Source of the DNA: Selenomonadaceae bacterium
GTDB taxonomy: Bacteria; Bacillota; Negativicutes; Selenomonadales; Selenomonadaceae
Reading direction: 5' to 3'
DNA length: 64,000 nt
NCBI GenBank assembly: GCA_017444295.1
Contig: JAFSWY010000172.1
Location: 7,548-71,547, forward strand
A model generated the notes under the pieces. The model was not told the origin of the DNA and ran no database searches. It saw only the letters and a program-made list of their open reading frames with translations. The translations under genes were made by a program, and so were the position numbers. Shown here in pieces: positions 1 through 64,000 of this stretch; positions within the stretch are counted from its first letter, which is position 1, and every line of letters starts with the position of its first letter.

Positions 1-1305
1 CGCCTTGGGGCAATCATGGATGATAAGGCCCTCCTTCTTGTAAGGCTCGGAAGGGGGGGCGGGTGGTGTGGGCGTAGGCGTATTTGTTGGGTCATTGCTG
101 GCATCGTAGATGCCAAGCGCAGGAGAACTATCCTTGGTGAAATAATAGGTTCCGTTGCCATCTGTGTCAATGCCCACATTATGGGAAGTATCCACGGAAA
201 CAAGTGTCCCGCTGGTGTATGTATAGTAATGGCTTCCGCCGGTATTGTTTGCCTGAGCGCTCTTGATTCCGTCGTACAATGCCTTCGCCAAATCGGATAC
301 ATTGGCAACATCAGCTATGCCGATGGTATATGCCTTTGCCTGGGGATTCGTTGTTGATGGATTGTTGTCATAAGTGGAAGCAGAGTTAGCTAGGCTGGCA
401 TCAAAGCGGAAATTCAGGAACTGATAACATGCACCGCAGAGAATAGAGAATCCCTGTTGGTTGAAATCCCCTACGGTGGGTGTGGAGCCATCTGTGGTAC
501 GCACTGCACCAGAAAAGTCAATCTTGACCTTCGTGCCGCCAGAGTAGGATTGCTGGGCAGTAGCATTGATAGGGCCGCCCCTGAACATCTGCCCCCCGGA
601 ACTTGTGCCTGTCATGGCAGAGAAGTTGGAGGCCAAATTTCTCACCGAAGTATTTTGCACCAAGCCGCTGGCGGTAGTGGCCGGTCCCGAGGCAGCCGTG
701 CTTGCCGCACTTGCAGCCGCCCAGTTCGCCCGATTGCTGGGCCGATAAACCCACACATCCTCAATGGGCAATTGGGTGGTGGTCATGCCATTGTAGAGTG
801 GCACAGTAAGCGACCCGTTGCTGTCCTTGTCCATGGGAAGCTGCACCGGGTCGGTGTACTTCATGGCATCCGGGGACTCATAGCGGCCGTCCAGAAGAAT
901 CTTCCCGTTGTAGCTGGTCTCCGAGGCGATGTCCTGGATGAGATCCATCCGCTTGTCGTATTCCTTTTGAAGGGTTGCCCGATCCGAGTCCGTGTTGTGG
1001 TCGTTCATGGCATTCAGGCACATTTCCTTCATGGAGCGAAGGTTGTTGATGATGGACTGGATGCCTCCCTCCGCCACGGCCACAAGGCTGTTCCCCGTCT
1101 GGACGTTTCGGATGTTCTGGTTCAGGGAACGAATCTGCACCCGCATCTTCTCGGAGATGGAGTACCCGCTGGCATTGTCCCCGGAGCTGTTGAAGTCCAT
1201 CCCCGTGGACACCTTTTTCAGCGACTTGGATAGGTTGCTGTTGTTCTGGTTCAAGGTGTTCAGGGCACTGTTCGCCGCAAGGTTGTTCCTCACCTTCATT
1301 GACAT
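1..1305 (-). CDS. fliC: Flagellin paralog 1, N-terminal 435 codons. The ORF runs off the left window edge, so it is absent from the ORF track.
   Basis: Manual translation from ATG at 1305 gives MSMKVRNNLAANSALNTLNQNNSNLSKSLKKVSTGM...SGYSISEKMRVQIRSLNQNIRNVQTG, a canonical flagellin D0/D1 N-terminus. It is collinear with the 1635-3344 flagellin, including the QQGFSILCGACYQF block. The frame stays open to position 1. Confidence 0.9.
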   Translation of the reverse strand, partial: MSMKVRNNLAANSALNTLNQNNSNLSKSLKKVSTGMDFNSSGDNASGYSISEKMRVQIRSLNQNIRNVQTGNSLVAVAEGGIQSIINNLRSMKEMCLNAMNDHNTDSDRATLQKEYDKRMDLIQDIASETSYNGKILLDGRYESPDAMKYTDPVQLPMDKDSNGSLTVPLYNGMTTTQLPIEDVWVYRPSNRANWAAASAASTAASGPATTASGLVQNTSVRNLASNFSAMTGTSSGGQMFRGGPINATAQQSYSGGTKVKIDFSGAVRTTDGSTPTVGDFNQQGFSILCGACYQFLNFRFDASLANSASTYDNNPSTTNPQAKAYTIGIADVANVSDLAKALYDGIKSAQANNTGGSHYYTYTSGTLVSVDTSHNVGIDTDGNGTYYFTKDSSPALGIYDASNDPTNTPTPTPPAPPSEPYKKEGLIIHDCPKA

Positions 1306-1503
1306 GACCCGTCACCTTCTTTCGCAAAAAGCGCGGAACCGCAAACCCGGGACGGCCATGCCCTCCCCCAACGAAAACATGACTGTACGCTTCCCCGCAC
1401 AGTCTCCCCCGATACTTTTGTCCTCATGATGTCCACTCCCTTGGTGTTCTACCCTTCCTGTTTGGGCAATATTCTCCTTTTGGGTATATATATCGCTAAT
1501 CAT

Positions 1504-1530
1504 ATATCGTCATTTTTCAGAAAAAATTAA
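1504..1530 (-). promoter_or_regulatory. Sigma28 (FliA/SigD)-type promoter for flagellin paralog 1
   Basis: On the minus strand: TTAA, 17 nt, CGATAT. This matches the TAAA-N15-GCCGATAT class and the same architecture upstream of the other two flagellin genes. Confidence 0.5.
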
Positions 1531-1589
1531 GCGATTTTTACTGTATACTTTGCAATCCCTCGCAGAGGAACAGGAAACCGCAGGAGCGC

Positions 1590-1615
1590 AAAAAAACCTC
1601 CCCGCAGAGGGGAGG
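1590..1615 (-). terminator. Intrinsic terminator after flagellin paralog 2
   Basis: Minus strand: CCTCCCC-TCTG-CGGGGAGG hairpin followed by TTTTTTT, about 20 nt after the stop at 1635. Confidence 0.75.
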
Positions 1616-1634
1616 CATTGCGCCCGGGAAATTC

Positions 1635-3344
1635 CTATTGCAACAAGTCCAGCACGCCGCCCACGTTCTGGTTGGCCTGGGACAGCATGGACTGTGCCGT
1701 CTGGGAAAGGACGTTGTTCTTCGTATAGGTCATCATTTCCTTTGCCATGTCCGCATCCTGCATGGTGGACTCCGCGCTCTGGGTGTTCTCCTGGTCTATC
1801 ACCAGATTGTCCTCGGTGAAGCCGAGGCGGGAACGGTAGGCTCCCATGCGGGTGGCCTCGTTCAGGCTGTACTCAATGGCAAAATTCACATAACCGAGGG
1901 AAAGCGCCGCCAACTCCCTCGGGGTTGTGGCCGTCCCCTCGATTTTCAGTGCCCGTGGGTGCATGCTGTTGATGTAGACAGGGAGGTACTGGTTCTGCTT
2001 GGGGCCGTGATGGATGATGAGGGGATTGCCCGGCTCGTCTTCCTCATCAGATGCCGCCTCCGGCTCCGGATCCGGTGGCAGAGCCCAAGGGGGCGTATTC
2101 TTGTCATAAGTGCCATCATCATTGATACCAAGAATAGGCGACGAATCTTTTGAAATATAGTACTTCCCCGTGGGGTTGCCCTGAGAATCTGTTTCTTTTA
2201 CAAGATTCACATTGTGTCGTTCATCGATGGATACCACTGTTGCCGAATCGGAACGCAATGTGTTTGGTCTGGAACCATTGGCTGTGGCATAATTCGTATG
2301 GCTTGCAGCAATTCCGTCAAAAAGCGCAGCTTCCAAGTCCGATTCGTTTGTAACACCTTGTATCCCGATGGTGTATTCCCTTGCCTGTGAGTTCTTAGTG
2401 GAATATGCGGGGTTGTATGTGGATGCAGAAGTTGCCAAATTGGCATCAAAACGAATATTGATGAATTGATAGCATGCACCGCAAAGAATGGAAAATCCCT
2501 GCTGGTCAAAGTCCGAAGGATAACTGGCTGCCGTACCGTTCACGTTAGCGGCAGAAAAATCCACATATACTCCGATGCCCCCGGAATAGGACGTTTTCGC
2601 CTCGATTCCCACCGCAGTATGGGCAAACCCGGGACCGGCGGTTGTGTAGTTCCTCCCCGAAAAATTTGTTGCCAAATCCGATATGGTGTTCTGTATTATG
2701 GATCCACTCGTACCGGATGTACCAGCAGTACTGGATGCACTTGAGGTAGATGTGGTATATACACTTCCCGCAGGATTCGCTGTCTTGTATTTCCACACCG
2801 ATGTCACCGGGTCATTGGTGTATTCCACATTGTACACCGGCAACAGGTTCCCGTACTTGTCCTCTTCCAAGGGCAGTTCCACCGGGGCCTCGTAGCGCAT
2901 GGACTTGGGAGAATAATACTGGCCGTTCAGCAGCCTTCGCCCGTTGTAGTCCGTTTCCGCCGCAATGTCCGTGATGGTTTCCATGCGCTTGGAATATTCC
3001 TTGTTCAAGGTGTCCCTGTCCTGATCCGAGTTATGATCGTTCATGGAGTTCAGGAGCATTTCCTTCATGGTGCGGAGATTGTCCAGCACCGACTGGATGC
3101 CGCCCTCCGCCACGGCAATGAGGTTGTTCCCCGTCTTGACGTTCTGCACGTCCTGCCCCAGGGCGCGAACCATGACCTCCATTTTCTTCCCGATGGCATA
3201 GCCCGAAGAATCATCTCCCGCCCCGGTAATCCTCATGCCGGAGGACACCTTCTTGAGGGATTTCGCCAGCGCGCTGTTGTTCGCGTTCAACGTGTTCAGT
3301 GTATTATTCGCCGAAAGATTGTTCTTTACCACCATGGGCATCAT
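1635..3344 (-). CDS. fliC: Flagellin paralog 2 (569 aa) with a large variable central domain
   Basis: N-terminus MMPMVVKNNLSANNTLNTLNANNSALAKSLKKVSSGMRITGAGDDSSGYAIGKKM. C-terminus ...MAKEMMTYTKNNVLSQTAQSMLSQANQNVGGVLDLLQ. Both are canonical flagellin N and C domains. Confidence 0.97.
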   Translation of the reverse strand: MMPMVVKNNLSANNTLNTLNANNSALAKSLKKVSSGMRITGAGDDSSGYAIGKKMEVMVRALGQDVQNVKTGNNLIAVAEGGIQSVLDNLRTMKEMLLNSMNDHNSDQDRDTLNKEYSKRMETITDIAAETDYNGRRLLNGQYYSPKSMRYEAPVELPLEEDKYGNLLPVYNVEYTNDPVTSVWKYKTANPAGSVYTTSTSSASSTAGTSGTSGSIIQNTISDLATNFSGRNYTTAGPGFAHTAVGIEAKTSYSGGIGVYVDFSAANVNGTAASYPSDFDQQGFSILCGACYQFINIRFDANLATSASTYNPAYSTKNSQAREYTIGIQGVTNESDLEAALFDGIAASHTNYATANGSRPNTLRSDSATVVSIDERHNVNLVKETDSQGNPTGKYYISKDSSPILGINDDGTYDKNTPPWALPPDPEPEAASDEEDEPGNPLIIHHGPKQNQYLPVYINSMHPRALKIEGTATTPRELAALSLGYVNFAIEYSLNEATRMGAYRSRLGFTEDNLVIDQENTQSAESTMQDADMAKEMMTYTKNNVLSQTAQSMLSQANQNVGGVLDLLQ

Positions 3345-3392
3345 CCATCAACTCCTTGTTGCAAAAATCTTTCTTTCCTGAAAAAATAGCAT

Positions 3393-3406
3393 ATCCTTTG
3401 CAATCC
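3393..3406 (-). promoter_or_regulatory. Conserved flagellin leader box GGATTGCAAAGGAT (candidate CsrA site)
   Basis: The same box, GGATTGC(A/G)A(A/G)GGAT, occurs in the flagellin-3 leader at 41252-41265. A related copy GGGATTGCAAAG lies at about 1548-1560. GGA is the core of CsrA sites. Confidence 0.35.
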
Positions 3407-3413
3407 AACAGAT

Positions 3414-3441
3414 ATATCGTCATTTTCATAAAAAACCTTAA
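3414..3441 (-). promoter_or_regulatory. Sigma28-type promoter for flagellin paralog 2
   Basis: Minus strand: TTAA, 18 nt, CGATAT, about 70 nt upstream of the ATG at 3344. Confidence 0.55.
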
Positions 3442-3560
3442 GGCAAAATATCTTTATTATATTCTTTCCTGAAATTTCCTTAATCCATCCTCAAATGCAA
3501 AAAGGCTCCCATCTCCGATATTGCATAAAAAAACGGCAATAAAAATAATTTATCAGAATC

Positions 3561-3589
3561 TTGCCAAGGGTCAGAATCCATGATATAAT
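3561..3589 (+). promoter_or_regulatory. Near-consensus sigma70 promoter of orphan RNA gene 1
   Basis: TTGCCA (3561-3566), 17 nt, TATAAT (3584-3589). It is preceded by an A/T-rich UP-like tract, aaaaaaacggcaataaaaataattt. Confidence 0.65.
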
Positions 3590-3595
3590 ACAAGC

Positions 3596-3924
3596 AAATA
3601 GAGGGAAACGACCAGCGAGCCGCCCGCAGGGCCTTGGAGGGCAGGCGGCAGCGGTAGCCGAAACAGGCTTCCCTCTGGTGTAGGCGAAAGGGCGGATGTC
3701 TATTGATGCTTGACGGACAGGGAACCCCTTCGGACTGACTGATGAGTGCCACCTGTGAAGCGAGAGGATGTCCATCGAGGCAGGGGCGCGGAAACGTGCC
3801 TGAGGCTATATGGAATCGTCATTTGCACCGTCATCAGGAGGAAAGAACAGAGACACGAGGTTTTCACGAATGCCAATCTACGGGTAGACCGGCTTGCAGC
3901 GGTGTTGCAAGCCGGTTTTATTTT
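3596..3924 (+). ncRNA. Candidate structured small RNA, about 330 nt, family unknown
   Basis: Bounded by the promoter above and a strong terminator. No ORF with a ribosome-binding site. Complementary segments: 3600-3607/3669-3676 (8 bp) and 3710-3719/3769-3778 (9 of 10 bp). Eleven GGA triplets, including two GGATGTC. Confidence 0.5.
3889..3924 (+). terminator. Intrinsic terminator of RNA gene 1. It probably also stops the convergent glycosyltransferase operon.
   Basis: CCGGCTTGCA-gcggtg-TTGCAAGCCGG hairpin followed by TTTTATTTT. It lies 7 nt from the stop codon at 3931 of the minus-strand gene. Confidence 0.8.
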
Positions 3925-3930
3925 GCCCCG

Positions 3931-5130
3931 TTATTCCCCGGCATCCCTCCGCACCCTTGGCTCCTTCCGCATCAGCTCGTCGATGGCCGCGATGACCTGC
4001 CGGGGGGAGATGCGCTTGGAGCATTCCAGCTCCCGTTCCGTCCCGTTGTGGTAGGGGCAGATTTTCGACTGGAAGCGGGTCCGTATGTCATTGAAGCATC
4101 CATGGCACACATGGCGGTTGAGAATCCGGTAAGGCGTGTAGAACTCGCACCATGGCTGCGACATGCCGCTGATGAGGATCACCGGGCACCCCACGGCATG
4201 GGCCAGCCAGGAAAGGCCACTGCCAAGGCCGATGAAGAAATCCGCATAGTAGAGCATGTTTGCCCTGTCCATGATGCTGCGGTCCCCCGTCATGTCCTCC
4301 GCGCTGTCCGGCATCAGTGTCTCATAGTTCAGCTCCCGCTGGTAGGCGTGGCGGTCAATGCAGATGACCCGGTACCCCAGAGCGTTCAAATAGTCGGAAA
4401 CGATATCCCATCCACGGGGATAATGCCATCCCTTCGACAAGGTGGAGGCCTGCACGGCAATGCAGACATATTTCCCCTTCACGACACGGGGCCGCGTGGG
4501 ATGGAACGGGGGCAGGGGCGCAGGCCCGTGAACCCCCACGATTTCCCCTGCCATCTCATCCATGGGAAATGTCCGGGTATCGATGGGCGCTCCCATCTTG
4601 GTGTCAAACCATGCCGCCAGATAAAAAATGGCATAGGTATCCTCGGGCGCCTTCTCCCCCAATTGCGGAATCCCCGGATACAAATGCTCCGCAAGCTCCC
4701 TCAGATACTCCCCCTCCAGCTTATAATAAACCTCGCAGTGATACTTTTCCTTGAAGGCCTGGGCATAGGGAAGGGCAGCCAACGTGTCCCCCATGGCTCC
4801 CCAGACACTGTAGAACACCACCGTCTGCCCTTCGGGATCGAAGACATGGGAAAACACCGGCTCGCCATCCTTTTTCACATCGACGGCCCACCGGACAAAA
4901 TACTTTTCCATGGAAATGAGCAGAATGTCCGACACATCCTCATCCAGGAACATGTCCTCCGTATCATGGTCATATATCGATACATGCCAGTTCCCTTCCG
5001 GAACCTGCAAGCGAAGCCCTTGCCGAAAATCCAGCCTCAGGCCCGGAATCCCCGTCTCGCCCTGTACCGGCCCGGCAAATGGTTCCCATTCCTTGAACAG
5101 GCTCATTTGTGACAGCCAACGCTTATCCAT
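3931..5130 (-). CDS. GT9-fold heptosyltransferase-like protein resembling the TibC/Aah (BAHT) autotransporter O-heptosyltransferases
   Basis: GT9-like block FFIGLGSGLSWLAHAVGCPVILISG. C-terminal four-Cys cluster HVCHGCFNDIRTRFQSKICPYHNGTERELEC. The start was moved to ATG 5130 (GGAGG 8 nt upstream); the track start at 5199 is a GTG. Confidence 0.6.
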   Translation of the reverse strand: MDKRWLSQMSLFKEWEPFAGPVQGETGIPGLRLDFRQGLRLQVPEGNWHVSIYDHDTEDMFLDEDVSDILLISMEKYFVRWAVDVKKDGEPVFSHVFDPEGQTVVFYSVWGAMGDTLAALPYAQAFKEKYHCEVYYKLEGEYLRELAEHLYPGIPQLGEKAPEDTYAIFYLAAWFDTKMGAPIDTRTFPMDEMAGEIVGVHGPAPLPPFHPTRPRVVKGKYVCIAVQASTLSKGWHYPRGWDIVSDYLNALGYRVICIDRHAYQRELNYETLMPDSAEDMTGDRSIMDRANMLYYADFFIGLGSGLSWLAHAVGCPVILISGMSQPWCEFYTPYRILNRHVCHGCFNDIRTRFQSKICPYHNGTERELECSKRISPRQVIAAIDELMRKEPRVRRDAGE

Positions 5131-5205
5131 AGGCATGTCCTCCGGGTTCCTGCAAGTGAAGTAGCGAATCTCTCCCACGAAACCTCCCCCTCTTCCCACG
5201 CCGGT

Positions 5206-5865
5206 TCAGGAATCCTCGTATTCCCTGACCCGGAGCGTGAGATTCCTCTCCTCGCAAATCTTTCGGCAACGGGCGATTTCCTCGGCATCCTCCACCCTGT
5301 CCACAACGGTCAGAACCACATGCGGCACATATTTCTTGCAGTGCTCCGCAAAGGTGAGCATTCCCTCGTAGGATGCAATGCCGTGCTTCGCCCGTGTGAG
5401 TTCCAGGTAGCGCTCCGCGTTAGAGGCGTTGAGGCTGATGGAGACGGTGTCCAGCACGCCCTCGTAGTCCGCGGCGATTTCCCGCCCGTATTCCAGCTCG
5501 CCGAGTCCGTTGGTGTTGAGCCGTGTCGCCATGCCCGGATGCCGTTCCTTCACATAGTGCAGAAGAGCTGCCAGAACATCCTGCCGCTGGGTTGGCTCGC
5601 CGAAGCCGCAGAACACGACCTCCTTGATGTATTCCCAGGGCACGCTGTCCAGCTCTCTTTCGATTTCCTCAAGGGACGGCTCCTTTTTCAGCCAGAGGGA
5701 GGATTCCTCCGCCATCTTCTTCATGTTGCGCAGGCAGAACACACAGGAACAGTTGCAGCGGTTCGTGATGTTGACGTAGAGGTTCCGCTTGCCCTCCGGC
5801 TGAATCTTGAGGCTTTCCTCCAAGGGCAGGTACTTTCCTCCCTTGTGTGTCGCATATACAATCAT
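5206..5865 (-). CDS. Small radical SAM enzyme (219 aa)
   Basis: CxxxCxxC motif within NITNRCNCSCVFC. GGE-like FCGFGEPT. TNG motif. AAGGAG ribosome-binding site 8 nt before the ATG at 5865. Confidence 0.8.
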   Translation of the reverse strand: MIVYATHKGGKYLPLEESLKIQPEGKRNLYVNITNRCNCSCVFCLRNMKKMAEESSLWLKKEPSLEEIERELDSVPWEYIKEVVFCGFGEPTQRQDVLAALLHYVKERHPGMATRLNTNGLGELEYGREIAADYEGVLDTVSISLNASNAERYLELTRAKHGIASYEGMLTFAEHCKKYVPHVVLTVVDRVEDAEEIARCRKICEERNLTLRVREYEDS

Positions 5866-6020
5866 TGGGACATCTCCTTTTCCATGGCTTCCACGGCCAT
5901 CCCGTACTGCTGCCAGAGTTCCGGGGAAACCTCATCCCTCATCGGCGCAAACGCCTGCCGAAGCCCGCAGAAATTGCGGCAGGCGCGCAGGCGCTTTTCT
6001 GCGGGCAGTTCCCGCCCGTA

Positions 6021-8591
6021 CTAATTCAGCAGGGCAAACCATTCCATCTGGTGCCAGAGGAGGTCGTTTGCCGCAAGAGGTGCGCCCGTTCGTTCGCAAA
6101 GCGGTTCCCCGATGATCCCCACAGCCCCGTCCCCGGCCCGGGCGAGCTGCTGCAAAAGATGCGCCCACATCACATAGGGCAGGGGCTTCCCGTCGAGGAA
6201 ACAGGGCCGCAGCCACCGGCATTCCTCCATCAGGGAACGGCACACCAATGCTCCGTTCATGCTTCCGGAAGGATATTTCCCCCTGCAAAGGAGTTCCTGC
6301 CAAAGGGATTCCGGGGAAACCATCCCGAAGACGGGATCCACCCGGACATCCGTGTACGGATCTGTCGGGGCAAATTCCCTCCTGCCGTCCGCAAACAGTA
6401 TCCCAAAGGAGAAATCCTGGGATTCCGTGCAGGCGACCATTTTCATAAGCTTGTCCTCCTGCATGGAATATCCTGGCAGCAGCCACTGCACATATTCCCC
6501 CGTTGCCTCCCGGGAAAGCTGCCGGAAAACATCCTCTCCGGACATATCGTCCAGGAAGCGGATGCCCTCCCGCAAACCTTCCGGCAGCTGCGCCTGTTCC
6601 GTCGATGCCCCAATACCACAGACAAAAATCTCCTTGAAGGGATATGTCTGGGTCATGGCAAGACCCAAATTCCTGCATAACTCCTCATCGTCACCCAAAT
6701 AAGGGATGGCAACCGTGACCCGCTTCCCCTGCCGCAAGACCTTTTCCTCAAGGTATGCCTCCGCAATGAGCACGCTTGCCCCCATGAGATTGCGCAGGAC
6801 ATCGGGCCGCACGTCCCCGCTGTAGCGCAGGGGGATTTCCTCGCAATAGGGCTTGAGGTCGAAGTCCATCGGCTCCTCGATGGCAGAGCCGGGCGAAACG
6901 GTCTCCCCCTTGCCCAGCTTCTCGTAGCAGGTCTTGAGATAGGAGGCCGTCGGCGTGTAAACGGAATACTTCGCCACGTTGTTGATCCAGCTCGTCGCCA
7001 CCTTTGCGGCATACTGCTCATCGCTGCGCCAATGGTAATGGGCCAGGTGCAGATCCGGCACAACGGTCCAGGGAACCTTCTCTCCCGTGGCCTCCCAGCA
7101 GGCATAATGGCAACCCTGCATGAGACGGAAGCCCGGTCGAAGCGCAATCTCCCCTCCCACAGCCAGCTTCTGCCCGGGGGCGAAGTCCCTGCTGCGCCTG
7201 CAGGGACGGGAGAGCAGGAACCTTCCTTCCTCCTCGTGCTGGCGAAGGGGCTCGTAGAGCCGCCATTCCAGCTTGTGCAATTCCTCCGGGGAAAGTCCCT
7301 CCAATACCTCCCTGCAGGATTTTTCGCTGTCGGTATTGACCAGAAACTCGTCTGCGTCCAGGGGCAGGACGAGGTCGGCATGATGCTCCCTCACGGCCTC
7401 CCGCAAAAGCTCGTTCATAACCTCTGCATGGGCAAGCTCCACAGGCCGGAGCATCCGAACGAAAACAGGCAGTCCCTCTGCCTGAAGATTTTCGAGAATC
7501 TCTCCCGTCTTGTCCGCGCTGCTGTGGTTGGCAATGATGATCTCGTCGGCAAAGGCCAGGCTATGGCGGACAAAGCTCTCGATGATGTCTGCCTCATTCT
7601 TCACCATGGAGACAACGACAATTTTCCGCCCGTTTTTTTCTCTTTCCTGCAAACAAACCGCTTCCCTTCCATCAAGAATGGCACGGATTCCATCCATGCA
7701 CTGCGCATAGGCGTCCCATGCGCCGCACTCCAGAAATTCCGGCATTCGGTACGGTTTCACCCGATCATACTCATCCCGCAAAAGGGCCAGAAGATGCGCA
7801 TAGTCCTCCCGGGTTTCCAGGAACACGCGCCTCCTGTAATACTCCGTGCCCAGTCGGAACCATTCCATCCTGCTTTGCAGGATCACGTCCTTCTGCTGCC
7901 CTTCCTGCTCCCCATGGCGGCGGTAGTAGCTCAAGGAATCGCGGAAAACCGCGCATTTCCCCTTTTCCAGCAGTTCCAGCCACATGGCAACATCCGAGAT
8001 CGTCCTGTAGCCTTTCGCCTCCGCACGCCAGTAATGATGTTGCAGGTCCCGCCTGCGAAAGAGCACTGCAGAAGGCTCGCCGATGTAGTTCCGCATGTCC
8101 CGCAGCATGCGCCGCCCAAGTTCTGCACCGTCGAACACCTGGCAGGTCTCTCCGTTTTCCAGCCCCAGAAAGGAAAGCTTCCCGACCTTGCTTCCCTCCC
8201 CGTCCATCACACCCCGCTGTGAGGTCACAAGCGTTATCCCCGGGTCCCGCTCAAAACATTCCACCATGAGCCGGAGCTTTTCCGGTTCCAGCACATCGTC
8301 ATCCATGAGCCATTGCAGATACTCGCCATGGGCCAAATCCTCAAAAGGCATGAAATTTTCTTCCTTGGTCATTGCCCTTCGGTTTCTCACGTACCGCACA
8401 CGGGAATCCCCGGCATATCCCTGCATCAGCTGCGCGGTCGCCTCGTCGCGGCTGTTGTCGCAGACGATGATCTCGACTTTGGGATAGGTCTGGGCCAGGG
8501 CGCTCCGCAAAGTCTTCTCAAACAACTTCGGGCGCTCATAGGTCGGTATCATAATGCTGACAAGCCCTTGTACGGTCTCCGCTGTAGACAT
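6021..8591 (-). CDS. Three-module glycosyltransferase (856 aa): N-terminal GT2, central GT2-like module, C-terminal GT2-like module
   Basis: N-terminal module: VSIMIPTYERPKLFEKTLRSALAQTYPKVEIIVCDNSRDE. Central module: KIVVVSMVKNEADIIESFVRHSLAFADEIIIANHSS. C-terminal module: VTVAIPYLGDDEELCRNLGLAMTQTYPFKEIFVCG. Confidence 0.8.
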   Translation of the reverse strand: MSTAETVQGLVSIMIPTYERPKLFEKTLRSALAQTYPKVEIIVCDNSRDEATAQLMQGYAGDSRVRYVRNRRAMTKEENFMPFEDLAHGEYLQWLMDDDVLEPEKLRLMVECFERDPGITLVTSQRGVMDGEGSKVGKLSFLGLENGETCQVFDGAELGRRMLRDMRNYIGEPSAVLFRRRDLQHHYWRAEAKGYRTISDVAMWLELLEKGKCAVFRDSLSYYRRHGEQEGQQKDVILQSRMEWFRLGTEYYRRRVFLETREDYAHLLALLRDEYDRVKPYRMPEFLECGAWDAYAQCMDGIRAILDGREAVCLQEREKNGRKIVVVSMVKNEADIIESFVRHSLAFADEIIIANHSSADKTGEILENLQAEGLPVFVRMLRPVELAHAEVMNELLREAVREHHADLVLPLDADEFLVNTDSEKSCREVLEGLSPEELHKLEWRLYEPLRQHEEEGRFLLSRPCRRSRDFAPGQKLAVGGEIALRPGFRLMQGCHYACWEATGEKVPWTVVPDLHLAHYHWRSDEQYAAKVATSWINNVAKYSVYTPTASYLKTCYEKLGKGETVSPGSAIEEPMDFDLKPYCEEIPLRYSGDVRPDVLRNLMGASVLIAEAYLEEKVLRQGKRVTVAIPYLGDDEELCRNLGLAMTQTYPFKEIFVCGIGASTEQAQLPEGLREGIRFLDDMSGEDVFRQLSREATGEYVQWLLPGYSMQEDKLMKMVACTESQDFSFGILFADGRREFAPTDPYTDVRVDPVFGMVSPESLWQELLCRGKYPSGSMNGALVCRSLMEECRWLRPCFLDGKPLPYVMWAHLLQQLARAGDGAVGIIGEPLCERTGAPLAANDLLWHQMEWFALLN

Positions 8592-8634
8592 GTTTTCCCC
8601 GCTTTCTCCGAAATCATGCCAGTGATTTGATTTC

Positions 8635-9483
8635 TCATTTCAGCTGCGTAAGGTACTCCTCAAAAGGCAGGCCATAATTCCAGGGCAAGTCCAGCTTCAC
8701 CGCATGGCGGAGAACCTTGCTGATGAAGATTGCCGCCTTCTGGACGGCCTGGCTCAAGGTCTCCCCGTTCACAAGGCTGGCGGCAACGATGGCGGCAAAG
8801 GCATCCCCCGAGCCGGAACGGTCGTCGCCCACCCGCTTCACCCGCAGAACCTCAGTGCCACGGTCACGTTCATAGATGAAATTCTCTACGAAGTCCTCCT
8901 CATGCAGCCCCGTGATGACCACCTGGCGCGGGCCGCGATTGGAAAGTTCCTCCGCCATCCGCCGAAGTTCCCCGTCATCCACGATGCCCCCTTCGGGGTA
9001 AGGGATATCGAGAAGCCAACAAGCCTCCGTCAGGTTCGGCGTCACGAGATCCGCATGAACGAGAAGTTTCCGCATCTCCGCGCACATCTCCGGCGTATAG
9101 GAAGAATAGAGCCTGCCATAGTCCCCCATGACAGGGTCCACCATGACTTTCGTGTTCTCCTTCTTGAAATGGGCGATGAAATCCTCCACGATCCCGATCT
9201 GCTCCACGGAGCCGAGAAATCCCGTGCAGATGCCGTCGAACTCCAGCCCGTTCTCCTTCCAGTTCTCCATGTAGGGGCGCATGCGCTCCGTATAGTCGTC
9301 GATATAATGGGATTCAAACCCCGTATGCACCGACAGGATTGCTGTCGGGAAAGGACATGCCTGTATCTTCATTGCCGAAATAAGAGGCAGCTCCACGGTC
9401 ATGGAGCAACGCCCAAAGCCCGTAATGTCATTGATGAGCGCGATGCGCTTTTGTCGTTTCACTTTCGGATCCCACCTAAACAT
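8635..9483 (-). CDS. pdxK: Pyridoxal/pyridoxamine kinase (ribokinase superfamily)
   Basis: IALINDITGFGRCS...FDGICTGFLGS...DPVMGD...GSGDAF motifs. ATG at 9483; the track start at 9486 is a TTG. Confidence 0.85.
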   Translation of the reverse strand: MFRWDPKVKRQKRIALINDITGFGRCSMTVELPLISAMKIQACPFPTAILSVHTGFESHYIDDYTERMRPYMENWKENGLEFDGICTGFLGSVEQIGIVEDFIAHFKKENTKVMVDPVMGDYGRLYSSYTPEMCAEMRKLLVHADLVTPNLTEACWLLDIPYPEGGIVDDGELRRMAEELSNRGPRQVVITGLHEEDFVENFIYERDRGTEVLRVKRVGDDRSGSGDAFAAIVAASLVNGETLSQAVQKAAIFISKVLRHAVKLDLPWNYGLPFEEYLTQLK

Positions 9484-9532
9484 CAAGATTTTCTCTATGT
9501 ATCATTATACCACAAATCAAGAGATTCCATAA

Positions 9533-9566
9533 GCAAAAGCCTTCCCATCCAAGGAAGGCTTTTGCT
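9533..9566 (-). terminator. Hairpin after queF
   Basis: GCAAAAGCCTTCC/GGAAGGCTTTTGC 13-bp stem immediately downstream of the queF stop at 9570. The trailing U-run is weak. Confidence 0.45.
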
Positions 9567-9569
9567 TCG

Positions 9570-10064
9570 TTATCGATTATCCACTTTGTCCATTCCCGCC
9601 ATGTCATGGCCCGCAAAGCGCTCCCAGGCAAGCTTTTCATATTTCGTGCCGGGCCTGCCGTAGTTGGCATAGGGGTCAATGGAAATGCCTCCGCGGGGAA
9701 GGAATTTCCCCCAGACCTCAATGTAACGAGGCTCCATGAGCCTGATGAGATCCTTCATGATGATGTTCACCACATCCTCGTGGAAATCGCCATGGTTCCG
9801 GAAACTCACAAGATAGAGCTTCAGTGACTTGCTCTCCACCATTTTCCTGTCCGGCACATAGGAAATATAGATGGTTGCAAAATCCGGCTGCCCTGTGATG
9901 GGGCAGAGGGTCGTGAATTCCGGGCAGTTGAATTTCACCCAGTAATCATTGTCCGGATGCTTGTTCTCAAAGGTTTCCAGCAGTTCCGGCGAATAATCAT
10001 AGCCATAGGCAACATTCTTCTGCCCCAGCAGGGTAATGTTCTCCCTGTCCCTTTCCCGTGCCAT
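9570..10064 (-). CDS. queF: NADPH-dependent 7-cyano-7-deazaguanine reductase
   Basis: [27 protein letters not shown] is the QueF type I signature, with the catalytic Cys in the CP(I)TGQPD context. Confidence 0.93.
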
Positions 10065-10067
10065 GGC

Positions 10068-11771
10068 TCACTCCCCTGCCTTCCCGTCGAGGAACTTCTC
10101 CTCAAAGTTCTCGACGGATTCCGGGCGCCCGAACAGGTAGCCCTGAATGGTGTCCGCATTGCATTCCTGCCGCAGGAGCTTGTACACCTCTTCTTCCTCC
10201 ACGCCTTCGATGCAGGTGCGGATCCCGATGCTGTGGCAGAGCTCCACCGTATATTTTACCAGGCGGCGGTCAAAATCATTCTCCAGGATATTCTTCACAA
10301 ATTCCCTGTCAATCTTCACAATATCACAGGAAAGGTTCTTGAGTGTCGCCAGAGAGGAATATCCCGTGCCGAAATCATCCATGGCAATAGAAATGCCCTT
10401 CTTGCGGAAGTGGTCGAACTCGCGGTTGACGAAATTCCAGTCCGCGATGATCTTGCTTTCCGTAAGCTCCAGCACCAATGCCTCCGGCGGCACATCGTAG
10501 CGGTCAATGCACTCGTTCACGAAATCCTTGAAGCTTGCATCCTTGACCTGCTCATAGCTCAAATTCACACTGACCCTGAAATTCGGCACGATTCTTCGCC
10601 ATTTCTTGCATACGCGCAGGGCTTCCTCCACAATCCAGCGTCCCACGGGAATGATGAGCCTCGTCTCCTCCAGGATTGGGATGAATTCCATGGGCGCAAC
10701 CATGCGCCCCTTGGGGCTCTTCCAGCGAAGCAGCGCTTCCGCCCCGATGAGGCACTGGTCCTCCGCCGACACCTGGGGCTGAAAGAAAAGGCTGAATCCC
10801 GTGCATCCATTCTCCACGCTTTCCCTGAGATTGTCCCGCATGGAAATCGATCGTACCCAGCGGTTATACTCTTCCTTGCTGAAAATGCAGTTGCGGTTCT
10901 TTCCGTCCCGCTTCGCGATATCCATTGCCGCCTCAGCATATTTATGGAGAACCAGATAATCCTTTCCGTTGGCCGGATAAAAGACGGTCCCGCCTGAAAC
11001 CGTGCAGAAATAGGTATGCCCATCCAGGATCTGGGGCTGTGCCAGGCTGCGCTGGATCCCTGTAAAAATATCCTGCACATCCCCCTCACCGGCTCCCGGA
11101 TAAATAATGGCAAACACATCTCCGTCCAGCTTGTAGAGGGTCAGCATGGGAGGCAGGATACTTTCAACCGTGCGGGCGACATGGCGGAGCACCTGGTCGC
11201 CCACCAGCCGGTTATAGGTTTCATTGACAATCTTGAAATTGTCCAGACCGAAAAGGATGACAGCACCGCCTTCCTCTGTGGCGCGGTAGCCTGCCAATGC
11301 CATCTTTACGCCATGCTCGAACTGGTACTTGTTGAGGAGCCCCGTGACCTCGTCTGCCTGGTTCCTCTGTGCCATGCGCGTCATCATGCCTGTGAACACG
11401 ACAGGAACGCCTTCCTTGTCCAACCCGACACGGCCGCGGCAGCGTATCCAGACATACTCGCCCTTCCTGTTCTTTACACGATACTCCAGGAAATGCTCAT
11501 ATACATTCCGGCTTTTCATGATGGCCCGCATGGAAGCCATATATGGCCCCCGCTCCTCCGGATGAATCATCGGATCCCAATACTGGTCAAAATCATAGAG
11601 CACCTCCCCCGGCAGATTGAAATCCTGCACAAGGTTCGGCGATACCATGACCGTGTTTGTCTGCATATCTGCACAAAAGAGATATGCATCCGTCGTCCGC
11701 TTCATGAGATCAAAGAAAAACTTGTATCTCTTCAGCAGCGGGCTCAGGGAAGCCCGATTGTTCTTTTGCAT
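10068..11771 (-). CDS. PAS, degenerate GGDEF and EAL protein; likely a c-di-GMP phosphodiesterase
   Basis: The GGDEF site is replaced by DGDVF and YGH by YNR. EAL motifs are intact: EALLRW, DDFGTGYSSL, KIDREF, EGVE, QGYLFG. Confidence 0.85.
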   Translation of the reverse strand: MQKNNRASLSPLLKRYKFFFDLMKRTTDAYLFCADMQTNTVMVSPNLVQDFNLPGEVLYDFDQYWDPMIHPEERGPYMASMRAIMKSRNVYEHFLEYRVKNRKGEYVWIRCRGRVGLDKEGVPVVFTGMMTRMAQRNQADEVTGLLNKYQFEHGVKMALAGYRATEEGGAVILFGLDNFKIVNETYNRLVGDQVLRHVARTVESILPPMLTLYKLDGDVFAIIYPGAGEGDVQDIFTGIQRSLAQPQILDGHTYFCTVSGGTVFYPANGKDYLVLHKYAEAAMDIAKRDGKNRNCIFSKEEYNRWVRSISMRDNLRESVENGCTGFSLFFQPQVSAEDQCLIGAEALLRWKSPKGRMVAPMEFIPILEETRLIIPVGRWIVEEALRVCKKWRRIVPNFRVSVNLSYEQVKDASFKDFVNECIDRYDVPPEALVLELTESKIIADWNFVNREFDHFRKKGISIAMDDFGTGYSSLATLKNLSCDIVKIDREFVKNILENDFDRRLVKYTVELCHSIGIRTCIEGVEEEEVYKLLRQECNADTIQGYLFGRPESVENFEEKFLDGKAGE

Positions 11772-11876
11772 CTTGCCACCACTGCTTTCCTACTACATAC
11801 TCGCGAAGAACTCACGAGCATAAACTACTTCTTTACATCATATACGAAATAGGACGTTTTTTCAAGTCCTTGGGCA

Positions 11877-12028
11877 TGTTGAAAAACGGAAACTGTGCAC
11901 TACAGCGAGGCAGTTTTTCGTATGACAAGGAAGTGAACCCGCAGTCGTAGCAGAGCTACGTCAAGGGGACACTGACGCAGGCAGACGGAAAAATGGCCGC
12001 TGTAGTGCGCTGGTGGAGTTTTCCAACA
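11877..12028. repeat. 152-nt MITE-like element with about 30-nt terminal inverted repeats
   Basis: Left end: TGTTGAAAAACGGAAACTGTGCACTACAGCG. Reverse complement of the right end: TGTTGGAAAACTCCACCAGCGCACTACAGCGG. The core CCGCAGTCGTAGCAGAGCTACGTC..GGGGA resembles the core of the 25171-25350 element. Confidence 0.5.
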
Positions 12029-12039
12029 CGCCCTGGAAG

Positions 12040-12077
12040 AAAGAACTACAACAGCCGCCCATTTCCATGGGCGGCTG
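12040..12077 (-). terminator. Intrinsic terminator after sdhB
   Basis: Minus strand: CAGCCGCCC-atggaaat-GGGCGGCTG followed by TTGTAGTTCTTT. Confidence 0.65.
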
Positions 12078-12094
12078 CGCAAATTTATCAATGT

Positions 12095-12847
12095 TTACTT
12101 GTTGAAGATATTCCTCAGAGCCTGCTTGTTGACATCGCGGTTAAGCTGTGCGAGGTAGGTCGTAAGCTTAATGCTCTTCGGGCAGACTTCCACGCAGTTC
12201 TGGCTGTTGCCGCAACTGGTGATGCCGCCCTTCCCCATGAGGGCTTCCAGGCGCTTCGGTGCATCGAACTTCCCGAGGGGATGCAGATTGAAGAGATATG
12301 CCTGCACTGTGGGAGCCGGACCGATGAAGTCGGACTGCGGGCCGACGTTCGGGCATGCCTCCAGGCAGCAGCCGCAGGTCATGCAGTGGGAAATCTCATA
12401 GGCCGTCTGTGCCGTGTAGGGATTCTGGATGGGTGCATCCTTGGACTCCCAGCTGCCGTCGATCTCCACCCAGCCCTGAATGCGCTTGAGGCTCTCAAAC
12501 ATCACGGAACGGTCGATGAGCAGGTCGCGGATGACCGGGAAGGTGCGCGCAGGAGCGAGATGGATCGGCTGCGCAAGCTCATCGATCAGCGCACAGCAAG
12601 CCTGGCGGCCCACACCGTTGATGACCATCATGCAGGCACCGCAAACCTTCTCCAGGCAGTTGCACTCCCAGGTAACAGGGGGAACGCGCTTGCCGTCAAC
12701 CGTCACGGGATTCTTCTGGATCTCCATGAGAGCTGCCACGACGTTGAGGCCCGGACGGTAGTCCACATCGAACTCCTGGGTATAGGGCTTCTCATTCGGT
12801 CCGTCCTGGCGCTCGATTACAAATCTTACTTTCTTCTGTTCTGCCAT
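12095..12847 (-). CDS. sdhB: Succinate dehydrogenase/fumarate reductase iron-sulfur subunit
   Basis: Cys clusters CNCLEKVCGAC, CMTCGCCLEAC and CGNSQNCVEVCP. Confidence 0.95.
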   Translation of the reverse strand: MAEQKKVRFVIERQDGPNEKPYTQEFDVDYRPGLNVVAALMEIQKNPVTVDGKRVPPVTWECNCLEKVCGACMMVINGVGRQACCALIDELAQPIHLAPARTFPVIRDLLIDRSVMFESLKRIQGWVEIDGSWESKDAPIQNPYTAQTAYEISHCMTCGCCLEACPNVGPQSDFIGPAPTVQAYLFNLHPLGKFDAPKRLEALMGKGGITSCGNSQNCVEVCPKSIKLTTYLAQLNRDVNKQALRNIFNK

Positions 12848-12865
12848 TTCTATGTGTCCTCCCTC

Positions 12866-14770
12866 TTACTCTTTCTTGGCTACGGCGTAGTTCCTGAGGC
12901 GCGGCTTGATGAGGGAGTGCTCGAATTCGCGATAGTTGACGATCGGCTCCTCCGTCTTCTCGTCAAAAGTGACCACCGTCGTGCGCATGAACTTCTCGTC
13001 ATCGCGGCCAAAGAACAGCAGGTCGTCATTGCCATCATCGGTCATGGCACGACCGGTTTGGGCATCGAAATGATACTTGCCGCTCTTCTCGTCAAAGGCC
13101 TGCTTCTTTGCTGCATCCCAGGAATCGTAGTCGGATTTCAGGACGATCTTGGCATGAGCGCCACGGCTTTCATCACGCTGCAAGGCAGACTTGGTGATAG
13201 CCATTGCATAGACGATCATGTTGCGGAGCTGGCGGACGAACATCGCCTCCTGGTTTGCCCAGCTGCCATGATCCGTAACACCGATGCTGTCCCAACGCTT
13301 CAAAAGGGCATGGAGCTCTTTCATGCACTGGCTGAGGCCGTTGTTGTCACGCTCCACGGAAACGTACTTGTACATAATGTCGCCGAGCTCATGATGGAGC
13401 TGGTGGGCATTTTCCGAACCGTTCATGTTGCGGATCTTGTCGAATTCCTCCACGCATTCCTTGCGGGCTGCTTCCATCTCTTCCTGGGTGAGCGCCACGC
13501 CATTCTCGCCTGCACGGGCATAGCGCAGGGCCTCCGGGCCGGAAATCGTGCCGGAATAAGCAGCGGAGAGCAGGGAGTTCGCGCCCAGACGGTTTGCGCC
13601 ATGGTACTGGTAATCGCACTCGCCGGAAGCCATGAGGCCCGGAATGTTCGTGTGATGCGCGCGATCCACCCAGATGCCGCCCATGGAATAATGGATGGAG
13701 GGGAAGATCTCCATGGGAACCTCAGCGGGGCTCTTGCCCACGAAGTCCTCGTACATCTCCAGGATGCCGCCCAGTTTGCGCTCCAGGTAGTCCGCCGGGA
13801 TATGGGAGAGATCGAGATAGACGCGGTTCGGGTTCTGCATGCCGAGGCCCATATGGACAACGACCTTGTAGATGGCACGGGAAGCAACGTCACGGGGAAC
13901 GAGGTTGCCATAGGCAGGATACATATCCTCAAGGAAGTACCAGCGCTCCTTCTCGCCCGTCTGGGGATTGTTGCGCCATACCCAGACGCGCCCGCCCTCA
14001 CCACGGCAAGCCTCGGACATCAGGCGGTTCTTGTCGGAACCCGGGATGGCCGTCGGATGGATCTGCAGGAACTCGGGGTTGCCGATCTCAGCGCCCTGCT
14101 GGTACACAGCGGAAACAGCGGAACCGTTGCAGATGGTGGAAGCCGTGCAACGACCGTAGACCTGGCCGGGGCCGCCCGTGGCAAGAATGACCACATCGGC
14201 AGGGAATGCCGTAATCTCATTGGAATTCATGTTCTGGGCAACAATGCCGCGGACAACGCCGTCCTTGTTCTTGATGGCCTTGATGAATTCCCAGAACTCG
14301 TACTTCTTGACCTTGCCCTTGACCTCCCAGCGACGGACCTGCTCGTCCAGCGCATAGAGGAGCTGCTGGCCCGTGGTGGAGCCTGCGAAGCAGGTGCGCT
14401 TGTTCTTCTGTCCGCCGAAGTTGCGGAGATCCAGAGTGCCTTCTGCCGTACGGGTAAAGGGAACACCCATGCGGTCAAACATCTTGATGAGTTTCGGCGC
14501 AGCCTCGACCATGCCCTTGACAGCCAGCTGGTCAGCGAGGAAGTCGCCGCCGTATACCGTGTCATCGAAATGCTCGTAGACGCTGTCATGCTCGCCCTTG
14601 GTGTCCATGCAGGCATTGATGCCGCCCTGGGCACAGAGGGAATGGGAACGCTTCACGGGGCAGTAAGAGAAGAGGTCTACCACACCGCCGTCCTCACAGA
14701 TCTTCAACGTAGCCATGAGGCCCGAAAGGCCGCCGCCTACGACAATAATCCTTTTTTCTGCTTTAGCCAT
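12866..14770 (-). CDS. sdhA: Succinate dehydrogenase/fumarate reductase flavoprotein subunit
   Basis: FAD fold IIVVGGGLSGL. SHSLCAQGGINA. HYSMGGIWVD. ESRGAHAK. Confidence 0.96.
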   Translation of the reverse strand: MAKAEKRIIVVGGGLSGLMATLKICEDGGVVDLFSYCPVKRSHSLCAQGGINACMDTKGEHDSVYEHFDDTVYGGDFLADQLAVKGMVEAAPKLIKMFDRMGVPFTRTAEGTLDLRNFGGQKNKRTCFAGSTTGQQLLYALDEQVRRWEVKGKVKKYEFWEFIKAIKNKDGVVRGIVAQNMNSNEITAFPADVVILATGGPGQVYGRCTASTICNGSAVSAVYQQGAEIGNPEFLQIHPTAIPGSDKNRLMSEACRGEGGRVWVWRNNPQTGEKERWYFLEDMYPAYGNLVPRDVASRAIYKVVVHMGLGMQNPNRVYLDLSHIPADYLERKLGGILEMYEDFVGKSPAEVPMEIFPSIHYSMGGIWVDRAHHTNIPGLMASGECDYQYHGANRLGANSLLSAAYSGTISGPEALRYARAGENGVALTQEEMEAARKECVEEFDKIRNMNGSENAHQLHHELGDIMYKYVSVERDNNGLSQCMKELHALLKRWDSIGVTDHGSWANQEAMFVRQLRNMIVYAMAITKSALQRDESRGAHAKIVLKSDYDSWDAAKKQAFDEKSGKYHFDAQTGRAMTDDGNDDLLFFGRDDEKFMRTTVVTFDEKTEEPIVNYREFEHSLIKPRLRNYAVAKKE

Positions 14771-14810
14771 TTAAATTCTCCTTTTCTAGCAAAGTTCTGT
14801 CCGGCCTTCA

Positions 14811-15437
14811 TCACATGACGAAATAGCTGCCCATGAATGCAAGCGTCACAAGGCAAAGAAGAGCGCAGAGCCCCATGCTCAAAGCACTTATGACGTTCTG
14901 GGAGCGCGGGCCCTTGGTGATGCCCCAGGTCATGCAGAACGTGGTGATACCATTGCAGAAATGGAAAATCGCAGCGAACATGCCGAGAACATAGAGAACC
15001 GCAACAATGGGATTGCTCGTGAAATAAGCCTGCAACAGTTCATAGGAGATCGGCGTTCCATTGATGCCCTTCGTGAAGATGCGAAGGTAGAAAATATGCC
15101 AGATAAGGAAAATCACGAGGAACCATGCCGTCCAGCGCTGAAGCGCAAAGAACCAGTTTCTCTGATAACCGAAGCGGCCTGGATTGTTGTTTGCCTGCAA
15201 TGCGATGTAGACACCATAGATTGCATGGAAAAGCAACGGAACTGCAATGGCACCGATTTCAAGGCCCATGAAGATCGGTTTCGGAATAAGCTCCATCATG
15301 GCAAGAGAACTGTTCAGCGCTGCCGGGCCCCCCATAGCCATGGAGTTCGTGAAGATGTGCTCAAAGAGCACGGCGCCCAAGCATACAAGACCACAGAGCG
15401 AATGCAAGCGGCGCACATAAAAAGTTGTGTTATACAT
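14811..15437 (-). CDS. sdhC: Succinate dehydrogenase/fumarate reductase cytochrome b subunit (five-TM, Bacillus sdhC type)
   Basis: Hydrophobic 208-aa protein directly upstream of sdhA-sdhB, giving the C-A-B gene order. Confidence 0.8.
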   Translation of the reverse strand: MYNTTFYVRRLHSLCGLVCLGAVLFEHIFTNSMAMGGPAALNSSLAMMELIPKPIFMGLEIGAIAVPLLFHAIYGVYIALQANNNPGRFGYQRNWFFALQRWTAWFLVIFLIWHIFYLRIFTKGINGTPISYELLQAYFTSNPIVAVLYVLGMFAAIFHFCNGITTFCMTWGITKGPRSQNVISALSMGLCALLCLVTLAFMGSYFVM

Positions 15438-15466
15438 TCTGAACCTCCTAAAAATCCATTAATTTA

Positions 15467-16033
15467 TCAATAGCCTTTCAGCGTACGATACTTCTCCTGG
15501 TTCGTCTCGTAAAGGCTGTTGCCTTCGCAGTCGATGACGACAATTGCCGGAAAGTCCTCCACCGTGAGACGGGCCACGGCCTCAGGGCCAAGCTCCGGAT
15601 AGGCGAGCACCTCATACTTCTTGACGGACTTCGCGATCAGGGCAGCAGCGCCGCCAACCGCAGCAAAATAAGTCACGCCGTTCTTCTTCATGGAGTCAAT
15701 GACTTCCTTGGAACGGGAGCCCTTTCCGATCATGCCCGTGATGCCCTGCTCCAGCATCGTCGGCGTGTAGGCATCCATGCGTCCCGAGGTCGTGGGACCG
15801 CAGGAGCCGATGGGATCGCCAGGCTTCGCCGGCGTCGGGCCGAGATAGTACACCACCTGGTTGTTCCAGTCCACAGGAAGCTTCTCGCCACGGGCAAGGG
15901 CCTCTGTCATGGCCTTGTGGGCGGCATCGCGGGCCGAGATGACCTCTCCCGTGATGAGCACGGCGTCGCCTGCACGGAGTTTCTTGGACATCTCCTTGGT
16001 AAAGGGAGTTTGAATACGAATCTGTTCAGCCAT
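15467..16033 (-). CDS. Class I (Fe-S) fumarate hydratase, beta subunit
   Basis: GDAVLITGEVISARDAAHK...YYLGPTPAKPG...GRMD...GKGSR, the Fe-S hydro-lyase beta type. Confidence 0.9.
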   Translation of the reverse strand: MAEQIRIQTPFTKEMSKKLRAGDAVLITGEVISARDAAHKAMTEALARGEKLPVDWNNQVVYYLGPTPAKPGDPIGSCGPTTSGRMDAYTPTMLEQGITGMIGKGSRSKEVIDSMKKNGVTYFAAVGGAAALIAKSVKKYEVLAYPELGPEAVARLTVEDFPAIVVIDCEGNSLYETNQEKYRTLKGY

Positions 16034-16057
16034 TATTGCATCCTCCTATCTCTCGTC

Positions 16058-16900
16058 TCACAGCTCACGGTGTGCATGGCGCATTGCATGGCAGCAAATC
16101 GTGACCGCCACGGGAAGGCCCGCAATATGCGTGGGACCCCACTCGATGTTGACGGCCAATGCCGAGGTCGTGCCGCCGAGCTGCGGGCCGATGCCCGTCT
16201 GGTTGATGAGTTCAAGGAGCTCCTCCTCCAACTTTGCGTACTCCGGCATGGGATTGCGCTGGTCAATGGAGCGGGTGAGTGCCTTCTTCGACATGAGAGC
16301 CGCCCGATCCATCGTTCCACCGATACCGATGCCGACCACCATGGGAGGGCAGGGATTCATGCTGGCATGGAGGATGATCTCCATGACGGCCTTCTTGACG
16401 CCTTCCACACCATCGGCAGGAACAAGCATCTTGATGCCGGACTTGTTCTCCGAACCAAACCCCTTCGGTGCAATCGTGATATCCAGTTTGTCCCCCGGCA
16501 CGATTTCCGTGTAGATGACACCCGGCGTATTGTCCTGGGTGTTCTTGCGGTTGAAGAGCGGCTCAGCCACCACGGATTTCCGAAGGTAGCCCTCCGTATA
16601 GCCCTTGGCGATACCGGCATTCACTGCATCCTCCAGATTGCCACCCGTGATATGGAGATCCTGCCCTATCTTCAGGAACACGATGGTCATGCCCGTGTCC
16701 TGGCAATAGGGGCGGTCCTCCGCCCTGGCAATCTCCGCATTGCGGATGATCTGGTCAAGCACCACCTGGCCCACCGGGGACTTCTCCGTCTCACGGCCGC
16801 GCTTGAGGCCGTTGTAGACATCCTCCGGCAGATAGTAGGCCGCTTCCTTGCACATCTCGGCCACATTCTCCGTGATGGTCTTTACGTCGAGTTCTCGCAA
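16058..16900 (-). CDS. Class I (Fe-S) fumarate hydratase, alpha subunit
   Basis: PYCQDTGMTIVFLKIG...MNPCPPMVVGIGIGGT...VTICCHA, the Fe-S hydro-lyase alpha type. Confidence 0.9.
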   Translation of the reverse strand: MRELDVKTITENVAEMCKEAAYYLPEDVYNGLKRGRETEKSPVGQVVLDQIIRNAEIARAEDRPYCQDTGMTIVFLKIGQDLHITGGNLEDAVNAGIAKGYTEGYLRKSVVAEPLFNRKNTQDNTPGVIYTEIVPGDKLDITIAPKGFGSENKSGIKMLVPADGVEGVKKAVMEIILHASMNPCPPMVVGIGIGGTMDRAALMSKKALTRSIDQRNPMPEYAKLEEELLELINQTGIGPQLGGTTSALAVNIEWGPTHIAGLPVAVTICCHAMRHAHREL

Positions 16901-16983
16901 AGTAATCCCTCCCTAAAATATAACAGCATAAATTCTGGCATACTCCATATCTTTTCTATTAGACATCGAAAAAGAAACTCCTG

Positions 16984-17005
16984 CTAAATTTCCAAAGAAA
17001 TTTAG
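16984..17005. promoter_or_regulatory. AT-rich perfect palindrome upstream of the fumarate hydratase-sdh operon (candidate operator)
   Basis: CTAAATTTC-caaa-GAAATTTAG, a 9-bp arm inverted repeat, about 85-105 nt upstream of the start at 16900. Confidence 0.3.
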
Positions 17006-17037
17006 GAAATTTATTTCGACCATAAATATGAAGTCTG

Positions 17038-17526
17038 TCAGCCTTGCTCCCCCATACGGTAAACCTTGATTTCAGGCGGTTTTCCCGGCAGAAGCTCTGC
17101 CGTCATGAAGGACGGGCGCATCTCATCCCTGGGTCGGGATGCGCTGCCGGGATTCAAGACGCAGATCCTGCCCTTCTCGCAGTACACGCGATGCGTATGT
17201 CCGTAGACGGCAATGTCACATCCCGCCTCCTTGGCAGCCTCCAGCAAAATACCCGTTCCATGGTTCACATCATAGGTATGTCCATGGGCGAGAAAGATCT
17301 TGTGGCCTGCAGCCTCGACCACCGTCTCGTTGGGAACATCCGTCCTCGGCCAGTCCCCATTGCCCGCTACCTTCACCACGCCGGTATCCGACAGCTTCTC
17401 CAGATACCTTGCATCATCGACGAAATCCCCCGCATGAAGCCAGAGCTCCACTTCGGGTGCCACCTCCAGAACGGCCTCCACCGCCCCCATATTGCCATGG
17501 GTATCACTTACGATTCCTATTTTCAT
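17038..17526 (-). CDS. YfcE/MJ0936-family metallophosphoesterase (YsnB-like)
   Basis: SDTHGN...HAGD...GNGD...HGH...GHTH motif series. Confidence 0.9.
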   Translation of the reverse strand: MKIGIVSDTHGNMGAVEAVLEVAPEVELWLHAGDFVDDARYLEKLSDTGVVKVAGNGDWPRTDVPNETVVEAAGHKIFLAHGHTYDVNHGTGILLEAAKEAGCDIAVYGHTHRVYCEKGRICVLNPGSASRPRDEMRPSFMTAELLPGKPPEIKVYRMGEQG

Positions 17527-17530
17527 GTAT

Positions 17531-19228
17531 TCACCTCCCCGATTTTGCTAACAATCGAACTTCCAATGCACAAAGCGGTTTTTTTGACAAAATCACATTC
17601 TCATTGTGCGACCAGGCACTCCAGTCGCTGCCAGCCCCACGCACACGGAACCGAAGCCAGTATTTCTCCCCTCCGCGATCATCCATCCGCATCCTGATCC
17701 CGAAAACAGGCTTCGCCTTTCCCTCGGAATCTATTGCCTCCGCAACCGATCCATTCGATGCTGCCCCTCCCCAACCACAGGCAGGAGAATATACCTCATA
17801 AAAAATAGAAAAAAACGAGGATGAAAAAAACAGCTTCAATGCCTCTATGGGAGCATCCCCTTCACCATTGCAAGAGATGCCCTCCATGACAGGCAATTCC
17901 CATGCGCCTTGCGATCTTATGCAATAAATCAAACACGGCCTTCCTAAGCGCTTCTCCGGAACACCGGAAGAAAATTCATTCTGGCAAAGCAACTGGTGCA
18001 TTTTCTGGCAAACTTTATAAAAATCAAATTTTTTGATAAACTGCACATCCCTGCCCAAATAGAAGTCACACCATTGGAGAAGGTATTCATGATATGCATA
18101 TTTCCAGCTGTCATCGTCATCGAATGCACCATATGTCTCCAAAACAAATCTTTTCCAATAAAACGTAGGGCCAAGCAAACAAACGCCATATGCACGATGT
18201 GCATAGAGAAAATTCATCGACACATCAACGATATACCAGTCAATCCCCGATGCCTCGTTGACCAGGCACTGTGAAGCCAATGTATCGTCGTTCACACGGG
18301 TCAACATGGTAAATTTCGTTCCCGGTTTGCAAAAAAGCGCCCAATGGCTGAGAGACCCCATGATGCAGGCCACCTCTTCCGCATGGGAAAGAATGGCAAT
18401 CTGCTCGGCAATGGAAAAATTCTCCGGCTCAATGACGGAAAATCCTTTGTCGGCATAAAATCTCTCAAAGTACGCATCGTTGCAGCAAACCGTTTCCGTC
18501 GAGGAAAGTCCTGACCGCGTCAGAAAAATCTTTTTGCCCAAAAGATGCCGCACGCCTTCCGGGCTGCCCGCCCTTTCCGCCATGCAACGATAGGGGATGA
18601 GATACTCCTTCGTATAATTGCACCAACTGTGCACAGCCTCTTCCGGAATCGTCACGGAACGGAACCGCGCCGGGCGCTCGACCAGCAAAATTCTTTCCCT
18701 TGGTATACCAAGCAATTCAAGGAAAGGGGCATACCAAGCTGCTGTCCCCATAATGCAGAGGAACGCAACTTTCCCATTCTCCCTCACCGCATCCCGGTCA
18801 TCGGCCGGTGTTTTTCTGGGACTATTGGGGGGGGGGGGGAGCATATACCACATCCTGCCAAAACATTCCAGGAGAAAGTGCCCAAAGTGGTTTATCAGGA
18901 CACCGCCGTACACAATATCCTCGTTCACGTCGGTGATGTCCGAGTCCTTCACCTGATAGGACGCATTGACGCCATAAAATCCCCCGGCGGGAGGTTCCTC
19001 CCCATCCCGTATTAGGCCCGCCACAAACCGAAACGCGCCGTCACAGGCACCGCCGCTGTACTCCCCCTTGGCACGATCCCGGAGAATCGGCGGAAGGAGA
19101 ATCCCCCCTTCCAGCTTTTGGACTTTCAACGTCCGTTCCGAATAGCGGCTGACCCTGCATACATCCCGCCATTGCTCGTAATTCTGTGCATAGACCCTTT
19201 TCCTGATCTCTTCCTCGGGAATACTCAT
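17531..19228 (-). CDS. GT61/DUF563-type glycosyltransferase with C-terminal ChW-like repeats (565 aa)
   Basis: GGVLINHFGHFLLECFGRMWY is the DUF563 signature. Three C-terminal repeats of the G-W...G...IEA..L type resemble clostridial hydrophobic-W repeats. Confidence 0.65.
   Translation of the reverse strand: MSIPEEEIRKRVYAQNYEQWRDVCRVSRYSERTLKVQKLEGGILLPPILRDRAKGEYSGGACDGAFRFVAGLIRDGEEPPAGGFYGVNASYQVKDSDITDVNEDIVYGGVLINHFGHFLLECFGRMWYMLPPPPNSPRKTPADDRDAVRENGKVAFLCIMGTAAWYAPFLELLGIPRERILLVERPARFRSVTIPEEAVHSWCNYTKEYLIPYRCMAERAGSPEGVRHLLGKKIFLTRSGLSSTETVCCNDAYFERFYADKGFSVIEPENFSIAEQIAILSHAEEVACIMGSLSHWALFCKPGTKFTMLTRVNDDTLASQCLVNEASGIDWYIVDVSMNFLYAHRAYGVCLLGPTFYWKRFVLETYGAFDDDDSWKYAYHEYLLQWCDFYLGRDVQFIKKFDFYKVCQKMHQLLCQNEFSSGVPEKRLGRPCLIYCIRSQGAWELPVMEGISCNGEGDAPIEALKLFFSSSFFSIFYEVYSPACGWGGAASNGSVAEAIDSEGKAKPVFGIRMRMDDRGGEKYWLRFRVRGAGSDWSAWSHNENVILSKKPLCALEVRLLAKSGR
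18827..18839. repeat. Homopolymeric G13 (C13 on the coding strand) inside the GT61 gene
   Basis: Counted directly. The coding strand reads CTC CCC CCC CCC CCC AAT, which encodes L-PPPP-N, in frame in this sequence. Confidence 0.95.
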
Positions 19229-19827
19229 TCCACTTCCTCCCCAAGAATCTCGCGCAGTCTTTCCACCATCTTGTGGAGGGCCTCTCCCCGATGGCTGATC
19301 CTGTCCTTTTCCTCCAGGGACATCTCTGCAATGGTCCGGTTTCCCACATAAAAATACGGGTCATAGCCAAAACCGTTCGTTCCCCTCGCTGCCTTCCCCA
19401 CAACACCGTCACAACGTCCCTCCGTGAGGATCTCCGTCCCGTCCGTATCATGGAACACCAGGGCACAACGATAATCCGCCGGGGATTCCTCCACACCTGC
19501 ACGATCCAGTTCCTGCAGGAGCTTGGCATTGTTCGTGGCATCGTCGGCATGGGTGCCGGAAAAACGGGCAGAATACACACCGGGAGCACCGCCCAGCACT
19601 GCGACTTCCAGGCCGGAATCATCGGCAATGCAGGCACAGCCCGTCTTTTCACAATAGAACCGGGCCTTGATCCTGGCATTCTCCTCAAAGGTTTTCCCGT
19701 CCTCCACCGCTTCCGGAAGCTCGCCAAAATCTGCCAATGAGAGCACCTTCACCGGCAAATCGAGGAAGGCATTCGTCATCTCGCGGAGCTTCCCCTTATT
19801 CTTTGTCGCAATCACGATTTTCTTCAT
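19225..19827 (-). CDS. rdgB: dITP/XTP pyrophosphatase
   Basis: MKKIVIATKNKGKLREM...GFGYDPYF...SHRG. The start was trimmed to ATG 19827; the track ORF has a spurious 59-codon extension. Confidence 0.92.
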   Translation of the reverse strand: MKKIVIATKNKGKLREMTNAFLDLPVKVLSLADFGELPEAVEDGKTFEENARIKARFYCEKTGCACIADDSGLEVAVLGGAPGVYSARFSGTHADDATNNAKLLQELDRAGVEESPADYRCALVFHDTDGTEILTEGRCDGVVGKAARGTNGFGYDPYFYVGNRTIAEMSLEEKDRISHRGEALHKMVERLREILGEEVE

Positions 19828-19846
19828 GCCGCACCCCAGTCCCGAA

Positions 19847-20593
19847 TCATCCAACACGTCCCACTCGCCAAACCAGCTGTCCGCCCAATGCATCCTTCTG
19901 TCGGGATATGAGTTTCTCGATGCCTTGCCCGCCATAGCCCAGGAGCACATCCATCTCCTGCCGTGAAAAAGGGCGGCCCTCGCCGGTTCCCTGTACCTCC
20001 ACAAACTGCCCCTCGCCTGTCATGACCACATTCATGTCCACCAGGGCCTTGGAATCCTCCTCATAGCAGAGATCGAGAATCGGCTCTCCCTCATGGGAAA
20101 TCCCCACGGAAACCGCCGCGAGAAAATCCTTCACAGGAAAAGCATTTCCGGGCTTGTAGAAGGTCTCGCATGCCTCCACCAGAGCAATGAACGCCCCTGT
20201 GATGGAGGCCGTTCTCGTACCGCCATCCGCCTGCAGTACATCGCAGTCAATCATGACGGTGCGCTCCCCCAGAGCCTTCATGTCCACCACAGAGCGCAGG
20301 GAGCGGCCGATGAGCCGCTGTATCTCCTGGGTTCTCCCCGACTGCCTTCCACGGGATGCCTCCCTCTGGGCGCGCGTAGACGTTGCCCCGGGGAGCAGGG
20401 AATACTCTGCCTTCACCCAGCCCTCGCCGGTTCCCTTGAGGAAAAACGGGACATGATCTTCCACGGATGCGGCACAGATGACCTTCGTATTCCCCATTTC
20501 AATGAGCACAGAGCCATCGGGATACCGCTGGAATCCCCGCGTCAGCCGCAAAGGCCGCATTTCATCCGGTCTGCGTCCATCCGGTCTTGGCAT
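19847..20593 (-). CDS. rph: Ribonuclease PH
   Basis: [43 protein letters not shown]...[19 protein letters not shown]. The start was trimmed to ATG 20593. Confidence 0.93.
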
Positions 20594-20666
20594 AGTCTCC
20601 TTCACTCCCGTCAAAGAAAAATGAGGCCCTTCCTGCAAGACCTCATCCACTTTTCAAAAAACGTGC

Positions 20667-21329
20667 TCACTGTTTCTCCTGATACTGCCTGTAGTTCTTG
20701 ATGATGCAGATCGGTGTCTTCTGGGAGGCATTGCCGAAGGGATTGTCGATGAGAAGCTTCGCCGCAAGTTCGCCGTTCAGCCCCTTGCTTACCCCTACGA
20801 CACGGGAACGCTTGAGATCATTGACATCGGCAATCATGGCGCCGAAACAGCCCATACGCTCCTTGATCCGGCCTGCCACATCATCGGGATCCTTCGGCCC
20901 GTAGACGATGCACTTGTCAAAGGGCGGCATGGTTCCCGTCACATCATCAATAAGAGCCGTCTGCTCTCCGCCCCACTTGTAGAAAAGCCCTCCCTGTCCC
21001 ACAAGCTTTCCGAGAAAACCGGCAAAAAGCGCAAAAGCCACACGCCATTTCCCCTCCACATCCATCAGGGACTGCATGCCATGGGGACTTGCCAGGCTGC
21101 CGTAATCCGGAATAAAGCGGCAGCAGAACTGCGCCACCCGCGAAATCCTCAGATCTTCGGGACGCACAAAGCGCCCCTGGGTAATCGCCACAACGCTTTC
21201 CGCGCAGCAGACGATATCATCTTTTTCTATCTTCTGCCGCGTATAGTGCTCGATGCTGTCCACGATATCATCTTTTTCTGTCAGGATGCGCGTAGGCACC
21301 GGTATCAATTCCATCTCTGCCATGGTCAT
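20667..21329 (-). CDS. CofE-like (F420-0:gamma-glutamyl ligase fold) protein
   Basis: General resemblance to the CofE domain ([16 protein letters not shown]...ALIDDVTG...ADVNDL). Function in a non-F420 organism is unknown. Confidence 0.55.
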
Positions 21330-21335
21330 CCCTCC

Positions 21336-21887
21336 TCAATATTTTGCCGGCGCAACGCCTGCAAGAGCAGCAATCTCTGACGCCGGAAGCAAAACACGTA
21401 TTTTGCGGTAACGCCAGGGCATGCGTCCCACTTCCATCCAAATGAGTTCCAAGGGAAGATCCACCATATGCTCCAATGCCTCCTTGAGCTTCATGCCCTT
21501 GCGGGCCGTCAGGCGCACCTTCATGAGAATGTTCAGCCGGTCCAGCTTGTCTCCCTTTTTATAGACGAGCACCGCCTCGAAATAATCATCCTCACGGGGG
21601 CAGCCTTCGCATTCCGCCTTGCCCCGCGCATCAATGCCGTCATACTGCTCATAGGGAAGCTGCGGGCGCACGAAAGCATCCATGATAGTGGCACACTGCT
21701 TGCCTTCATTGACAAAGGGAATCTTCGTGGAAAGGAGAATGCTCTCCTCCGTCTGTTCCTCCACCTCAAAAGGTGTACGCTGCTCCGGATATACAACCAG
21801 TTTCTCCAGCCCCACTGCCGCGAAATAGAGCTTCACAAGAATGAAGCTGAACACGGCCAGCCCAATGATTCCATACAATACAACCAA
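21336..21887 (-). CDS. Hypothetical membrane-anchored protein
   Basis: Single N-terminal TM segment (VVLYGIIGLAVFSFILVKLYF). I recognise no other motif. Confidence 0.5.
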   Translation of the reverse strand: MVVLYGIIGLAVFSFILVKLYFAAVGLEKLVVYPEQRTPFEVEEQTEESILLSTKIPFVNEGKQCATIMDAFVRPQLPYEQYDGIDARGKAECEGCPREDDYFEAVLVYKKGDKLDRLNILMKVRLTARKGMKLKEALEHMVDLPLELIWMEVGRMPWRYRKIRVLLPASEIAALAGVAPAKY

Positions 21888-21898
21888 AACAATGCCCC

Positions 21899-22339
21899 CT
21901 AATTTCCCTTTGCGGCTTTTTCCGCTTCTTCGGCCGCCATGGCAGCCTCCAGTTTCAAGTAATACTTGTCGGGAAGCCGCGTGATATGTCCGGTCTCCCT
22001 GCTCGTGTAGACATTCTGTGTATGCCCCGTCACAAGCACCGTGCCGTCGGATTTTCTCAGCACACGATAGTCAAAGGCCATCTTGACCCTTGTCAAGGCT
22101 GTCGCGGTGGTCTCAATGACAAGATCGTCATCATAGTATCCCGGCGAGAGATATTTCGCCTGCACATCCGTAATGGGAAAGACGAAACCATCCTCCATCA
22201 TGTCATTCAGCGTGATGCCAATGGATCTTAAATACTCCACCCTGCCAATCTCAAACCAACGGATGTAGTTCGCATGGTGAACCACCTCCATCGCATCCGT
22301 GTCATAGAAATTCACCCTGTATTCCGCAACCACTGACAA
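21899..22339 (-). CDS. YbgC/4HBT-family acyl-CoA thioesterase
   Basis: YRVNFYDTDAMEVVHHANYIRWFEIGR is a hotdog-fold signature. TTG start with AGGAGG 7 nt upstream. Confidence 0.85.
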   Translation of the reverse strand: MSVVAEYRVNFYDTDAMEVVHHANYIRWFEIGRVEYLRSIGITLNDMMEDGFVFPITDVQAKYLSPGYYDDDLVIETTATALTRVKMAFDYRVLRKSDGTVLVTGHTQNVYTSRETGHITRLPDKYYLKLEAAMAAEEAEKAAKGN

Positions 22340-22432
22340 ATATATTCCTCCTGTTCACGGCCCCCGCAAGGAGCAGCTTCCAACAATCTCCAATATAGCC
22401 TAGACCAATCCTCATGCAAAGTCAAGCATTTT

Positions 22433-23215
22433 TCAACGGATGGCATCCATATCGTCCAAGCGGGCCAGATAGGACTGCAAACGCTCCAGTTCCACAGGGT
22501 CATCCACCTTCCGCCCGGAATAGAAATACTCCACAGAGAAAGGCTGCTCCTCCAGGGCATCCCTCTTCCCGAGCTGGCGGATGAGTTCCCTGACCGTCCC
22601 CTCATTGCCGTCCACAAAATGCACGTTGTCCGGCAGGATCTCCCGAAAAGTATCCTTGAAGTAATTGAAATGGGTACAGCCAAGCACCAGAGCGGAATAC
22701 CTGGAAAAATCGTAGGGAGCCATCTGCCGCTGCAGATAATCCGAGACCTCCGGGGAACGGAATTCCGCCCGCTCCGCAAATTCCACCAATCTCGGCAGGG
22801 GCAGGAGATCCACGAGATGTTCCCTGTCCACATGCTCGATGAGAACCTTCATTTTTTGCCCGCTGACCGTGATGGGCGTCGCCACCACCAGCACCCGATG
22901 TTCCCCATCCAGATCCAGGGCCCGCTTCGCCGCCGGCTCCATGCCGATAATCGGGATGCCATAGCGGCTCCGCATCTCCTTCACCGCCACGCTCGTGGCC
23001 GTGTTGCAGGCCGTGACGATAGCCTTCACGCCCTTCCCCACAAGAAAGTCAAAGGCCTCCCCAACGAATTCCATGACCTGTTCCCGCGGCTTCACGCCAT
23101 AGGGAACATGATCCTCATCCGCAAAGAAGATGAACTGCTCCCGCGGCAGGACCTTCATGGCATGATGCAGCACCGCCAGCCCGCCGATGCCAGAGTCAAA
23201 AAAAGCGATTTTCAT
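22433..23215 (-). CDS. murI: Glutamate racemase
   Basis: IAFFDSGIGGL...IVTACNTAT...LVLGCTHF. Confidence 0.95.
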   Translation of the reverse strand: MKIAFFDSGIGGLAVLHHAMKVLPREQFIFFADEDHVPYGVKPREQVMEFVGEAFDFLVGKGVKAIVTACNTATSVAVKEMRSRYGIPIIGMEPAAKRALDLDGEHRVLVVATPITVSGQKMKVLIEHVDREHLVDLLPLPRLVEFAERAEFRSPEVSDYLQRQMAPYDFSRYSALVLGCTHFNYFKDTFREILPDNVHFVDGNEGTVRELIRQLGKRDALEEQPFSVEYFYSGRKVDDPVELERLQSYLARLDDMDAIR

Positions 23216-23266
23216 ACACGATTCCTTATTTCAAAAAATACCAACCCCAATGTATTCCAATGTATT

Positions 23267-23390
23267 ATAACGCATAGTTCAAATTTTGCCAACGGCAAAA
23301 TATTCTTATTGTCGTTTCGACGGACTTGTTCCGTCATAACGCATAGTTCAAATTTTGCCAACGGCAAAATATTCTTATTGTCGTTTCGAC
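23267..23390. repeat. Tandem duplication of a 55-nt promoter-bearing module (period 69 nt)
   Basis: ATAACGCATAGTTCAAATTTTGCCAACGGCAAAATATTCTTATTGTCGTTTCGAC occurs at 23267-23321 and 23336-23390, separated by the palindrome GACGGActtgtTCCGTC. On the minus strand it reads TTGGCA, 17 nt, TATAAT (23264-23292), facing murI. Confidence 0.85.
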
Positions 23391-23392
23391 AT

Positions 23393-23421
23393 TTGACATC
23401 CTCTTTTTCATTTGCTATACT
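23393..23421 (+). promoter_or_regulatory. Consensus sigma70 promoter of tRNA-Ser
   Basis: TTGACA, 17 nt, TATACT, ending 11 nt before the tRNA 5-prime end. Confidence 0.7.
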
Positions 23422-23432
23422 GAACCTGCTAC

Positions 23433-23521
23433 GGAGAGGTGTCCGAGTGGTTTAAGGAGCTGGTCTTGAAAACCAGTGATGCGGCAACGCAACTTGGGTT
23501 CGAAACCCACCCTCTCCGCCA
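23433..23521 (+). tRNA. tRNA-Ser (anticodon UGA), long variable arm, encoded CCA
   Basis: Acceptor GGAGAGG/CCTCTCC. Anticodon stem-loop CTGGT-CTTGAAA-ACCAG. T-arm GGTTCGAAACC. Confidence 0.9.
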
Positions 23522-23533
23522 TAAGAAACGACA

Positions 23534-23576
23534 GCCCATCCCCCAGGATAAATTCCTCTGAGGGATGGGCTTTTTT
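23534..23576 (+). terminator. Intrinsic terminator after tRNA-Ser
   Basis: GCCCATCCC...GGGATGGGC stem followed by TTTTTT. Confidence 0.8.
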
Positions 23577-23632
23577 CTGCAGGTTTTCCTGCAATGGAAA
23601 AGCACGCCCTTTGGCGTGCTTCTTTGGCAATA

Positions 23633-23709
23633 TGGTGGCGGCACAGAGACTTGAACTCCGGACACTGCGGGTATGAACCGCATGCTCTAGCCAGCTGAGC
23701 TATGCCGCC
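23633..23709 (-). tRNA. tRNA with CAU anticodon: elongator Met, or Ile2 if lysidine-modified
   Basis: Reverse complement: GGCGGCATAGCTCAGCTGGCTAGAGCATGCGGTTCATACCCGCAGTGTCCGGAGTTCAAGTCTCTGTGCCGCCACCA. Confidence 0.88.
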
Positions 23710-23710
23710 A

Positions 23711-23799
23711 TGGTGGTGGGCAGGGATGGATTCGAACCATCGTAATCCGAAGATGACAGATTTACAGTCTGTTGCCTTTAACCACTCGGCCACCTACCC
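23711..23799 (-). tRNA. tRNA-Tyr (anticodon GUA), long variable arm
   Basis: Reverse complement begins GGGTAGGTGGCCGAGTGG. Anticodon loop CTGTAAA. The 3-prime end reads GGTTCGAATCCATCCCTGCCCACCA. Confidence 0.88.
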
Positions 23800-23870
23800 G
23801 ATACATCAGCGCAATGCACCGACGACAAACAATAGTATACGCATCCAGAGGATGCTTGTCAACAAAGGAA

Positions 23871-25055
23871 TTACTTGCGGCGCATCCAAACGGGAATGTC
23901 GATGATATCCTGAACGCCGCTTTGCTGCGTCTGAGGCTCGCTTCCGGTTCCCTGGGCTGCAGGCTGCGCTGCTGTGCCGGATGCCGCATTCTGGAAGGAG
24001 GGCGCCTGGATGTTCCCAAGGCCGAACCCTGTTTCCACCTGCCTTGCCTCTCCCGGGTCAGCCCCAATGGAATTCGGATTGTCAAAACCCGTCGCTATGA
24101 CCGTAACGCTCACGCTGTCTCCCATGGTATCATCAATGGAAGCTCCAAAGATGATATTGGCATCGGGATGTGCAGATTCCTGGATCGTCACGGATGCCTC
24201 GTTGACCTCCATCATGCTCAGGGATTCTGCCGAGCCAGTGATGTTGAGCAGGATGCCACGGGCTCCCTGGATGCTCGTCTCCAGCAGCGGCGAATCCACT
24301 GCCGCCCGCGCAGCATTCACTGCCGCATTCTCCCCGGTTGCTTCGCCAATGCCCATGAGGGCAGAACCCGCATTGCTCATGATGGACTTCACATCCGCAA
24401 AGTCCAGATTGATGAGGCCGGGTTTTGCGATCAGGTCAGAGATTCCCTTCACGCCCTGGCGCAACACATCATCCGCAATACTGAACGCCTGGGTCATCGG
24501 GGTTTTCTTGTCCACGACCTGCAACAGGCGGTCATTCGGAATCGTAATGATGGTGTCCACATGCTTCTTCAGGTTGTCAATGCCCATATCTGCCTTGCGG
24601 CGGCGAGCCGGTCCCTCAAAGGTAAAGGGCTTCGTCACAACGCCTACGGTCAATGCCCCCACTTCCCGGGCACATTCCGCAACAACAGGAGCCGCACCTG
24701 TTCCGGTGCCGCCTCCCATTCCGGCAGTGATGAATACCATATCAGAGCCGCGCAGGGCCTCAAGGATGTCCTCCCTGCTCTCCTGCGCTGCTTTTTCGCC
24801 AATCTCCGGACGCGCACCGGCACCCAGCCCACGGGTGAGTTTCTCGCCGATCTGCATGCGTTTGGGTGCCATGGCATGCAAGAGCGCTTGTGCATCCGTG
24901 TTCACCGCTATGAACTCCACACCTTCCAACCCAAGGGAAATCATGCGATTGACGGCATTGCTTCCGCCGCCGCCTACACCTACTACCTTGATTTTTGCAA
25001 ATTGGTCCAAGCCAATATCGTCCAATTCAAACACTATAGAAAACCCCCATGACAT
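23871..25055 (-). CDS. ftsZ: Cell division GTPase FtsZ
   Basis: [17 protein letters not shown]...[13 protein letters not shown] (tubulin signature). The true start may be the GTG at 25034. Confidence 0.96.
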
Positions 25056-25170
25056 GATACCATTTTGTTCGCTCTATGTCCTATTATGAAAGATAACCCA
25101 CTTTAATACTTTTTAATTTTACCACTATTCCCTTATAAATTCCATACAGAATAAAAAAAAATAACGAACT

Positions 25171-25350
25171 TCAGTGTTTCCTTAGGGAAACGCTGATTAA
25201 ATGAAGTCGTCCAGATTGGCACAGATTGCGTGTATCTCCCAAGGAGACAAACCGCAGTCATAGTGGTGCTATGTCGGGGATTTGTCGACACTGGGAGGAC
25301 ACGCAAGATGTGTCAAGATGGGCGGCTGAATGAATCAGTGTTTCCTTAGG
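25171..25350. repeat. About 148-nt imperfect palindromic element flanked by 16-bp direct repeats
   Basis: TCAGTGTTTCCTTAGG occurs at 25171-25186 and 25335-25350. The right copy contains the sbp stop codon. The interior arms are about 70 percent self-complementary around the central hairpin CATAG-tggtg-CTATG. Confidence 0.7.
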
Positions 25351-25667
25351 ATATGGCGCCGCAAAAACGCCAGATTCTGGAACATGCGGAACCCAAAGGC
25401 AAGCAGTGCCACGTAATAAAGATCGATTCCCAGACGATCCCCCATATAGACAAGAAATGCCGCAAGAAGTGCATTCGTGAAGAAACCGCTGATGAAAACA
25501 GCATTGTCAAACTTCTCGTTCATTGCCGCCCGCAGGCCGCCAAAGACAGAGTCCAGAGAGGCAAGCAGCGCAATGGAGAAGAATTTCGCGTAGGCCATCG
25601 GTATCAGCACCGGGCTGATGGATCCCAGGATAAGCCCCACGAGAAGCCCCAGAACAGGAAGGATCAT
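25335..25667 (-). CDS. Small basic protein Sbp (DUF1290)
   Basis: A 110-aa membrane protein in the Bacillus position after the DUF881 gene. Contains LASLDSVFGG. Confidence 0.8.
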   Translation of the reverse strand: MILPVLGLLVGLILGSISPVLIPMAYAKFFSIALLASLDSVFGGLRAAMNEKFDNAVFISGFFTNALLAAFLVYMGDRLGIDLYYVALLAFGFRMFQNLAFLRRHILRKH

Positions 25668-26353
25668 TTCATCCCCTCCTTCTCTTCTGCCACCTCTGCG
25701 TATTCATACTTCCGAACCCCTTTGTAGGGAGGCACATAGACCGCATCACTTGCGGTGATTTCCAATTGGATGCCCCAAACCTTCAAGGTCTCCACCACGC
25801 CCCCGCGCATCTTCAGCGCATTCTCCAGGGTTGTCTTGTCGCCGATGGCATGGATCTCAAAGGGCGCCGCCGAACGCACATTGTTGACGGAAAGTGTCGG
25901 GCCCGCACAGCGGATCTCCGAAGTCCCGACCAACCTCTGGCCATTGATGGAAATCGCCTCTGCACCCGCAGCCCTGAGCTCGTTGATGACTCTCAGGATG
26001 TCGTCATCGTGGATGACATAAAGGTTCGGGTTCTCCCCGGCCTTGGACTTCTGCGTGCTGTCATCCATCCGCACGATAACTCCCGGCCCCTCCAGCGGCA
26101 TCAGGTCCGCCCGAAGCTGCAGCTCGCTGTCCGTGGAACCATTCCCGGCTTTTGCCTTGATAGCGTCGAGTTCCTCCTTGAGCGCATCCCTCTCCTTTTC
26201 CATCTGAAGCAGACGTTCCGAGAGTTCTTCCACACGCTGGTATGGCAGGGAGTGCTTCAAATCCTCCGTCGTGCGGAACTGGACGACCAGCATGAAGCCC
26301 AAAACCATACACACACAAGCAATCGACCAGCGTCCCTGCTTGATATTTCTCAT
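25664..26353 (-). CDS. DUF881 division-associated protein (YlxW/YlxX-like)
   Basis: LEGPGVIVRMDDS...VIHDDDILRVINELRAAGAEAISINGQR...APFEIHAIGD. Confidence 0.85.
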   Translation of the reverse strand: MRNIKQGRWSIACVCMVLGFMLVVQFRTTEDLKHSLPYQRVEELSERLLQMEKERDALKEELDAIKAKAGNGSTDSELQLRADLMPLEGPGVIVRMDDSTQKSKAGENPNLYVIHDDDILRVINELRAAGAEAISINGQRLVGTSEIRCAGPTLSVNNVRSAAPFEIHAIGDKTTLENALKMRGGVVETLKVWGIQLEITASDAVYVPPYKGVRKYEYAEVAEEKEGMK

Positions 26354-26371
26354 GAAATGACCGATTCCTCC

Positions 26372-27115
26372 TCACTGCGCCAACTTGATGAACGGCGATG
26401 AATAATTGAAATCCACATATTCTATGGGATATTTGCTCGTCTTCAGATCCTCCAGGAACGTCATCGTAAGCTTTGCCTTCTCCTCCAGCCGTTCCATGGA
26501 GCCCAGGCGTATCTGGACAGAGCCCGTTGTATAGGCCACCAGATAATCAGGCCCCGTAATGGCAATCTCCGAAATCTGGTTGAGAGATTCCCCGTCCAGC
26601 TGCTGCAGGAAATAAAGGATCTTCTTCACGGTCTCGTTCTCCACATCATCACCGATATACGCATCATGCAACGTAATGCCCGTAATCATCGGGATTGCCA
26701 TGGTCTTCAGGGAGCGATAGCCGTCTATGACCTTCCCCTGCCGGTCCATATCAAGGTAGCCGTAGTCACAGGCCACGGTTGCCACAGGCTTCCGCTCCTT
26801 GATGATCATGTCCAGCTTGTCGGGAAGGGAACGCCGTACCACCACTTCCTCAATGCGAAGATCCTGCATGAGCCGCTTCGTCACCACATCGGTCTGGAGC
26901 TGGAACAAAGGCTCCCCGCGATAAACCCCCGCGATCTTCATGATATCGTCCTTGGTCAGATAGGAGGTTCCCTCGACGCGTATATCCCGCAGGGTAAAGA
27001 TGGGCGAATACACTGCGATGCCGAGAACCACGGCACTGATGATGAGAAACAGGATTCCCTTCCGCATGCGGCGATGCCGCCGCTTCGGCATCCCCGGATC
27101 CTTCCCCATAGGCAC
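26372..27115 (-). CDS. ftsQ: Cell division protein FtsQ/DivIB (POTRA)
   Basis: Basic N-terminus plus a TM segment, then a POTRA region (FTLRDIRVEGTSYLTKDDI). Position is between ddl and DUF881. Confidence 0.85.
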   Translation of the reverse strand: MPMGKDPGMPKRRHRRMRKGILFLIISAVVLGIAVYSPIFTLRDIRVEGTSYLTKDDIMKIAGVYRGEPLFQLQTDVVTKRLMQDLRIEEVVVRRSLPDKLDMIIKERKPVATVACDYGYLDMDRQGKVIDGYRSLKTMAIPMITGITLHDAYIGDDVENETVKKILYFLQQLDGESLNQISEIAITGPDYLVAYTTGSVQIRLGSMERLEEKAKLTMTFLEDLKTSKYPIEYVDFNYSSPFIKLAQ

Positions 27116-27210
27116 ATTTCCCCCTTTGCCCTGCCGTCCAATTTAACACAAAAGATACAAAATTACAAGGCTTCCTCAAAAAGTATGCAATTTCCTCCCA
27201 AAAACAATAT

Positions 27211-28152
27211 TCACCGAACCGGGAAACCCGCCATCTCCAGGATGCGCTCGCAAAGCTCCGGGAACTCGATTCCCATGGCACGCCCTGCATCCGGCACAAG
27301 GGAGGTCTCCGTCATGCCCGGCACGGAATTCACCTCAATGACATAGGGGGTGCCGTCTTCCCCAAGCATCATGTCCACCCGGGCCACGCCCCGGCAGCCG
27401 CAGGCGGCAAAGCTCTTCACCGCCAGTTCCTTCACCGCCTCTGCCGTGTCCTCCGGGATCCGCGCGGGAATGATGTGGGAGGATGCCCCCTTCGTGTACT
27501 TGCTCTCGTAGTCATATCGTCCGGAAAGGGTCGTGATCTCGATGATGGGGAAGGCTTCCATCTTTTCCGCGTTCCCCCATACCGCTACCGTCAGTTCCTT
27601 CCCCTTGATGAACTCCTCCACGAGAACCTCATCATTGTACCGGAAGGCCTCCTTCAATGCCTTTTCCAGTTCCCCATGGGATTCCACGATGTAGACACCG
27701 ATGCTGGAACCCTGGGAGGTGGCCTTCACCACCACGGGAATGGAAAACTCCTTTTCAATCTCCGCCGCCAGATTGCGCTTCATGTCGAAATTGTGGAACA
27801 TGCGGGAGCGCGGCGTGGAGATGCCCTCCGCCAGGAACACCCGCTTGGATGCCGCCTTATCCATGGTCACTGCCGCCGCCAACACGCCGGAACCCGTATA
27901 GGGAATCCCCAGCATGTCCAAGGTTCCCTGCAGCAGCCCGTCCTCGCCGAATTTCCCATGAAGGGCATTAAAGACAATGGCGCAGCCGCTTTCACGGATC
28001 TGCCCCGCGAAGTGCATCGGCTCCAGTTCCATGCCCTCGACGCAGTAACCCTTTGACTTCAACGCATCCACGATGGCCTTGCCCGTCCTGCGGGAAACCT
28101 CGGCCTCCGTTGAGGTTCCCCCCATGACCACCACGATCTTCCCCTGGTTCAT
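27211..28152 (-). CDS. ddl: D-alanine--D-alanine ligase
   Basis: GGTSTEAEVSRRTG...HGKFGEDG...ATSQGSSIGV...EVNSVPGMT. Confidence 0.95.
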   Translation of the reverse strand: MNQGKIVVVMGGTSTEAEVSRRTGKAIVDALKSKGYCVEGMELEPMHFAGQIRESGCAIVFNALHGKFGEDGLLQGTLDMLGIPYTGSGVLAAAVTMDKAASKRVFLAEGISTPRSRMFHNFDMKRNLAAEIEKEFSIPVVVKATSQGSSIGVYIVESHGELEKALKEAFRYNDEVLVEEFIKGKELTVAVWGNAEKMEAFPIIEITTLSGRYDYESKYTKGASSHIIPARIPEDTAEAVKELAVKSFAACGCRGVARVDMMLGEDGTPYVIEVNSVPGMTETSLVPDAGRAMGIEFPELCERILEMAGFPVR

Positions 28153-28165
28153 ATATCCTTCTCCT

Positions 28166-29551
28166 TTACGATTCCTTCAAAATCTCCACCAGTTCCTCGC
28201 CCGTCTTGTAGATGTCGCCGGCCCCCATGGTCATGACCATGTCACCGTCCTCCACAATGGAACGCAGGTATTCCGCCACGTTTTCCCGCTCCTTGATATA
28301 GACCACCTTCTGCCCCGTCTGCTCCACGACCTCTGCGAGAATGGTTTCCCCATGGATGCCCTCGATGGGGGCTTCCCCCGCAGAGTAGATATCCGTAAGC
28401 ACCAAGAGATCCGCCGAACGGAAAGCCTGCCCGAACTCCTTGTGCAGAAGTTTCGTCCTCGAATAGCGATGGGGCTGGAAGACACAGATGAGCCTCTTGG
28501 GATTCGTCTGCTTTGCCGCCTCAAGGGTGGTATGGATTTCCGTGGGATGATGGGCATAGTCATCCAGCACCCAGACACCCTTTTCACGCCCCTTGGTCTG
28601 GAAACGGCGCTTCGCCCCATGGAAAGCCGCCAGCCCCTTTGCCATCTGCTCCACCGTAAGGCCGAGGGAAAGCCCCGTCACAATTGCCGCCATGGCATTG
28701 AGCACATTATGCCGGCCCGGGATATTCAGCGTGACATGGCCCAGATTCTTCCCCCCATGCATGACATCAAAGGAAATCCCGCTGCCCTCCGCGCCGATAT
28801 TCGCCGCCTGATAGTCCGCAGGAACATCGATGCCATAGGAATAGATTTTCCGGTCAATTTTCTTTGCGATGTTCCGAAGCTCCTCGCTCTCATAGCAGAG
28901 CACCGCATAGCCCGTTTCCTTGTCCACATTCTCGATGAACTGCCGGAAGGCCGCGCGGATATTGTCCATGGTGCCGTAATGGTCCATGTGGTCATTCTCC
29001 ACATTCGTCACCACGGCGATATGGGGTTTGAGCTTCAGGAAGGATCCGTCGCTCTCATCCGCCTCGGATACAAGGTAGTCGCTCTTTCCCAGCTTCGCGT
29101 TGGTGCCAAGATCCCCCACCTCGCCGCCGACGATGATGGTGGGGGAAACCTCCAGCCGGTCGAAGGCCACACCGATCATGGAAGTCGTGGTAGTCTTCCC
29201 ATGGGCCCCCGCCACGGCAATCCCCTTGTACTCATTGACGAGGGCCGCATTGATATCCGAGCGGTGCAGCTTGGGAATCCCCAACTGTCCCGCGGCAAGC
29301 ACCTCTGGATTGTCGAAGGGAATCGCCGTCGATACCACAATGGCATCCATGCCGCGCACATGCTCGCCATCCTGCCCCACGTAAATCCTTGCGCCCAATT
29401 CCTTCAAATGATCTGTGATATGGGACTCTGCACGGTCAGACCCCGACACCTCATACCCAAGTTCCACAAGGATTTTCGCCAGAGGGCTCATGCCTGCGCC
29501 ACCGATTCCCACAAAATGTATTTTCCTGATTCCCTTCAAACCTTTCAGCAA
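28166..29551 (-). CDS. murC: UDP-N-acetylmuramate--L-alanine ligase
   Basis: HFVGIGGAGMS...VAGAHGKTTTTSM. Confidence 0.95.
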   Translation of the reverse strand: MLKGLKGIRKIHFVGIGGAGMSPLAKILVELGYEVSGSDRAESHITDHLKELGARIYVGQDGEHVRGMDAIVVSTAIPFDNPEVLAAGQLGIPKLHRSDINAALVNEYKGIAVAGAHGKTTTTSMIGVAFDRLEVSPTIIVGGEVGDLGTNAKLGKSDYLVSEADESDGSFLKLKPHIAVVTNVENDHMDHYGTMDNIRAAFRQFIENVDKETGYAVLCYESEELRNIAKKIDRKIYSYGIDVPADYQAANIGAEGSGISFDVMHGGKNLGHVTLNIPGRHNVLNAMAAIVTGLSLGLTVEQMAKGLAAFHGAKRRFQTKGREKGVWVLDDYAHHPTEIHTTLEAAKQTNPKRLICVFQPHRYSRTKLLHKEFGQAFRSADLLVLTDIYSAGEAPIEGIHGETILAEVVEQTGQKVVYIKERENVAEYLRSIVEDGDMVMTMGAGDIYKTGEELVEILKES

Positions 29552-29571
29552 TGCGGTTCCTCCTCATTCCA

Positions 29572-30681
29572 TCATTTCGCAATTCCAATCGCCATGTCCG
29601 CGATTTCCTCAGCCGCCTCCGGTTTCCCCAGGGCGCGGCTGGCAGCAGCCATTTTCGTCAATTCATCGGGATGGTCCAGTAGTTCGTGCAGGACCTTCAA
29701 CAGGGACTCTGCATCCAGATCCTTGTTGAGTATCATGCGGGATGCCCCCGCCGCCATAACCGCCCTTGCGTTGTGTTCCTGATGGTTTTCTGCCGCATAG
29801 GGATAGGGTATGAGGATCGAAGGGATTCCCCTCGCCATGAGCTCCGCCAGCCCGATGGCCCCGGCGCGGAAAACGGCCAGATCCGCCACGGCCAATGCCT
29901 GGGGCATATTGTAAAGATAGGGCTTTACCTGGATGTGCGTATGCTTCTCCAGATCCACCCCCGCATCCGCAAGGCGCTTCATCACGTCCTCGTGCTCCAG
30001 CTTCCCTGTCACATGGAGGAACTGCACCTCCGGATGCCCTGCCGCCTCTTTCAGCACGCCGATCATCGCCTGATTGATGCTGCGGGCCCCGCGGCTGCCT
30101 CCAGAAACCAGGACAATGCGACGATTCCCGTCCAGGCCGAAGGTCTTGAGCCCTTCCTCCCGGGTGGCCTCAATCACATCCCTGCGAATGGGATTGCCCG
30201 TACAGGCGACCTTTTCCGCCGGAAAATGCCTCATCGCCTCCGGCACCCCTGCCGCAACCTTCGTGACGAAATGGGAGAGCAATTTGTTGGTGATGCCCGG
30301 CACCACATTCTGTTCCTGAATCAGGGTCGGGATTCCGAGAAGGCTTGCCGCCATCAGAACGGGGCCGCAGACATAGCCCCCCGTTCCCACCACCACATCG
30401 GGGCGGAATCTCTTCACGATGCGCAGGGCCCTTGCCACGCCGACCATGGCCTTGCCCGCCCGCTTGACATTCGCCAATGTGAAACGACGTTCAAAGCCCT
30501 GCAGCTCCACCGTGGCAAAGGGAATCCCCTCCTTTGGAACGATATCCGATTCCAACCCATGCTTCGTTCCCACATAGAGGAACTCCGCCTCAGGGTCCCT
30601 TTCCTGTATGGCTCTCAAAATCGTTATGGCAGGGTAGATATGTCCTCCCGTACCGCCGCCCGACACAATGACCCTCAACAA
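29572..30681 (-). CDS. murG: Undecaprenyl-PP-MurNAc-pentapeptide GlcNAc transferase
   Basis: SGGGTGGHIYPA...GGSRGARSIN. Confidence 0.95.
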   Translation of the reverse strand: MLRVIVSGGGTGGHIYPAITILRAIQERDPEAEFLYVGTKHGLESDIVPKEGIPFATVELQGFERRFTLANVKRAGKAMVGVARALRIVKRFRPDVVVGTGGYVCGPVLMAASLLGIPTLIQEQNVVPGITNKLLSHFVTKVAAGVPEAMRHFPAEKVACTGNPIRRDVIEATREEGLKTFGLDGNRRIVLVSGGSRGARSINQAMIGVLKEAAGHPEVQFLHVTGKLEHEDVMKRLADAGVDLEKHTHIQVKPYLYNMPQALAVADLAVFRAGAIGLAELMARGIPSILIPYPYAAENHQEHNARAVMAAGASRMILNKDLDAESLLKVLHELLDHPDELTKMAAASRALGKPEAAEEIADMAIGIAK

Positions 30682-30690
30682 AACATCCTC

Positions 30691-32052
30691 CTACATACCA
30701 TTCACAATGCGCTTGAAATCGCGCCCTCTTTCCTCAAAGCCGCTGTACATATCAAAGCTGGCACAGGCCGGGGAGAGCAGCACCACCTGGGGCGGCCTTG
30801 CCATCCCATGGGCGATTTCCAGTGCCTTTTCCATGGAATATCCCGCCTCATGGATATGTTCCTCGGGAATCCCCTGCGCTGCTGCCGCCTCATGGAAACG
30901 CTTGGCCGCATCTCCCACAAGGATGAGCTCATCCACCCGCTCCTTCACCAATCCCATGAACTCCGAAAGGTCCGTGAGCTTGTCGTCCCCCCCCGCCAGG
31001 AGAATGATGTGATTGGGAAAGGTCTCCAGTGCCTTGATGGCGGAATCCGTGTTGGTGGCCTTGGAGTCATTATAGTAGGGAACTCCGTCCACATCCCTGA
31101 CATGCTCGATGCGATGCTCCACTCCGTGAAAGGACTTCAGCACCTGTGCCATCTTTTCCGGTTTCGCCCCGGCGAGAAAGGCCGCCATGGAAGCCGCCAA
31201 TGCGTTTTCCACATTGTGCCCGCCCTTGATTCCAAGCTCCGAAACGCTGCAGAGCCCATGGCGCTGGCCTTTCCAGCGGATGACCAGCATATCCCCTTCG
31301 AGGAAGGCCCCTTCCTCCATTTCCCGATGCCTGCTGAAAAAGCAGACCTGGCAATGGGCGCGTTCCTTCATGGAGCGGGTGCGCTCATCGTCATAATTCA
31401 GGACGAGATAGTCCTCCATGGTTTCCTCGGCAAACATGCGCTCCTTCATCTGTTGATAAACTTCCATGGAACCATGGCGCACGATGTGGTCCGGCGTGAC
31501 GTTGAGCACTACCGACACATGGGGATGGAACTCATTCGTCGCCTCCATCTGGTAGCTGGAGATCTCCGCCGCAATGCAGCCGCCCTCCCCGACGCGGACG
31601 GCCTCTTCACAGAGAGGGATTCCGATATTCCCCCCAACACCAACCTTGTCGTAATGGGTCTTGAGCAGCAGTCCCAGGAGCGTCACCGTCGTCGTCTTCC
31701 CGTTCGTCCCCGTCACGGCACAGATGGGAGACCCTGCCAGACGATAGGCCATCTCCACCTCACTGATGACGGGGATCCCCCACTGAAGGGCTCTTTGCAG
31801 GATGGGAATGCGCAGGGGAACCGCAGGGGAGACCAGGACGATATCCACGCCCTCCAAAAGCTCATCCTTCTGGGGGCCAAAGACCAGCTCGATGCCCTCT
31901 TGCCGAAGCTCCGAAAAATCCTGCTGGATCTCCGCTTCCGCCTTGGCATCGCTCAAAATGACCCTCGCCCCCATGGACTTCGCCATCTTCGCCGCAGCAA
32001 AGCCGCTGATTCCGGCACCGATCACCAACATCGTCTTATCCTGCAATTCCAT
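30691..32052 (-). CDS. murD: UDP-MurNAc-L-alanine--D-glutamate ligase
   Basis: VIGAGISG...VTGTNGKTTT...ASFDMY. Confidence 0.95.
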   Translation of the reverse strand: MELQDKTMLVIGAGISGFAAAKMAKSMGARVILSDAKAEAEIQQDFSELRQEGIELVFGPQKDELLEGVDIVLVSPAVPLRIPILQRALQWGIPVISEVEMAYRLAGSPICAVTGTNGKTTTVTLLGLLLKTHYDKVGVGGNIGIPLCEEAVRVGEGGCIAAEISSYQMEATNEFHPHVSVVLNVTPDHIVRHGSMEVYQQMKERMFAEETMEDYLVLNYDDERTRSMKERAHCQVCFFSRHREMEEGAFLEGDMLVIRWKGQRHGLCSVSELGIKGGHNVENALAASMAAFLAGAKPEKMAQVLKSFHGVEHRIEHVRDVDGVPYYNDSKATNTDSAIKALETFPNHIILLAGGDDKLTDLSEFMGLVKERVDELILVGDAAKRFHEAAAAQGIPEEHIHEAGYSMEKALEIAHGMARPPQVVLLSPACASFDMYSGFEERGRDFKRIVNGM

Positions 32053-32079
32053 AAAAACATCTCCTGACCTATCATTCCG

Positions 32080-33033
32080 TCACATCATGGACAATCCGGC
32101 AACTCCCGCCAAAAGGCCCACGGCCCAAAAGACAAAGACCACCTTCCTCTCGCTCCAGCCGCCCAGCTCGAAATGATGGTGGATGGGGCTCATGCGGAAC
32201 ACCCGCTTGCCCGTGGTCTGGAAGGAAATCACCTGGATGATGACCGAAAGGGCCTCACAGACAAAGATGAGCCCCACCACCACCAAAAGCAGTTCCGTAT
32301 GGGTGAGGATGCCCATGGCCGCAAAGGCGCCCCCAAGGGCCAGGGAACCCGTATCCCCCATGAAGACCTTCGCAGGATGGGCGTTGAACCGCAAAAAAGC
32401 AACACAGGCCGCCACAACAGCCACACAGAACAAGGCCAGATTCCCGTGCCCCGTCAGGATGCACACGACGGCATAGCAGCTTGATGCAATGGCCATGGTG
32501 CCGGAGGCCAGCCCATCCAGCCCGTCGGTAAGGTTCACCGCATTGGAAGTGCCCACGAGAACGAAAAGCACCAATGGATAGTAGAGGATGCCAAGATTGA
32601 CCTCATGGTCCAGCATGGGAATCCAGATACTCGTATCGATGCCCAGTTCCTTCGTGCCGATGTACATGGTCACAAGGGCGATGAGGATCTGCCCCAGAAG
32701 CTTCTGCTTCGCCCGCAGGCCGAGGTTCCTCTTTTTCACTACCTTGATGTAGTCATCCAAAAATCCCAGCGCGAAATGCCCCAGCATGATGAAAAGCGCC
32801 AACAGGATCTCCGTTGTCAATGATGCTGCTGCAACCGTTCCCAGCAAAATACCGAGAATGATCATGATGCCGCCCATGGTGGGCGTCCCGCTCTTCGCCT
32901 GATGGCTCTTCGGTCCTTCCTCGCGGATGCTCTGCCCGAACTTCAGCCGATGCAGCATCGGCAACAAAACCGGTCCCATAAGCAAAACCACACCTGCCGC
33001 CACACCAGCAGCGATCAAAAAACTGACTGACAT
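32080..33033 (-). CDS. mraY: Phospho-N-acetylmuramoyl-pentapeptide transferase
   Basis: GTPTMGG...NAVNLTDGLDGLA...FMGDTGSLALGG...PIHHHFE. Confidence 0.96.
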   Translation of the reverse strand: MSVSFLIAAGVAAGVVLLMGPVLLPMLHRLKFGQSIREEGPKSHQAKSGTPTMGGIMIILGILLGTVAAASLTTEILLALFIMLGHFALGFLDDYIKVVKKRNLGLRAKQKLLGQILIALVTMYIGTKELGIDTSIWIPMLDHEVNLGILYYPLVLFVLVGTSNAVNLTDGLDGLASGTMAIASSCYAVVCILTGHGNLALFCVAVVAACVAFLRFNAHPAKVFMGDTGSLALGGAFAAMGILTHTELLLVVVGLIFVCEALSVIIQVISFQTTGKRVFRMSPIHHHFELGGWSERKVVFVFWAVGLLAGVAGLSMM

Positions 33034-33069
33034 TCCTTCGCTCTCTCCTCAATTACCCATCCCACAAAA

Positions 33070-34440
33070 TCAAATCAAATCGATGATCTTCTCCATCTGC
33101 ATGCCCCTGGAGCCCTTGAAAAGCACCGTATCTCCCGGCCGGAGGATCCTCTTCAGGACCCCGGCTGCCTTCTCATGGGACTCGCAGCGGTACACTTCCT
33201 TGATGCCGCCATCCTCTGCGCCCGCAGCAATCCTCTCTCCCATTTCTCCCCGGGTGACAACGGCGGCAAAGGCTTTCTCCGCCAGCTCCGTCCCCACATG
33301 GTAATGGGCGCTCTCCGAGGATGCGCCGAGCTCCAGCATGTCTCCCATGACCGCGACCTTCCTGCCCGGTGCAAGCTCGGAAAGGGTGTTGATGGCGGCT
33401 GTCATGGACATGGGGCTCGCATTGTAGGCATCGTTGACGATCCTGTACTCGCCCTTTTGCTGTATCTCAAACCGCATTTTCGCCGCTTCCGAATGTAACA
33501 GCCCTTTATGAATTTCCTCTGAAGAAAGCCCCAGGGCAAATCCTGCCGCAATGGCAGCCAGGGCGTTGTAGACGTTGTGGCGCCCTATCATGGGAAGTGT
33601 GTACTCATGGACTTCCCCTTGATAAGCCACATCAAATCTCGTCATGCCCTCCTCAGTCCGAAGGGACTGCCCGCGCACATCCGCCGCCTTCTCTATGCCA
33701 AAGGTCAGAATCCTGACATCTTTCGCTACCTTGTCCCTCATCCCGGCCACATACGCATTGTCCTCATTGAGGATCACCGTGCCCCCCGCAGGGATTGCCT
33801 CCACCAGCTCGGCCTTTGCCCTGGCGATATTTTCCATGGAACCCAGAAGTTCCATATGGGTCTCCCCCACATTGGTCACAATGCCGATGGATGGCTCTGC
33901 CACGGGCGCCAATGCCTCAATCTGATGAAGCCCCCGCATGCCGATTTCCACCACGGCTGCCGTATGTTCCTTATGGATTCCGAGCAAGGTCAGGGGAAGC
34001 CCGATCTCATTGTTGAAATTCGCCTGGGTCTTGAGCACCGGCCCCCTTGCCGAAAGCACCGCCGCTACGAGCTCCTTTGTGGTGGTCTTGCCGTTGGACC
34101 CCGTGATGGCAACCACCGGCAAATCGAATTTCTTCCGCCATAGATGGGCAATCTGCTGGTAGGCCCTTTGGGTATCCTCCGCTTTCAGCACCGTGCCCCC
34201 GATGCCTCCCAGCTTTTCCTCCATGCAGGAACGGCTCACCAGCACACCTGCGGCACCCTTTTCCAAGGCCTCCTTCGCAAAATCCTCCCCATTGAAGCGC
34301 TCCCCCTTCAAGGCAAGGAAGAGGACACCCTCCGAGATCTTCCGTGTGTCCGTCACCACATCCGTGAACCTGTCTGCTTTCCTTTGCACCACATCCGCTT
34401 TTGTCGCTGTAATGATTTCCTCAAGAGTAAATGCTGGCAT
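33070..34440 (-). CDS. murF: UDP-MurNAc-tripeptide--D-Ala-D-Ala ligase
   Basis: ITGSNGKTTTKE...DAYNASPMSM. Confidence 0.94.
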   Translation of the reverse strand: MPAFTLEEIITATKADVVQRKADRFTDVVTDTRKISEGVLFLALKGERFNGEDFAKEALEKGAAGVLVSRSCMEEKLGGIGGTVLKAEDTQRAYQQIAHLWRKKFDLPVVAITGSNGKTTTKELVAAVLSARGPVLKTQANFNNEIGLPLTLLGIHKEHTAAVVEIGMRGLHQIEALAPVAEPSIGIVTNVGETHMELLGSMENIARAKAELVEAIPAGGTVILNEDNAYVAGMRDKVAKDVRILTFGIEKAADVRGQSLRTEEGMTRFDVAYQGEVHEYTLPMIGRHNVYNALAAIAAGFALGLSSEEIHKGLLHSEAAKMRFEIQQKGEYRIVNDAYNASPMSMTAAINTLSELAPGRKVAVMGDMLELGASSESAHYHVGTELAEKAFAAVVTRGEMGERIAAGAEDGGIKEVYRCESHEKAAGVLKRILRPGDTVLFKGSRGMQMEKIIDLI

Positions 34441-35921
34441 TATTCCTTCCCCCTAATGGCTTCCCTCGCCACTTCCCTGTCATCAAAATGAATCGTCCTG
34501 TCCTTCAATATCTGGTAATCCTCATGCCCCTTGCCCAGAATGACCACGATGTCATCCTTTTGGGCCAATTCCACGGCACGGAAAATGGCGGTGCGCCGGT
34601 CCACGATGCACTCGTGATGCTTCCCGCCGATGGCTTCCTTTACGCCCTCTTCCACCTGGCCCAGGATGAACTCCGGGTCCTCCGTACGGGGATTGTCCGA
34701 AGTGGCAATGACCGTATCGGAGAGCTCCGCTGCCATGCGTCCCATGATGGGGCGCTTCGTGCGGTCCCTGTCGCCGCCGCAGCCAAAGACCGTGATGATG
34801 TGGCGCCTGGCGATCTGCCTTGCCGTGCGCAGCACATTCTCCACACCGTCCGGCGTATGGGCATAATCCACGATGACCGAAAAATCCTGCCCCTCGTTCA
34901 CGAGCTCAAACCGCCCCGGCACGCTGACAAAATCCTGCAAGGCCTTTTGGATGACATCCGGCGAAATGCCCTCTGCCAAAGCCGCTCCTACCGCGGACAT
35001 GACATTGTACACATTGAAGATACCCGTGATGCGAAGCTGCAGGTCCATGCTCCCAAAGTCCCCGGACAGCCGGAACCTTGCGCCGCCGGGAAGGACGCTG
35101 ATATCCTCCGCCCGCAGATCTGCTGCCCTGTGGATGGCATAGGTGAGATGCCTGCACTCCGCATTTGCCAGCATGGTTTCTCCCGCCCCATCGTCAATGT
35201 TCACAACGGCAGTCTTACCCTGCTTTTTCCCGACTTTTGAGAGAAGCCCGAACAGCTTTGCCTTGGCCAGCTTGTAGTTCTCCAGGGTCTTGTGATAATC
35301 CAGATGGTCCTGGGTGAGATTCGTGAACACAGCGGTATCGAACTCGATGCCCGCCACCCGGTCCTGGTCCAGCGCATGGGAGGAAACCTCCATGACCACA
35401 TAGTCCATGCCCTTGTCCCGCATCATGGCCAAAAGGTTCTGGAGCTCCACCACATCCGGCGTCGTATTGTGGATGGGAAGGGTCTCTTCCTCCACCATGA
35501 TCTGGATGGTGCCGATGAGCCCCACCTTGAACCCCGCATTCCGCAGGATGGCCCGGGTGATATAGCTCGTCGTCGTCTTGCCATTGGTTCCCGTGATGCC
35601 GATGACCCGCATGGACTGCGCAGGATAATCATGGAAAAAGGGAACGATGGCATCCAATGCCTCATTGAGCTCCGGCACCTTGAGCACCGCCATCCCTTCC
35701 GGCGGTTCAATATCCCGTGTGGTGAGGATTGCCGCCGCTCCCTGGCCGGCCACCTGCGGGATGAAATCGTGCCCATCCACATGGATGCCGGGAATGCAGA
35801 CGAAAAGCCCTCCTTTCCCCACCTTGCGCGAATCATGTTCTATTCCGGTGATTGAAGCATCCCTGCTGCCAATCACCTCGGCGCCCTTTACCAGCGCCGC
35901 CAACTCTCCGATTGTCTTCAT
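34440..35921 (-). CDS. murE: UDP-MurNAc-L-Ala-D-Glu--2,6-diaminopimelate ligase
   Basis: ITGTNGKTTTSY...DYAHTPDG...GCGGDRDRTKRP. Confidence 0.94.
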   Translation of the reverse strand: MKTIGELAALVKGAEVIGSRDASITGIEHDSRKVGKGGLFVCIPGIHVDGHDFIPQVAGQGAAAILTTRDIEPPEGMAVLKVPELNEALDAIVPFFHDYPAQSMRVIGITGTNGKTTTSYITRAILRNAGFKVGLIGTIQIMVEEETLPIHNTTPDVVELQNLLAMMRDKGMDYVVMEVSSHALDQDRVAGIEFDTAVFTNLTQDHLDYHKTLENYKLAKAKLFGLLSKVGKKQGKTAVVNIDDGAGETMLANAECRHLTYAIHRAADLRAEDISVLPGGARFRLSGDFGSMDLQLRITGIFNVYNVMSAVGAALAEGISPDVIQKALQDFVSVPGRFELVNEGQDFSVIVDYAHTPDGVENVLRTARQIARRHIITVFGCGGDRDRTKRPIMGRMAAELSDTVIATSDNPRTEDPEFILGQVEEGVKEAIGGKHHECIVDRRTAIFRAVELAQKDDIVVILGKGHEDYQILKDRTIHFDDREVAREAIRGKE

Positions 35922-35979
35922 GCCAGCCTCTCCTCATCTATCCAGCGCACATATGCTGCATTATCGCAATCCTTCAACT

Positions 35980-36076
35980 TTTACTACGAAATCTTAGCGA
36001 GTCAGGCCCGAAGGGCGCGGAATCGGTTAGATTTCGTGTAAGGGCGTAGTGCGAAACACCGTTTCGCACGAAGTTT
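35980..36076 (+). repeat. 97-nt structured intergenic element, copy 1
   Basis: Near-identical to the reverse complement of 44099-44196. Shared parts: TTTACTAYGAAATCTTAGCGA and TTAGATTTCGTGTAAGGGCGTAGTGCGAAACANNGTTTCGCAC. Confidence 0.8.
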
Positions 36077-36080
36077 ACAT

Positions 36081-36121
36081 AACAAAGTGCTTCTTCTCTC
36101 AGGGAACAAGAAAAGAAGCAC
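36081..36121 (-). terminator. Intrinsic terminator after ftsL, inside the dcw cluster
   Basis: Minus strand: GTGCTTCTTTTCTtgttccctgAGAGAAGAAGCAC followed by TTTGTT. Confidence 0.6.
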
Positions 36122-36139
36122 GCACAGTTCCTATGTCTA

Positions 36140-36532
36140 TTATTTCTCACGGGTAAAATAAACCGCAGTCGGCACCTGCATGCCCAAATCATTCTCCGCG
36201 ATGGACTTGATTCTCTCCGGTGCTTTCAGCCTCGCAATCTCGATGCGCAAGCGCTCGTTCTCCTGTTCCAGCATCTGTGCCTTCTGCTGTGTATCCACAA
36301 GGACATAGCCTCTGCTGGCACTGATGCCGCTTCGTATGGTAACAGCCATTGCCAGCACGGTAAAGAGAATGAACGCCGTGCGGCAACGGGAACGCAAGGG
36401 CTTGTTCAGAAGCGTCTGTGCCCTTTGCACCGGGTGTGGCTTTACGAGTACAGGTTTTTTCCTCGGTTGTTCTTCCACATACTCCGGATATTCCTCGTAA
36501 TCATATTCATCTTCCCAACGTTTTGCAAGCAT
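36140..36532 (-). CDS. ftsL: FtsL-like septum formation protein
   Basis: Position after rsmH. One TM segment (FILFTVLAMAVTI) followed by a coiled-coil (QQKAQMLEQENERLRIEIARL). Confidence 0.75.
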   Translation of the reverse strand: MLAKRWEDEYDYEEYPEYVEEQPRKKPVLVKPHPVQRAQTLLNKPLRSRCRTAFILFTVLAMAVTIRSGISASRGYVLVDTQQKAQMLEQENERLRIEIARLKAPERIKSIAENDLGMQVPTAVYFTREK

Positions 36533-37490
36533 CCTGGTTCCCCCCCATATTTCCTCTCAACTTCTCGGCAATGCGCAGCTTGGCGCTCTTGGAACGCGGA
36601 TTGCGCTCCAGCTCCTCCGCTGCGGCAGTGATGGGTTTGCCAAGAATACGGATTTCCGGTTGATGATGACAGACACAGACAGGCAGTTCCGGAGGACAGA
36701 TGCAGCCACGGCTCATCTCCTTGAGCACATGTTTGGCGATGCGGTCCTCCAGGGAATGAAATGTGATGATTGCGATGCGTCCCCCCGGTTTCAGATGCGC
36801 CACGGCAACCCGAAAAGCCTTCTCCAGAATGCCCAGCTCATCATTCACCTCGATGCGGATGGCCTGGAACACACGCTTGGCAGGATGCCCGCCGACCGCT
36901 TGGCGCACAGCCTTCGGGACCGCCCTGCAAATGATGTCCACCAGCTCGCCCGTGGTCTTGACAGGTTTTTCCTGTCTCGCTTTCACGAGAAAGGAAGCAA
37001 TGCGCTTCGACCATCGCTCCTCGCCGTATTCCTGAAAAATACGTGCAAGCTCATCTTCCCCATAGCAATTGACCACATCGTATGCGGAAAAGGAATTTCC
37101 CGCATCCATGCGCATGTCGAGAGGCGCATCCTGCATATAGGAAAACCCTCTCCCCGCTGTATCGATTTGATGGGAGGACACCCCCAGGTCAAAGAGGATG
37201 CCATCTGCCTCAACGATGTCCTTTGCCTCCAGGATATCCTCCAGATGACGAAAATTGTCATGGACGATGTCCACATGGCAACGGGCGCTTTTCAGCCTTT
37301 CCCCGGCTGCGGCAATCGCTGCCGCGTCCTGGTCAATGCCCAGGATGCGCCCCTCCGGTCCCAAGAGCTCGGCAATGCGGCTGGAATGCCCGGCCCCGCC
37401 AAGCGTACAGTCCACATACGTCCCGGCAGGATCTGTCACCAGTCCTTTCACGGTTTCCTCCAGCATAACGCTGACATGATGAAACGTCAT
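36507..37490 (-). CDS. rsmH: 16S rRNA (cytosine1402-N4)-methyltransferase
   Basis: HVSVMLEE...DCTLGGAGHS...DLGVSSHQ...SLEDR. Confidence 0.95.
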   Translation of the reverse strand: MTFHHVSVMLEETVKGLVTDPAGTYVDCTLGGAGHSSRIAELLGPEGRILGIDQDAAAIAAAGERLKSARCHVDIVHDNFRHLEDILEAKDIVEADGILFDLGVSSHQIDTAGRGFSYMQDAPLDMRMDAGNSFSAYDVVNCYGEDELARIFQEYGEERWSKRIASFLVKARQEKPVKTTGELVDIICRAVPKAVRQAVGGHPAKRVFQAIRIEVNDELGILEKAFRVAVAHLKPGGRIAIITFHSLEDRIAKHVLKEMSRGCICPPELPVCVCHHQPEIRILGKPITAAAEELERNPRSKSAKLRIAEKLRGNMGGNQDACKTLGR

Positions 37491-37517
37491 TGCCCATGCA
37501 TCCCTCGGTTCCTGTCA

Positions 37518-37949
37518 TCAAATTCCCAGATCAGCCAAATTCCCGGCAATCTCGGTTACGGCCGGATTTACTTCATCCGTATACTTCGTCCAGCTTTCCT
37601 TGTCCCAGAGCTCCGCACGGTTCATGACGCCCGTGAGCACCACGTCCTTCTTGAGATTGGCATAGCTCCTGAGATTACCCGGCACGAGGAAACGGCCCTG
37701 CTTGTCGCATTCCATCATCCTCGCCCCTGCAAAGAAAAACCTCACAAAGGCACGGGCCTCCGGCTTGGCAAGTGGCAGCTGGCGCAGCTTCGCCGAAAGC
37801 GCTTCCCATTCCGCCTGTCCATAGATGAACAGGCAGTTGTCCAGCCCTTTCGTCACAAAAAAGGTCTCCCCCAGCTCCGCACGGAAGTCTGCCGGCATGA
37901 TGACGCGGCCCTTTGTGTCGATTGTGTGCATGTACTCGCCCATCAACAT
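37518..37949 (-). CDS. mraZ: Transcriptional regulator MraZ
   Basis: Two DxxxR-type repeats (IDTKGRVIMP and CDKQGRFLVP). First gene of the dcw block. Confidence 0.93.
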   Translation of the reverse strand: MLMGEYMHTIDTKGRVIMPADFRAELGETFFVTKGLDNCLFIYGQAEWEALSAKLRQLPLAKPEARAFVRFFFAGARMMECDKQGRFLVPGNLRSYANLKKDVVLTGVMNRAELWDKESWTKYTDEVNPAVTEIAGNLADLGI

Positions 37950-38185
37950 ACCGCATTCACCACCCCATAAACATTATAACCCACTTTCCACCACTTTGCA
38001 CCACTTTATATTCTCTTTTATAACAAAAAAATCCTGCCTTGGCAAGATTTTTTTCTCTTCCCTCTCTCCCAAGTTTTTGTTCCATGCCCGCTTTCCCTTG
38101 ATTTTCCTTTGTATTCGCGATAGAATAGAGCAGACCAATGAAATTTTTTTGGCATCAAACTCTATTGTCTATAGGAGGGTTTATC

Positions 38186-39277
38186 TTGGAAGCAAATCGC
38201 GTCTACAATTTTAATCCCGGCCCTGCCACACTTCCCCTGGAAGTCCTGAAAGAGGCGCAGGCCGAATTCCTGAATTTCCGGAACAGCGGCATGTCCATCC
38301 TGGAAATCAGCCATCGCGCCAAGCAGTACGACGAGGTGCACAACCAGGCAAAGGCCGACATCAAGGAGCTCATGGGCCTCGGCGATGACTACGACGTCCT
38401 CTTCATCCAGGGCGGCGCCAGCCAGCAGTTCTGCATGATTCCCCTGAATTTCGCCTCGAAGGAGCATCCGGGCAGCTATGTCCTCTCCGGAAGCTTTGCC
38501 TCAAAGGCATACAAAGAGGCGCAGATTCTGGGTGTCGGCGAGGTTGCCGCTTCCAGCAAGGATGTGGATTTCCGTCATATTCCCACCCAGGACGAGCTCA
38601 AAATCAACCCCAAGGCTGCCTATCTGCACCTCTGCTACAACAACACCATCTACGGCACGGAGTTCCACTACGTGCCGGACACAAAGGGAGTCCCCCTCTT
38701 CGCCGACATGTCCTCGGACATGCTCTCCCGCCCCGTGGACTTCCAAAAGTTCGACTTCATCTATGCGGGTGTCCAGAAGAACCTCGGCCCTGCCGGTGTC
38801 GTCCTCGTGGTGGCAAAGAAGAGCCTCATCGGGAAGAGCCCGGAGAACCTCTCCACCATGTTCCGTTACGACACCTTCTACAACAAGAATTCCCTCTACA
38901 ACACGCCGCCCGCCTTCTGCATCTACATGGTGGGCAAGGTGGCTGCATGGATCAAGGCCCAGGGCGGCCTTTCCGTCATGGAAGAGCGCAACCGCAAGAA
39001 GGCGAAGCTCGTCTACGATGCCATCGACAACTCCAACGGCTTCTACAAGGGCCATGCCGACAAGGACAGCCGTTCCTTCATGAACGTCACCTTCCGTCTC
39101 CCCAGCGAGGATCTGGAGAAGAAGTTCGTGGCCGAGGCGCTGGAGAACCAGTTGAGCGGCGTCAAGGGGCACCGTTCCGTGGGCGGCATGCGCGCCTCCA
39201 TCTATAACGCCATGCCCTATGAGGGCTGCGAAGCTCTGGCTGACTTCATGGAGAAATTCCGCAAGGCAAACGCATAA
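38186..39277 (+). CDS. serC: Phosphoserine aminotransferase
   Basis: RVYNFNPGPATLP...GGASQQF...KNLGPAGV...GHRSVGGMRASIYNAM. TTG start at 38186 with AGGAGG 7 nt upstream. Confidence 0.93.
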   Translation: MEANRVYNFNPGPATLPLEVLKEAQAEFLNFRNSGMSILEISHRAKQYDEVHNQAKADIKELMGLGDDYDVLFIQGGASQQFCMIPLNFASKEHPGSYVLSGSFASKAYKEAQILGVGEVAASSKDVDFRHIPTQDELKINPKAAYLHLCYNNTIYGTEFHYVPDTKGVPLFADMSSDMLSRPVDFQKFDFIYAGVQKNLGPAGVVLVVAKKSLIGKSPENLSTMFRYDTFYNKNSLYNTPPAFCIYMVGKVAAWIKAQGGLSVMEERNRKKAKLVYDAIDNSNGFYKGHADKDSRSFMNVTFRLPSEDLEKKFVAEALENQLSGVKGHRSVGGMRASIYNAMPYEGCEALADFMEKFRKANA

Positions 39278-39292
39278 CCCCATCAAAATGAT

Positions 39293-39348
39293 ATGCTCCC
39301 CTTGGGAGGACAGGAAAAACAAGCCTGTCAATCCAAGGGGAGCATTTT
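39293..39348 (+). terminator. Intrinsic terminator after serC
   Basis: Perfect 13-bp stem ATGCTCCCCTTGG/CCAAGGGGAGCAT followed by TTTT. Confidence 0.75.
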
Positions 39349-39376
39349 GCGCCGAAAATTCCATTCCTCGCACGCG

Positions 39377-39407
39377 AAAAACGGTCGGCAACCGAAGCCG
39401 CCGACCG
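39377..39407 (-). terminator. Intrinsic terminator after flagellin 3
   Basis: Minus strand: CGGTCGGC-ggcttcggtt-GCCGACCG followed by TTTTT. Confidence 0.75.
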
Positions 39408-39420
39408 AAAATCATCTTCT

Positions 39421-41229
39421 TTATTGAAGCAAACTCAACACCGCAGAACTGTTCTGGTTCGCCTGGGAAAGCATGGACTGCGCCGACTGCAGGAGCACGT
39501 TGTTCTTCGTGTACTCCGTCATCTCCTTCGCCATGTCCGCATCGCGGATCGTGGACTCGGAATTCTGCACATTCTCCGCCGCCGTGGTCAGATTGCTTGC
39601 CGTGTACTCCAGACGGCTCTGGAGCGCACCGATGGTGGTCTGCTCATTGAGGGCCTTCCGCAGGGACTGGTCAAACAGGCGAATGGCATCATTAGCCTGC
39701 TCCCTGGTGGCAATGCTCACCTTCGTGCCATCAGCCGCCTCAAGCCCCATGGCCTTGGCCCGCATATCGTGGAACCCGAACTTGATGGACTGGTTGGCCT
39801 TGGTGCCCACCTGCAGAGTCAGATCCCCCACCTTGCCGCCGTAGTTCGATTCCCAATGGACGGTCAATCCGTCAATGATGGAGGTCTTGCTCTCCGGCGC
39901 ATACCAGAAGGTGGTGGAGCCTCCCTCCGGCACAACGCTGTCCTTGGTCTTCGCCATGCGCCTTCCGCTGGCATCGCTGCCCGTGATGGCACCGGTGTCA
40001 TCGTTGGTCAAGTCAATACCGCAACAATTCAGCAAAAATTCATCATCTGTTGCCGCCGCTGCCGCATCTGCCTTAAACTGTGTTATTAATCCCGTCCACG
40101 TGGAGAACTTCCCCCCCGTTGCAGCACTGACAGCACCATCCAACGCACTGGCTCCATGATGCACCAACACGTTCATGAAATTCTTCATGGCATCTTCCCC
40201 GCCTTGATTTGCCATATAGCGGAGAGCCATATATCCTCCTGTATAATAGATTGTTGTCCCTGTCCCTGTCGAGGTGAAATCCGATAGGGACGCACCATTG
40301 ACAGCAGCTCTCGTCAATCCACTCTTTTGCTCATCATCAATACCATGCACCAGTTCAGCCATGCCCTCTGCGATAGCCCCTGGAAGTGTCCCGAAATTAT
40401 TGATTGACGAGGCCATAATCGCATGAACCATTTCATGGGCAATCGTACGATCCAAAGTTCCCCCTATAAGCTGGCTCGAATTGTTTGGATCTGGAATAAA
40501 TGCCGTTCCATTTACATTGGACGTGTCATGTATATCCAGATTCTTAAAGAATCTCATATTCACCGTGAGGTCAAGCGAATTCGTCCTGCCATTTGAACCA
40601 CCATTATTGAAGGACACCCATGCCAATGCATTCGCCTGATTACCGGACGTGACCTCTTCAAGCTTTACATTGATATCCTTGCAATCCGCCCATTCATTCC
40701 TGAAGCTGACCCCATAGGACTGCTCAATCAAGTCCAGTGCATTCTCCAGCCATTCGGTGCTCAGCGCACTGACAATCATGTCCTGCACCGTCTCGTTTTG
40801 GATTCCCGTCTGTCCGTCCAGGAGATACTTGCCGTTGTACTGCACCAAGGCATTGTCGTCCACCTGCTGGACGTACTGGTTCACTTCCTTCTGCATGATG
40901 GCGCGGTCCTCGTCCGTATTGTGGTCGTTGGCGGAGTCCAGCGCCTTCTCCTTGAGGGTCCGAAGGATGTCCACCGTAGAGGACACGGCCCCTTCCGCCA
41001 CCTTCAACAGTGCCGTGCCATTCTGCGTGTTGCGGATGTCCTGTTCCAGCCCGCGAAGCTGGACGCGCATCTTCTCCGAGATGGAGTAGCCCGAGGCATC
41101 ATCCCCCGCGCCGTTGATGCGCATGCCAGAAGAGACCTTCTTGAGGCTCTTGGAGAGGGCATTCGAGTTCTCGTTCAACTGGTTCAGCGTATTCACCGCC
41201 GACATATTGTTCTTTACCACCATTGCCAT
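39421..41229 (-). CDS. fliC: Flagellin (602 aa) with a zincin metalloprotease-like module in the variable region (flagellinolysin-type)
   Basis: Canonical flagellin ends: MAMVVKNNMSAVNTLNQLNENSNALSKSLKKVSSGMRINGAGDDASGYSISEKM at the N-terminus and MAKEMTEYTKNNVLLQSAQSMLSQANQNSSAVLSLLQ at the C-terminus. The central domain contains HEMVH (aa 265-269, nt 40423-40437) followed by AEGMAE 19-23 aa later. Confidence 0.9.
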   Translation of the reverse strand: MAMVVKNNMSAVNTLNQLNENSNALSKSLKKVSSGMRINGAGDDASGYSISEKMRVQLRGLEQDIRNTQNGTALLKVAEGAVSSTVDILRTLKEKALDSANDHNTDEDRAIMQKEVNQYVQQVDDNALVQYNGKYLLDGQTGIQNETVQDMIVSALSTEWLENALDLIEQSYGVSFRNEWADCKDINVKLEEVTSGNQANALAWVSFNNGGSNGRTNSLDLTVNMRFFKNLDIHDTSNVNGTAFIPDPNNSSQLIGGTLDRTIAHEMVHAIMASSINNFGTLPGAIAEGMAELVHGIDDEQKSGLTRAAVNGASLSDFTSTGTGTTIYYTGGYMALRYMANQGGEDAMKNFMNVLVHHGASALDGAVSAATGGKFSTWTGLITQFKADAAAAATDDEFLLNCCGIDLTNDDTGAITGSDASGRRMAKTKDSVVPEGGSTTFWYAPESKTSIIDGLTVHWESNYGGKVGDLTLQVGTKANQSIKFGFHDMRAKAMGLEAADGTKVSIATREQANDAIRLFDQSLRKALNEQTTIGALQSRLEYTASNLTTAAENVQNSESTIRDADMAKEMTEYTKNNVLLQSAQSMLSQANQNSSAVLSLLQ

Positions 41230-41273
41230 GGCTCATCGCTCCTTCGTTAAAATCCTCGCAATCCTTTTTTAAT

Positions 41274-41301
41274 ATATCGTAGAAAAGATAAAAAAACTTA
41301 A
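41274..41301 (-). promoter_or_regulatory. Sigma28-type promoter for flagellin 3
   Basis: Minus strand: TTAA, 18 nt, CGATAT, then the leader box GGATTGCGAGGAT (41252-41265) and the ribosome-binding site GAAGGAG. Confidence 0.55.
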
Positions 41302-41373
41302 ATCCTTTTCAAAATTTGTTGATTGGATGTATAGTATTATTATAATCTTATCTTCTGGAAAGGCGGTCTCCTC

Positions 41374-42165
41374 ATGGAATTCATTCTGTTTCTTTTGATG
41401 GGCGTCGGTGTCGGCGTCTTCGGCTCCCTCGTGGGGGTCGGCGGTGGGCTCATCTGCGTGCCCGTGTTCATCTTCTTCCTGTCGTCGGGTGGCATCTATC
41501 CCTATTTCAGCACGGCAGCGCAGATTACCGGCACCTCCCTCGTCATCGTCCTGGCCAATTCCCTCTCGGGGGCGATTGCCTATGTGCGGCAAAGGCGGGT
41601 CTTCTTCCATGCCGCCATTCCCTTTGCCCTTGCCACCCTGCCCGGCGCCTTCCTCGGCTCCTACATCGTGGACAGGTTCTCCGTGGGCATGCTGAACCTT
41701 TACTACGGCATCTTCATGGGATGCATGGCTGTCATCATGTACTGGAACGCTACCCACGCGAAACATACGGACGTGCTGGAGCTGCCAAAGGATTTCCGCT
41801 ACAACCGCAAGATCGGCATCGCCGCCAGCATGGGGGTTGGCTTCCTTTCCAGCATCTTCGGCGTGGGAGGCGGCATCATCCACGTCCCCCTCATGGTGTA
41901 CCTGCTGGATTTCCCCGTCCACATCGCCACGGCCACCTCCTGCTTCATTCTCGCCGTCTCCGCCCTCGGCGGTGTCGCCACCCACATCCTGCTGAGTCAC
42001 GTCATATGGATTCCCGCCCTCTGCATCAGCATCGGCGCCGCCATCGGTGCCCAGATCGGCGCAAGAATTTCCCGCAAGACCCGCTCCAGGACTATTCTCG
42101 TCCTTCTGGCAGCGGCCATGCTGTTCGTGAGCATCCGCCTGATTCTGTCCGGCAGCGCCAATTGA
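41374..42165 (+). CDS. TauE/SafE-family anion (sulfite) exporter
   Basis: A 263-aa polytopic membrane protein with duplicated G-rich TM motifs (GSLVGVGGG and FGVGGGIIHVP). Confidence 0.85.
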   Translation: MEFILFLLMGVGVGVFGSLVGVGGGLICVPVFIFFLSSGGIYPYFSTAAQITGTSLVIVLANSLSGAIAYVRQRRVFFHAAIPFALATLPGAFLGSYIVDRFSVGMLNLYYGIFMGCMAVIMYWNATHAKHTDVLELPKDFRYNRKIGIAASMGVGFLSSIFGVGGGIIHVPLMVYLLDFPVHIATATSCFILAVSALGGVATHILLSHVIWIPALCISIGAAIGAQIGARISRKTRSRTILVLLAAAMLFVSIRLILSGSAN

Positions 42166-42229
42166 TTTTCATGATTTCCTGCATCCATACACAAAAATCC
42201 TGATGGTCCCTCTCGCCATCAGGATTTTT

Positions 42230-44008
42230 CTATTCATTCTTTTCTGGAGTTTTGGGTTCAACGATACTCACATGATTCTTCCCTTGATGCTTTTTGGCAT
42301 CATACAGTGCCCCATCCGCGCGGCTGAAGAGGCTCGCAGCATCATCCTCCGATGTCGCCTCGGTAACGCCAATGCTCGTGGTGATATGCTTCCCGTCCGG
42401 CAGGAAGTCCACTCCTGATACGTTTTGACGCACACGTTCGGCAATCTTGGCTGCGGCATTCACATCAATCCCTGCGAGAATGACGAAAAATTCATCCCCG
42501 CCCCAGCGTCCCGGCGCATCCATACGCCTGGTATTCTTGCGGAGCACATCCGCCACGAGTTTCAGCGCCTCATCCCCAACGGCATGCCCATAATTGTCAT
42601 TGATTCCCTTGAAATTGTCAATATCCATCATGATGACCGACAAGGGCTGCCGGGATACCTTGGAAATCTCCAGGGAACGCTCCAATACCGCTTCCAGCTC
42701 GCCACGGTTCAGCAATGCCGTCAGGCGGTCCATCTGCGCCAGCTGTGCCAATCCCTGGTTCACGGTCTCCAGTTCCTGGGAAGTCGCCTTGATGAAATGC
42801 ACCATATGCCGCATGACATGTGTCTGCCAGCTGAACTTCGTCCGAGTGGGCGGCAGTGGATCCGCGAGCTTCTCCGTGGGCTCGCCTTCCCGCATGCCCA
42901 AAAGCTCCAATGTCATATTGGAGATGAAAAGCTCCTTCCCCTCGCGGCGAAGTTCGCCAAAGGAATAGAACCCCGAAAAGGGGGCGAGTTCACGGCAGGC
43001 ATCCATCTCCGCACCGATATCCGCACCGAGCAGGAACCATCTCGCCACACAGCTTGTCAGGAAAATCCCCTGGGGACGGAACAGCCGCATCTTCTTCCGC
43101 AGTGCACGAGCCTTCTCGAGAATGCCCTCCGGGTCGCCATAGGCAAAATGCAGGTGATCCCCCACCCGGATATTTGCATTGAACACCACGGCACCATCAC
43201 TGCGGCAGCTGCGGGGATGCCTTGCCAGCGTCTTTTCCCCGCGCTCGAAGTAAACGGGAAAGGTCAGTGCCTCCCAGGAAAAGTCCTCGTTGTTCTTGAT
43301 GCCCAGATATTTTTCATAGGCCTTTATGGCCGGAGCATTGTCGATCTCCGTAACGACGCAGGAACCGTCCATTCCCGTGACAACCATATCCCTGCCCAGG
43401 ATTTCCCATCCAAAGCTCTCCAGGGAATTCACATGCAGATCTTTTCCACGCAAAACAAGGGCTGCCACTCCGGAGGTTATGACATCATCCGCTGTAAAGA
43501 CACACCCTTGATGTCCCAAATAGTCCTCATCGGTCATGCCGCCGAAAAACTGGATTTCTTTGGGAGCCTCTGACAGTTTCTCCAGGATGTCCAATATGTT
43601 CAGGCTGCTGTCTACGAGCAGCAAGCCCACTGCCTTGACATCTTCCATTCCCCGCAGGCGCTCCAACAGGGACTGCCCGATTTCCCCGCTGCTCAGGAAG
43701 CGGCTCGGAAATGCCACCACCTCTGCGCTGGCTTCCTCAAAGAGGCTAAAGGACACAGAAACACCCTGCTCAATAATGAAGTCATCTGCAACACTCAGTG
43801 CTGTAAATCCTCCAATGATGTGCGCATCCGGCAGGAACCCATGGAGCTTCTGCACCATGTCCTCCATGTTCACACGCTTCACCTTCGTGCCGAACACGGT
43901 AACGAGAATCGAGGAAATCACAGGAATCTTTGCCATTTTCCGGCTGGCATCCTGCAGCATATCCATAAACTCGTCATTGGTCCTCACCACATACGACAGT
44001 TGTTTCAT
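42230..44008 (-). CDS. FIST-N/FIST-C sensor diguanylate cyclase
   Basis: Intact GGDEF (RWGGDEFFVIL) and DNFKGINDNYGHAVGDEALK. The N-terminal two thirds are FIST-like. The start was trimmed to ATG 44008 (AAGGAGG upstream). Confidence 0.85.
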   Translation of the reverse strand: MKQLSYVVRTNDEFMDMLQDASRKMAKIPVISSILVTVFGTKVKRVNMEDMVQKLHGFLPDAHIIGGFTALSVADDFIIEQGVSVSFSLFEEASAEVVAFPSRFLSSGEIGQSLLERLRGMEDVKAVGLLLVDSSLNILDILEKLSEAPKEIQFFGGMTDEDYLGHQGCVFTADDVITSGVAALVLRGKDLHVNSLESFGWEILGRDMVVTGMDGSCVVTEIDNAPAIKAYEKYLGIKNNEDFSWEALTFPVYFERGEKTLARHPRSCRSDGAVVFNANIRVGDHLHFAYGDPEGILEKARALRKKMRLFRPQGIFLTSCVARWFLLGADIGAEMDACRELAPFSGFYSFGELRREGKELFISNMTLELLGMREGEPTEKLADPLPPTRTKFSWQTHVMRHMVHFIKATSQELETVNQGLAQLAQMDRLTALLNRGELEAVLERSLEISKVSRQPLSVIMMDIDNFKGINDNYGHAVGDEALKLVADVLRKNTRRMDAPGRWGGDEFFVILAGIDVNAAAKIAERVRQNVSGVDFLPDGKHITTSIGVTEATSEDDAASLFSRADGALYDAKKHQGKNHVSIVEPKTPEKNE

Positions 44009-44098
44009 TTCGTCACCTCCTTGTCTTTGCAAGCAAAAGAGTCTCACAGGTATCTTATCACAACACAAAAATATGTCAAGATTGCCCAATCTATAAGC

Positions 44099-44196
44099 AA
44101 ACTCCGTGCGAAACTGTGTTTCGCACTACGCCCTTACACGAAATCTAAAGCTCATCTGCGTCCTGTGGACTTGATTCGCTAAGATTTCATAGTAAA
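44099..44196 (-). repeat. 97-nt structured intergenic element, copy 2 (inverted relative to copy 1)
   Basis: See 35980-36076. It lies between the kor terminator and the FIST-GGDEF promoter (TTGACA, 16 nt, TAAGAT on the minus strand). Confidence 0.8.
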
Positions 44197-44231
44197 CGGG
44201 AGGTTCCCCCCACGGAAGACCTCCCATATCG

Positions 44232-44762
44232 CTATTTCTTTGCAGCGGCATCCCAGCCCGTCTGCAATGCCTTCATATTCTGTTCCACCGTATGGGGCGG
44301 CACACGATGAGCCACGGACTGTTTGACCGTCTCGAAATTCACCAGGTCCGTGAGGCGTGCAATTGCCCCCAATGCCACGATATTGGCAAAGAGCGCCTTG
44401 CCCACCTGCTCCACCGCCAGCTTCGTGATGGGGATGCGGATGACATTCGGGAAATCCGGCGGCTCGGGCACGAGATCGGTATCGAGCACCAGAAGCCCAT
44501 CCGGATTCAAATCCGTATAGTATTTATCAGCGGCCTTCTGCGTCATGGCGAGGACGATATCGGGCTGCTCCACATGGGGATGATAGATGGGCGCATCATC
44601 GATGATGACCTCGGCCTTCGAGGCCCCGCCGCGTGCCTCCGGCCCGTAGGACTGGGACTGTGCCGCTTCCTTGCCCTCTGCCACGGCGGCCTCGGCAAAG
44701 ATGATAGCCGCCGTAATCACGCCCTGCCCGCCGGAGCCGGACAACCTGAGCTGTTTTCTCAT
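44232..44762 (-). CDS. korC: 2-oxoacid:ferredoxin oxidoreductase gamma subunit
   Basis: LSGSGGQGVITAA...YGPEARGG. Confidence 0.9.
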   Translation of the reverse strand: MRKQLRLSGSGGQGVITAAIIFAEAAVAEGKEAAQSQSYGPEARGGASKAEVIIDDAPIYHPHVEQPDIVLAMTQKAADKYYTDLNPDGLLVLDTDLVPEPPDFPNVIRIPITKLAVEQVGKALFANIVALGAIARLTDLVNFETVKQSVAHRVPPHTVEQNMKALQTGWDAAAKK

Positions 44763-45583
44763 GACTTCGTTCCCCCTATCCTCTGAATGAGCCCCTCATA
44801 GGCATCGCCGTAATCTTCATAGCTGCTGTCGAGGAAGACACCGATGGGGAATTTCTCGTCGGTCTTCTGCTCCTCCGGCATCTTGTCCCATGCCGCTTTC
44901 ATGACAGCGTTGTCGCGCATCCAGGCCAGCATGTCGGCAGGGCTTCCCATCTTGTTCTTGCGCCCGTAAGCCGTGGGGCATTGCACCACGGCCTCGATGA
45001 AGGAGAATCCCTTGTTCCGGATGCCGCCGGCAATCATGTCCGTGAGGTGCTTCACATGGAAGGCTGTGGAACGTGCCACATAGGTGGCCCCCGCCGCCCC
45101 TGCCAGATCGCAGGCATTGAAGGGCCGGTCCACGGAGCCGTAAGGCGCAGTGGTGGCCTTCTTGCCCGTTGGAGTCATGGGAGATGCCTGGCCGCCCGTC
45201 ATGCCGTAGATGTTGTTGTCGAAGAGCACCACCGTAAGGTCCACATTCCTGCGGCAGCCGTGGATGAAATGGTTGCCGCCGATGGCGGTGCAATCGCCGT
45301 CCCCCGTGATGACGATGACATTGAGCTCGGGATTGGCGAGCTTCACGCCTGTGGCGAAGGGTATGGCGCGGCCATGGGCCGTGTGCAGGGTGTCAAAGTC
45401 CATGTAGCCGGAGGCGCGGGAAGAGCAGCCGATGCCGGACACGATGACGGTGTTGTCCTGGCTGAGCCCCTCTTTCTCGATGGCCTGGACGATGGCCTTC
45501 ATGACAATGCCATTGCCGCAGCCGGGACACCAGAGATGCGGCAGGCGGTTCTGGCGAAAATATTTCTCATAGCTTCTTTCCAT
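44759..45583 (-). CDS. korB: 2-oxoacid:ferredoxin oxidoreductase beta (TPP-binding) subunit
   Basis: WCPGCGNG...SGIGCSSR...GDGD...GGNH. ATG at 45583 overlaps the korA stop (TAATG). Confidence 0.92.
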   Translation of the reverse strand: MERSYEKYFRQNRLPHLWCPGCGNGIVMKAIVQAIEKEGLSQDNTVIVSGIGCSSRASGYMDFDTLHTAHGRAIPFATGVKLANPELNVIVITGDGDCTAIGGNHFIHGCRRNVDLTVVLFDNNIYGMTGGQASPMTPTGKKATTAPYGSVDRPFNACDLAGAAGATYVARSTAFHVKHLTDMIAGGIRNKGFSFIEAVVQCPTAYGRKNKMGSPADMLAWMRDNAVMKAAWDKMPEEQKTDEKFPIGVFLDSSYEDYGDAYEGLIQRIGGTKS

Positions 45584-46725
45584 TACGCATCCCTCCTTGC
45601 ACACATTTCATCAATTGCCGCTTCGATTTCCTTCGGCTCAAAGGATTTCATATTGTACTTCCCGCAGAGTTCCACGAGGCATTTCCCTTGGGCGGCACGG
45701 CGCACCTCATGGACGACCTGCCCGTAGTTGAGTTCTGCCACCAGGATGCCCTTGACCTTTGCAGCCAGCTTCTCAATGACTTTGTCCGCAAAGGGCCAGA
45801 TGGTCATGAGACGCAGGAGGCCGACCTTCTTCCCGGCCCCGCGGGCGTTCCTGACCGCCTCGTAAGCCGTGCGGGCCGTGCCGCCGAAGGCAACCACGGC
45901 ATACTCCGCATCCTCCATGAAATACTCCTCGGTATGGATGATTTCCTCCCCTGCACATGCAATCTTCTCATGCAGGCGGCGAATGGATTCCTCCGTCACC
46001 TTCGGGCTGCCCACAGGGAAGCCCGTGGCATCATGCAAAAGCCCTGTCACATGGATATGGTAGCCCTTGCCGAAGTCTGCCACGTTGGGCACGAGATCCT
46101 CATCGGGCGCATAGGGCTCATAGCCCTCCGCCCGGGTCTTCTTCGGCTTGCGCCGCTCATAGACCTCCACGCTGTCGGGAAGCTCCACCTTCTCGCGAAG
46201 ATGCCCGATGATTTCGTCCATCAGCAGGATAACCGGCGTGCGGAACCGCTCGGAATAGTTCACCGCCATCACCGTGGCATCATAGGTCTCCCGAACGCTC
46301 CAAGGTGCCAGGGCAATCATGGGATGGTCGCCATGGGTTCCCCAGCGCACCTGCATGACATCCGCCTGGGAAGGCGCTGTCGGCTGTCCCGTGGAAGGGC
46401 CCACGCGCTGGACATTCACGAGGACGCAGGGAATCTCCGCGCATGCAGCATAGCCGATGAGCTCCTGCTTCAACGAGAAGCCCGGGCCGGAAGTCGCATC
46501 CATGGATTTCAGTCCTGCAAGGGAGGCCCCAAGAATGGCGCCCATGCTGCCGATCTCGTCCTCCATCTGGATAAATTTCCCGCCATACTGGGGCAAAAGC
46601 TTTGCCATGGTCTCCGCAATCTCTGTGGATGGCGTAATGGGATACCCCGCAAAGAAGCGGACCCCTGCAGCAATCGCGCCCTCCGCGCAGGCCTCATTTC
46701 CCTGCATCAGTCTTGCCTTGCTCAT
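45583..46725 (-). CDS. korA: 2-oxoacid:ferredoxin oxidoreductase alpha subunit
   Basis: MQGNEACAEGAIAAGVRFFAGYPITPSTEI. ATG at 46725 overlaps the korD stop. Confidence 0.92.
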   Translation of the reverse strand: MSKARLMQGNEACAEGAIAAGVRFFAGYPITPSTEIAETMAKLLPQYGGKFIQMEDEIGSMGAILGASLAGLKSMDATSGPGFSLKQELIGYAACAEIPCVLVNVQRVGPSTGQPTAPSQADVMQVRWGTHGDHPMIALAPWSVRETYDATVMAVNYSERFRTPVILLMDEIIGHLREKVELPDSVEVYERRKPKKTRAEGYEPYAPDEDLVPNVADFGKGYHIHVTGLLHDATGFPVGSPKVTEESIRRLHEKIACAGEEIIHTEEYFMEDAEYAVVAFGGTARTAYEAVRNARGAGKKVGLLRLMTIWPFADKVIEKLAAKVKGILVAELNYGQVVHEVRRAAQGKCLVELCGKYNMKSFEPKEIEAAIDEMCARRDA

Positions 46726-46925
46726 TTCGCCGCCTCCTTCTTGTCCACGAAAATCGCGTAATCCGGGCAGCGCAGCTCGCACTGGCCGCAGGCAATGCAC
46801 GCCTCGCCATTCACGACCTGTATCTTGCCCAGTTCATCCACTGCCAGCACCTGCTTGGGGCAAAAGGCAGCGCAAATGCCGCATCCCTTGCACCGTTCCA
46901 GCTTGATGGTGATGTCTGACTTCAT
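46722..46925 (-). CDS. korD: 4Fe-4S ferredoxin-type delta subunit
   Basis: CKGCGICAAFCP and CIACGQCELRCP. ATG at 46925 with GGAGGG upstream. Confidence 0.88.
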   Translation of the reverse strand: MKSDITIKLERCKGCGICAAFCPKQVLAVDELGKIQVVNGEACIACGQCELRCPDYAIFVDKKEAAK

Positions 46926-47028
46926 CGCAGTCCCTCCTATATGCACAAGATTCCATGCGCCATATGCTATTCGCGCATAGAACATATGCCAATCTTGTAA
47001 TACACCATAACATCATAACAGATATGGC

Positions 47029-47058
47029 AAAAAAAATCCACCCTTTTTACAGGATGGA
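47029..47058 (-). terminator. Intrinsic terminator after the small-protein pair
   Basis: Minus strand: CCATCCT-gtaaaa-AGGGTGGA followed by TTTTTTTT. Confidence 0.7.
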
Positions 47059-47078
47059 AATGTATACAAAAAAATGAA

Positions 47079-47219
47079 TCAATCCTTCTTGTCCTCACTA
47101 GTGGGGAAGTATTTTGCCTCCCCACTCTCGATGTAAAGCAGGAACTTGTTGATTTCATCCCCGCTCCATCCTTTGGCCTGAAGCCACAGTATCATCCGTG
47201 CCACTTCCTGCATGTTCAT
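47079..47219 (-). CDS. Unannotated 46-aa protein (below the ORF-track size cutoff)
   Basis: Manual translation: MNMQEVARMILWLQAKGWSGDEINKFLLYIESGEAKYFPTSEDKKD. Ribosome-binding site TAGGAGACGAC. It starts 15 nt after the upstream gene and is followed by a terminator. Confidence 0.5.
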   Translation of the reverse strand: MNMQEVARMILWLQAKGWSGDEINKFLLYIESGEAKYFPTSEDKKD

Positions 47220-47233
47220 GTCGTCTCCTACTT

Positions 47234-47557
47234 TCAAAGTGTTTCATAGCGCGGGTGCTCCTTGACATATTCCACGGGACGCGACCAGTCCACGTGGACC
47301 TGCGTCTCGTTCCAGAGCCTGGTCAAGGCCAGCTTGAAACTCTCCTCATCCGCCAAGGGGTCCACCAGTTCCTTCGTAAAATCCATCAAGGTCTCATGAG
47401 GCACTCCCATCTCGTGCTTCGCTGCCAGATACTCCTCCGTCAGCCGCTTGCCTTCCTCATTCGCCAGCACCACATTCGCCTTCTTCTCCGTCGCACTGTA
47501 CTCGATATATCCCAAATCCCTGCCATAGCTGATTGCCACGCTGTATGTGATCTCCAT
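47234..47557 (-). CDS. Hypothetical 107-aa cytoplasmic protein
   Basis: Acidic and non-repetitive, with a ribosome-binding site. A promoter TTGGCA, 18 nt, TATAAT at 47594-47623 (minus strand) is supplied by the repeat module. Confidence 0.6.
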   Translation of the reverse strand: MEITYSVAISYGRDLGYIEYSATEKKANVVLANEEGKRLTEEYLAAKHEMGVPHETLMDFTKELVDPLADEESFKLALTRLWNETQVHVDWSRPVEYVKEHPRYETL

Positions 47558-47596
47558 CAATGCTCACCCTTCCATAAAATGACCTTTTTGATTATT

Positions 47597-47727
47597 ATAA
47601 CGCAATTGTTCAGGTTTTGCCAACAGCAAAACATTCCGATTAGCGTTTCGACAGGCTTGTCCTGTCATAACAGGTTATAACAGGGGATTCAGATTTTGCC
47701 AAAGGCAAAATATACCCGAATTTTTTC
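47597..47727. repeat. Second locus of the 55-nt promoter-bearing module (two diverged tandem units)
   Basis: ATAACGCAATTGTTCAGGTTTTGCCAACAGCAAAACATTCCGATTAGCGTTTCGAC, then the palindrome GACAGGcttgtCCTGTC, then a second unit containing TTTTGCCAAAGGCAAAA. The architecture matches 23267-23390. Confidence 0.75.
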
Positions 47728-47780
47728 AAGAAATTGCCAAAATTTCTGCCGATATGCCATAAATCCAGTATTGTCAAGAC

Positions 47781-47809
47781 TTGCGCCCACTCTTTTTTTA
47801 TGCTATGAT
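47781..47809 (+). promoter_or_regulatory. Sigma70 promoter of orphan RNA gene 2
   Basis: TTGCGC, 17 nt, TATGAT. Confidence 0.5.
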
Positions 47810-47815
47810 ACTTTT

Positions 47816-48092
47816 AAAGAAGGAACTGCCTGGGATGTGCGTGGACTTTCATATATGTCTAACCTACATTTTTTACAGGGAATCCGATTTGAATCCGACG
47901 GATGCTGGATCGTCCCGAACGAATAGCAGAAAGCGGACTTAGGATACCCACCTGCGAGTCGCAGGTTCTAGACATAAGAGAGGAACGGCATCCTGGACCC
48001 CTTTCTTGGAAGGGATTGCTGACAGATATGGCAGTCCCTTTTCTCGACACTTTCAAAGAACAGCCCTGCTATTTGTCCGGGGCTGTTTTTTT
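47816..48092 (+). ncRNA. Candidate structured small RNA, about 275 nt, family unknown
   Basis: No credible ORF. The 5-prime segment 47816-47830 pairs with 48030-48044 (13 of 15 bp). Further nested helices: 47851-47859/48021-48029 and 47900-47905/47988-47993. Twelve GGA triplets. Strong terminator CAGCCC...GGGGCTG plus T7 at 48061-48092. Confidence 0.45.
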
Positions 48093-48101
48093 GCGCTTTT
48101 A

Positions 48102-50300
48102 TCAAATCTCCTGCGCCAGCCGTTCCGCCAACAGCGTATAGCGTTTCCTCGTGCGGTCGTTCATCACTGCCGTATGGAGTGCCGCCCGGGAGCCCAGAAG
48201 AATCACGAGTTTCTTTGCCCGCGTCACTGCCGTGTAAAGCAGATTCCTCTGGAGCATGATATGGTGGCCGGGCACGAGAGGCAGGAGAATGACGGGATAC
48301 TCGCTGCCCTGGCTCTTGTGGACGCTCATGGCATAGGCCAGCTGCAGCTCGACAAGCTCGCTCCGCTCGTAGTCCACCGCCTGCTCCTCGCTGTAGCGCA
48401 CGGTGACATGGTCTTCCTCCATCGCGGTGATAAACCCGATATCCCCGTTGAACACCTGCTTCGTGTAATTGTTCTTCGTCTGCATGACCTTGTCCCCCAG
48501 GCGAAAGACCTGGACACTGTTCACGAACTCCGGTTTCTCCGGCGACCTCGGGTTGAGTGCTGCCTGCAGGCGGCGGTTGAGGCTATCCACCCCGCAGTCC
48601 TGCCGATGCATGGGGGAAAGCACCTGCACATCGGACAGGGGCGAAAATCCCATGCGCGGCAAAACACCGGTGCAAAGCTCCACGATCATGTCCGCCGTCC
48701 CGGCAGAATCATTGTTCTCAAGGAAGCGGAAATCCCCCTGGAGCGAGCATTGGGGAAGCCTCCCCCCATTGATAGCATGGGCGTTCAATACAATGGTGCC
48801 CGCCCCGTCCTGCCGAAAGACCTCGGTCAGGCAGACGCTTGGGATGACACGGGAACGCAGGATATCCTTGAGCACAGAGCCTGGACCTACCGCCGGCAGC
48901 TGGTCGACATCCCCCACGAGGATCACATGGCACCCATCGGGCACGGCCTCCAGGAAATGCTGCATGAGAACGATATCCATCATGGAAACCTCGTCCAATA
49001 TGATGGCATCCGCCTCCAACTGTTCCTCGGAATCCCTGGCGAACACGGAACCCCCGTCCTGCTGCCCGCCGCCCTGGGCCTCCAGGAGGCGGTGCACCGT
49101 CATCGCCCTGCGTCCTGTCGCCTCTGCCAGACGCTTCGCCGCCCGTCCCGTCGGTGCCCCCAACAGGATTTCCAGCCCCTGGGCCTCCAGCATCTCAAGC
49201 ATCCCCCGAACCACCGTGGTCTTGCCCGTGCCCGGGCCTCCCGTAAGCACAAAGATCCCATGCACCAAAACGGATGCCATGGCCTCCCTTTGCTTGCCGG
49301 CAAGCTCCATTCCCGTGTTTCTTTCCCATTCCTCCACGAGACGATAGGGATCTTCCACTGCCAGGGGCTCCGCCGCCCTTTGCAGATAAAGCAGCTTCTC
49401 CGCTGTCTTTTTCTCCGCAACATAGAGCCAGGAAGGATAGACAAGATTTTTCCCGCCCATGTATTCCACTGCCAGACGGTTCAAGGACAACTGTTTCTTC
49501 AAAACCTCCCGAACATTTTCAGCATCCACCTGCAAGAGTTTGGCTGCCCTTTCCACCAGGGCACCATCGGGAATGCAGCAATGCCCCGAAAGGGAAATCT
49601 GCTGCAGGGCGTAATCAATCCCCGCAGCAACCCGCGCCCCATCGTTTTTCTCCACACCGATGCTGGCGGCGATGGCATCTGCCGTCAAAAAACCGATGCC
49701 ATCCACCTCCTGGGCCAGCTGGTAGGGATGGTTTTCCAGCACATCAATGGCAAAGGAACTGTACTGCTTGAAGATGCGCGCTGCATAGGAGCCGGACACG
49801 CCATGTTCCTCCAGCCACAGCATGATGTCCCGGAGCTCCGACTGCTGCCGGTAGGATGCCGCAATCTTTTCCGCCGTTTTTTTCCCGATGCCGGGAACCT
49901 GCTCCAGGAGACGGGGCTTCTTTTCGATGATATCCAGGGTGTCCGCGCCAAACTTTGCCACGAGCTTCTGCGCCATGACCGGGCCGACACCGTCGATGAC
50001 GCCGGAGGCAAGAAATCTTTCGATGCCCTCCACGCTGGTGGGAGCCGCAATCCTCATGCCCGTCGCCCTGAACTGGTCGCCAAAGCGCGGATGCACCACC
50101 CACTGCCCCCTGAGAGACACCTGCTGTCCCACCAGAGGCGGCACCGAACTCACTGTGACATTCACGCGCCCGTGCTGTTTCAAGGGGCGCAGGCGGAACA
50201 CGGAAAACCTGCCGTCATCGCTGGCAAAGACAATGCTGTCCACAACCCCCTCAAGCTCCTCTGCCGTTTCCATTCCCGGCAGGGCATCCTGCGTCACCAT
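48102..50300 (-). CDS. recD2: RecD2-type ATP-dependent DNA helicase
   Basis: LTGGPGTGKTT, DEVSMMD, the C-terminal SVHKSQGSEYPVIL...YTAVTRAK, and HhH motifs in the N-terminal half. Confidence 0.93.
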   Translation of the reverse strand: MVTQDALPGMETAEELEGVVDSIVFASDDGRFSVFRLRPLKQHGRVNVTVSSVPPLVGQQVSLRGQWVVHPRFGDQFRATGMRIAAPTSVEGIERFLASGVIDGVGPVMAQKLVAKFGADTLDIIEKKPRLLEQVPGIGKKTAEKIAASYRQQSELRDIMLWLEEHGVSGSYAARIFKQYSSFAIDVLENHPYQLAQEVDGIGFLTADAIAASIGVEKNDGARVAAGIDYALQQISLSGHCCIPDGALVERAAKLLQVDAENVREVLKKQLSLNRLAVEYMGGKNLVYPSWLYVAEKKTAEKLLYLQRAAEPLAVEDPYRLVEEWERNTGMELAGKQREAMASVLVHGIFVLTGGPGTGKTTVVRGMLEMLEAQGLEILLGAPTGRAAKRLAEATGRRAMTVHRLLEAQGGGQQDGGSVFARDSEEQLEADAIILDEVSMMDIVLMQHFLEAVPDGCHVILVGDVDQLPAVGPGSVLKDILRSRVIPSVCLTEVFRQDGAGTIVLNAHAINGGRLPQCSLQGDFRFLENNDSAGTADMIVELCTGVLPRMGFSPLSDVQVLSPMHRQDCGVDSLNRRLQAALNPRSPEKPEFVNSVQVFRLGDKVMQTKNNYTKQVFNGDIGFITAMEEDHVTVRYSEEQAVDYERSELVELQLAYAMSVHKSQGSEYPVILLPLVPGHHIMLQRNLLYTAVTRAKKLVILLGSRAALHTAVMNDRTRKRYTLLAERLAQEI

Positions 50301-50313
50301 GAATGCTCCCCTT

Positions 50314-52278
50314 TCATGTCAGGCTTTCCGTAAGCCGCTCCCATTTCGCGTAGCGTTCCTCGATTTCCTTTTCCTTTGCCGCATAGGCCTCGGCAATCGC
50401 CTGGCTCTTGGCTGGATCGGCCTGCAGCTCCGGCTGGTTCATCTCGAACTCCAGTCCCTTGAGCTCCGCCTCCGCCATGGCGATTTCCGCCTCCGCCCTC
50501 TGAATGAGCTCCTGCCTCTTCGCCTCGCTCATGCCCTGGAGAGCATTGCGCTGTGACGTGTCCTTCCTTTCCCGTTCCCCCGAAGCATCCCCCTGCCCCG
50601 AAACAACAGGCCTCCTGCTCTCGGCAGATTCCCCTTCCCCCTTGCGGGCAGGATTCCTTTCCGCCTCCTGCCCCTGTGCGGCCTCCTGCAGCTCCTCCTC
50701 TTTCTTCATGCGGTAGTAGCTGTAGCCCCCGCCGTACTCCGTGAGCCTGCCATGCTCCAGTTCCAGGGTGCAGTTCGCCACCTTGTCGAGGAAATACCGG
50801 TCATGGGACACGACGAGGAAGGTACCGGGAAAGGCCATGAGCGCCTCCTCCACCGCCTCCTTCGCCGGGATGTCCAGATGGTTGGTCGGCTCGTCCAGCA
50901 CGAGGAAATTCGCCCCTGTGAGCATGAGTTTCAAAAAGGCCAGCCGCGACTGCTCCCCGCCCGAAAGCTCTCCGATGCGACGATAGACCTCATCGCCATG
51001 AAAGAGGAAGGCTCCCAGGTACTTGCGCGCCTGCTCCTCGGTGATGCCGTACTCATAGAGGATTTCATCGAGAACCGTATTCTCCGGATGCAGTCCCTCA
51101 TGCTGCTGGGAGAAATACCCGGGCTTCACGCGGCTGCCGAGCTTCACACGGCCTCCCGCCGCTTCCAGTTCCCCCAGGAGGATCTTCAGCAGAGTCGTCT
51201 TGCCCGCCCCGTTGGGTCCCACGAGAGCGACACCGTCCCCCTTGCGGATGAGCAGGTCCACATGGGAAAAGAGCTCCTGCTTTCCAAAGCCCATGGAGAC
51301 ATCCTCCATCTCGGCCACCCGCTGGGCGCACTCCGGCGGCGCATTCAAGGCAAAATAATTGAAGGTGGCTGCCTCCGGCGGCAGGACAATGCGCTCCAGA
51401 CGGTTGAGCTGGCTCTGCCGCCCCCTCGCCTGCTTTGACTTGATGCCCGCCCGGTAGCGCCGGATGTATTCCTCCGTCTTCCGGATGTGCTCCTGCTGCT
51501 TCTCATAGGCAGACTGCAGGGCGGCGCGACGCTCCGTCTTCACCTTCATGAAATACGTATAGTTCCCCTCATAGCTCGTGACCGTTTTCCCCGCCAGCTC
51601 GATGATGCGCGTCGCCACCCGGTCCAAAAAGAAACGGTCGTGGGAGATGATGAGCACCCCTCCGCGATAGTTCGCGAGAAACCCTTCCAGCCATTCGATC
51701 ATCCGGATGTCCAGATGGTTGGTCGGCTCATCCAGAAACAGGAAGTCCGGCTCCCGAAGAAGCGCCTTCGCCAGGCAGATGCGCGTCCTCTGCCCCCCGG
51801 AGAAATGGCTGACATCCTTCCCGAAGTCCTCTTCCGTGAAGCCAAGGCCGAAGGCGATGCGGCGGATGCGGCTCTCGTAGTCATAGCCGCCCAAGATCTC
51901 AAACCGCTCCACAATGCGGCCGTACTGCTCCAGCGCATCGGCATCGTGACCCATGCCGATGCGCTTTTCCAGTTCCTTCTTCCGCTCCCCCAACTCAATG
52001 ATATCCTCAAAGGCTCTCCTGAACTCCTCGTAAAGGGAGCCTTCCCCGAATCTCGCCTGCTGCTCCACATAGCCAATGGTATCCGCGCTGTCGAACTGGA
52101 TGCTTCCCGCATCATATTCCTCCTGCCCCAGGAGGATGCGCATGAGCGTCGTCTTTCCTGCCCCGTTCGCTCCCACGAAGCCCACCTTGTCGCCCCGCGT
52201 TACCTCGAACCGGACATCGTGGAACAATTCCTCTATGCCAAAGGATTTTGCCAATCCCTGAACTTTCAACTTTCCCAA
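50314..52278 (-). CDS. ABC-F family ATPase (two ABC cassettes, no TM domain)
   Basis: GANGAGKTT and GPNGAGKTT Walker A motifs. LSGGQRTR and LSGGEQSR signatures. Charged C-terminal coiled-coil. Confidence 0.92.
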   Translation of the reverse strand: MGKLKVQGLAKSFGIEELFHDVRFEVTRGDKVGFVGANGAGKTTLMRILLGQEEYDAGSIQFDSADTIGYVEQQARFGEGSLYEEFRRAFEDIIELGERKKELEKRIGMGHDADALEQYGRIVERFEILGGYDYESRIRRIAFGLGFTEEDFGKDVSHFSGGQRTRICLAKALLREPDFLFLDEPTNHLDIRMIEWLEGFLANYRGGVLIISHDRFFLDRVATRIIELAGKTVTSYEGNYTYFMKVKTERRAALQSAYEKQQEHIRKTEEYIRRYRAGIKSKQARGRQSQLNRLERIVLPPEAATFNYFALNAPPECAQRVAEMEDVSMGFGKQELFSHVDLLIRKGDGVALVGPNGAGKTTLLKILLGELEAAGGRVKLGSRVKPGYFSQQHEGLHPENTVLDEILYEYGITEEQARKYLGAFLFHGDEVYRRIGELSGGEQSRLAFLKLMLTGANFLVLDEPTNHLDIPAKEAVEEALMAFPGTFLVVSHDRYFLDKVANCTLELEHGRLTEYGGGYSYYRMKKEEELQEAAQGQEAERNPARKGEGESAESRRPVVSGQGDASGERERKDTSQRNALQGMSEAKRQELIQRAEAEIAMAEAELKGLEFEMNQPELQADPAKSQAIAEAYAAKEKEIEERYAKWERLTESLT

Positions 52279-52287
52279 AGCTTCCCC

Positions 52288-53613
52288 TCAATCTCCCTGC
52301 TTCACATAATCGCGCCCGATATTGACCACGGCCTGGTTCTTTCCGCCCCCGTCCATGATGATGCACCGGAAGGGCATTCCATAGAACACGTCGGTATTGC
52401 GGCTCGATGTGGTGATCGTCGTCTGCTCCTTCGAATCCGTCTTGCCCGTCTCCACCCCGGAAATGACAAAGCCCTTGCGCTGAAGGATGCCTGCCACCTC
52501 GGCACCGGCACCGTTGATGCCGCTGGAGTTGATGACCATGACCGATATCTCCTCCGGTTTCATGGGGTTGTCATCCGCCTCCCGCACCGCATCCCTTGCA
52601 GCCTTTTCCTCGGCCTTCCCCGGGGTGCTCTCCGCCGCACTGGCAATCTGTATGCCCTTCGGCAGATCCTTCTCATACTCCTCCTGGGCCTTCTCCGCCG
52701 ATGCGAGAAGTTCCTCCGTCACCGGCTCTCCCAGGGCTTCTGCCATAATCTTCCTGAGTTCCTTGATGTCCGGGATCCAATAACTGATATCCTCGAAAAA
52801 GGCCGGCCTGCCCGGAACCATCTGAGCGCTGACCCCATGGTCATGCACCTGCTTCAACTCGTTGGCAAAGGCCAGCAATTCTGTCAGGGACATGTCCGTC
52901 TCCAAGGCCTTGCCGGCCTCTTCCACCACCCCGGGCAGCCGCGGCAGTATCTGCGGCGAGATTACCTTTTCAAGAACCGCCTTCATGAACTTCTGCTGGC
53001 GCCCGATGCGCCCGATGTCCCCCTCGCCGTCACGGTAGCGCACATACTGGATGGCACGCTCCCCGTCCAAGTGCTGCTCCCCCGGATAAAGGTCGATGAT
53101 GAGGCCGCCGTCATCATCCCAGGGATCCTCATAGTACATCCGTTTCTCCACATCGATATCCACGCCCCCGATGGCATCAATGATGCGCTCGAAGGCCTTG
53201 GTGTCAATGAGCAGATAATGATCCATCGGCACGCCCAAAAGGTTTTCCACGGCACTTTGGGAGAGCTTATGCCCCCCGTAGGCATAGGCGTGGTTGATCT
53301 TGTCGTAGCCATTCCCCTTGATTTCCACGCGGGTATCCCGGGGAATGGACAGCAAAGAGCCCTTGCCCTCATTTTCATCCAGGGATGCCACCATGAGCGT
53401 GTCGCTGCGCCCGGCATCGTCCTCCCGCCGATCCACACCAAGGATCATCACATGGAGGATATGCTGCTTTTTCCCAAAATCCAGTCCGCCAGCCCATTTC
53501 GCCTGCTGTTTCCCAAAATGCGCTCCTGCAAGCGCCACCAAAATGACGAGCAGGGCGGCAACCAGCCACTTCACTCTTGTATAATTGCGCTTCTTCTGGC
53601 GCGTCTTTCGCAT
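52288..53613 (-). CDS. LytR-CpsA-Psr (LCP) family cell-envelope phosphotransferase with a LytR_C domain
   Basis: ILGVDRREDDAGRSDTLMVASLD...SIPRDT...KINHAYAYGG. N-terminal TM anchor. Confidence 0.9.
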   Translation of the reverse strand: MRKTRQKKRNYTRVKWLVAALLVILVALAGAHFGKQQAKWAGGLDFGKKQHILHVMILGVDRREDDAGRSDTLMVASLDENEGKGSLLSIPRDTRVEIKGNGYDKINHAYAYGGHKLSQSAVENLLGVPMDHYLLIDTKAFERIIDAIGGVDIDVEKRMYYEDPWDDDGGLIIDLYPGEQHLDGERAIQYVRYRDGEGDIGRIGRQQKFMKAVLEKVISPQILPRLPGVVEEAGKALETDMSLTELLAFANELKQVHDHGVSAQMVPGRPAFFEDISYWIPDIKELRKIMAEALGEPVTEELLASAEKAQEEYEKDLPKGIQIASAAESTPGKAEEKAARDAVREADDNPMKPEEISVMVINSSGINGAGAEVAGILQRKGFVISGVETGKTDSKEQTTITTSSRNTDVFYGMPFRCIIMDGGGKNQAVVNIGRDYVKQGD

Positions 53614-53800
53614 AATAAATCTCCTTTATCGTGAGGCGTGTTGATACCCAGTATAGCAAATATCCTCTTGCTCTGCAATAACAGCAAGCCCTCAAAAGGC
53701 CAGGAAATTATAGATAAAATCCATCACAAACGCCTTTAAATTTTCATAAAATTCATGTATAATACAGATATAATTGACATTTTCTTAAGGGGTGTTATTC

Positions 53801-54961
53801 TTGTTAAGCATACCTGTCAAGAGTCTCAAGGAGAATATGGTTGTTTCCCAGAGCATCTACAACAAGAGCGGCGGTGCCTATCTCGTCAAGGGGCATCCAC
53901 TCACGGGACAGTACATCAATCGTCTGAAAAACATCGGCATCCCTTCCGTCTCCGTCACTTCGACGAACCCGAAATTCCGCCTGACTCCTCCGGAGGACAT
54001 CGTTCGGGAAGACACGAGGGTCAATGCCATCCAACGTGTCTGCACGGTTTTCGAAAGCCTCTCCCAGACCGGGGAACTGGATGCAGAGACTCTGCAGGAT
54101 GTCTCTGACCACATCATCCTCGATGTCATCCAGCGCCATGCAAGCCTCGTGCAGCTCACGGACATCCGCCTGCACGACACCTATACCTTCGCCCACAGCG
54201 TCAATGTGGCCGTTCTCTCAGCGGTGCTTGGGTTCCTCTGCCGCTACAAGGAAAGGGAGCTCTCCATACTGACCCTTGGGGGGCTTCTCCACGACATCGG
54301 CAAGATCAAGATTTCCCCCAAGATTCTCAACAAGCGCAGCCGCCTGGACAATGAGGAATTCTCCATCATGAAGAGCCATACGCTGGAAGGCGCCCACCGC
54401 ATCCATGAGATGGGCACCATGCTCCCCTCCTCCAGTCTCCTCTCCGCCATCGCCGCCCAGCACCATGAGCGGATCGACGGGAAGGGATACCCACGCCAGC
54501 TGGCGGGCAGCCAAATCCATCGCTTTGCGAAAATCGTCTCCATTGCCGACGTCTATGACGCCCTTACCAGCGAACGCCCCTACAAGAAAGCATACACGCC
54601 CTCCATAGCCCATAACATCATGAAAAAGACAGGACAGGGACAGTTCGACGAGGAACTTCTGGACCTTTTCTTCAACAACGTGGCCATCTACCCTGTCGGC
54701 ACCGTCCTCAAGACCTTTTACGGGTACGGGATCGTCACGAAATGCGAGTTCGGCCACACGGAAACCCCCATCATCTGCCTCTTTGCCGACAAAAAGAAAA
54801 AGCCCCTCCCAAACCCGGTCCACATCAACCTGAAGGACGATGGCCCGGGTGCCATAGAGCAGGAGATTTCCGGCATGGATCTCATGTACTTCACCCATGA
54901 CCTCAACATCGACCCATCCATCTATCTCACAGAAAACCAGCCTCCCAAAAAGAATACATAA
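53801..54961 (+). CDS. HD-GYP c-di-GMP phosphodiesterase, paralog 1
   Basis: HSVNVA...LLHDIGK...HHERIDGKGYP. TTG start at 53801 with AAGGGG 8 nt upstream, homologous to the paralog 2 start. Confidence 0.88.
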   Translation: MLSIPVKSLKENMVVSQSIYNKSGGAYLVKGHPLTGQYINRLKNIGIPSVSVTSTNPKFRLTPPEDIVREDTRVNAIQRVCTVFESLSQTGELDAETLQDVSDHIILDVIQRHASLVQLTDIRLHDTYTFAHSVNVAVLSAVLGFLCRYKERELSILTLGGLLHDIGKIKISPKILNKRSRLDNEEFSIMKSHTLEGAHRIHEMGTMLPSSSLLSAIAAQHHERIDGKGYPRQLAGSQIHRFAKIVSIADVYDALTSERPYKKAYTPSIAHNIMKKTGQGQFDEELLDLFFNNVAIYPVGTVLKTFYGYGIVTKCEFGHTETPIICLFADKKKKPLPNPVHINLKDDGPGAIEQEISGMDLMYFTHDLNIDPSIYLTENQPPKKNT

Positions 54962-54979
54962 AATTACTTTGAAATTGCT

Positions 54980-55008
54980 TTGAAATTTGCCTGGATTTGA
55001 GCTATGAT
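54980..55008 (+). promoter_or_regulatory. Sigma70 promoter of HD-GYP paralog 2
   Basis: TTGAAA, 17 nt, TATGAT. Confidence 0.5.
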
Positions 55009-55041
55009 ATAGGAAATACGAATTTCCAAGGAGTGTTGAGC

Positions 55042-56181
55042 TTGTTACGCATACCAGTCAAAAAGCTCAAGGCAGGCATGGTCGTCTCCCAGAGCATCTA
55101 CAACAAGACAGGCGGCAGCTATCTGGTCAAGGGGCAGCCATTGACCGCCCAATACATTCAGAAGCTGAAGAAAATCGGGATTCCTTCGGTATCGGTCACC
55201 TCGACGAACCCAAACTTCAAGCTTGCGCCGCCTGCTGATATCGTGCAGGAAACCACCCGCGTCAATGCCATCCAGCGCATCTTCGATGCTTTCCAGGATG
55301 TGGAGAACTCGGGGCGTCTGGATGTGGATGCCGTGCAGAACGTATCTGACCACATCCTTCTCGATGTCATCCAGCGCAAGGAAAACCTCGTGCAGCTCAC
55401 GGACATCCGTCTGCACGATACCTACACCTTCGCCCATAGCGTCAATGTGGCCATCCTCTCTGCCATGCTTGGGCTTCTCTGCCATTACACGAAGCAGGAC
55501 CTCGCCTTGCTGACACTTGGGGCGCTTCTCCACGACCTCGGCAAGATCAAGGTTTCCTCGAATATCCTCAACAAAACCAGCCGCCTCAACAACGAGGAAT
55601 TTTCCATCATACAGAACCACCCCATGGAAGGTGCGCGCCGCATCCACGAAATGGGAAACCTGCTGCCTTCTCCTGCAATTCTCGCCGCCATCGCGGCGCA
55701 GCACCATGAGCACATCGACGGGAAGGGCTATCCCCAGCATTTGACCGGGGACCAGATTCATCGTTTTGCCAAGATCGTCGCCATTGCCGATGTCTACGAT
55801 GCCCTCACCAGCGAGCGCCCCTACAAGAAGGCCTATACCCCTTCCATCACCCACAATATCATGGTAAACGTGAACAAGGGGCAGTTCGACACGAATCTCT
55901 TGAAGCTCTTCTTCAACAACGTGGCCATTTATCCTGTCGGCACACTCCTCAAGACCGTCTATGGCTTCGGCATCGTCACGAAATGCGAGTTCGGCCGGAC
56001 AGAGACCCCCTGCGTCTGCATCTTTGCCAATACCGAGGGGAAAATGCTGGAGGATCCCGTTCGCATCGATTTGAAGAATGATGGCCCCCGGGCCATCGAA
56101 ATGGAGATTTCCGGCATCGAGCTTATGCATTTCATCCATGAGCTCGGCGTAGATCCCACCATGTACCTCACGGAAGAATGA
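55042..56181 (+). CDS. HD-GYP c-di-GMP phosphodiesterase, paralog 2
   Basis: HSVNVA...LLHDLGK...HHEHIDGKGYP. Collinear with paralog 1 over the full length. TTG start at 55042 with AAGGAG 8 nt upstream. Confidence 0.88.
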   Translation: MLRIPVKKLKAGMVVSQSIYNKTGGSYLVKGQPLTAQYIQKLKKIGIPSVSVTSTNPNFKLAPPADIVQETTRVNAIQRIFDAFQDVENSGRLDVDAVQNVSDHILLDVIQRKENLVQLTDIRLHDTYTFAHSVNVAILSAMLGLLCHYTKQDLALLTLGALLHDLGKIKVSSNILNKTSRLNNEEFSIIQNHPMEGARRIHEMGNLLPSPAILAAIAAQHHEHIDGKGYPQHLTGDQIHRFAKIVAIADVYDALTSERPYKKAYTPSITHNIMVNVNKGQFDTNLLKLFFNNVAIYPVGTLLKTVYGFGIVTKCEFGRTETPCVCIFANTEGKMLEDPVRIDLKNDGPRAIEMEISGIELMHFIHELGVDPTMYLTEE

Positions 56182-56216
56182 CAGCATCACCGGAACAAGC
56201 GATAACACATGATACA

Positions 56217-56266
56217 GGAAGGCCATCGCCGACAACAGGAAGGACTGTTGCCGGCGATGGCCTTTT
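56217..56266. terminator. Bidirectional terminator between convergent genes
   Basis: GGCCATCGCCGACAACAG/CTGTTGCCGGCGATGGCC stem flanked by A- and T-runs. Confidence 0.75.
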
Positions 56267-56271
56267 CGATG

Positions 56272-57207
56272 TTATTTCTTATCTTTCTTGTCGTTTTTGT
56301 CATTCTTGGGCGCGGGCTTCGCATTCTTCACAACGGAATCCGGAATCTTGATCCCGGATACCTGGTTATACTGGCTGCCCTTTATGGAAATCGTCAATTT
56401 CGCATCGGTCAGCGCCATTGCAACGAAGGCCTTGGTCTTCCCATCGATCCCCGGATTGCTCATCACCGATGCCATGACATTTGCGATGGGCTGCGTCAAA
56501 TCTGCCTTGGCAGAAACCACATGGTTCGTCGCCTTGTCTACCGTCACCTCATACTCCACGTCGCCCATGCCGCCGAGGATGTTGAAGATCTCCTGCACAT
56601 CCTTCTCATGCTTGTCTCCCAGCTTCATGGTCGATTTCACATATTTCCCAAAGGAACTCCAGAACTTGGCCGTATCGATGGTCGCAACATAGGTCTGCTG
56701 CTGCGCATCACCGTCTCCAAGGCGCACCGCTTCGTCGATATCCTTCATTTCCTCGGCAAGAGCCTGATAAGCAGGGCTGTCCTTCTCTACCTTGGCCTCT
56801 TTCTCCTTGGAGCACACATCCTTGTACCACTTGCCCTTGTCCTGGTAATACAGGATGTAGTTCTTCCCGTCTTCCGTGGTATAGAAGGGATACTCCATCG
56901 TCGTGGGGTTCTTCGGGTCGCTTACCGTCATCTGGAACTTCCCCTGGGAAGCAAAGGCATCCTTCGCCGAAAAGTCCACGTTGAGCTTGCCGCTTGCATC
57001 CGCGAACATCGTATCCACCGCGAACTCCAGTTCCACAGTCCCGCTCTTCACGTCCTCCATCGCCTTGTATGCCGACTCCAGCTGCTCCTTCGCCATGGCA
57101 TCCGGCTCTGCCGCAAGCCCTTGCGCCGGATGGACGAGCAACACTGCCGCCATCAGCAGGGACAGGAACCACGCCTTCATCATGCTAATCTCTTTTTTCT
57201 CTCTCAT
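56272..57207 (-). CDS. Secreted hypothetical protein (311 aa) with a lysine-rich C-terminal tail
   Basis: Signal peptide MMKAWFLSLLMAAVLLVHPAQGLAAE. C-terminus KPAPKNDKNDKKDKK. I recognise no catalytic motif. Confidence 0.6.
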   Translation of the reverse strand: MREKKEISMMKAWFLSLLMAAVLLVHPAQGLAAEPDAMAKEQLESAYKAMEDVKSGTVELEFAVDTMFADASGKLNVDFSAKDAFASQGKFQMTVSDPKNPTTMEYPFYTTEDGKNYILYYQDKGKWYKDVCSKEKEAKVEKDSPAYQALAEEMKDIDEAVRLGDGDAQQQTYVATIDTAKFWSSFGKYVKSTMKLGDKHEKDVQEIFNILGGMGDVEYEVTVDKATNHVVSAKADLTQPIANVMASVMSNPGIDGKTKAFVAMALTDAKLTISIKGSQYNQVSGIKIPDSVVKNAKPAPKNDKNDKKDKK

Positions 57208-57239
57208 CCGAATCTCTCCTTACGTCTTGTCAATAAATT

Positions 57240-57271
57240 ACGGGCAGGCCAGCAAATACCAGTCTGCCCGT
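57240..57271 (-). terminator. Intrinsic terminator after the 235-aa gene
   Basis: Minus strand: ACGGGCAG-actggtatttgctggc-CTGCCCGT followed by AATTTATT. Confidence 0.55.
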
Positions 57272-57305
57272 CTACTCCCAAATACACAACAACAGGAATG
57301 TTCCG

Positions 57306-58013
57306 TCAGCCTTCCGCCGTCGTGGCAGCACCGCTCAGTTCCTTGGCGCGGTCATCAAAGCGTTTCATGATTTCCGCATGGGTGTCCTTGGTGATCTGCG
57401 GCATATCCTTGGCCCCAAAGTAATCCTTGAAAGCCACGCCTGCCTGCTCAAATCCCTTCTCCACGGCGGAACGCATCTGCTCCAGCTTCTCCGGGTCGTT
57501 TCCGGCAAGTGCGGAAGCCAGGCCAAAGATGCGGTCAGACACGGCACTCACCGACCAGTCGCCGCCCTCGCTGATGGCAGCTTCTGCCTCCTCCGGAGTC
57601 GTGGCTACCTCGGGCATGGCAAAACGGGAAGTGTCGATCTCCACACCGCCAAAATTCAGCTTGCCTACATTGTTGTCAAGATAGTCCTGCAGCTTCTCAT
57701 TGTTCGCCGACATCAAATCGATCATGAACTGCAGGGACTTCTGCTGCACGTCCGCCTGCAATGCCTGGATTTCATCCGCCGTGAGACCCTTGGCCTTGGT
57801 ATCCTTCGCCTGTTCTGTCTCATTGGCCTGTTTCGCCGCATCGGAAATATTTACCGTATACGCCTCTCCTGCCGTATCCTTCTCTGCATCTTCCGATGCC
57901 GCAGCATTCGTGAGGGTTTCCACATCCGCTGTCTTCTTCGCCGAACCCGCCTGGTACGCATTCATCATAGCGTTGGACTGGGTGGTTGACATTGCTCCTA
58001 CATCCATGTTCAT
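57306..58013 (-). CDS. Hypothetical 235-aa acidic protein under a sigma28-like promoter
   Basis: Ribosome-binding site GAAGGAGGAAG. The N-terminus MNMDVGAMSTTQSNAMM loosely resembles YjfB-type motility peptides. The C-terminal half has VSDRIFGLASA...EKGFEQAGVAF. Confidence 0.6.
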   Translation of the reverse strand: MNMDVGAMSTTQSNAMMNAYQAGSAKKTADVETLTNAAASEDAEKDTAGEAYTVNISDAAKQANETEQAKDTKAKGLTADEIQALQADVQQKSLQFMIDLMSANNEKLQDYLDNNVGKLNFGGVEIDTSRFAMPEVATTPEEAEAAISEGGDWSVSAVSDRIFGLASALAGNDPEKLEQMRSAVEKGFEQAGVAFKDYFGAKDMPQITKDTHAEIMKRFDDRAKELSGAATTAEG

Positions 58014-58097
58014 CTTCCTCCTTCATCCTGGATACAAACATCGGTTCCCGTCCTATCGGCTAGCAATTTCCAAGAAACGGAACCCCTTCTCTTTATA

Positions 58098-58125
58098 TTA
58101 TCGTCGATTTTGGAAAAAAAGTAAA
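58098..58125 (-). promoter_or_regulatory. Sigma28-like promoter upstream of the 235-aa gene
   Basis: Minus strand: TTTAC, 17-18 nt, CGATAA. Spacing and -10 box match those of the three flagellin promoters. Confidence 0.45.
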
Positions 58126-58194
58126 GGGAAATCGTCGGAAAACGACGAAGATTTTTACGCCCACACAAAGTCCCCGCCCTGACGATTCCCATAG

Positions 58195-59196
58195 TCAGCC
58201 TCCCACCTGATACATGTACCTCGCATCCCGGACCTCTTCTCCCGATTCCTCGAGGAAGGAATGGGCCTTCGGCTTCCGGCGGATCGCCCGGGCAAGGGCT
58301 TTCGCCAGATCCCCATCCTCAGCCCCGCTGCGCAGGAGCACCCGGACATCAAGGCCGGTCCCGGCATAGAGGCAAAGCTTCAGGAATCCCCCCGCCGTCA
58401 GGCGGACGCGGTTGCAGGCAGCGCAGAACTTATGCCCCAAGGCATCAATAAAGCCCACCTGCCCACGAAAACCGGACATGCGGACATACTCCGCCGGCCC
58501 CTGGAGGCTGCTGCTTCGTTCCACCGGCAGAAGGGCGCCATATTCCTCCGAAAGCCGATTCCGCACCTCATCCATGGGAATGCCATGCAGCCCCGCCTCG
58601 AAACCGCCCCCGACGGGCATGAGCTCAATGAACCGGACCTTGACATCATACTGCCTCGCCAGCCCTGCCAGCTGCACAATATCCTCCTCGTTCACCCCGG
58701 CAATCGGCACGCAATTCAGCTTGATATCCTCAAAACCTGCGGAAAACAACGCCTCCAATCCTTCCCGCACCGACGGCAGCAAGGCGCGGCGCGTGAGGAA
58801 GGCAAAGGCCTCCTCCCGCAAGGTATCCACACTTACGTTGACGCTGTCAAGGCCCGCGTCTTTCAATTGCTCCGCCATGGAAGACAGCAGGACCCCATTC
58901 GTCGTCATTGCCACATGCTCAATGCCCTGCACGCCCTTGATGCGGCGAACAAAGTCCACAATCCCAGGCCGGATCAGCGGTTCCCCCCCTGTCAGCCGCA
59001 CCTTGCGGATCCCCAGCTGTGCCAAAGCACGGACCACCCGAAGGATCTCCTCATAGGTCAGGACATCCCCATGCCTGAGTTTCTTTACCCCATGTTCCGG
59101 CATGCAGTAACGACAGCGAAGATTGCAGAGATCCGTGACGGAAATTCGCACATATTCGATGTTCCTCTGAAAACAATCCCGCATAACACACCTCAC
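58195..59196 (-). CDS. moaA: GTP 3-prime,8-cyclase (molybdenum cofactor biosynthesis)
   Basis: ISVTDLCNLRCRYCMP radical SAM motif. C-terminal GHKFCAACNRVRLTAGG second-cluster motif. Confidence 0.93.
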   Translation of the reverse strand: MRCVMRDCFQRNIEYVRISVTDLCNLRCRYCMPEHGVKKLRHGDVLTYEEILRVVRALAQLGIRKVRLTGGEPLIRPGIVDFVRRIKGVQGIEHVAMTTNGVLLSSMAEQLKDAGLDSVNVSVDTLREEAFAFLTRRALLPSVREGLEALFSAGFEDIKLNCVPIAGVNEEDIVQLAGLARQYDVKVRFIELMPVGGGFEAGLHGIPMDEVRNRLSEEYGALLPVERSSSLQGPAEYVRMSGFRGQVGFIDALGHKFCAACNRVRLTAGGFLKLCLYAGTGLDVRVLLRSGAEDGDLAKALARAIRRKPKAHSFLEESGEEVRDARYMYQVGG

Positions 59197-59264
59197 AAAA
59201 GAAAAGGCTGCTTTTCCGCAGCCAGCGCAAAAGCAGCCCCATCCTTTTTTGCTCCACGGACAAA

Positions 59265-60971
59265 TTACAGGACCTTCTGGAGATACGCCTTGATCTCGTC
59301 GCCATCCTCCATCTTCATGACATCGGCAAGGATGTCCTTCGCCTTGATGGAGCTGACGGAGCGGAGCTTCTCCTTGACACGCGGAATGGAAGGTGCGCTC
59401 ATGGAAAGCTCGGAGATGCCCATGCCCATCAGCAGGACTGCCGCATAGGGATCGCTTGCCATCTCACCGCACATGCCGGCCCAGATATTGTTCTCACGGG
59501 CAGACTCAATGGTGAGCTTGATGAGGCGCAGCACGGCAGGATTGAAGTGATTGTAGAGATAGGCGATGCTGGAATTGCCACGGTCAACAGCCAAGGTGTA
59601 CTGCACCAGGTCGTTGGTGCCGATGCTGAAGAAATCGACGTATTTCGCGAGGACCGGGGTCATGATCGCGGCTGCCGGAGTCTCTACCATGATGCCCAGC
59701 TGGACATTATCGGAGTATTTCTTGCCCTCGTGGGCGAGCTCCACCTTGGCCTCGGCCACAAGATTCTTGACCTGCAGGAACTCCGAGACATTGATGACCA
59801 TCGGGACCATGATGGCCGCCTTGCCGAAGACGCCCGCACGCAGGATTGCCTTGAGCTGCGGCATGAAGAGATCCTTGCGCTTGAGGCTGATGCGAACCGC
59901 ACGATAGCCCAGGAAGGGGTTGTCCTCGGGGGGAATGTTGAGATAGGGAAGAGGCTTGTCGCCGCCAATGTCCATCGTGCGGATGACGCAAATGTTGCCA
60001 TCGCACTTCTCGACGGCTTCCTTGTATGCCTTGAACTGGTCTTCCTCATTGGGAATGTCCTGACGGCCCATGAAGACGAACTCCGAGCGGAACAGCCCGA
60101 CACCCTCGCAGCCATAGGTCTTGGCGTTGTCCACATCCATATGGGACCCAATGTTTGCAACGAGTTCCACGCGAACGCCATCCGTGGTGACGGCGGGGAG
60201 ATCCCTGAGGGCCGCATAATGCGCCTTGAGCTCCTCCTGCTTCTTGAGCTTCTCATTATATCCTGCGCGATCCTCATCCGACGGACGGATCAGGATATCA
60301 CCCGTCTCGCCATCAATGATGGCCTCGTCACCATCGCCGATCTTCGTGATATCCTCGCCGACTCCCACAATCGTCGGGATGGCGCGGGCCTTGGCAATGA
60401 TGACCGCATGGGCCGTCGTGCTGCCGGCGCCGAGGATGACGCCAGCAATCTTGTCCGTGGGAAGCCCTGCGATAACAGAAGGCTCGATTTCCTTGCCGCA
60501 AAGGATCACCGCCCCATCGCCCAGTTCCGGCTCGGGAACACCGAGGATGTACTTTGCGATGCGCTTGCCAACGTCACGAAGGTCCACGGCACGGGCGGCG
60601 AAATACTCATCTTCCATCTGCTCGAAAATCTGCGCCTGCTCCTCCGCTGCCTTGAGCACAGCATCGGGGGCATTGCCGGACTCCTCCACCTTGCTGAAGA
60701 TGTTGTCGCCCAACGCAGGATCCTGCACCATCATGCGATGCGCTTCCATGATGGCTGCCTGCTCCGGCATTTCCTGGGCCTGCAGTTTTTCGATGTTCTT
60801 CTGCAAAGTCTCGGCTACGGCTGCCAAGGCATCCTCTGCCTTTTTCCGTTCGGCTTCCTTGTCCAAAGGCTTGTAATTCACGAGATAGCCATCCAGGTTC
60901 TGCCCGGCCAGCATGATCTTGCCCATCGCGATTCCCGATATTACGCCTTTTCCGCGCAATTTCTCTGCCAT
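59265..60971 (-). CDS. ptsI: Phosphoenolpyruvate-protein phosphotransferase (PTS enzyme I)
   Basis: GGSTTAHAVIIAKA (active-site His region)...GLFRSEF...SIGTNDLVQY...CGEMA. The start was trimmed to ATG 60971. Confidence 0.94.
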   Translation of the reverse strand: MAEKLRGKGVISGIAMGKIMLAGQNLDGYLVNYKPLDKEAERKKAEDALAAVAETLQKNIEKLQAQEMPEQAAIMEAHRMMVQDPALGDNIFSKVEESGNAPDAVLKAAEEQAQIFEQMEDEYFAARAVDLRDVGKRIAKYILGVPEPELGDGAVILCGKEIEPSVIAGLPTDKIAGVILGAGSTTAHAVIIAKARAIPTIVGVGEDITKIGDGDEAIIDGETGDILIRPSDEDRAGYNEKLKKQEELKAHYAALRDLPAVTTDGVRVELVANIGSHMDVDNAKTYGCEGVGLFRSEFVFMGRQDIPNEEDQFKAYKEAVEKCDGNICVIRTMDIGGDKPLPYLNIPPEDNPFLGYRAVRISLKRKDLFMPQLKAILRAGVFGKAAIMVPMVINVSEFLQVKNLVAEAKVELAHEGKKYSDNVQLGIMVETPAAAIMTPVLAKYVDFFSIGTNDLVQYTLAVDRGNSSIAYLYNHFNPAVLRLIKLTIESARENNIWAGMCGEMASDPYAAVLLMGMGISELSMSAPSIPRVKEKLRSVSSIKAKDILADVMKMEDGDEIKAYLQKVL

Positions 60972-61137
60972 TTCGCATTCCCCTCTTTCCATCATTGTCC
61001 CAAAATTCGCTATCATCTTCAAACAACAACAGACCGAACGCACTTCCCATAGATATCGCGAACGGCCTGTCTTTCTCTTCTTGTGACGTTCCCGGGGGCA
61101 TTCCCCCGCCCCCAGGAAACATCCTGTCAAACGCTGC

Positions 61138-61404
61138 TCACTCCTCGCCGAACTTGGACTCGACAAGATCCTTCAATGCCTTGACAGCATCTGCCTCATC
61201 CGGCCCATCGGCGCAGATCGTGATTTCCGTCCCCTTCACCAGCCCCATGCTCATGATCATGAGTATGCTCTTGGCATCTACCGTCTTGCCCTTCGCCTTG
61301 ATCTGGACTTTGGACTTGAACTTCGTTGCTGTCTGCACGAAAATAGATGCGGGGCGGGCATGAATACCAGTCTTGTTTTCAATCGTAAGCGTTTCTTCGG
61401 TCAT
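61138..61404 (-). CDS. ptsH: Phosphocarrier protein HPr
   Basis: NKTGIHARPAS (His15 site) and AKSILMIMSMGL (Ser46 region). The start was trimmed to ATG 61404. Confidence 0.94.
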   Translation of the reverse strand: MTEETLTIENKTGIHARPASIFVQTATKFKSKVQIKAKGKTVDAKSILMIMSMGLVKGTEITICADGPDEADAVKALKDLVESKFGEE

Positions 61405-61623
61405 TGAAATCTCTCCCCATTCCTGAATATAGTAGAACAATCCGCCATGGAGGCGTCCTTTGATACTTGTATTTCGACACAAAGATGCTTTTTCCTGCTT
61501 TTTCATAAATTTTTTGACGCAAAAACAAAAAAAACAAGGAAAATATCAGATACACTGGAAAAAAAGTCGTTTACGGTGTAAAATGGATAGGGCAAGTTAT
61601 TCGAAAGAAAGAGAGGTCTGCCC

Positions 61624-62688
61624 GTGGCATTTATCCTGGTGACGCTCGCCATCATGGGCGCCAGTATATTTTTGATATACAAGCTGACGAACCACTTCGG
61701 CTTCCGCATGAAATACAAATCCTTGATTCTCTGCGCCTTCATGGCATTTCTTGTCAACATTGCGGCCATCAGCATGTCACCCTACCTGACGCAGGCCCAC
61801 TACATCCGCCTCGTCCTTCTGGTCATCGTGGCAGCGGCTGTGGTCACCATCTACAACGAATACCTGGTCCGGCATGACAAGCTTGTTGCAGAAGGAGATG
61901 TCGGCCTTCCGGACAAGGATACGGAAACCGATGCAGCGGAAAAGCCTGTCTCACGGTTCACTGCCCTGCAGGCTATGATATCCGAAAAAGCATCTTTCCT
62001 GTCAAGACTGGCAAGGAAATCAAAGGAGTCCGTTCCCGCCCCATCGGATGAGGACTGGGTTCCGGCAGCAGAGACCGGCCAATCGGCGAAAAAGTCTGCA
62101 AGGCCAGCCATGGAACCTGTTGCAAAAGCGAAACCCGACACTGCAGCCGTCCCGGCCGAAAAGCCTGAGGAAACACCTGCATCGCCGAAAGAGGCTGCTG
62201 CCACGGAACAACCGGATGCAAAGCCATCTGCCGAAAAAGTTCCGGCAAAGGCCGTGGCTGCTACCGACACACCCCCTGCAGGCATCGATCTTTCGCAGTT
62301 CCATTCCCTGGATGATATTCTCGACTATGCCTACGAGCAGAAGTCCCAAAAACACTCGGAGAATGCAATCCTTGCCTACAAGGGAGCATTGGAAAAATAT
62401 CAGGACGATGCCTATGCACCCTTTATTGTCATCGACCTGGGCAACATCTACAAGGAAAAGGCGGCCTATGAGGATGCCATCCACACTTACGAGGATGCCC
62501 TTTCCCTTCCGATCATCGCGAACGACGCTGCCACGTTGGAGAAGTTCCATGAGAACCTCTCCTACCTGCGCACCGTTCAACATATACTGTCCAAGCACAA
62601 TTCGCTTCGTACCCCTTTCCAGGACATCCCTGCGGGCTGCCTGAAGGAAATCGAGGCGGAATTCCAGGCGCGGCAGAAGCAATCCTAA
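61624..62688 (+). CDS. Membrane protein with three predicted N-terminal TM segments, an acidic/Pro-rich linker and a C-terminal TPR-like domain
   Basis: GTG start with AGAGAGG upstream. TM segments are in the first 90 aa. TPR-like region: AILAYKGALEKYQDDAYAPFIVIDLGNIYKEKAAYEDAIHTYEDAL. Confidence 0.6.
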   Translation: MAFILVTLAIMGASIFLIYKLTNHFGFRMKYKSLILCAFMAFLVNIAAISMSPYLTQAHYIRLVLLVIVAAAVVTIYNEYLVRHDKLVAEGDVGLPDKDTETDAAEKPVSRFTALQAMISEKASFLSRLARKSKESVPAPSDEDWVPAAETGQSAKKSARPAMEPVAKAKPDTAAVPAEKPEETPASPKEAAATEQPDAKPSAEKVPAKAVAATDTPPAGIDLSQFHSLDDILDYAYEQKSQKHSENAILAYKGALEKYQDDAYAPFIVIDLGNIYKEKAAYEDAIHTYEDALSLPIIANDAATLEKFHENLSYLRTVQHILSKHNSLRTPFQDIPAGCLKEIEAEFQARQKQS

Positions 62689-62706
62689 GAATATGGAGGA
62701 ATATTC

Positions 62707-63729
62707 ATGAAAAAAAGCGTAGAGATTCTCGGTCTTCCTGTCATAAGTATTACCGAGGGACGTGAGCTCGGCATGAGCAAGACGCTTCTCATTGATGCAA
62801 GGAACGGCAAGATAGCCGCTGTCACCATCGAGGATGAGGACTGGTATCGCGGCGTAAAGCTCATTCCCTATGAGTCCGTCATCGCCATCGGCGATGATGC
62901 CGTGACCGTCACCAACAGTGAGAACATCCTGAAACTCGATGAGGCGGCAGACTACGAGAACCTGCTGGATGAGAACATCCGCATCATCGACACGAAGGCC
63001 ATAACGAAAACCGGAACGATCCAGGGCAAGATTTCCGAACTCTTCATCGGCGACGACGGCAAGATCGAGAAGTGCGAGATTACAGCTCCCGATGGCACGA
63101 CCACCGAAATCATGGCGGACCAGATTTCCATCTTCGGCAAGCAGGTCACGGTCATCGACCCCGACGGGGAAAAAAAAACTGAATTTGTAGCTCCGCCGAC
63201 ACCGGCAGCCGCACCTGCTCCTGAGCCCGCTCCGGCGGAACCTGCCGCACCGGCTCCTGCAGCAGAGGCTGCTCCTGTAGAGGTTCCTGCGGCAGAGGCG
63301 CCCGCGACGGCTCCTGCAGAGGAAGCACCTGCACCTGAGCCGAAAGCGGAAGAGCCGCCGAAGGCAGAGGAGGCTCCTGCAGCAAAAGTTGAGCCAGAGC
63401 CTGCACCGGAGACAAAGGAAGATCCCAGGAAAGAGGCTCCCAAGGCAGCTCCTGCAGAGGAAAAACCGGAGCCCAGGAAAGAGGCTCCCAAGGCGGCAAA
63501 ACCCGCTGCACCCAAAGCTGCCCCTGCGGCAGATGCAGCAAAACAGGCGGCTGACAAGGCAACGGAGGAACGCCATCGCCGTTTCCTGCTTGGCAAGAAG
63601 GCAGCCCGCACCATCAAGATGGACAACGGCATCGTCATCGTCGAAGCCGGCGCCGACATCACCGAGGAGGTCCTCCAGAAGGCCAAGCTCGCCAACAAGT
63701 TCATCGAGCTTTCCATGAACGTACAGTAA
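62707..63729 (+). CDS. PRC-barrel domain protein with a long Pro/Ala/Glu-rich linker
   Basis: Two PRC-barrel-like units (ILGLPVISITEGRELG... and IIDTKAITKTGTIQGKISELFI...), then about 130 aa of low-complexity APAPEPAPAE, then a conserved C-terminal 50 aa. Confidence 0.65.
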   Translation: MKKSVEILGLPVISITEGRELGMSKTLLIDARNGKIAAVTIEDEDWYRGVKLIPYESVIAIGDDAVTVTNSENILKLDEAADYENLLDENIRIIDTKAITKTGTIQGKISELFIGDDGKIEKCEITAPDGTTTEIMADQISIFGKQVTVIDPDGEKKTEFVAPPTPAAAPAPEPAPAEPAAPAPAAEAAPVEVPAAEAPATAPAEEAPAPEPKAEEPPKAEEAPAAKVEPEPAPETKEDPRKEAPKAAPAEEKPEPRKEAPKAAKPAAPKAAPAADAAKQAADKATEERHRRFLLGKKAARTIKMDNGIVIVEAGADITEEVLQKAKLANKFIELSMNVQ

Positions 63730-63797
63730 GAATAAGGAACAAAGCAAGGGAGCACGGCAATTTGCGCCGTGCTCCCTTGTTTTCCCATGAAATGCTT

Positions 63798-64000
63798 TTA
63801 TCCCTGCTCCATCCATACCTTCTTCCCATGAAAGGCGATACCGTACTTCCAGACCTCTTTCACCCCTTGCCGGGAGAGTTCTGCGAGATAGGCTTTCTCC
63901 TCGATCTGGCGCAGGGCTTCCTTCGCCTTCTCCTCCATGGCCTCCTCGGACTTGGCGGATTTGAGTTCCAGAATCACACCGGGCGCACCGTCCTTCAAGG
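63798..64000 (-). CDS. C-terminal fragment of a PD-(D/E)XK-type (DUF1703-like) protein; continues beyond the right edge
   Basis: GVILELKSAKSEEAMEEKAKEALRQIEEKAY...GIAFHGKKV resembles the C-terminal nuclease-like module of AAA-ATPase/PDDEXK_9 proteins. Confidence 0.45.
   Translation of the reverse strand, partial: LKDGAPGVILELKSAKSEEAMEEKAKEALRQIEEKAYLAELSRQGVKEVWKYGIAFHGKKVWMEQG

What the first reader, a model, noticed from the sequence alone, without database searches (positions are those of the whole stretch)
39820..40812. Flagellin whose hypervariable region carries an HExxH...E zincin module (proteolytic flagellin type)
The 602-aa protein has textbook flagellin D0/D1 termini. Its ~330-aa insert contains TLDRTIAHEMVHAIMASS (HEMVH at nt 40423-40437) followed 19-23 residues later by AEGMAELVHG. 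That is the gluzincin arrangement of two His plus a downstream Glu.

A family of enzymatically active metalloprotease flagellins (flagellinolysin, first characterised in a Clostridium) is established knowledge. This looks like a member in a Negativicute-like genome. It coexists with two non-protease flagellins 36 kb away and has its own sigma28 promoter and terminator.

The insert also contains an unusual CC pair (LLNCCGIDLTNDDTGAITGSDA). By eye the insert has lower GC than the flanking D0/D1-coding parts, which suggests domain acquisition.
Basis: partly seen in the sequence, partly recalled or inferred. Interest (0 to 1): 0.68.

Follow-up and report, generated by a model that had tools for sequence, protein, structure and literature searches.

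The report
Protease-carrying flagellin (flagellinolysin) in Selenomonadaceae
This gene encodes a flagellum-filament protein with a zinc protease domain built into its surface-exposed middle; it belongs to the known "flagellinolysin" family, whose members in this bacterial group were already catalogued, so it is a correct but ordinary find.

Summary
ORF 39421..41229 (-) encodes a 602-aa flagellin with intact D0/D1 ends. Its 331-aa insert (aa 140-470) carries HEMVH at nt 40423-40437 and AEGMAELVHG 19-23 residues later.

- NCBI's curated flagellinolysin equivalog model NF033876 matches colinearly at 276 bits (cut-off 205).
- The catalytic residues are invariant against canonical flagellinolysins.
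- A confident AlphaFold model (pLDDT 85, pTM 0.88) matches only gluzincin peptidases (M30, M1, M9) in the PDB.
- A σ28-like promoter occurs only at the three flagellin genes in the window, and a strong terminator follows the gene.

Two side arguments fail. The GC dip is shared by the variable regions of all three flagellins. Only one Cys of the "CC" pair is conserved.

The family (MEROPS M101) has been known since 2017, and Selenomonas and Anaerovibrio members were in the original supplementary table. This is a new member of a known kind.

Noticed in passing: in Selenomonadaceae the same protease module also occurs in circularly permuted order. It is found that way inside other flagellins and at the N-terminus of many non-flagellin proteins, often giant and rich in RTX-like repeats. 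I found no paper describing this.

The parts
41274..41301 (-). σ28/SigD-like promoter, TTAAG-N16-ACGATAT, about 45-70 nt upstream of the start codon
   Evidence: Sequence read. The pattern TTAAN{16,17}ACGATAT has exactly 3 hits in 64 kb, one upstream of each of the three flagellin genes, against 0.02 expected by chance. The three upstream regions align over it. Function is inferred from similarity to the TAAA-N15-GCCGATAA class of promoters, recalled from established knowledge.
41239..41244 (-). Ribosome-binding site AAGGAG, 9 nt before the ATG
   Evidence: Read directly from the sequence.
39421..41229 (-). Flagellinolysin-type flagellin gene, 602 aa plus stop codon
   Evidence: ORF listed. 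NF033876 flagellinolysin scores 276.1 bits against a cut-off of 205.
40813..41229 (-). N-terminal D0/D1 flagellin region (aa 1-139)
   Evidence: Pfam Flagellin_N covers aa 5-140, E = 1.8e-33. PDB flagellins match aa 3-149.
40174..40812 (-). Protease 'core' of the insert (aa 140-352): a long helix, a β-sheet, the HExxH helix, the Glu helix and further helices
   Evidence: AlphaFold model, with pLDDT mostly above 90 in this part. Foldseek matches M30, M1 and M9 gluzincins. Conserved in all relatives.
40423..40437 (-). HEMVH (H265, E266, H269): two zinc ligands and the general-base Glu
   Evidence: Coordinates. Invariant in alignments A1, A2, A4 and A5. Residue roles are assigned by homology to FliA(H) His233/Glu234/His237 (PMC5595980).
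40336..40368 (-). E288-G-M-A291-E292-L-V-H295-G296-I-D298: third zinc ligand (E288) and hydrophobic 'basement' Ala (A291)
   Evidence: E288, G289, A291, E292, H295, G296 and D298 are invariant. The E-x-x-A pattern matches Glu262/Ala265 of FliA(H). The weak Pfam Peptidase_M9 match starts here.
40219..40245 (-). Y329-TGG-Y333-ALR337: conserved Tyr/Arg helix; candidate for the transition-state-stabilising Tyr
   Evidence: Y329 and R337 are invariant and Y333 nearly so. The role is inferred by analogy with gluzincins; the lugdulysin entry 7bb9 in the hit list is an E242Q Y315F mutant.
39820..40173 (-). 'Tail' of the insert (aa 353-470): four helices, an Asp/Gly-rich loop and a β-hairpin that leads back into D1
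   Evidence: Model elements H213-269 and E315-324. Covered by the NF033876 profile. This is the part that precedes the core in the permuted relatives.
39973..39999 (-). D411-T-G-A-I-T-G417-S-D419: invariant Asp/Gly loop; possible metal-binding site
   Evidence: D411, T412, G413, A414, G417 and D419 are invariant across Selenomonad and canonical flagellinolysins. Model confidence here is only 58-73. Function is speculative.
39424..39819 (-). C-terminal D1/D0 flagellin region (aa 471-602)
   Evidence: Pfam Flagellin_C covers aa 520-601, E = 4.4e-21. PDB flagellins match aa 470-601.
39374..39407 (-). Intrinsic terminator: 11-bp stem (8 G-C pairs), 4-nt loop, then a T-run; begins 14 nt after the stop codon
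   Evidence: Terminator scan and sequence.
1635..3344 (-). Second flagellin, 569 aa, with no protease motif; same promoter type at 3414..3441
   Evidence: Flagellin_N and Flagellin_C only. No HExxH. Promoter hit.
1..1305 (-). Third flagellin; N-terminal 435 aa visible, the rest runs off the window; same promoter type at 1504..1530
   Evidence: Translation. Start position. Promoter hit.

Best explanation
The gene encodes a flagellinolysin, a proteolytic flagellin of MEROPS family M101, from a bacterium of the family Selenomonadaceae.

Shown here: the protein has complete D0/D1 termini and a 331-aa insert. That insert is homologous over its whole length, and in the same order, to the hypervariable-region protease of characterised flagellinolysins. 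All catalytic motifs are intact, and the predicted fold is a gluzincin fold.

Inferred mechanism:
1. The gene is transcribed from its own σ28-type promoter, together with the two ordinary flagellin genes.
2. The protein is exported unfolded through the flagellar type III channel.
3. D0/D1 polymerise into the filament alongside the other flagellins.
4. The insert folds on the filament surface into a zinc metalloprotease. Zn is held by H265, H269 and E288, E266 acts as the general base, and A291 sits under the metal.
5. The filament thereby becomes an array of extracellular protease sites that cleave peptides or proteins in the surroundings.

The biological purpose (nutrition, attack on biofilm matrix or on other cells' flagella) is unknown.
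For: - Family membership: NF033876 'flagellinolysin' equivalog, E = 6.2e-82, 276.1 bits against a cut-off of 205, one stretch, aa 113-533 matching profile 2-384/384.
- Flagellin ends: Flagellin_N and Flagellin_C are well above Pfam thresholds. The D0/D1 regions align with flagellins from solved filament structures.
- Catalytic residues: H265, E266, H269, A270, M272, E288, G289, A291, E292, H295, G296, D298, Y329 and R337 are invariant against canonical flagellinolysins from Bacillus and Proteobacteria.
- Motif roles: they match those defined and mutated in FliA(H), namely HExxH, Glu262 and Ala265, with E234A abolishing activity and EDTA inhibiting it (PMC5595980).
- Structure: AlphaFold model with pLDDT 85 and pTM 0.88. 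Its listed PDB matches with Foldseek probability of at least 0.5 are all gluzincins: lugdulysin M30 (E = 8.7e-4, probability 1.0), M1 aminopeptidases and ColG/ColT/ColH M9 peptidase domains.
- Expression signals: the promoter motif occurs only at the three flagellin genes, with 0.02 expected by chance. A strong terminator follows the gene.
- Precedent for co-assembly: co-occurrence with other flagellins mirrors C. haemolyticum, where flagellinolysin is a filament component alongside a structural flagellin.
- Selection: HExxH is retained in all complete flagellin relatives found and in 141 of 143 top profile hits.
Against: - No biochemical data exist for this protein or for any Selenomonad member.
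- It is a divergent member: the insert is only about 30-33% identical to canonical flagellinolysins. Its NF033876 score (276) is well below theirs (370-439).
- The position aligned with the first Asp of the canonical 'IDMxDF' segment is probably the Ca2+-site Asp206 of FliA(H). Here, and throughout the Selenomonad clade, it is Asn (N224).
- Structural similarity to solved gluzincins is distant (TM 0.35-0.44).
- The gene is not in a flagellar operon. It lies between an aminotransferase gene and a TauE-family gene, so co-assembly with the other flagellins is an inference.
Confidence: 0.82

Rival explanations
1. The protein is an active protease but does not act as a filament subunit. It would be exported through the flagellar apparatus and released into the medium, or incorporated only in trace amounts, so the flagellum serves merely as its secretion route.
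For: The gene is solitary and lies far from the other flagellin genes and their glycosylation genes. The same module is common in clearly non-flagellar proteins of the same bacterial family, which are probably secreted. That shows it works without a filament scaffold.
Against: D0/D1 are complete and 58-78% identical to those of other Selenomonad flagellinolysin-type flagellins. The promoter is the same type as for the two ordinary flagellins. In C. haemolyticum the homologue was shown on filaments by immunogold labelling and mass spectrometry (PMC5595980).
Confidence: 0.1
2. The insert is a catalytically inactive gluzincin-like domain that serves as a structural, adhesive or antigenic surface decoration of the filament.
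For: The putative Ca2+-site Asp is replaced by Asn. Calcium was reported as needed for full activity in the related collagenases. The insert is highly diverged from the characterised enzymes.
Against: Every catalytic residue is invariant across more than 60 relatives at only 26-59% overall identity. These include both His, the general-base Glu, the third-ligand Glu, the basement Ala and the conserved Tyr. That is the signature of selection for catalysis. Asn can still ligate Ca2+ through its side-chain oxygen.
Confidence: 0.06
3. The HExxH...E arrangement is a chance motif in an ordinary hypervariable region.
For: HExxH is short and occurs by chance in many proteins.
Against: The expected count in this protein is 0.007. 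The whole 331-aa insert matches a curated family profile at E = 6e-82. The predicted fold is a gluzincin fold.
Confidence: 0.005

Closest known systems
Flagellinolysin FliA(H) of Clostridium haemolyticum (MEROPS M101; Eckhard et al. 2017, PMC5595980)
   Same: Same architecture: D0/D1, then protease core, then tail, then D1/D0. It shares HExxH, the downstream E-x-x-A third-ligand and basement motif, and the conserved DTGAI-G-D loop. It likewise co-occurs with non-protease flagellins. The window protein is recognised by the same curated model, NF033876.
   Different: The insert is only about 30-33% identical to canonical members. The loop between HExxH and the third-ligand Glu is shorter (19 residues against 25). 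Asn replaces the probable Ca2+-site Asp. An extra β-hairpin (aa ~242-258) sits just before the active-site helix. The host is a diderm Firmicute of the Selenomonadaceae.
HgrFlaMP of Hylemonella gracilis (PMC7643111)
   Same: A proteolytic flagellin of the same family in a Gram-negative-type cell envelope, also encoded alongside other flagellins.
   Different: It is from a betaproteobacterium and belongs to the canonical clade, which is separate from the whole Selenomonad group in the core-domain tree.
Selenomonas ruminantium, S. bovis and Anaerovibrio metallopeptidase flagellins listed in Supplementary Table 2 of Eckhard et al. 2017
   Same: Same bacterial family and same flagellin family, for example the colinear flagellin of S. 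ruminantium ATCC 12561 (locus L007, 591 aa, NF033876 298 bits).
   Different: The protease core is only 35-44% identical to these. The window protein groups instead with four unnamed metagenomic proteins, P0001-P0004, at 49-56% insert identity.
Clostridial collagenase peptidase domain (MEROPS M9; ColG, ColH, ColT)
   Same: Gluzincin fold with HExxH plus a downstream Glu. There is a weak Pfam Peptidase_M9 match at aa 287-347 and Foldseek matches at TM about 0.39.
   Different: The Pfam score is 18.3 bits, below the gathering score of 26. Identity in the structural alignments is about 10-13%. Flagellinolysins are classed as a separate family and did not cleave collagen.
Lugdulysin (MEROPS M30, PDB 7bb8)
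   Same: It is the best structural match (E = 8.7e-4, probability 1.0).
   Different: Only 14% identity and TM 0.42. It is a secreted staphylococcal protease, not a flagellin insert.

Membership tests
Flagellinolysin / proteolytic flagellin (MEROPS M101; NCBIfam NF033876) | Complete flagellin N- and C-terminal D0/D1 regions | tested here: met
   PF00669 covers aa 5-140 (115.9 bits) and PF00700 covers aa 520-601 (75.4 bits). Both regions align with flagellins from solved filament structures.
Flagellinolysin / proteolytic flagellin (MEROPS M101; NCBIfam NF033876) | Hypervariable-region insert homologous to the family, above the curated equivalog cut-off | tested here: met
   NF033876 scores 276.1 bits against a cut-off of 205, in one colinear stretch over profile positions 2-384/384. 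Canonical members score 370-439.
Flagellinolysin / proteolytic flagellin (MEROPS M101; NCBIfam NF033876) | HExxH with two zinc-binding His and the general-base Glu | tested here: met
   H265, E266 and H269 are invariant in all alignments.
Flagellinolysin / proteolytic flagellin (MEROPS M101; NCBIfam NF033876) | Third zinc-ligand Glu and the hydrophobic basement Ala three residues later (Glu262/Ala265 in FliA(H)) | tested here: met
   E288 and A291 are invariant. The motif definition comes from PMC5595980.
Flagellinolysin / proteolytic flagellin (MEROPS M101; NCBIfam NF033876) | Gluzincin (thermolysin/M9-like) fold around the motif | tested here: met
   Predicted only. The AlphaFold model has pLDDT 85 and pTM 0.88. 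All listed Foldseek matches with probability of at least 0.5 are gluzincins. No experimental structure exists.
Flagellinolysin / proteolytic flagellin (MEROPS M101; NCBIfam NF033876) | Ca2+-site acidic residue near the active site (Asp206 in FliA(H)) | tested here: inconclusive
   The position aligned with the first Asp of canonical 'IDMxDF' is N224, and it is invariant Asn across the Selenomonad clade. I could not align FliA(H) itself, so the equivalence is uncertain.
Flagellinolysin / proteolytic flagellin (MEROPS M101; NCBIfam NF033876) | Absence of the collagenase double-glycine specificity motif | not tested
Flagellinolysin / proteolytic flagellin (MEROPS M101; NCBIfam NF033876) | Metal-dependent peptidase activity, lost on mutating the catalytic Glu | not testable with these tools
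   Requires biochemistry: an assay with and without EDTA or 1,10-phenanthroline, and an E266A mutant.
Flagellinolysin / proteolytic flagellin (MEROPS M101; NCBIfam NF033876) | Incorporation into the flagellar filament with the protease exposed on its surface | not testable with these tools
   Requires filament purification with mass spectrometry, immunogold labelling or cryo-EM.
Peptidase M9 (bacterial collagenase) | Match to Pfam PF01752 at or above the gathering score | tested here: not met
   18.3 bits against a gathering score of 26, covering only aa 287-347. The fold is related but the protein is not a family member.
Flagellar hook-associated protein FlgL | Match to TIGR02550 at or above its cut-off | tested here: not met
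   94.4 bits against a cut-off of 127.2.

The most novel reading that the evidence does not exclude
The window protein belongs to a large radiation of the flagellinolysin protease module in Selenomonadaceae that appears not to have been described. In this radiation the same two-part domain (core plus tail) occurs in several forms:
(a) the canonical order inside flagellins;
(b) circularly permuted (tail then core) inside other complete flagellins, sometimes in adjacent genes of one genome;
(c) at the N-terminus of hundreds of non-flagellin proteins, many of them giant proteins with RTX-like repeats;
(d) as tandem tail-core-tail-core proteins, the classical intermediate for permutation by duplication.

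If real and new, this gives the first free-standing relatives of the flagellin protease insert. It would make the open question of where that insert came from, or went to, directly testable.
Probability: 0.45. Interest if true: 0.5.

Novelty: new member of a known kind. Interest (0 to 1): 0.3.

Why it matters
For the finding itself, little changes. It adds one more uncharacterised member to a family of enzymatic flagellins that was described in 2017 and is already captured by a curated annotation model. The member comes from a bacterial family that the original paper already listed.

It is still a useful member to know about. No flagellinolysin from a diderm Firmicute or from a gut or rumen anaerobe has been characterised, and this clade is only about 30% identical to the studied enzymes.

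The wider pattern seen around it is worth a short follow-up. It consists of permuted inserts, stand-alone forms and forms fused to RTX-like repeats. It bears on how a protease became part of a flagellar filament, a point that Eckhard et al. left as undetermined.

Tried and rejected
- **PDB sequence search, insert alone:** no hit even at E = 10, so no solved flagellinolysin is available for comparison.
- **Look-up of the window protein's source contig:** not on record. The organism was therefore inferred from a cluster mate at 90% or more identity, named 'Selenomonadaceae bacterium', and from the taxonomy of relatives.
- **Genome scan:** the window's own genome is not among the GTDB representatives. 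The best core identity was 44%.
- **GC as evidence of domain acquisition: rejected as specific evidence.** GC3 is 0.81-0.85 in the N-terminal D0/D1 of all three flagellin genes and 0.55-0.60 in all three variable regions. The protease core's GC3 (0.52) is lower than in any other gene I measured (0.59-0.82). Transfer from a lower-GC relative remains possible but unproven.
- **'CC pair' as a notable feature: rejected.** C403 is a clade-conserved single Cys and C402 is unique to this protein.
- **A 'tail-core-Flagellin_C without N-terminus' class (P0013, P0014): rejected as probable truncated gene calls.** They nest within the permuted flagellins in the tree, and P0014 starts at a Met that is internal in the S. 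ruminantium protein.
- **P0005 (tail-core-tail-Flagellin_C):** it comes from a single 2.6-kb metagenomic contig and could be an assembly chimera, so it was not used as evidence.
- **Exhaustive profile search totals (36,480 / 25,419 / 6,555): not usable as a family size.** The profile absorbed flagellin D0/D1 columns. Only the top 150 hits were classified.
- **Foldseek on the permuted stand-alone model:** no significant hits.
- **Synteny with the closest relative P0001:** none was evident.
- **Literature searches for a description of permuted or non-flagellin homologues:** nothing was found. The library does not include most subscription journals.
Full report
**1. The observation**

The minus-strand ORF 39421..41229 encodes a 602-aa protein. 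A direct computation places:
- HEMVH at aa 265-269, nt 40423-40437;
- TLDRTIAHEMVHAIMASS at aa 258-275;
- AEGMAELVHG at aa 287-296;
- the CC pair at aa 402-403.

The finding's coordinates 39820-40812 correspond to aa 140-470. HExxH alone would be expected 0.007 times in a protein of this composition. The decisive statistics come from the profile matches described next.

**2. What it is**

Pfam finds Flagellin_N (aa 5-140, E = 1.8e-33) and Flagellin_C (aa 520-601, E = 4.4e-21). It also finds a sub-threshold Peptidase_M9 match at aa 287-347 (18.3 bits against a gathering score of 26).

NCBI's curated equivalog model NF033876, 'flagellinolysin', matches aa 113-533. The match is one colinear stretch over profile positions 2-384 of 384, at E = 6.2e-82 and 276.1 bits, above its cut-off of 205.

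Sequence searches of the PDB hit only flagellin D0/D1 regions. The insert alone hits nothing, so no solved flagellinolysin structure was found.

I aligned the protein with canonical flagellinolysins from Bacillus and Proteobacteria, which are 33-34% identical overall. The following residues are invariant:
- in the core: H265, E266, H269, A270, M272, E288, G289, A291, E292, H295, G296, D298, Y329 and R337;
- in the tail loop: D411, T412, G413, A414, G417 and D419.

Eckhard et al. (PMC5595980) defined the family's motifs in FliA(H) as His233/Glu234/His237, the third zinc ligand Glu262, and the basement Ala265. By that E-x-x-A pattern, the third ligand here is E288 and the basement residue is A291.

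An AlphaFold2 model of aa 135-480, built on 63 sequences, is confident (mean pLDDT 85, pTM 0.88). Its listed PDB matches with Foldseek probability of at least 0.5 are all gluzincin peptidases:
- lugdulysin, family M30 (E = 8.7e-4, probability 1.0);
- M1 aminopeptidases;
- the peptidase domains of collagenases G, T and H, family M9.

TM-scores are 0.35-0.44 and identity is 10-15%, so the fold is clearly gluzincin but distant from anything solved.

**3. Surroundings and expression**

An AAGGAG ribosome-binding site lies 9 nt before the ATG. Upstream of it is TTAAG-N16-ACGATAT.

The pattern TTAAN{16,17}ACGATAT occurs exactly three times in the 64-kb window, against 0.02 expected by chance. Each hit lies upstream of one of the three flagellin genes (alignment). 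This supports a shared σ28/SigD-type promoter. The pattern was derived from these same sites, so the exclusivity is the informative part.

A hairpin with an 11-bp stem (8 G-C pairs) and a T-run follows the stop codon.

The gene is monocistronic. It lies between a class-V aminotransferase gene and a TauE-family gene, with a FIST-GGDEF gene beyond that and the mraW/mur cell-wall cluster on the other side.

The two other flagellins are at 1635..3344 (-), 569 aa, and at 1..1305 (-), cut by the window edge. Neither has HExxH.

The flagellinolysin's D0/D1 are 57% (N-terminal) and 47% (C-terminal) identical to those of the 569-aa paralogue. They are 58-78% identical to the D0/D1 of flagellinolysin-type flagellins in other Selenomonadaceae. 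The whole gene therefore belongs to an older lineage. It is not a recent insertion of a protease into a resident flagellin.

**4. Organism**

The protein is in NCBI nr on a 71.7-kb contig. Its cluster mate at 90% or more identity is named 'flagellin, partial [Selenomonadaceae bacterium]'.

A scan of one genome per species found at least 433 stretches encoding relatives of the protease core. All but two of the top 80 come from Selenomonadaceae and related Negativicutes, mostly from the rumen and gut; the two exceptions are MAGs labelled Acidaminococcaceae and Thermoguttaceae. The named taxa are Selenomonas ruminantium, S. bovis, Anaerovibrio lipolyticus, Schwartzia succinivorans and Quinella. 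None exceeded 44% identity to the window's core.

The closest relatives are four unnamed metagenomic flagellins, P0001-P0004, with 49-56% identity in the insert.

**5.

The GC dip is real: 0.508 in the insert against 0.58-0.59 in the flanks. At third codon positions, however, all three flagellin genes show the same pattern:
- N-terminal D0/D1: GC3 of 0.81-0.85 in all three;
- variable regions: GC3 of 0.55-0.60 in all three.

The dip is therefore a general property of flagellin variable regions in this genome. It is not specific evidence for acquisition of the protease. The core's GC3 of 0.52 is the lowest I measured, so transfer from a lower-GC relative remains possible.

For the CC pair, C403 is a single Cys conserved within the Selenomonad clade. 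C402 is unique to this protein, and canonical members have no Cys there.

**6. How it most likely works**

Shown: family membership by sequence, intact catalytic motifs, a predicted gluzincin fold, and flagellin-type expression signals.

Inferred from the characterised homologues: σ28-dependent expression, export through the flagellar channel, co-polymerisation with the other flagellins through D0/D1, and folding of the insert on the filament surface into a zinc endopeptidase. In that enzyme Zn would be bound by H265, H269 and E288, with E266 as the general base.

The insert departs from the canonical enzymes in four ways:
- It is only about 30-33% identical to canonical inserts.
- It has a shorter HExxH-to-Glu spacer (19 residues against 25).
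- It has Asn (N224) where canonical members have the first Asp of 'IDMxDF', which is probably the Ca2+-site residue.
- It has an extra β-hairpin just before the active-site helix.

Rival readings are given in the rivals section. They are a secreted rather than polymerised protease, an inactive decoration, and a chance motif. The evidence disfavours all three.

**7. Comparison with what is known**

The family is MEROPS M101. It was discovered by Eckhard et al. in 2017, with 86 sequences from 74 species. By 2020 it had been extended to 265 sequences in 194 species (PMC7643111).

Supplementary Table 2 of the 2017 paper already lists Selenomonas bovis, S. ruminantium, Selenomonas sp. ND2010, Anaerovibrio sp. 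RM50 and A. lipolyticus. The occurrence in Negativicutes is therefore already on record.

The window protein is a new and rather divergent member of a known kind. It is not a new variant.

**8. Noticed in passing: permuted and non-flagellin forms of the same module**

I split the insert into a 'core' (aa 140-352, the catalytic part) and a 'tail' (aa 353-470: four helices, the DTGAITGSD loop and a β-hairpin). Segment-wise BLAST then shows that about 50 of the 77 database relatives have the order tail then core, and lack flagellin ends.

Architectures among the 80 genomic loci:

| Architecture | Count |
|---|---|
| Colinear flagellins (N-core-tail-C) | 18 |
| Complete flagellins in permuted order (N-tail-core-C) | 23 |
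| Non-flagellin tail-core proteins (368 to 2435 aa) | 30 |

S. ruminantium ATCC 12561 has both flagellin types in adjacent genes.

The giant proteins carry the module at their extreme N-terminus, followed by 6-17 GGxGxD-type repeats. The sampled stand-alone and giant proteins that begin with the module (MA..Q..IK.F-type starts) show no signal-peptide-like hydrophobic stretch. This suggests type I secretion, which is an inference.

NF033876 scores the permuted flagellins above its cut-off, but in three separate stretches (225-244 bits). It scores the stand-alone forms below the cut-off (159-197 bits).

An AlphaFold model of the stand-alone protein P0007 is confident (residues 1-311 mostly above pLDDT 90, pTM 0.83). 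It has the same secondary-structure elements as the window insert, in cyclically shifted order.

Foldseek finds gluzincins for the colinear model but nothing significant for the permuted one. This weakly suggests that core-then-tail is the native gluzincin topology.

Architectures among the top 143 new hits of an exhaustive profile search:

| Architecture | Count |
|---|---|
| Non-flagellin tail-core | 104 |
| Colinear flagellins (19 N-core-tail-C, 8 N-core-C) | 27 |
| Permuted flagellins | 4 |
| Tandem tail-core-tail-core (the classical route to circular permutation) | 4 |

Of these 143 proteins, 81 have at least three RTX-like repeats and 141 keep HExxH.

A neighbour-joining tree without support values puts canonical flagellinolysins in their own clade. 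All Selenomonad forms fall together, and the window protein groups with P0001-P0004.

I found no paper mentioning permutation, RTX fusion or non-flagellin homologues, but the searchable library is incomplete.

Three caveats apply. I could not superimpose the models. Some odd architectures (P0013, P0014, P0005) are probably truncated gene calls or assembly chimeras. The tree is only rough.

**9. Verdict**

Confidence that this is a flagellinolysin-family member is about 0.97. Confidence in the full mechanism, an active protease displayed on the filament, is about 0.8.

Novelty: a new member of a known kind. Interest: 0.3. The side observation is the part that might repay further work.

Noticed in passing
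Loci L008, L012, L013, L016, L055 and L007 (gene starting at locus nt 3651), compared with window 39820-40812: Twenty-three of the 80 related genomic loci encode complete flagellins whose protease insert is in the opposite order (tail then core) from the window protein and from canonical flagellinolysins. S. ruminantium ATCC 12561 has both orders in adjacent genes. AlphaFold models of the two orders contain the same secondary-structure elements, cyclically shifted. This looks like circular permutation of one domain, and I found no description of it in the literature.
   Followed up: partly
Proteins P0007-P0055; loci L021, L028, L035, L043 and L060: Hundreds of non-flagellin proteins, mostly from Selenomonadaceae, carry the tail-core protease module at their N-terminus. 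Those sampled that begin with the module show no signal-peptide-like N-terminus. Many are giant (1,000-2,400 aa) with 6-17 GGxGxD RTX-like repeats, which suggests type I secretion. They appear to be the first free-standing relatives of the flagellinolysin insert.
   Followed up: partly
Proteins P0082, P0085, P0087 and P0105: These proteins have a tandem tail-core-tail-core arrangement, the classical intermediate for circular permutation by duplication and truncation. They have not been checked for assembly artefacts.
   Followed up: no
window 3931-8591 (-): Three genes lie directly upstream of the two non-protease flagellin genes: a TibC-like heptosyltransferase (PF21129 TibC_1st, E = 2e-14, plus GT9; 422 aa with a Cys-rich C-terminus), a radical-SAM protein, and an 856-aa double GT2 glycosyltransferase. 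This is probably a flagellin-glycosylation island. A TibC-type (autotransporter heptosyltransferase) enzyme next to flagellins is unusual.
   Followed up: partly
window 1-3344 (-); also locus L014 (1005-aa flagellin): The variable regions of the two non-protease flagellins share an unannotated domain with a conserved 'QQGFSILCGACYQF(I/L)N(I/F)RFDA' segment, and Pfam finds nothing there. A closely similar segment ('QGITILCGGCEQYINIVFDKD') appears together with a tail-core protease module in ~1000-aa Selenomonadaceae flagellins such as that of L014.
   Followed up: no
window 41230-41273 (-) and 3345-3413 (-): The 5' leaders of the flagellinolysin gene and the 569-aa flagellin gene both contain closely spaced GGA motifs (GGATTGCGAGGAT and GGATTGCAAAGGAT) plus the GGAG of the ribosome-binding site. 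This is reminiscent of the CsrA binding sites in the Bacillus subtilis hag leader. That comparison is from memory and was not tested.
   Followed up: no
window 39421-41229 (-), codons ~160-400: Third-position GC falls from about 0.85 to 0.43-0.60 between codons ~160 and ~400, and returns to 0.75-0.85 from codon ~401. That point is in the middle of the 'tail', not at the boundary between the insert and D1. This could mark an old recombination boundary or simply weaker codon selection.
   Followed up: partly
window 42230-44089 (-); locus L081 2542-4443: A GGDEF diguanylate cyclase gene lies near the flagellinolysin gene both in the window (FIST-GGDEF, 619 aa) and in the contig of the closest relative P0001 (GGDEF, 633 aa). 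Otherwise the two neighbourhoods differ. This may be coincidence.
   Followed up: no

Follow-up and report, generated by a model that had tools for sequence, protein, structure and literature searches.

The RNA gene at 47781-48092 in the 64,000-nucleotide stretch of DNA that was analyzed (the window) is almost certainly the single ssrS gene of this rumen Selenomonadaceae bacterium and encodes a canonical 6S RNA. The assembly is a MAG of 446 contigs and 2.9 Mb that is 90.7% complete. When the whole window was scanned with Rfam 15 at the gathering thresholds, four matches were obtained: three tRNAs and 6S/SsrS (RF00013). The 6S match, at 47824-48003 on the + strand, scored 67.2 bits versus a gathering score of 46.4 (E=4e-13) and spanned model positions 1-187, i.e., the full length of the model. 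With permissive filters, 6S was the sole Rfam family with a match at E≤1 on 47600-48200, where none of the Csr/Rsm, raiA, or other models had a match at that threshold. The match at 47824-48003 was the only one to 6S in the genome, and a 6S match was found in 40 of 41 relatives (above the cut-off in 37), mostly in a single copy. At 67 bits, the match is of moderate strength, with other families of the class reaching 95-113 bits, and the pairs at the outer end of the closing stem in the Rfam model are noncanonical in this 6S RNA.

The initial annotation had described this region as an orphan RNA gene of ~275 nt, and had stated that a match to a known Rfam family would speak against that description. 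A cmscan-type check matched 6S and neither Csr/Rsm nor raiA. The stand-alone, structured, noncoding gene with its own promoter was upheld, but the gene is not an orphan, as RF00013 scored above its gathering threshold. A "6S-like" function, which had been entered as a caveat, was the correct answer (RF00013, 67.2 bits). The call of an RNA gene was correct, but the find is an ordinary one, of an already known kind (ssrS). The features of the gene are as follows.

47771-47786, + strand: conserved promoter block TTGTCAAGACTTGCGC, the last six bases of which (47781-47786, TTGCGC) are the -35 element.
47801-47809, + strand: extended -10 element TGcTATGAT, 17 nt past the -35 element; TGnTAT(n)AT is conserved there in orthologs.
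47816-48007, + strand: 6S RNA (ssrS) core of ~190 nt, with the RF00013 match and the covarying rod.
47862-47877, + strand: 5' side of the central bubble, ACCUACAUUUUUUACA, which the consensus structure leaves unpaired.
47950-47968, + strand: 3' side of the central bubble; it includes the small hairpin ACCUGC-GAGUC-GCAGGU and matches the 6S consensus CCCACCUG...CAGG.
48008-48044, + strand: 3' hairpin of 13 bp (48008-48020 with 48030-48042), then UUUUCU, directly after the rod.
48061-48092, both strands: distal hairpin that folds on both strands (+ strand, U7; - strand, UUCUUUG).

The predicted fold is consistent with this identification. The minimum free energy of 47814-48092 was -103.5 kcal/mol (z = -5.5 versus dinucleotide shuffles), and RNAalifold applied to 15 family-level orthologs returned the classical 6S rod, consisting of a closing stem, a large central bubble (47862-47877 opposite 47950-47968), and a terminal stem, with compensatory changes in 19 of 49 pairs. 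In an alignment of 48 Selenomonadaceae orthologs, composed of the family orthologs together with Selenomonas, Mitsuokella, Megamonas, and other loci, the 56 pairs of the rod were 89.5% paired, compared to 30-48% when the partners were slid by 1-3 columns. Double changes were present in 21 of the 56 rod pairs (148 cells), a level that was reached by 0 of 500 shuffles. The small hairpin in the bubble was 98.3% paired in the 48 sequences; its stem is almost without variation, whereas its loop varies. It corresponds to the local CCTGCG-agt-CGCAGG hairpin (47951-47965) that had been noticed initially, and it is a conserved 6S feature.

The other helices that had been proposed for this RNA were replaced by those of the rod or of the 3' hairpin. 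The nested helix ATATATGTC/GACAGATAT was only 55.6% paired, and its small excess over shuffles is not meaningful because the loop region is poorly aligned; ATGUCUA pairs instead with UAGACAU at 47969-47975, and this helix was 99.4% paired. Similarly, GCATCC, which had been assigned to GGATGC (47900), is instead part of the 6S closing stem, where its partner is GGGAUGU at 47832-47838. The suggested closing helix between the 5' end at 47816-47830 (AAAGAAGGAACTGCC) and 48030-48044 (GGCAGTCCCTTTTCT) does form 13 of 15 pairs in this genome's own sequence but is not a conserved helix: over the 48 orthologs, 61.4% of the cells were paired versus a shuffle mean of 64.1%, without covariation. Positions 9-12 of its 5' strand vary freely, and its 3' strand is constant across orthologs. 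It was dropped in favor of a local hairpin; the strand at 48030-48042 is an arm of the covarying hairpin at 48008-48042.

The possibility of a small protein encoded by the region was also considered. Mechanical ORF calling finds open frames of 40-79 codons across it (47781-47942 and 47902-48141 on the + strand and 47859-48056 on the - strand). However, 18 of 47 was the largest number of orthologs in which any one frame stayed open, the pairwise indels (149/149) were frame-breaking, with lengths that were not multiples of 3, and the substitutions track base pairing and not codons. Thus, a coding function is exceedingly improbable, in agreement with the earlier statement that there was no credible ORF.

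The promoter that had been identified, TTGCGC-17-TATGAT, is real, is of the sigma-A type, and is kept at the same position in nearly all orthologs. The -35 element TTGCGC (47781-47786) and the -10 element TATGAT (47804-47809) are separated by a 17-nt spacer, and the -10 element is extended by TG (TGCTATGAT). In nearly all Selenomonadaceae orthologs, the sequence TTGTCAAG(T/A)CTTG(C/T), with a T-rich spacer, lies upstream of 6S, and the promoter is at a constant distance from the invariant 5' end AAAGAAGGA. The conserved sequence at the start of the RNA is AAAGAAGG, and we infer that transcription starts at A47816-47818. The failure of a consensus scanner to detect the 6S promoter was due solely to the -35 element, which fits the consensus at 3 of 6 positions.

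The block TTGTCAAGNCTTG (47771-47786), which overlaps or abuts the -35 element, has one occurrence genome-wide, yet it is found at 6S promoters across the family. It is a candidate regulator site, and by analogy with the cre sites of lactic acid bacteria (LAB), a regulator dedicated to 6S synthesis might use it as its operator. Two other readings of the block were rejected. It is not a canonical CcpA cre, as 4 key positions of the cre consensus, TGWAANCGNTNWCA, are mismatched, among them the central CG. Nor is TTGTCA (47771-47776) the -35 element of a second promoter, as no -10-like hexamer is found 16-18 nt farther on. Elsewhere in the window, the tRNA gene at 23433-23518 (+ strand) has a 6S-style promoter at 23392-23425, with TTGACA, a 17-nt T-rich spacer, and TGCTATACT.

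RNAs of the 6S family, such as SsrS of E. coli and 6S-1 and 6S-2 of B. subtilis, mimic an open promoter and bind RNA polymerase. In the RNA studied here, A51 and C52 were invariant in 48 orthologs, as was the context AACC(U/G)AC in the 5' bubble. The start of the pRNA was placed by Rfam alignment to the consensus ...GAgCCgAa... and by the invariant AACC(U/G)AC. On this basis, and by analogy with other 6S RNAs, the predicted pRNA template starts at the invariant C47867 and would yield the pRNA 5'-GUAGGUUAGACAU, which begins with 5'-GUAGGUUAG and has GG at positions 4/5. GG at these positions is reported to be a conserved feature of 6S pRNAs (PMC8414754).

Holoenzyme sequestration and pRNA synthesis are presumed to operate here as in the rest of the 6S family. 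The rod, as an open-promoter mimic, would occupy the sigma-A holoenzyme, the housekeeping form of RNA polymerase, at its active site, and 6S occupancy would damp sigma-A transcription in stationary phase. Upon nutrient upshift, the polymerase would copy the strand of the 5' bubble into a short pRNA, starting opposite C47867. The pRNA would unzip the ATGUCUA/UAGACAU helix, the RNA would refold, and the enzyme would be freed.

The hairpin at 48008-48042 (-17.3 kcal/mol) was present at the 3' site in 15 of 15 family orthologs and also in further Selenomonadaceae loci. In the 48 sequences it was 95.8% paired, with compensatory changes in 10 of 13 pairs, which was reached by 0 of 500 shuffles. Together with UUUUCU it is probably the intrinsic terminator of the 6S gene itself, and the transcript would then probably end there, at ~230 nt. 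The U-tract that follows the hairpin is good in this genome and weak in about half of the orthologs, and therefore the role of the hairpin as a terminator is uncertain; a retained, stabilizing hairpin is also possible. For a plain terminator, the hairpin shows unusual sequence conservation (GGGAUUGCUG...CAGUCCC) across Selenomonas and Mitsuokella. The mature 6S-2 RNA of B. subtilis, which is 211 nt long, includes a "putative terminator hairpin" (PMC10578484). By analogy, the 3' hairpin may be retained in the mature 6S RNA here and act in stability or processing beyond termination. It is conceivable, though on the doubtful side, that the two lineage-specific conserved additions to Selenomonadaceae 6S genes, the TTGTCAAGNCTTG block and the 3' hairpin, have functions of their own.

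The strong terminator to which the 3' end of the RNA had been assigned originally, CAGCCC...GGGGCTG plus seven T, does form a hairpin (-18.9 kcal/mol on the + strand and -14.1 kcal/mol on the - strand) but is probably not the terminator proper of 6S, being a second, distal structure that is shared with the convergent gene recD2. It was found only in this genome (G000) and in G001, where recD2 is the convergent neighbor, and was absent after 6S in the same-genus genomes G002 and G003 and in the rest of the family. The structure at 48061-48092 is probably a bidirectional terminator common to 6S and recD2 and a back-up for 6S, at which read-through from the 6S gene would probably be caught. The RNA is not necessarily 275 nt long; the core is ~190 nt, or ~230 nt with its own hairpin.

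The surroundings of the 6S gene contain the following features.

47234-47557, - strand: gene for a 107-aa protein, the divergent neighbor of 6S, without a Pfam or NCBIfam match.
47609-47716, no strand assigned: two units of a ~70-nt repeat that is dispersed genome-wide and contains the palindrome TTTTGCCAANNGCAAAA; they lie outside the 6S gene.
48102-50300, - strand: recD2 (YrrC-type helicase), convergent, with Pfam HHH_RecD2, OB_YrrC, SH3_13, AAA_30, and UvrD_C_2.

The convergent position of recD2 (48102-50300, - strand) relative to the RNA gene was as first described. Because both flanking genes are on the - strand, a + strand transcript from this region is a unit of its own and not a UTR. 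It is most improbable that the RNA is a 3' or 5' extension of a neighboring mRNA, despite the sharing of the distal terminator (48061-48092) with recD2: the gene at 47234-47557 is divergent and recD2 convergent, both on the opposite strand, the RNA has its own conserved promoter, and the neighbors differ between genera while the RNA stays. The picture is that of an independent unit, with a core of ~190 nt, a conserved promoter, a conserved 3' hairpin, and flanking genes on the opposite strand.

Homologs of the 107-aa protein were found at 66 Selenomonadaceae loci (Selenomonas, Mitsuokella, Megamonas, Anaerovibrio, and Centipeda) with 54-94% identity, and 6S was divergently upstream of the gene at 43 of the 66. 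In the oral Selenomonas/Centipeda group, 6S was not found within 1.5 kb of this gene. The frequent divergent pairing might signal a functional link between the two genes. As a conserved neighbor of 6S, recD2 was rejected; the arrangement was found in G000 and G001 only, and not in G002, G003, or the rest of the family.

The repeat at 47609-47716 is composed of the palindrome TTTTGCCAANNGCAAAA and a second hairpin (GACAGGCTTGTCCTGTC). Four sites are present in the window (47609-47716 and 23262-23399) versus 0.19 expected. Genome-wide, there were 58+49 matches at ≤1 mismatch (~107) and 0 with the reversed control. The units are usually in tandem, with a spacing of 69-71 or 96-100 nt, and several are at contig ends. 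On the opposite strand, 41 repeat units carry TTGGCA-17/18-TATAAT, and the median distance from the end of this -10 element to the downstream start of a long ORF is 33 nt. The repeat at 47609-47716 has TTGGCA-18-TATAAT on the - strand, facing the gene for the 107-aa protein, and the repeat at 23262 faces a minus-strand gene that starts near 23215. The repeat looks like a promoter-bearing family. When the facing of gene starts was tested across the genome, the ORF-based control was nondiscriminating (random positions gave 0.95), and thus only the distribution of distances is suggestive of repeats facing gene starts. The TTTTGCCAANNGCAAAA palindromes were also considered as a feature of stable-RNA genes (6S and tRNA), and this was rejected, as they belong to the repeat with ~107 matches in the genome.

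The function originally favored for this RNA was that of a sponge that titrates CsrA, in the manner of CsrB/CsrC or RsmY/RsmZ, as one of a pair with the RNA at 3596-3924. The stand-alone character of this small RNA, its own promoter and terminator, and its several GGA triplets are indeed reminiscent of CsrB/CsrC and RsmX/Y/Z, and a CsrA is encoded in the genome. The count of 12 GGA triplets was also correct, but the enrichment is weak: 12 in ~230 nt compares to 7.9 ± 1.8 in dinucleotide shuffles (P about 0.01-0.02), and 6% of the same-size windows of the 64 kb have at least 12. None of the 10 GGA triplets in the core is in a hairpin loop of the consensus structure: the 5' end accounts for 1, internal loops for 3, and stem ends, which the triplet straddles, for 3, and the other 3 are wholly within stems. 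The two triplets outside the core belong to the stem of the 3' hairpin. The Csr/Rsm families had no match at E≤1, with 6S alone matching, and csrA is immediately downstream of fliW, the arrangement in which the antagonist of CsrA is a protein. In B. subtilis, CsrA in the fliW-csrA arrangement is antagonized by the FliW protein. In this genome, fliW (7049-7408, a 153-aa frame) is followed after 26 nt by csrA (7435-7593, a 77-aa frame) on G000 C116 (loci L103 and L031); this is a fliW-csrA operon of the Firmicute type in a Negativicute, and its csrA is the only one in the genome. With a resemblance to the RNA at 3596-3924 that is no greater than chance, it is very unlikely that the RNA is a CsrA sponge, and unlike CsrB and CsrC it has no related second copy in the 3596-3924 RNA.

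The comparison of the two RNAs was as follows. The three short blocks that had been listed as common to the 6S locus and 3596-3924 are present and in the same order, but they are at the level of chance and do not indicate kinship. Kinship was rejected in comparisons with shuffles by local alignment (P=0.72), shared 7-mers (P=0.47), and shared 8-mers (P=0.68), and when real 329-nt segments of the window were compared, half of them had as many shared 7-mers. There was no match to 3596-3924 with the Rfam 6S model at E≤1 or with an nhmmer profile built from the 6S RNAs of the family at E≤100. GGA is not enriched in the RNA at 3596-3924 (+ strand), with 11 triplets versus 10.5 in shuffles. At E≤1, its only Rfam match was to an lncRNA and is put down to chance. 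That RNA is kept only in the three same-genus genomes, at 73-75% identity, and has an MFE z-score of just -2.0. With 47781-48092 identified as 6S, the RNA at 3596-3924 therefore stands alone and unexplained.

These results indicate that ssrS (6S RNA) is the proper annotation for the locus, which should be taken off the list of candidate orphan or sponge RNAs. Their significance is mainly corrective, in that the locus lends nothing to a CsrB/CsrC-like pair in this genome. For specialists in 6S RNA, the promoter block, the 3' hairpin, and the family-level synteny with the gene for the 107-aa protein are of modest interest; a limited literature search found no paper on 6S RNA in Selenomonadaceae.

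In comparison with known systems, the RNA resembles E. coli SsrS and B. subtilis 6S-1 (BsrA; RF00013) in its full-length match, length of ~190 nt, rod structure, single copy, and own promoter. It also shares with RF00013 the GGGA...CCCACCUG...CAGG flanks of the bubble and, as predicted, a pRNA with GG at positions 4/5. In these features nothing essential sets it apart from the family, the differences being the moderate score of 67 bits and a U-rich 5' bubble (CAUUUUUUACA). As in B. subtilis 6S-2 (BsrB), a hairpin comes right after the 3' end of the rod; here it covaries and is present in every ortholog examined. In contrast to B. subtilis, with its pair of 6S-1 and 6S-2, there is a single 6S gene. 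The sponge RNAs CsrB/CsrC and RsmX/Y/Z differ from it, as here there is no model match, no GGA in a hairpin loop, weak enrichment, and a CsrA that is partnered with FliW. The neighbors of the 6S genes of LAB are rarA and uspA, whereas here they are the gene for the 107-aa protein and, in this genome and G001 only, recD2; and the TTGTCAAGNCTTG block, unlike the LAB element, is not a cre site. However, both have a conserved element at the -35 region (cre sites in LAB and TTGTCAAGNCTTG here). The 6S genes of LAB are monocistronic, with their own promoter, a downstream terminator, and synteny at the family level (PMC8414754), and the 6S gene described here is like them in each of these respects.
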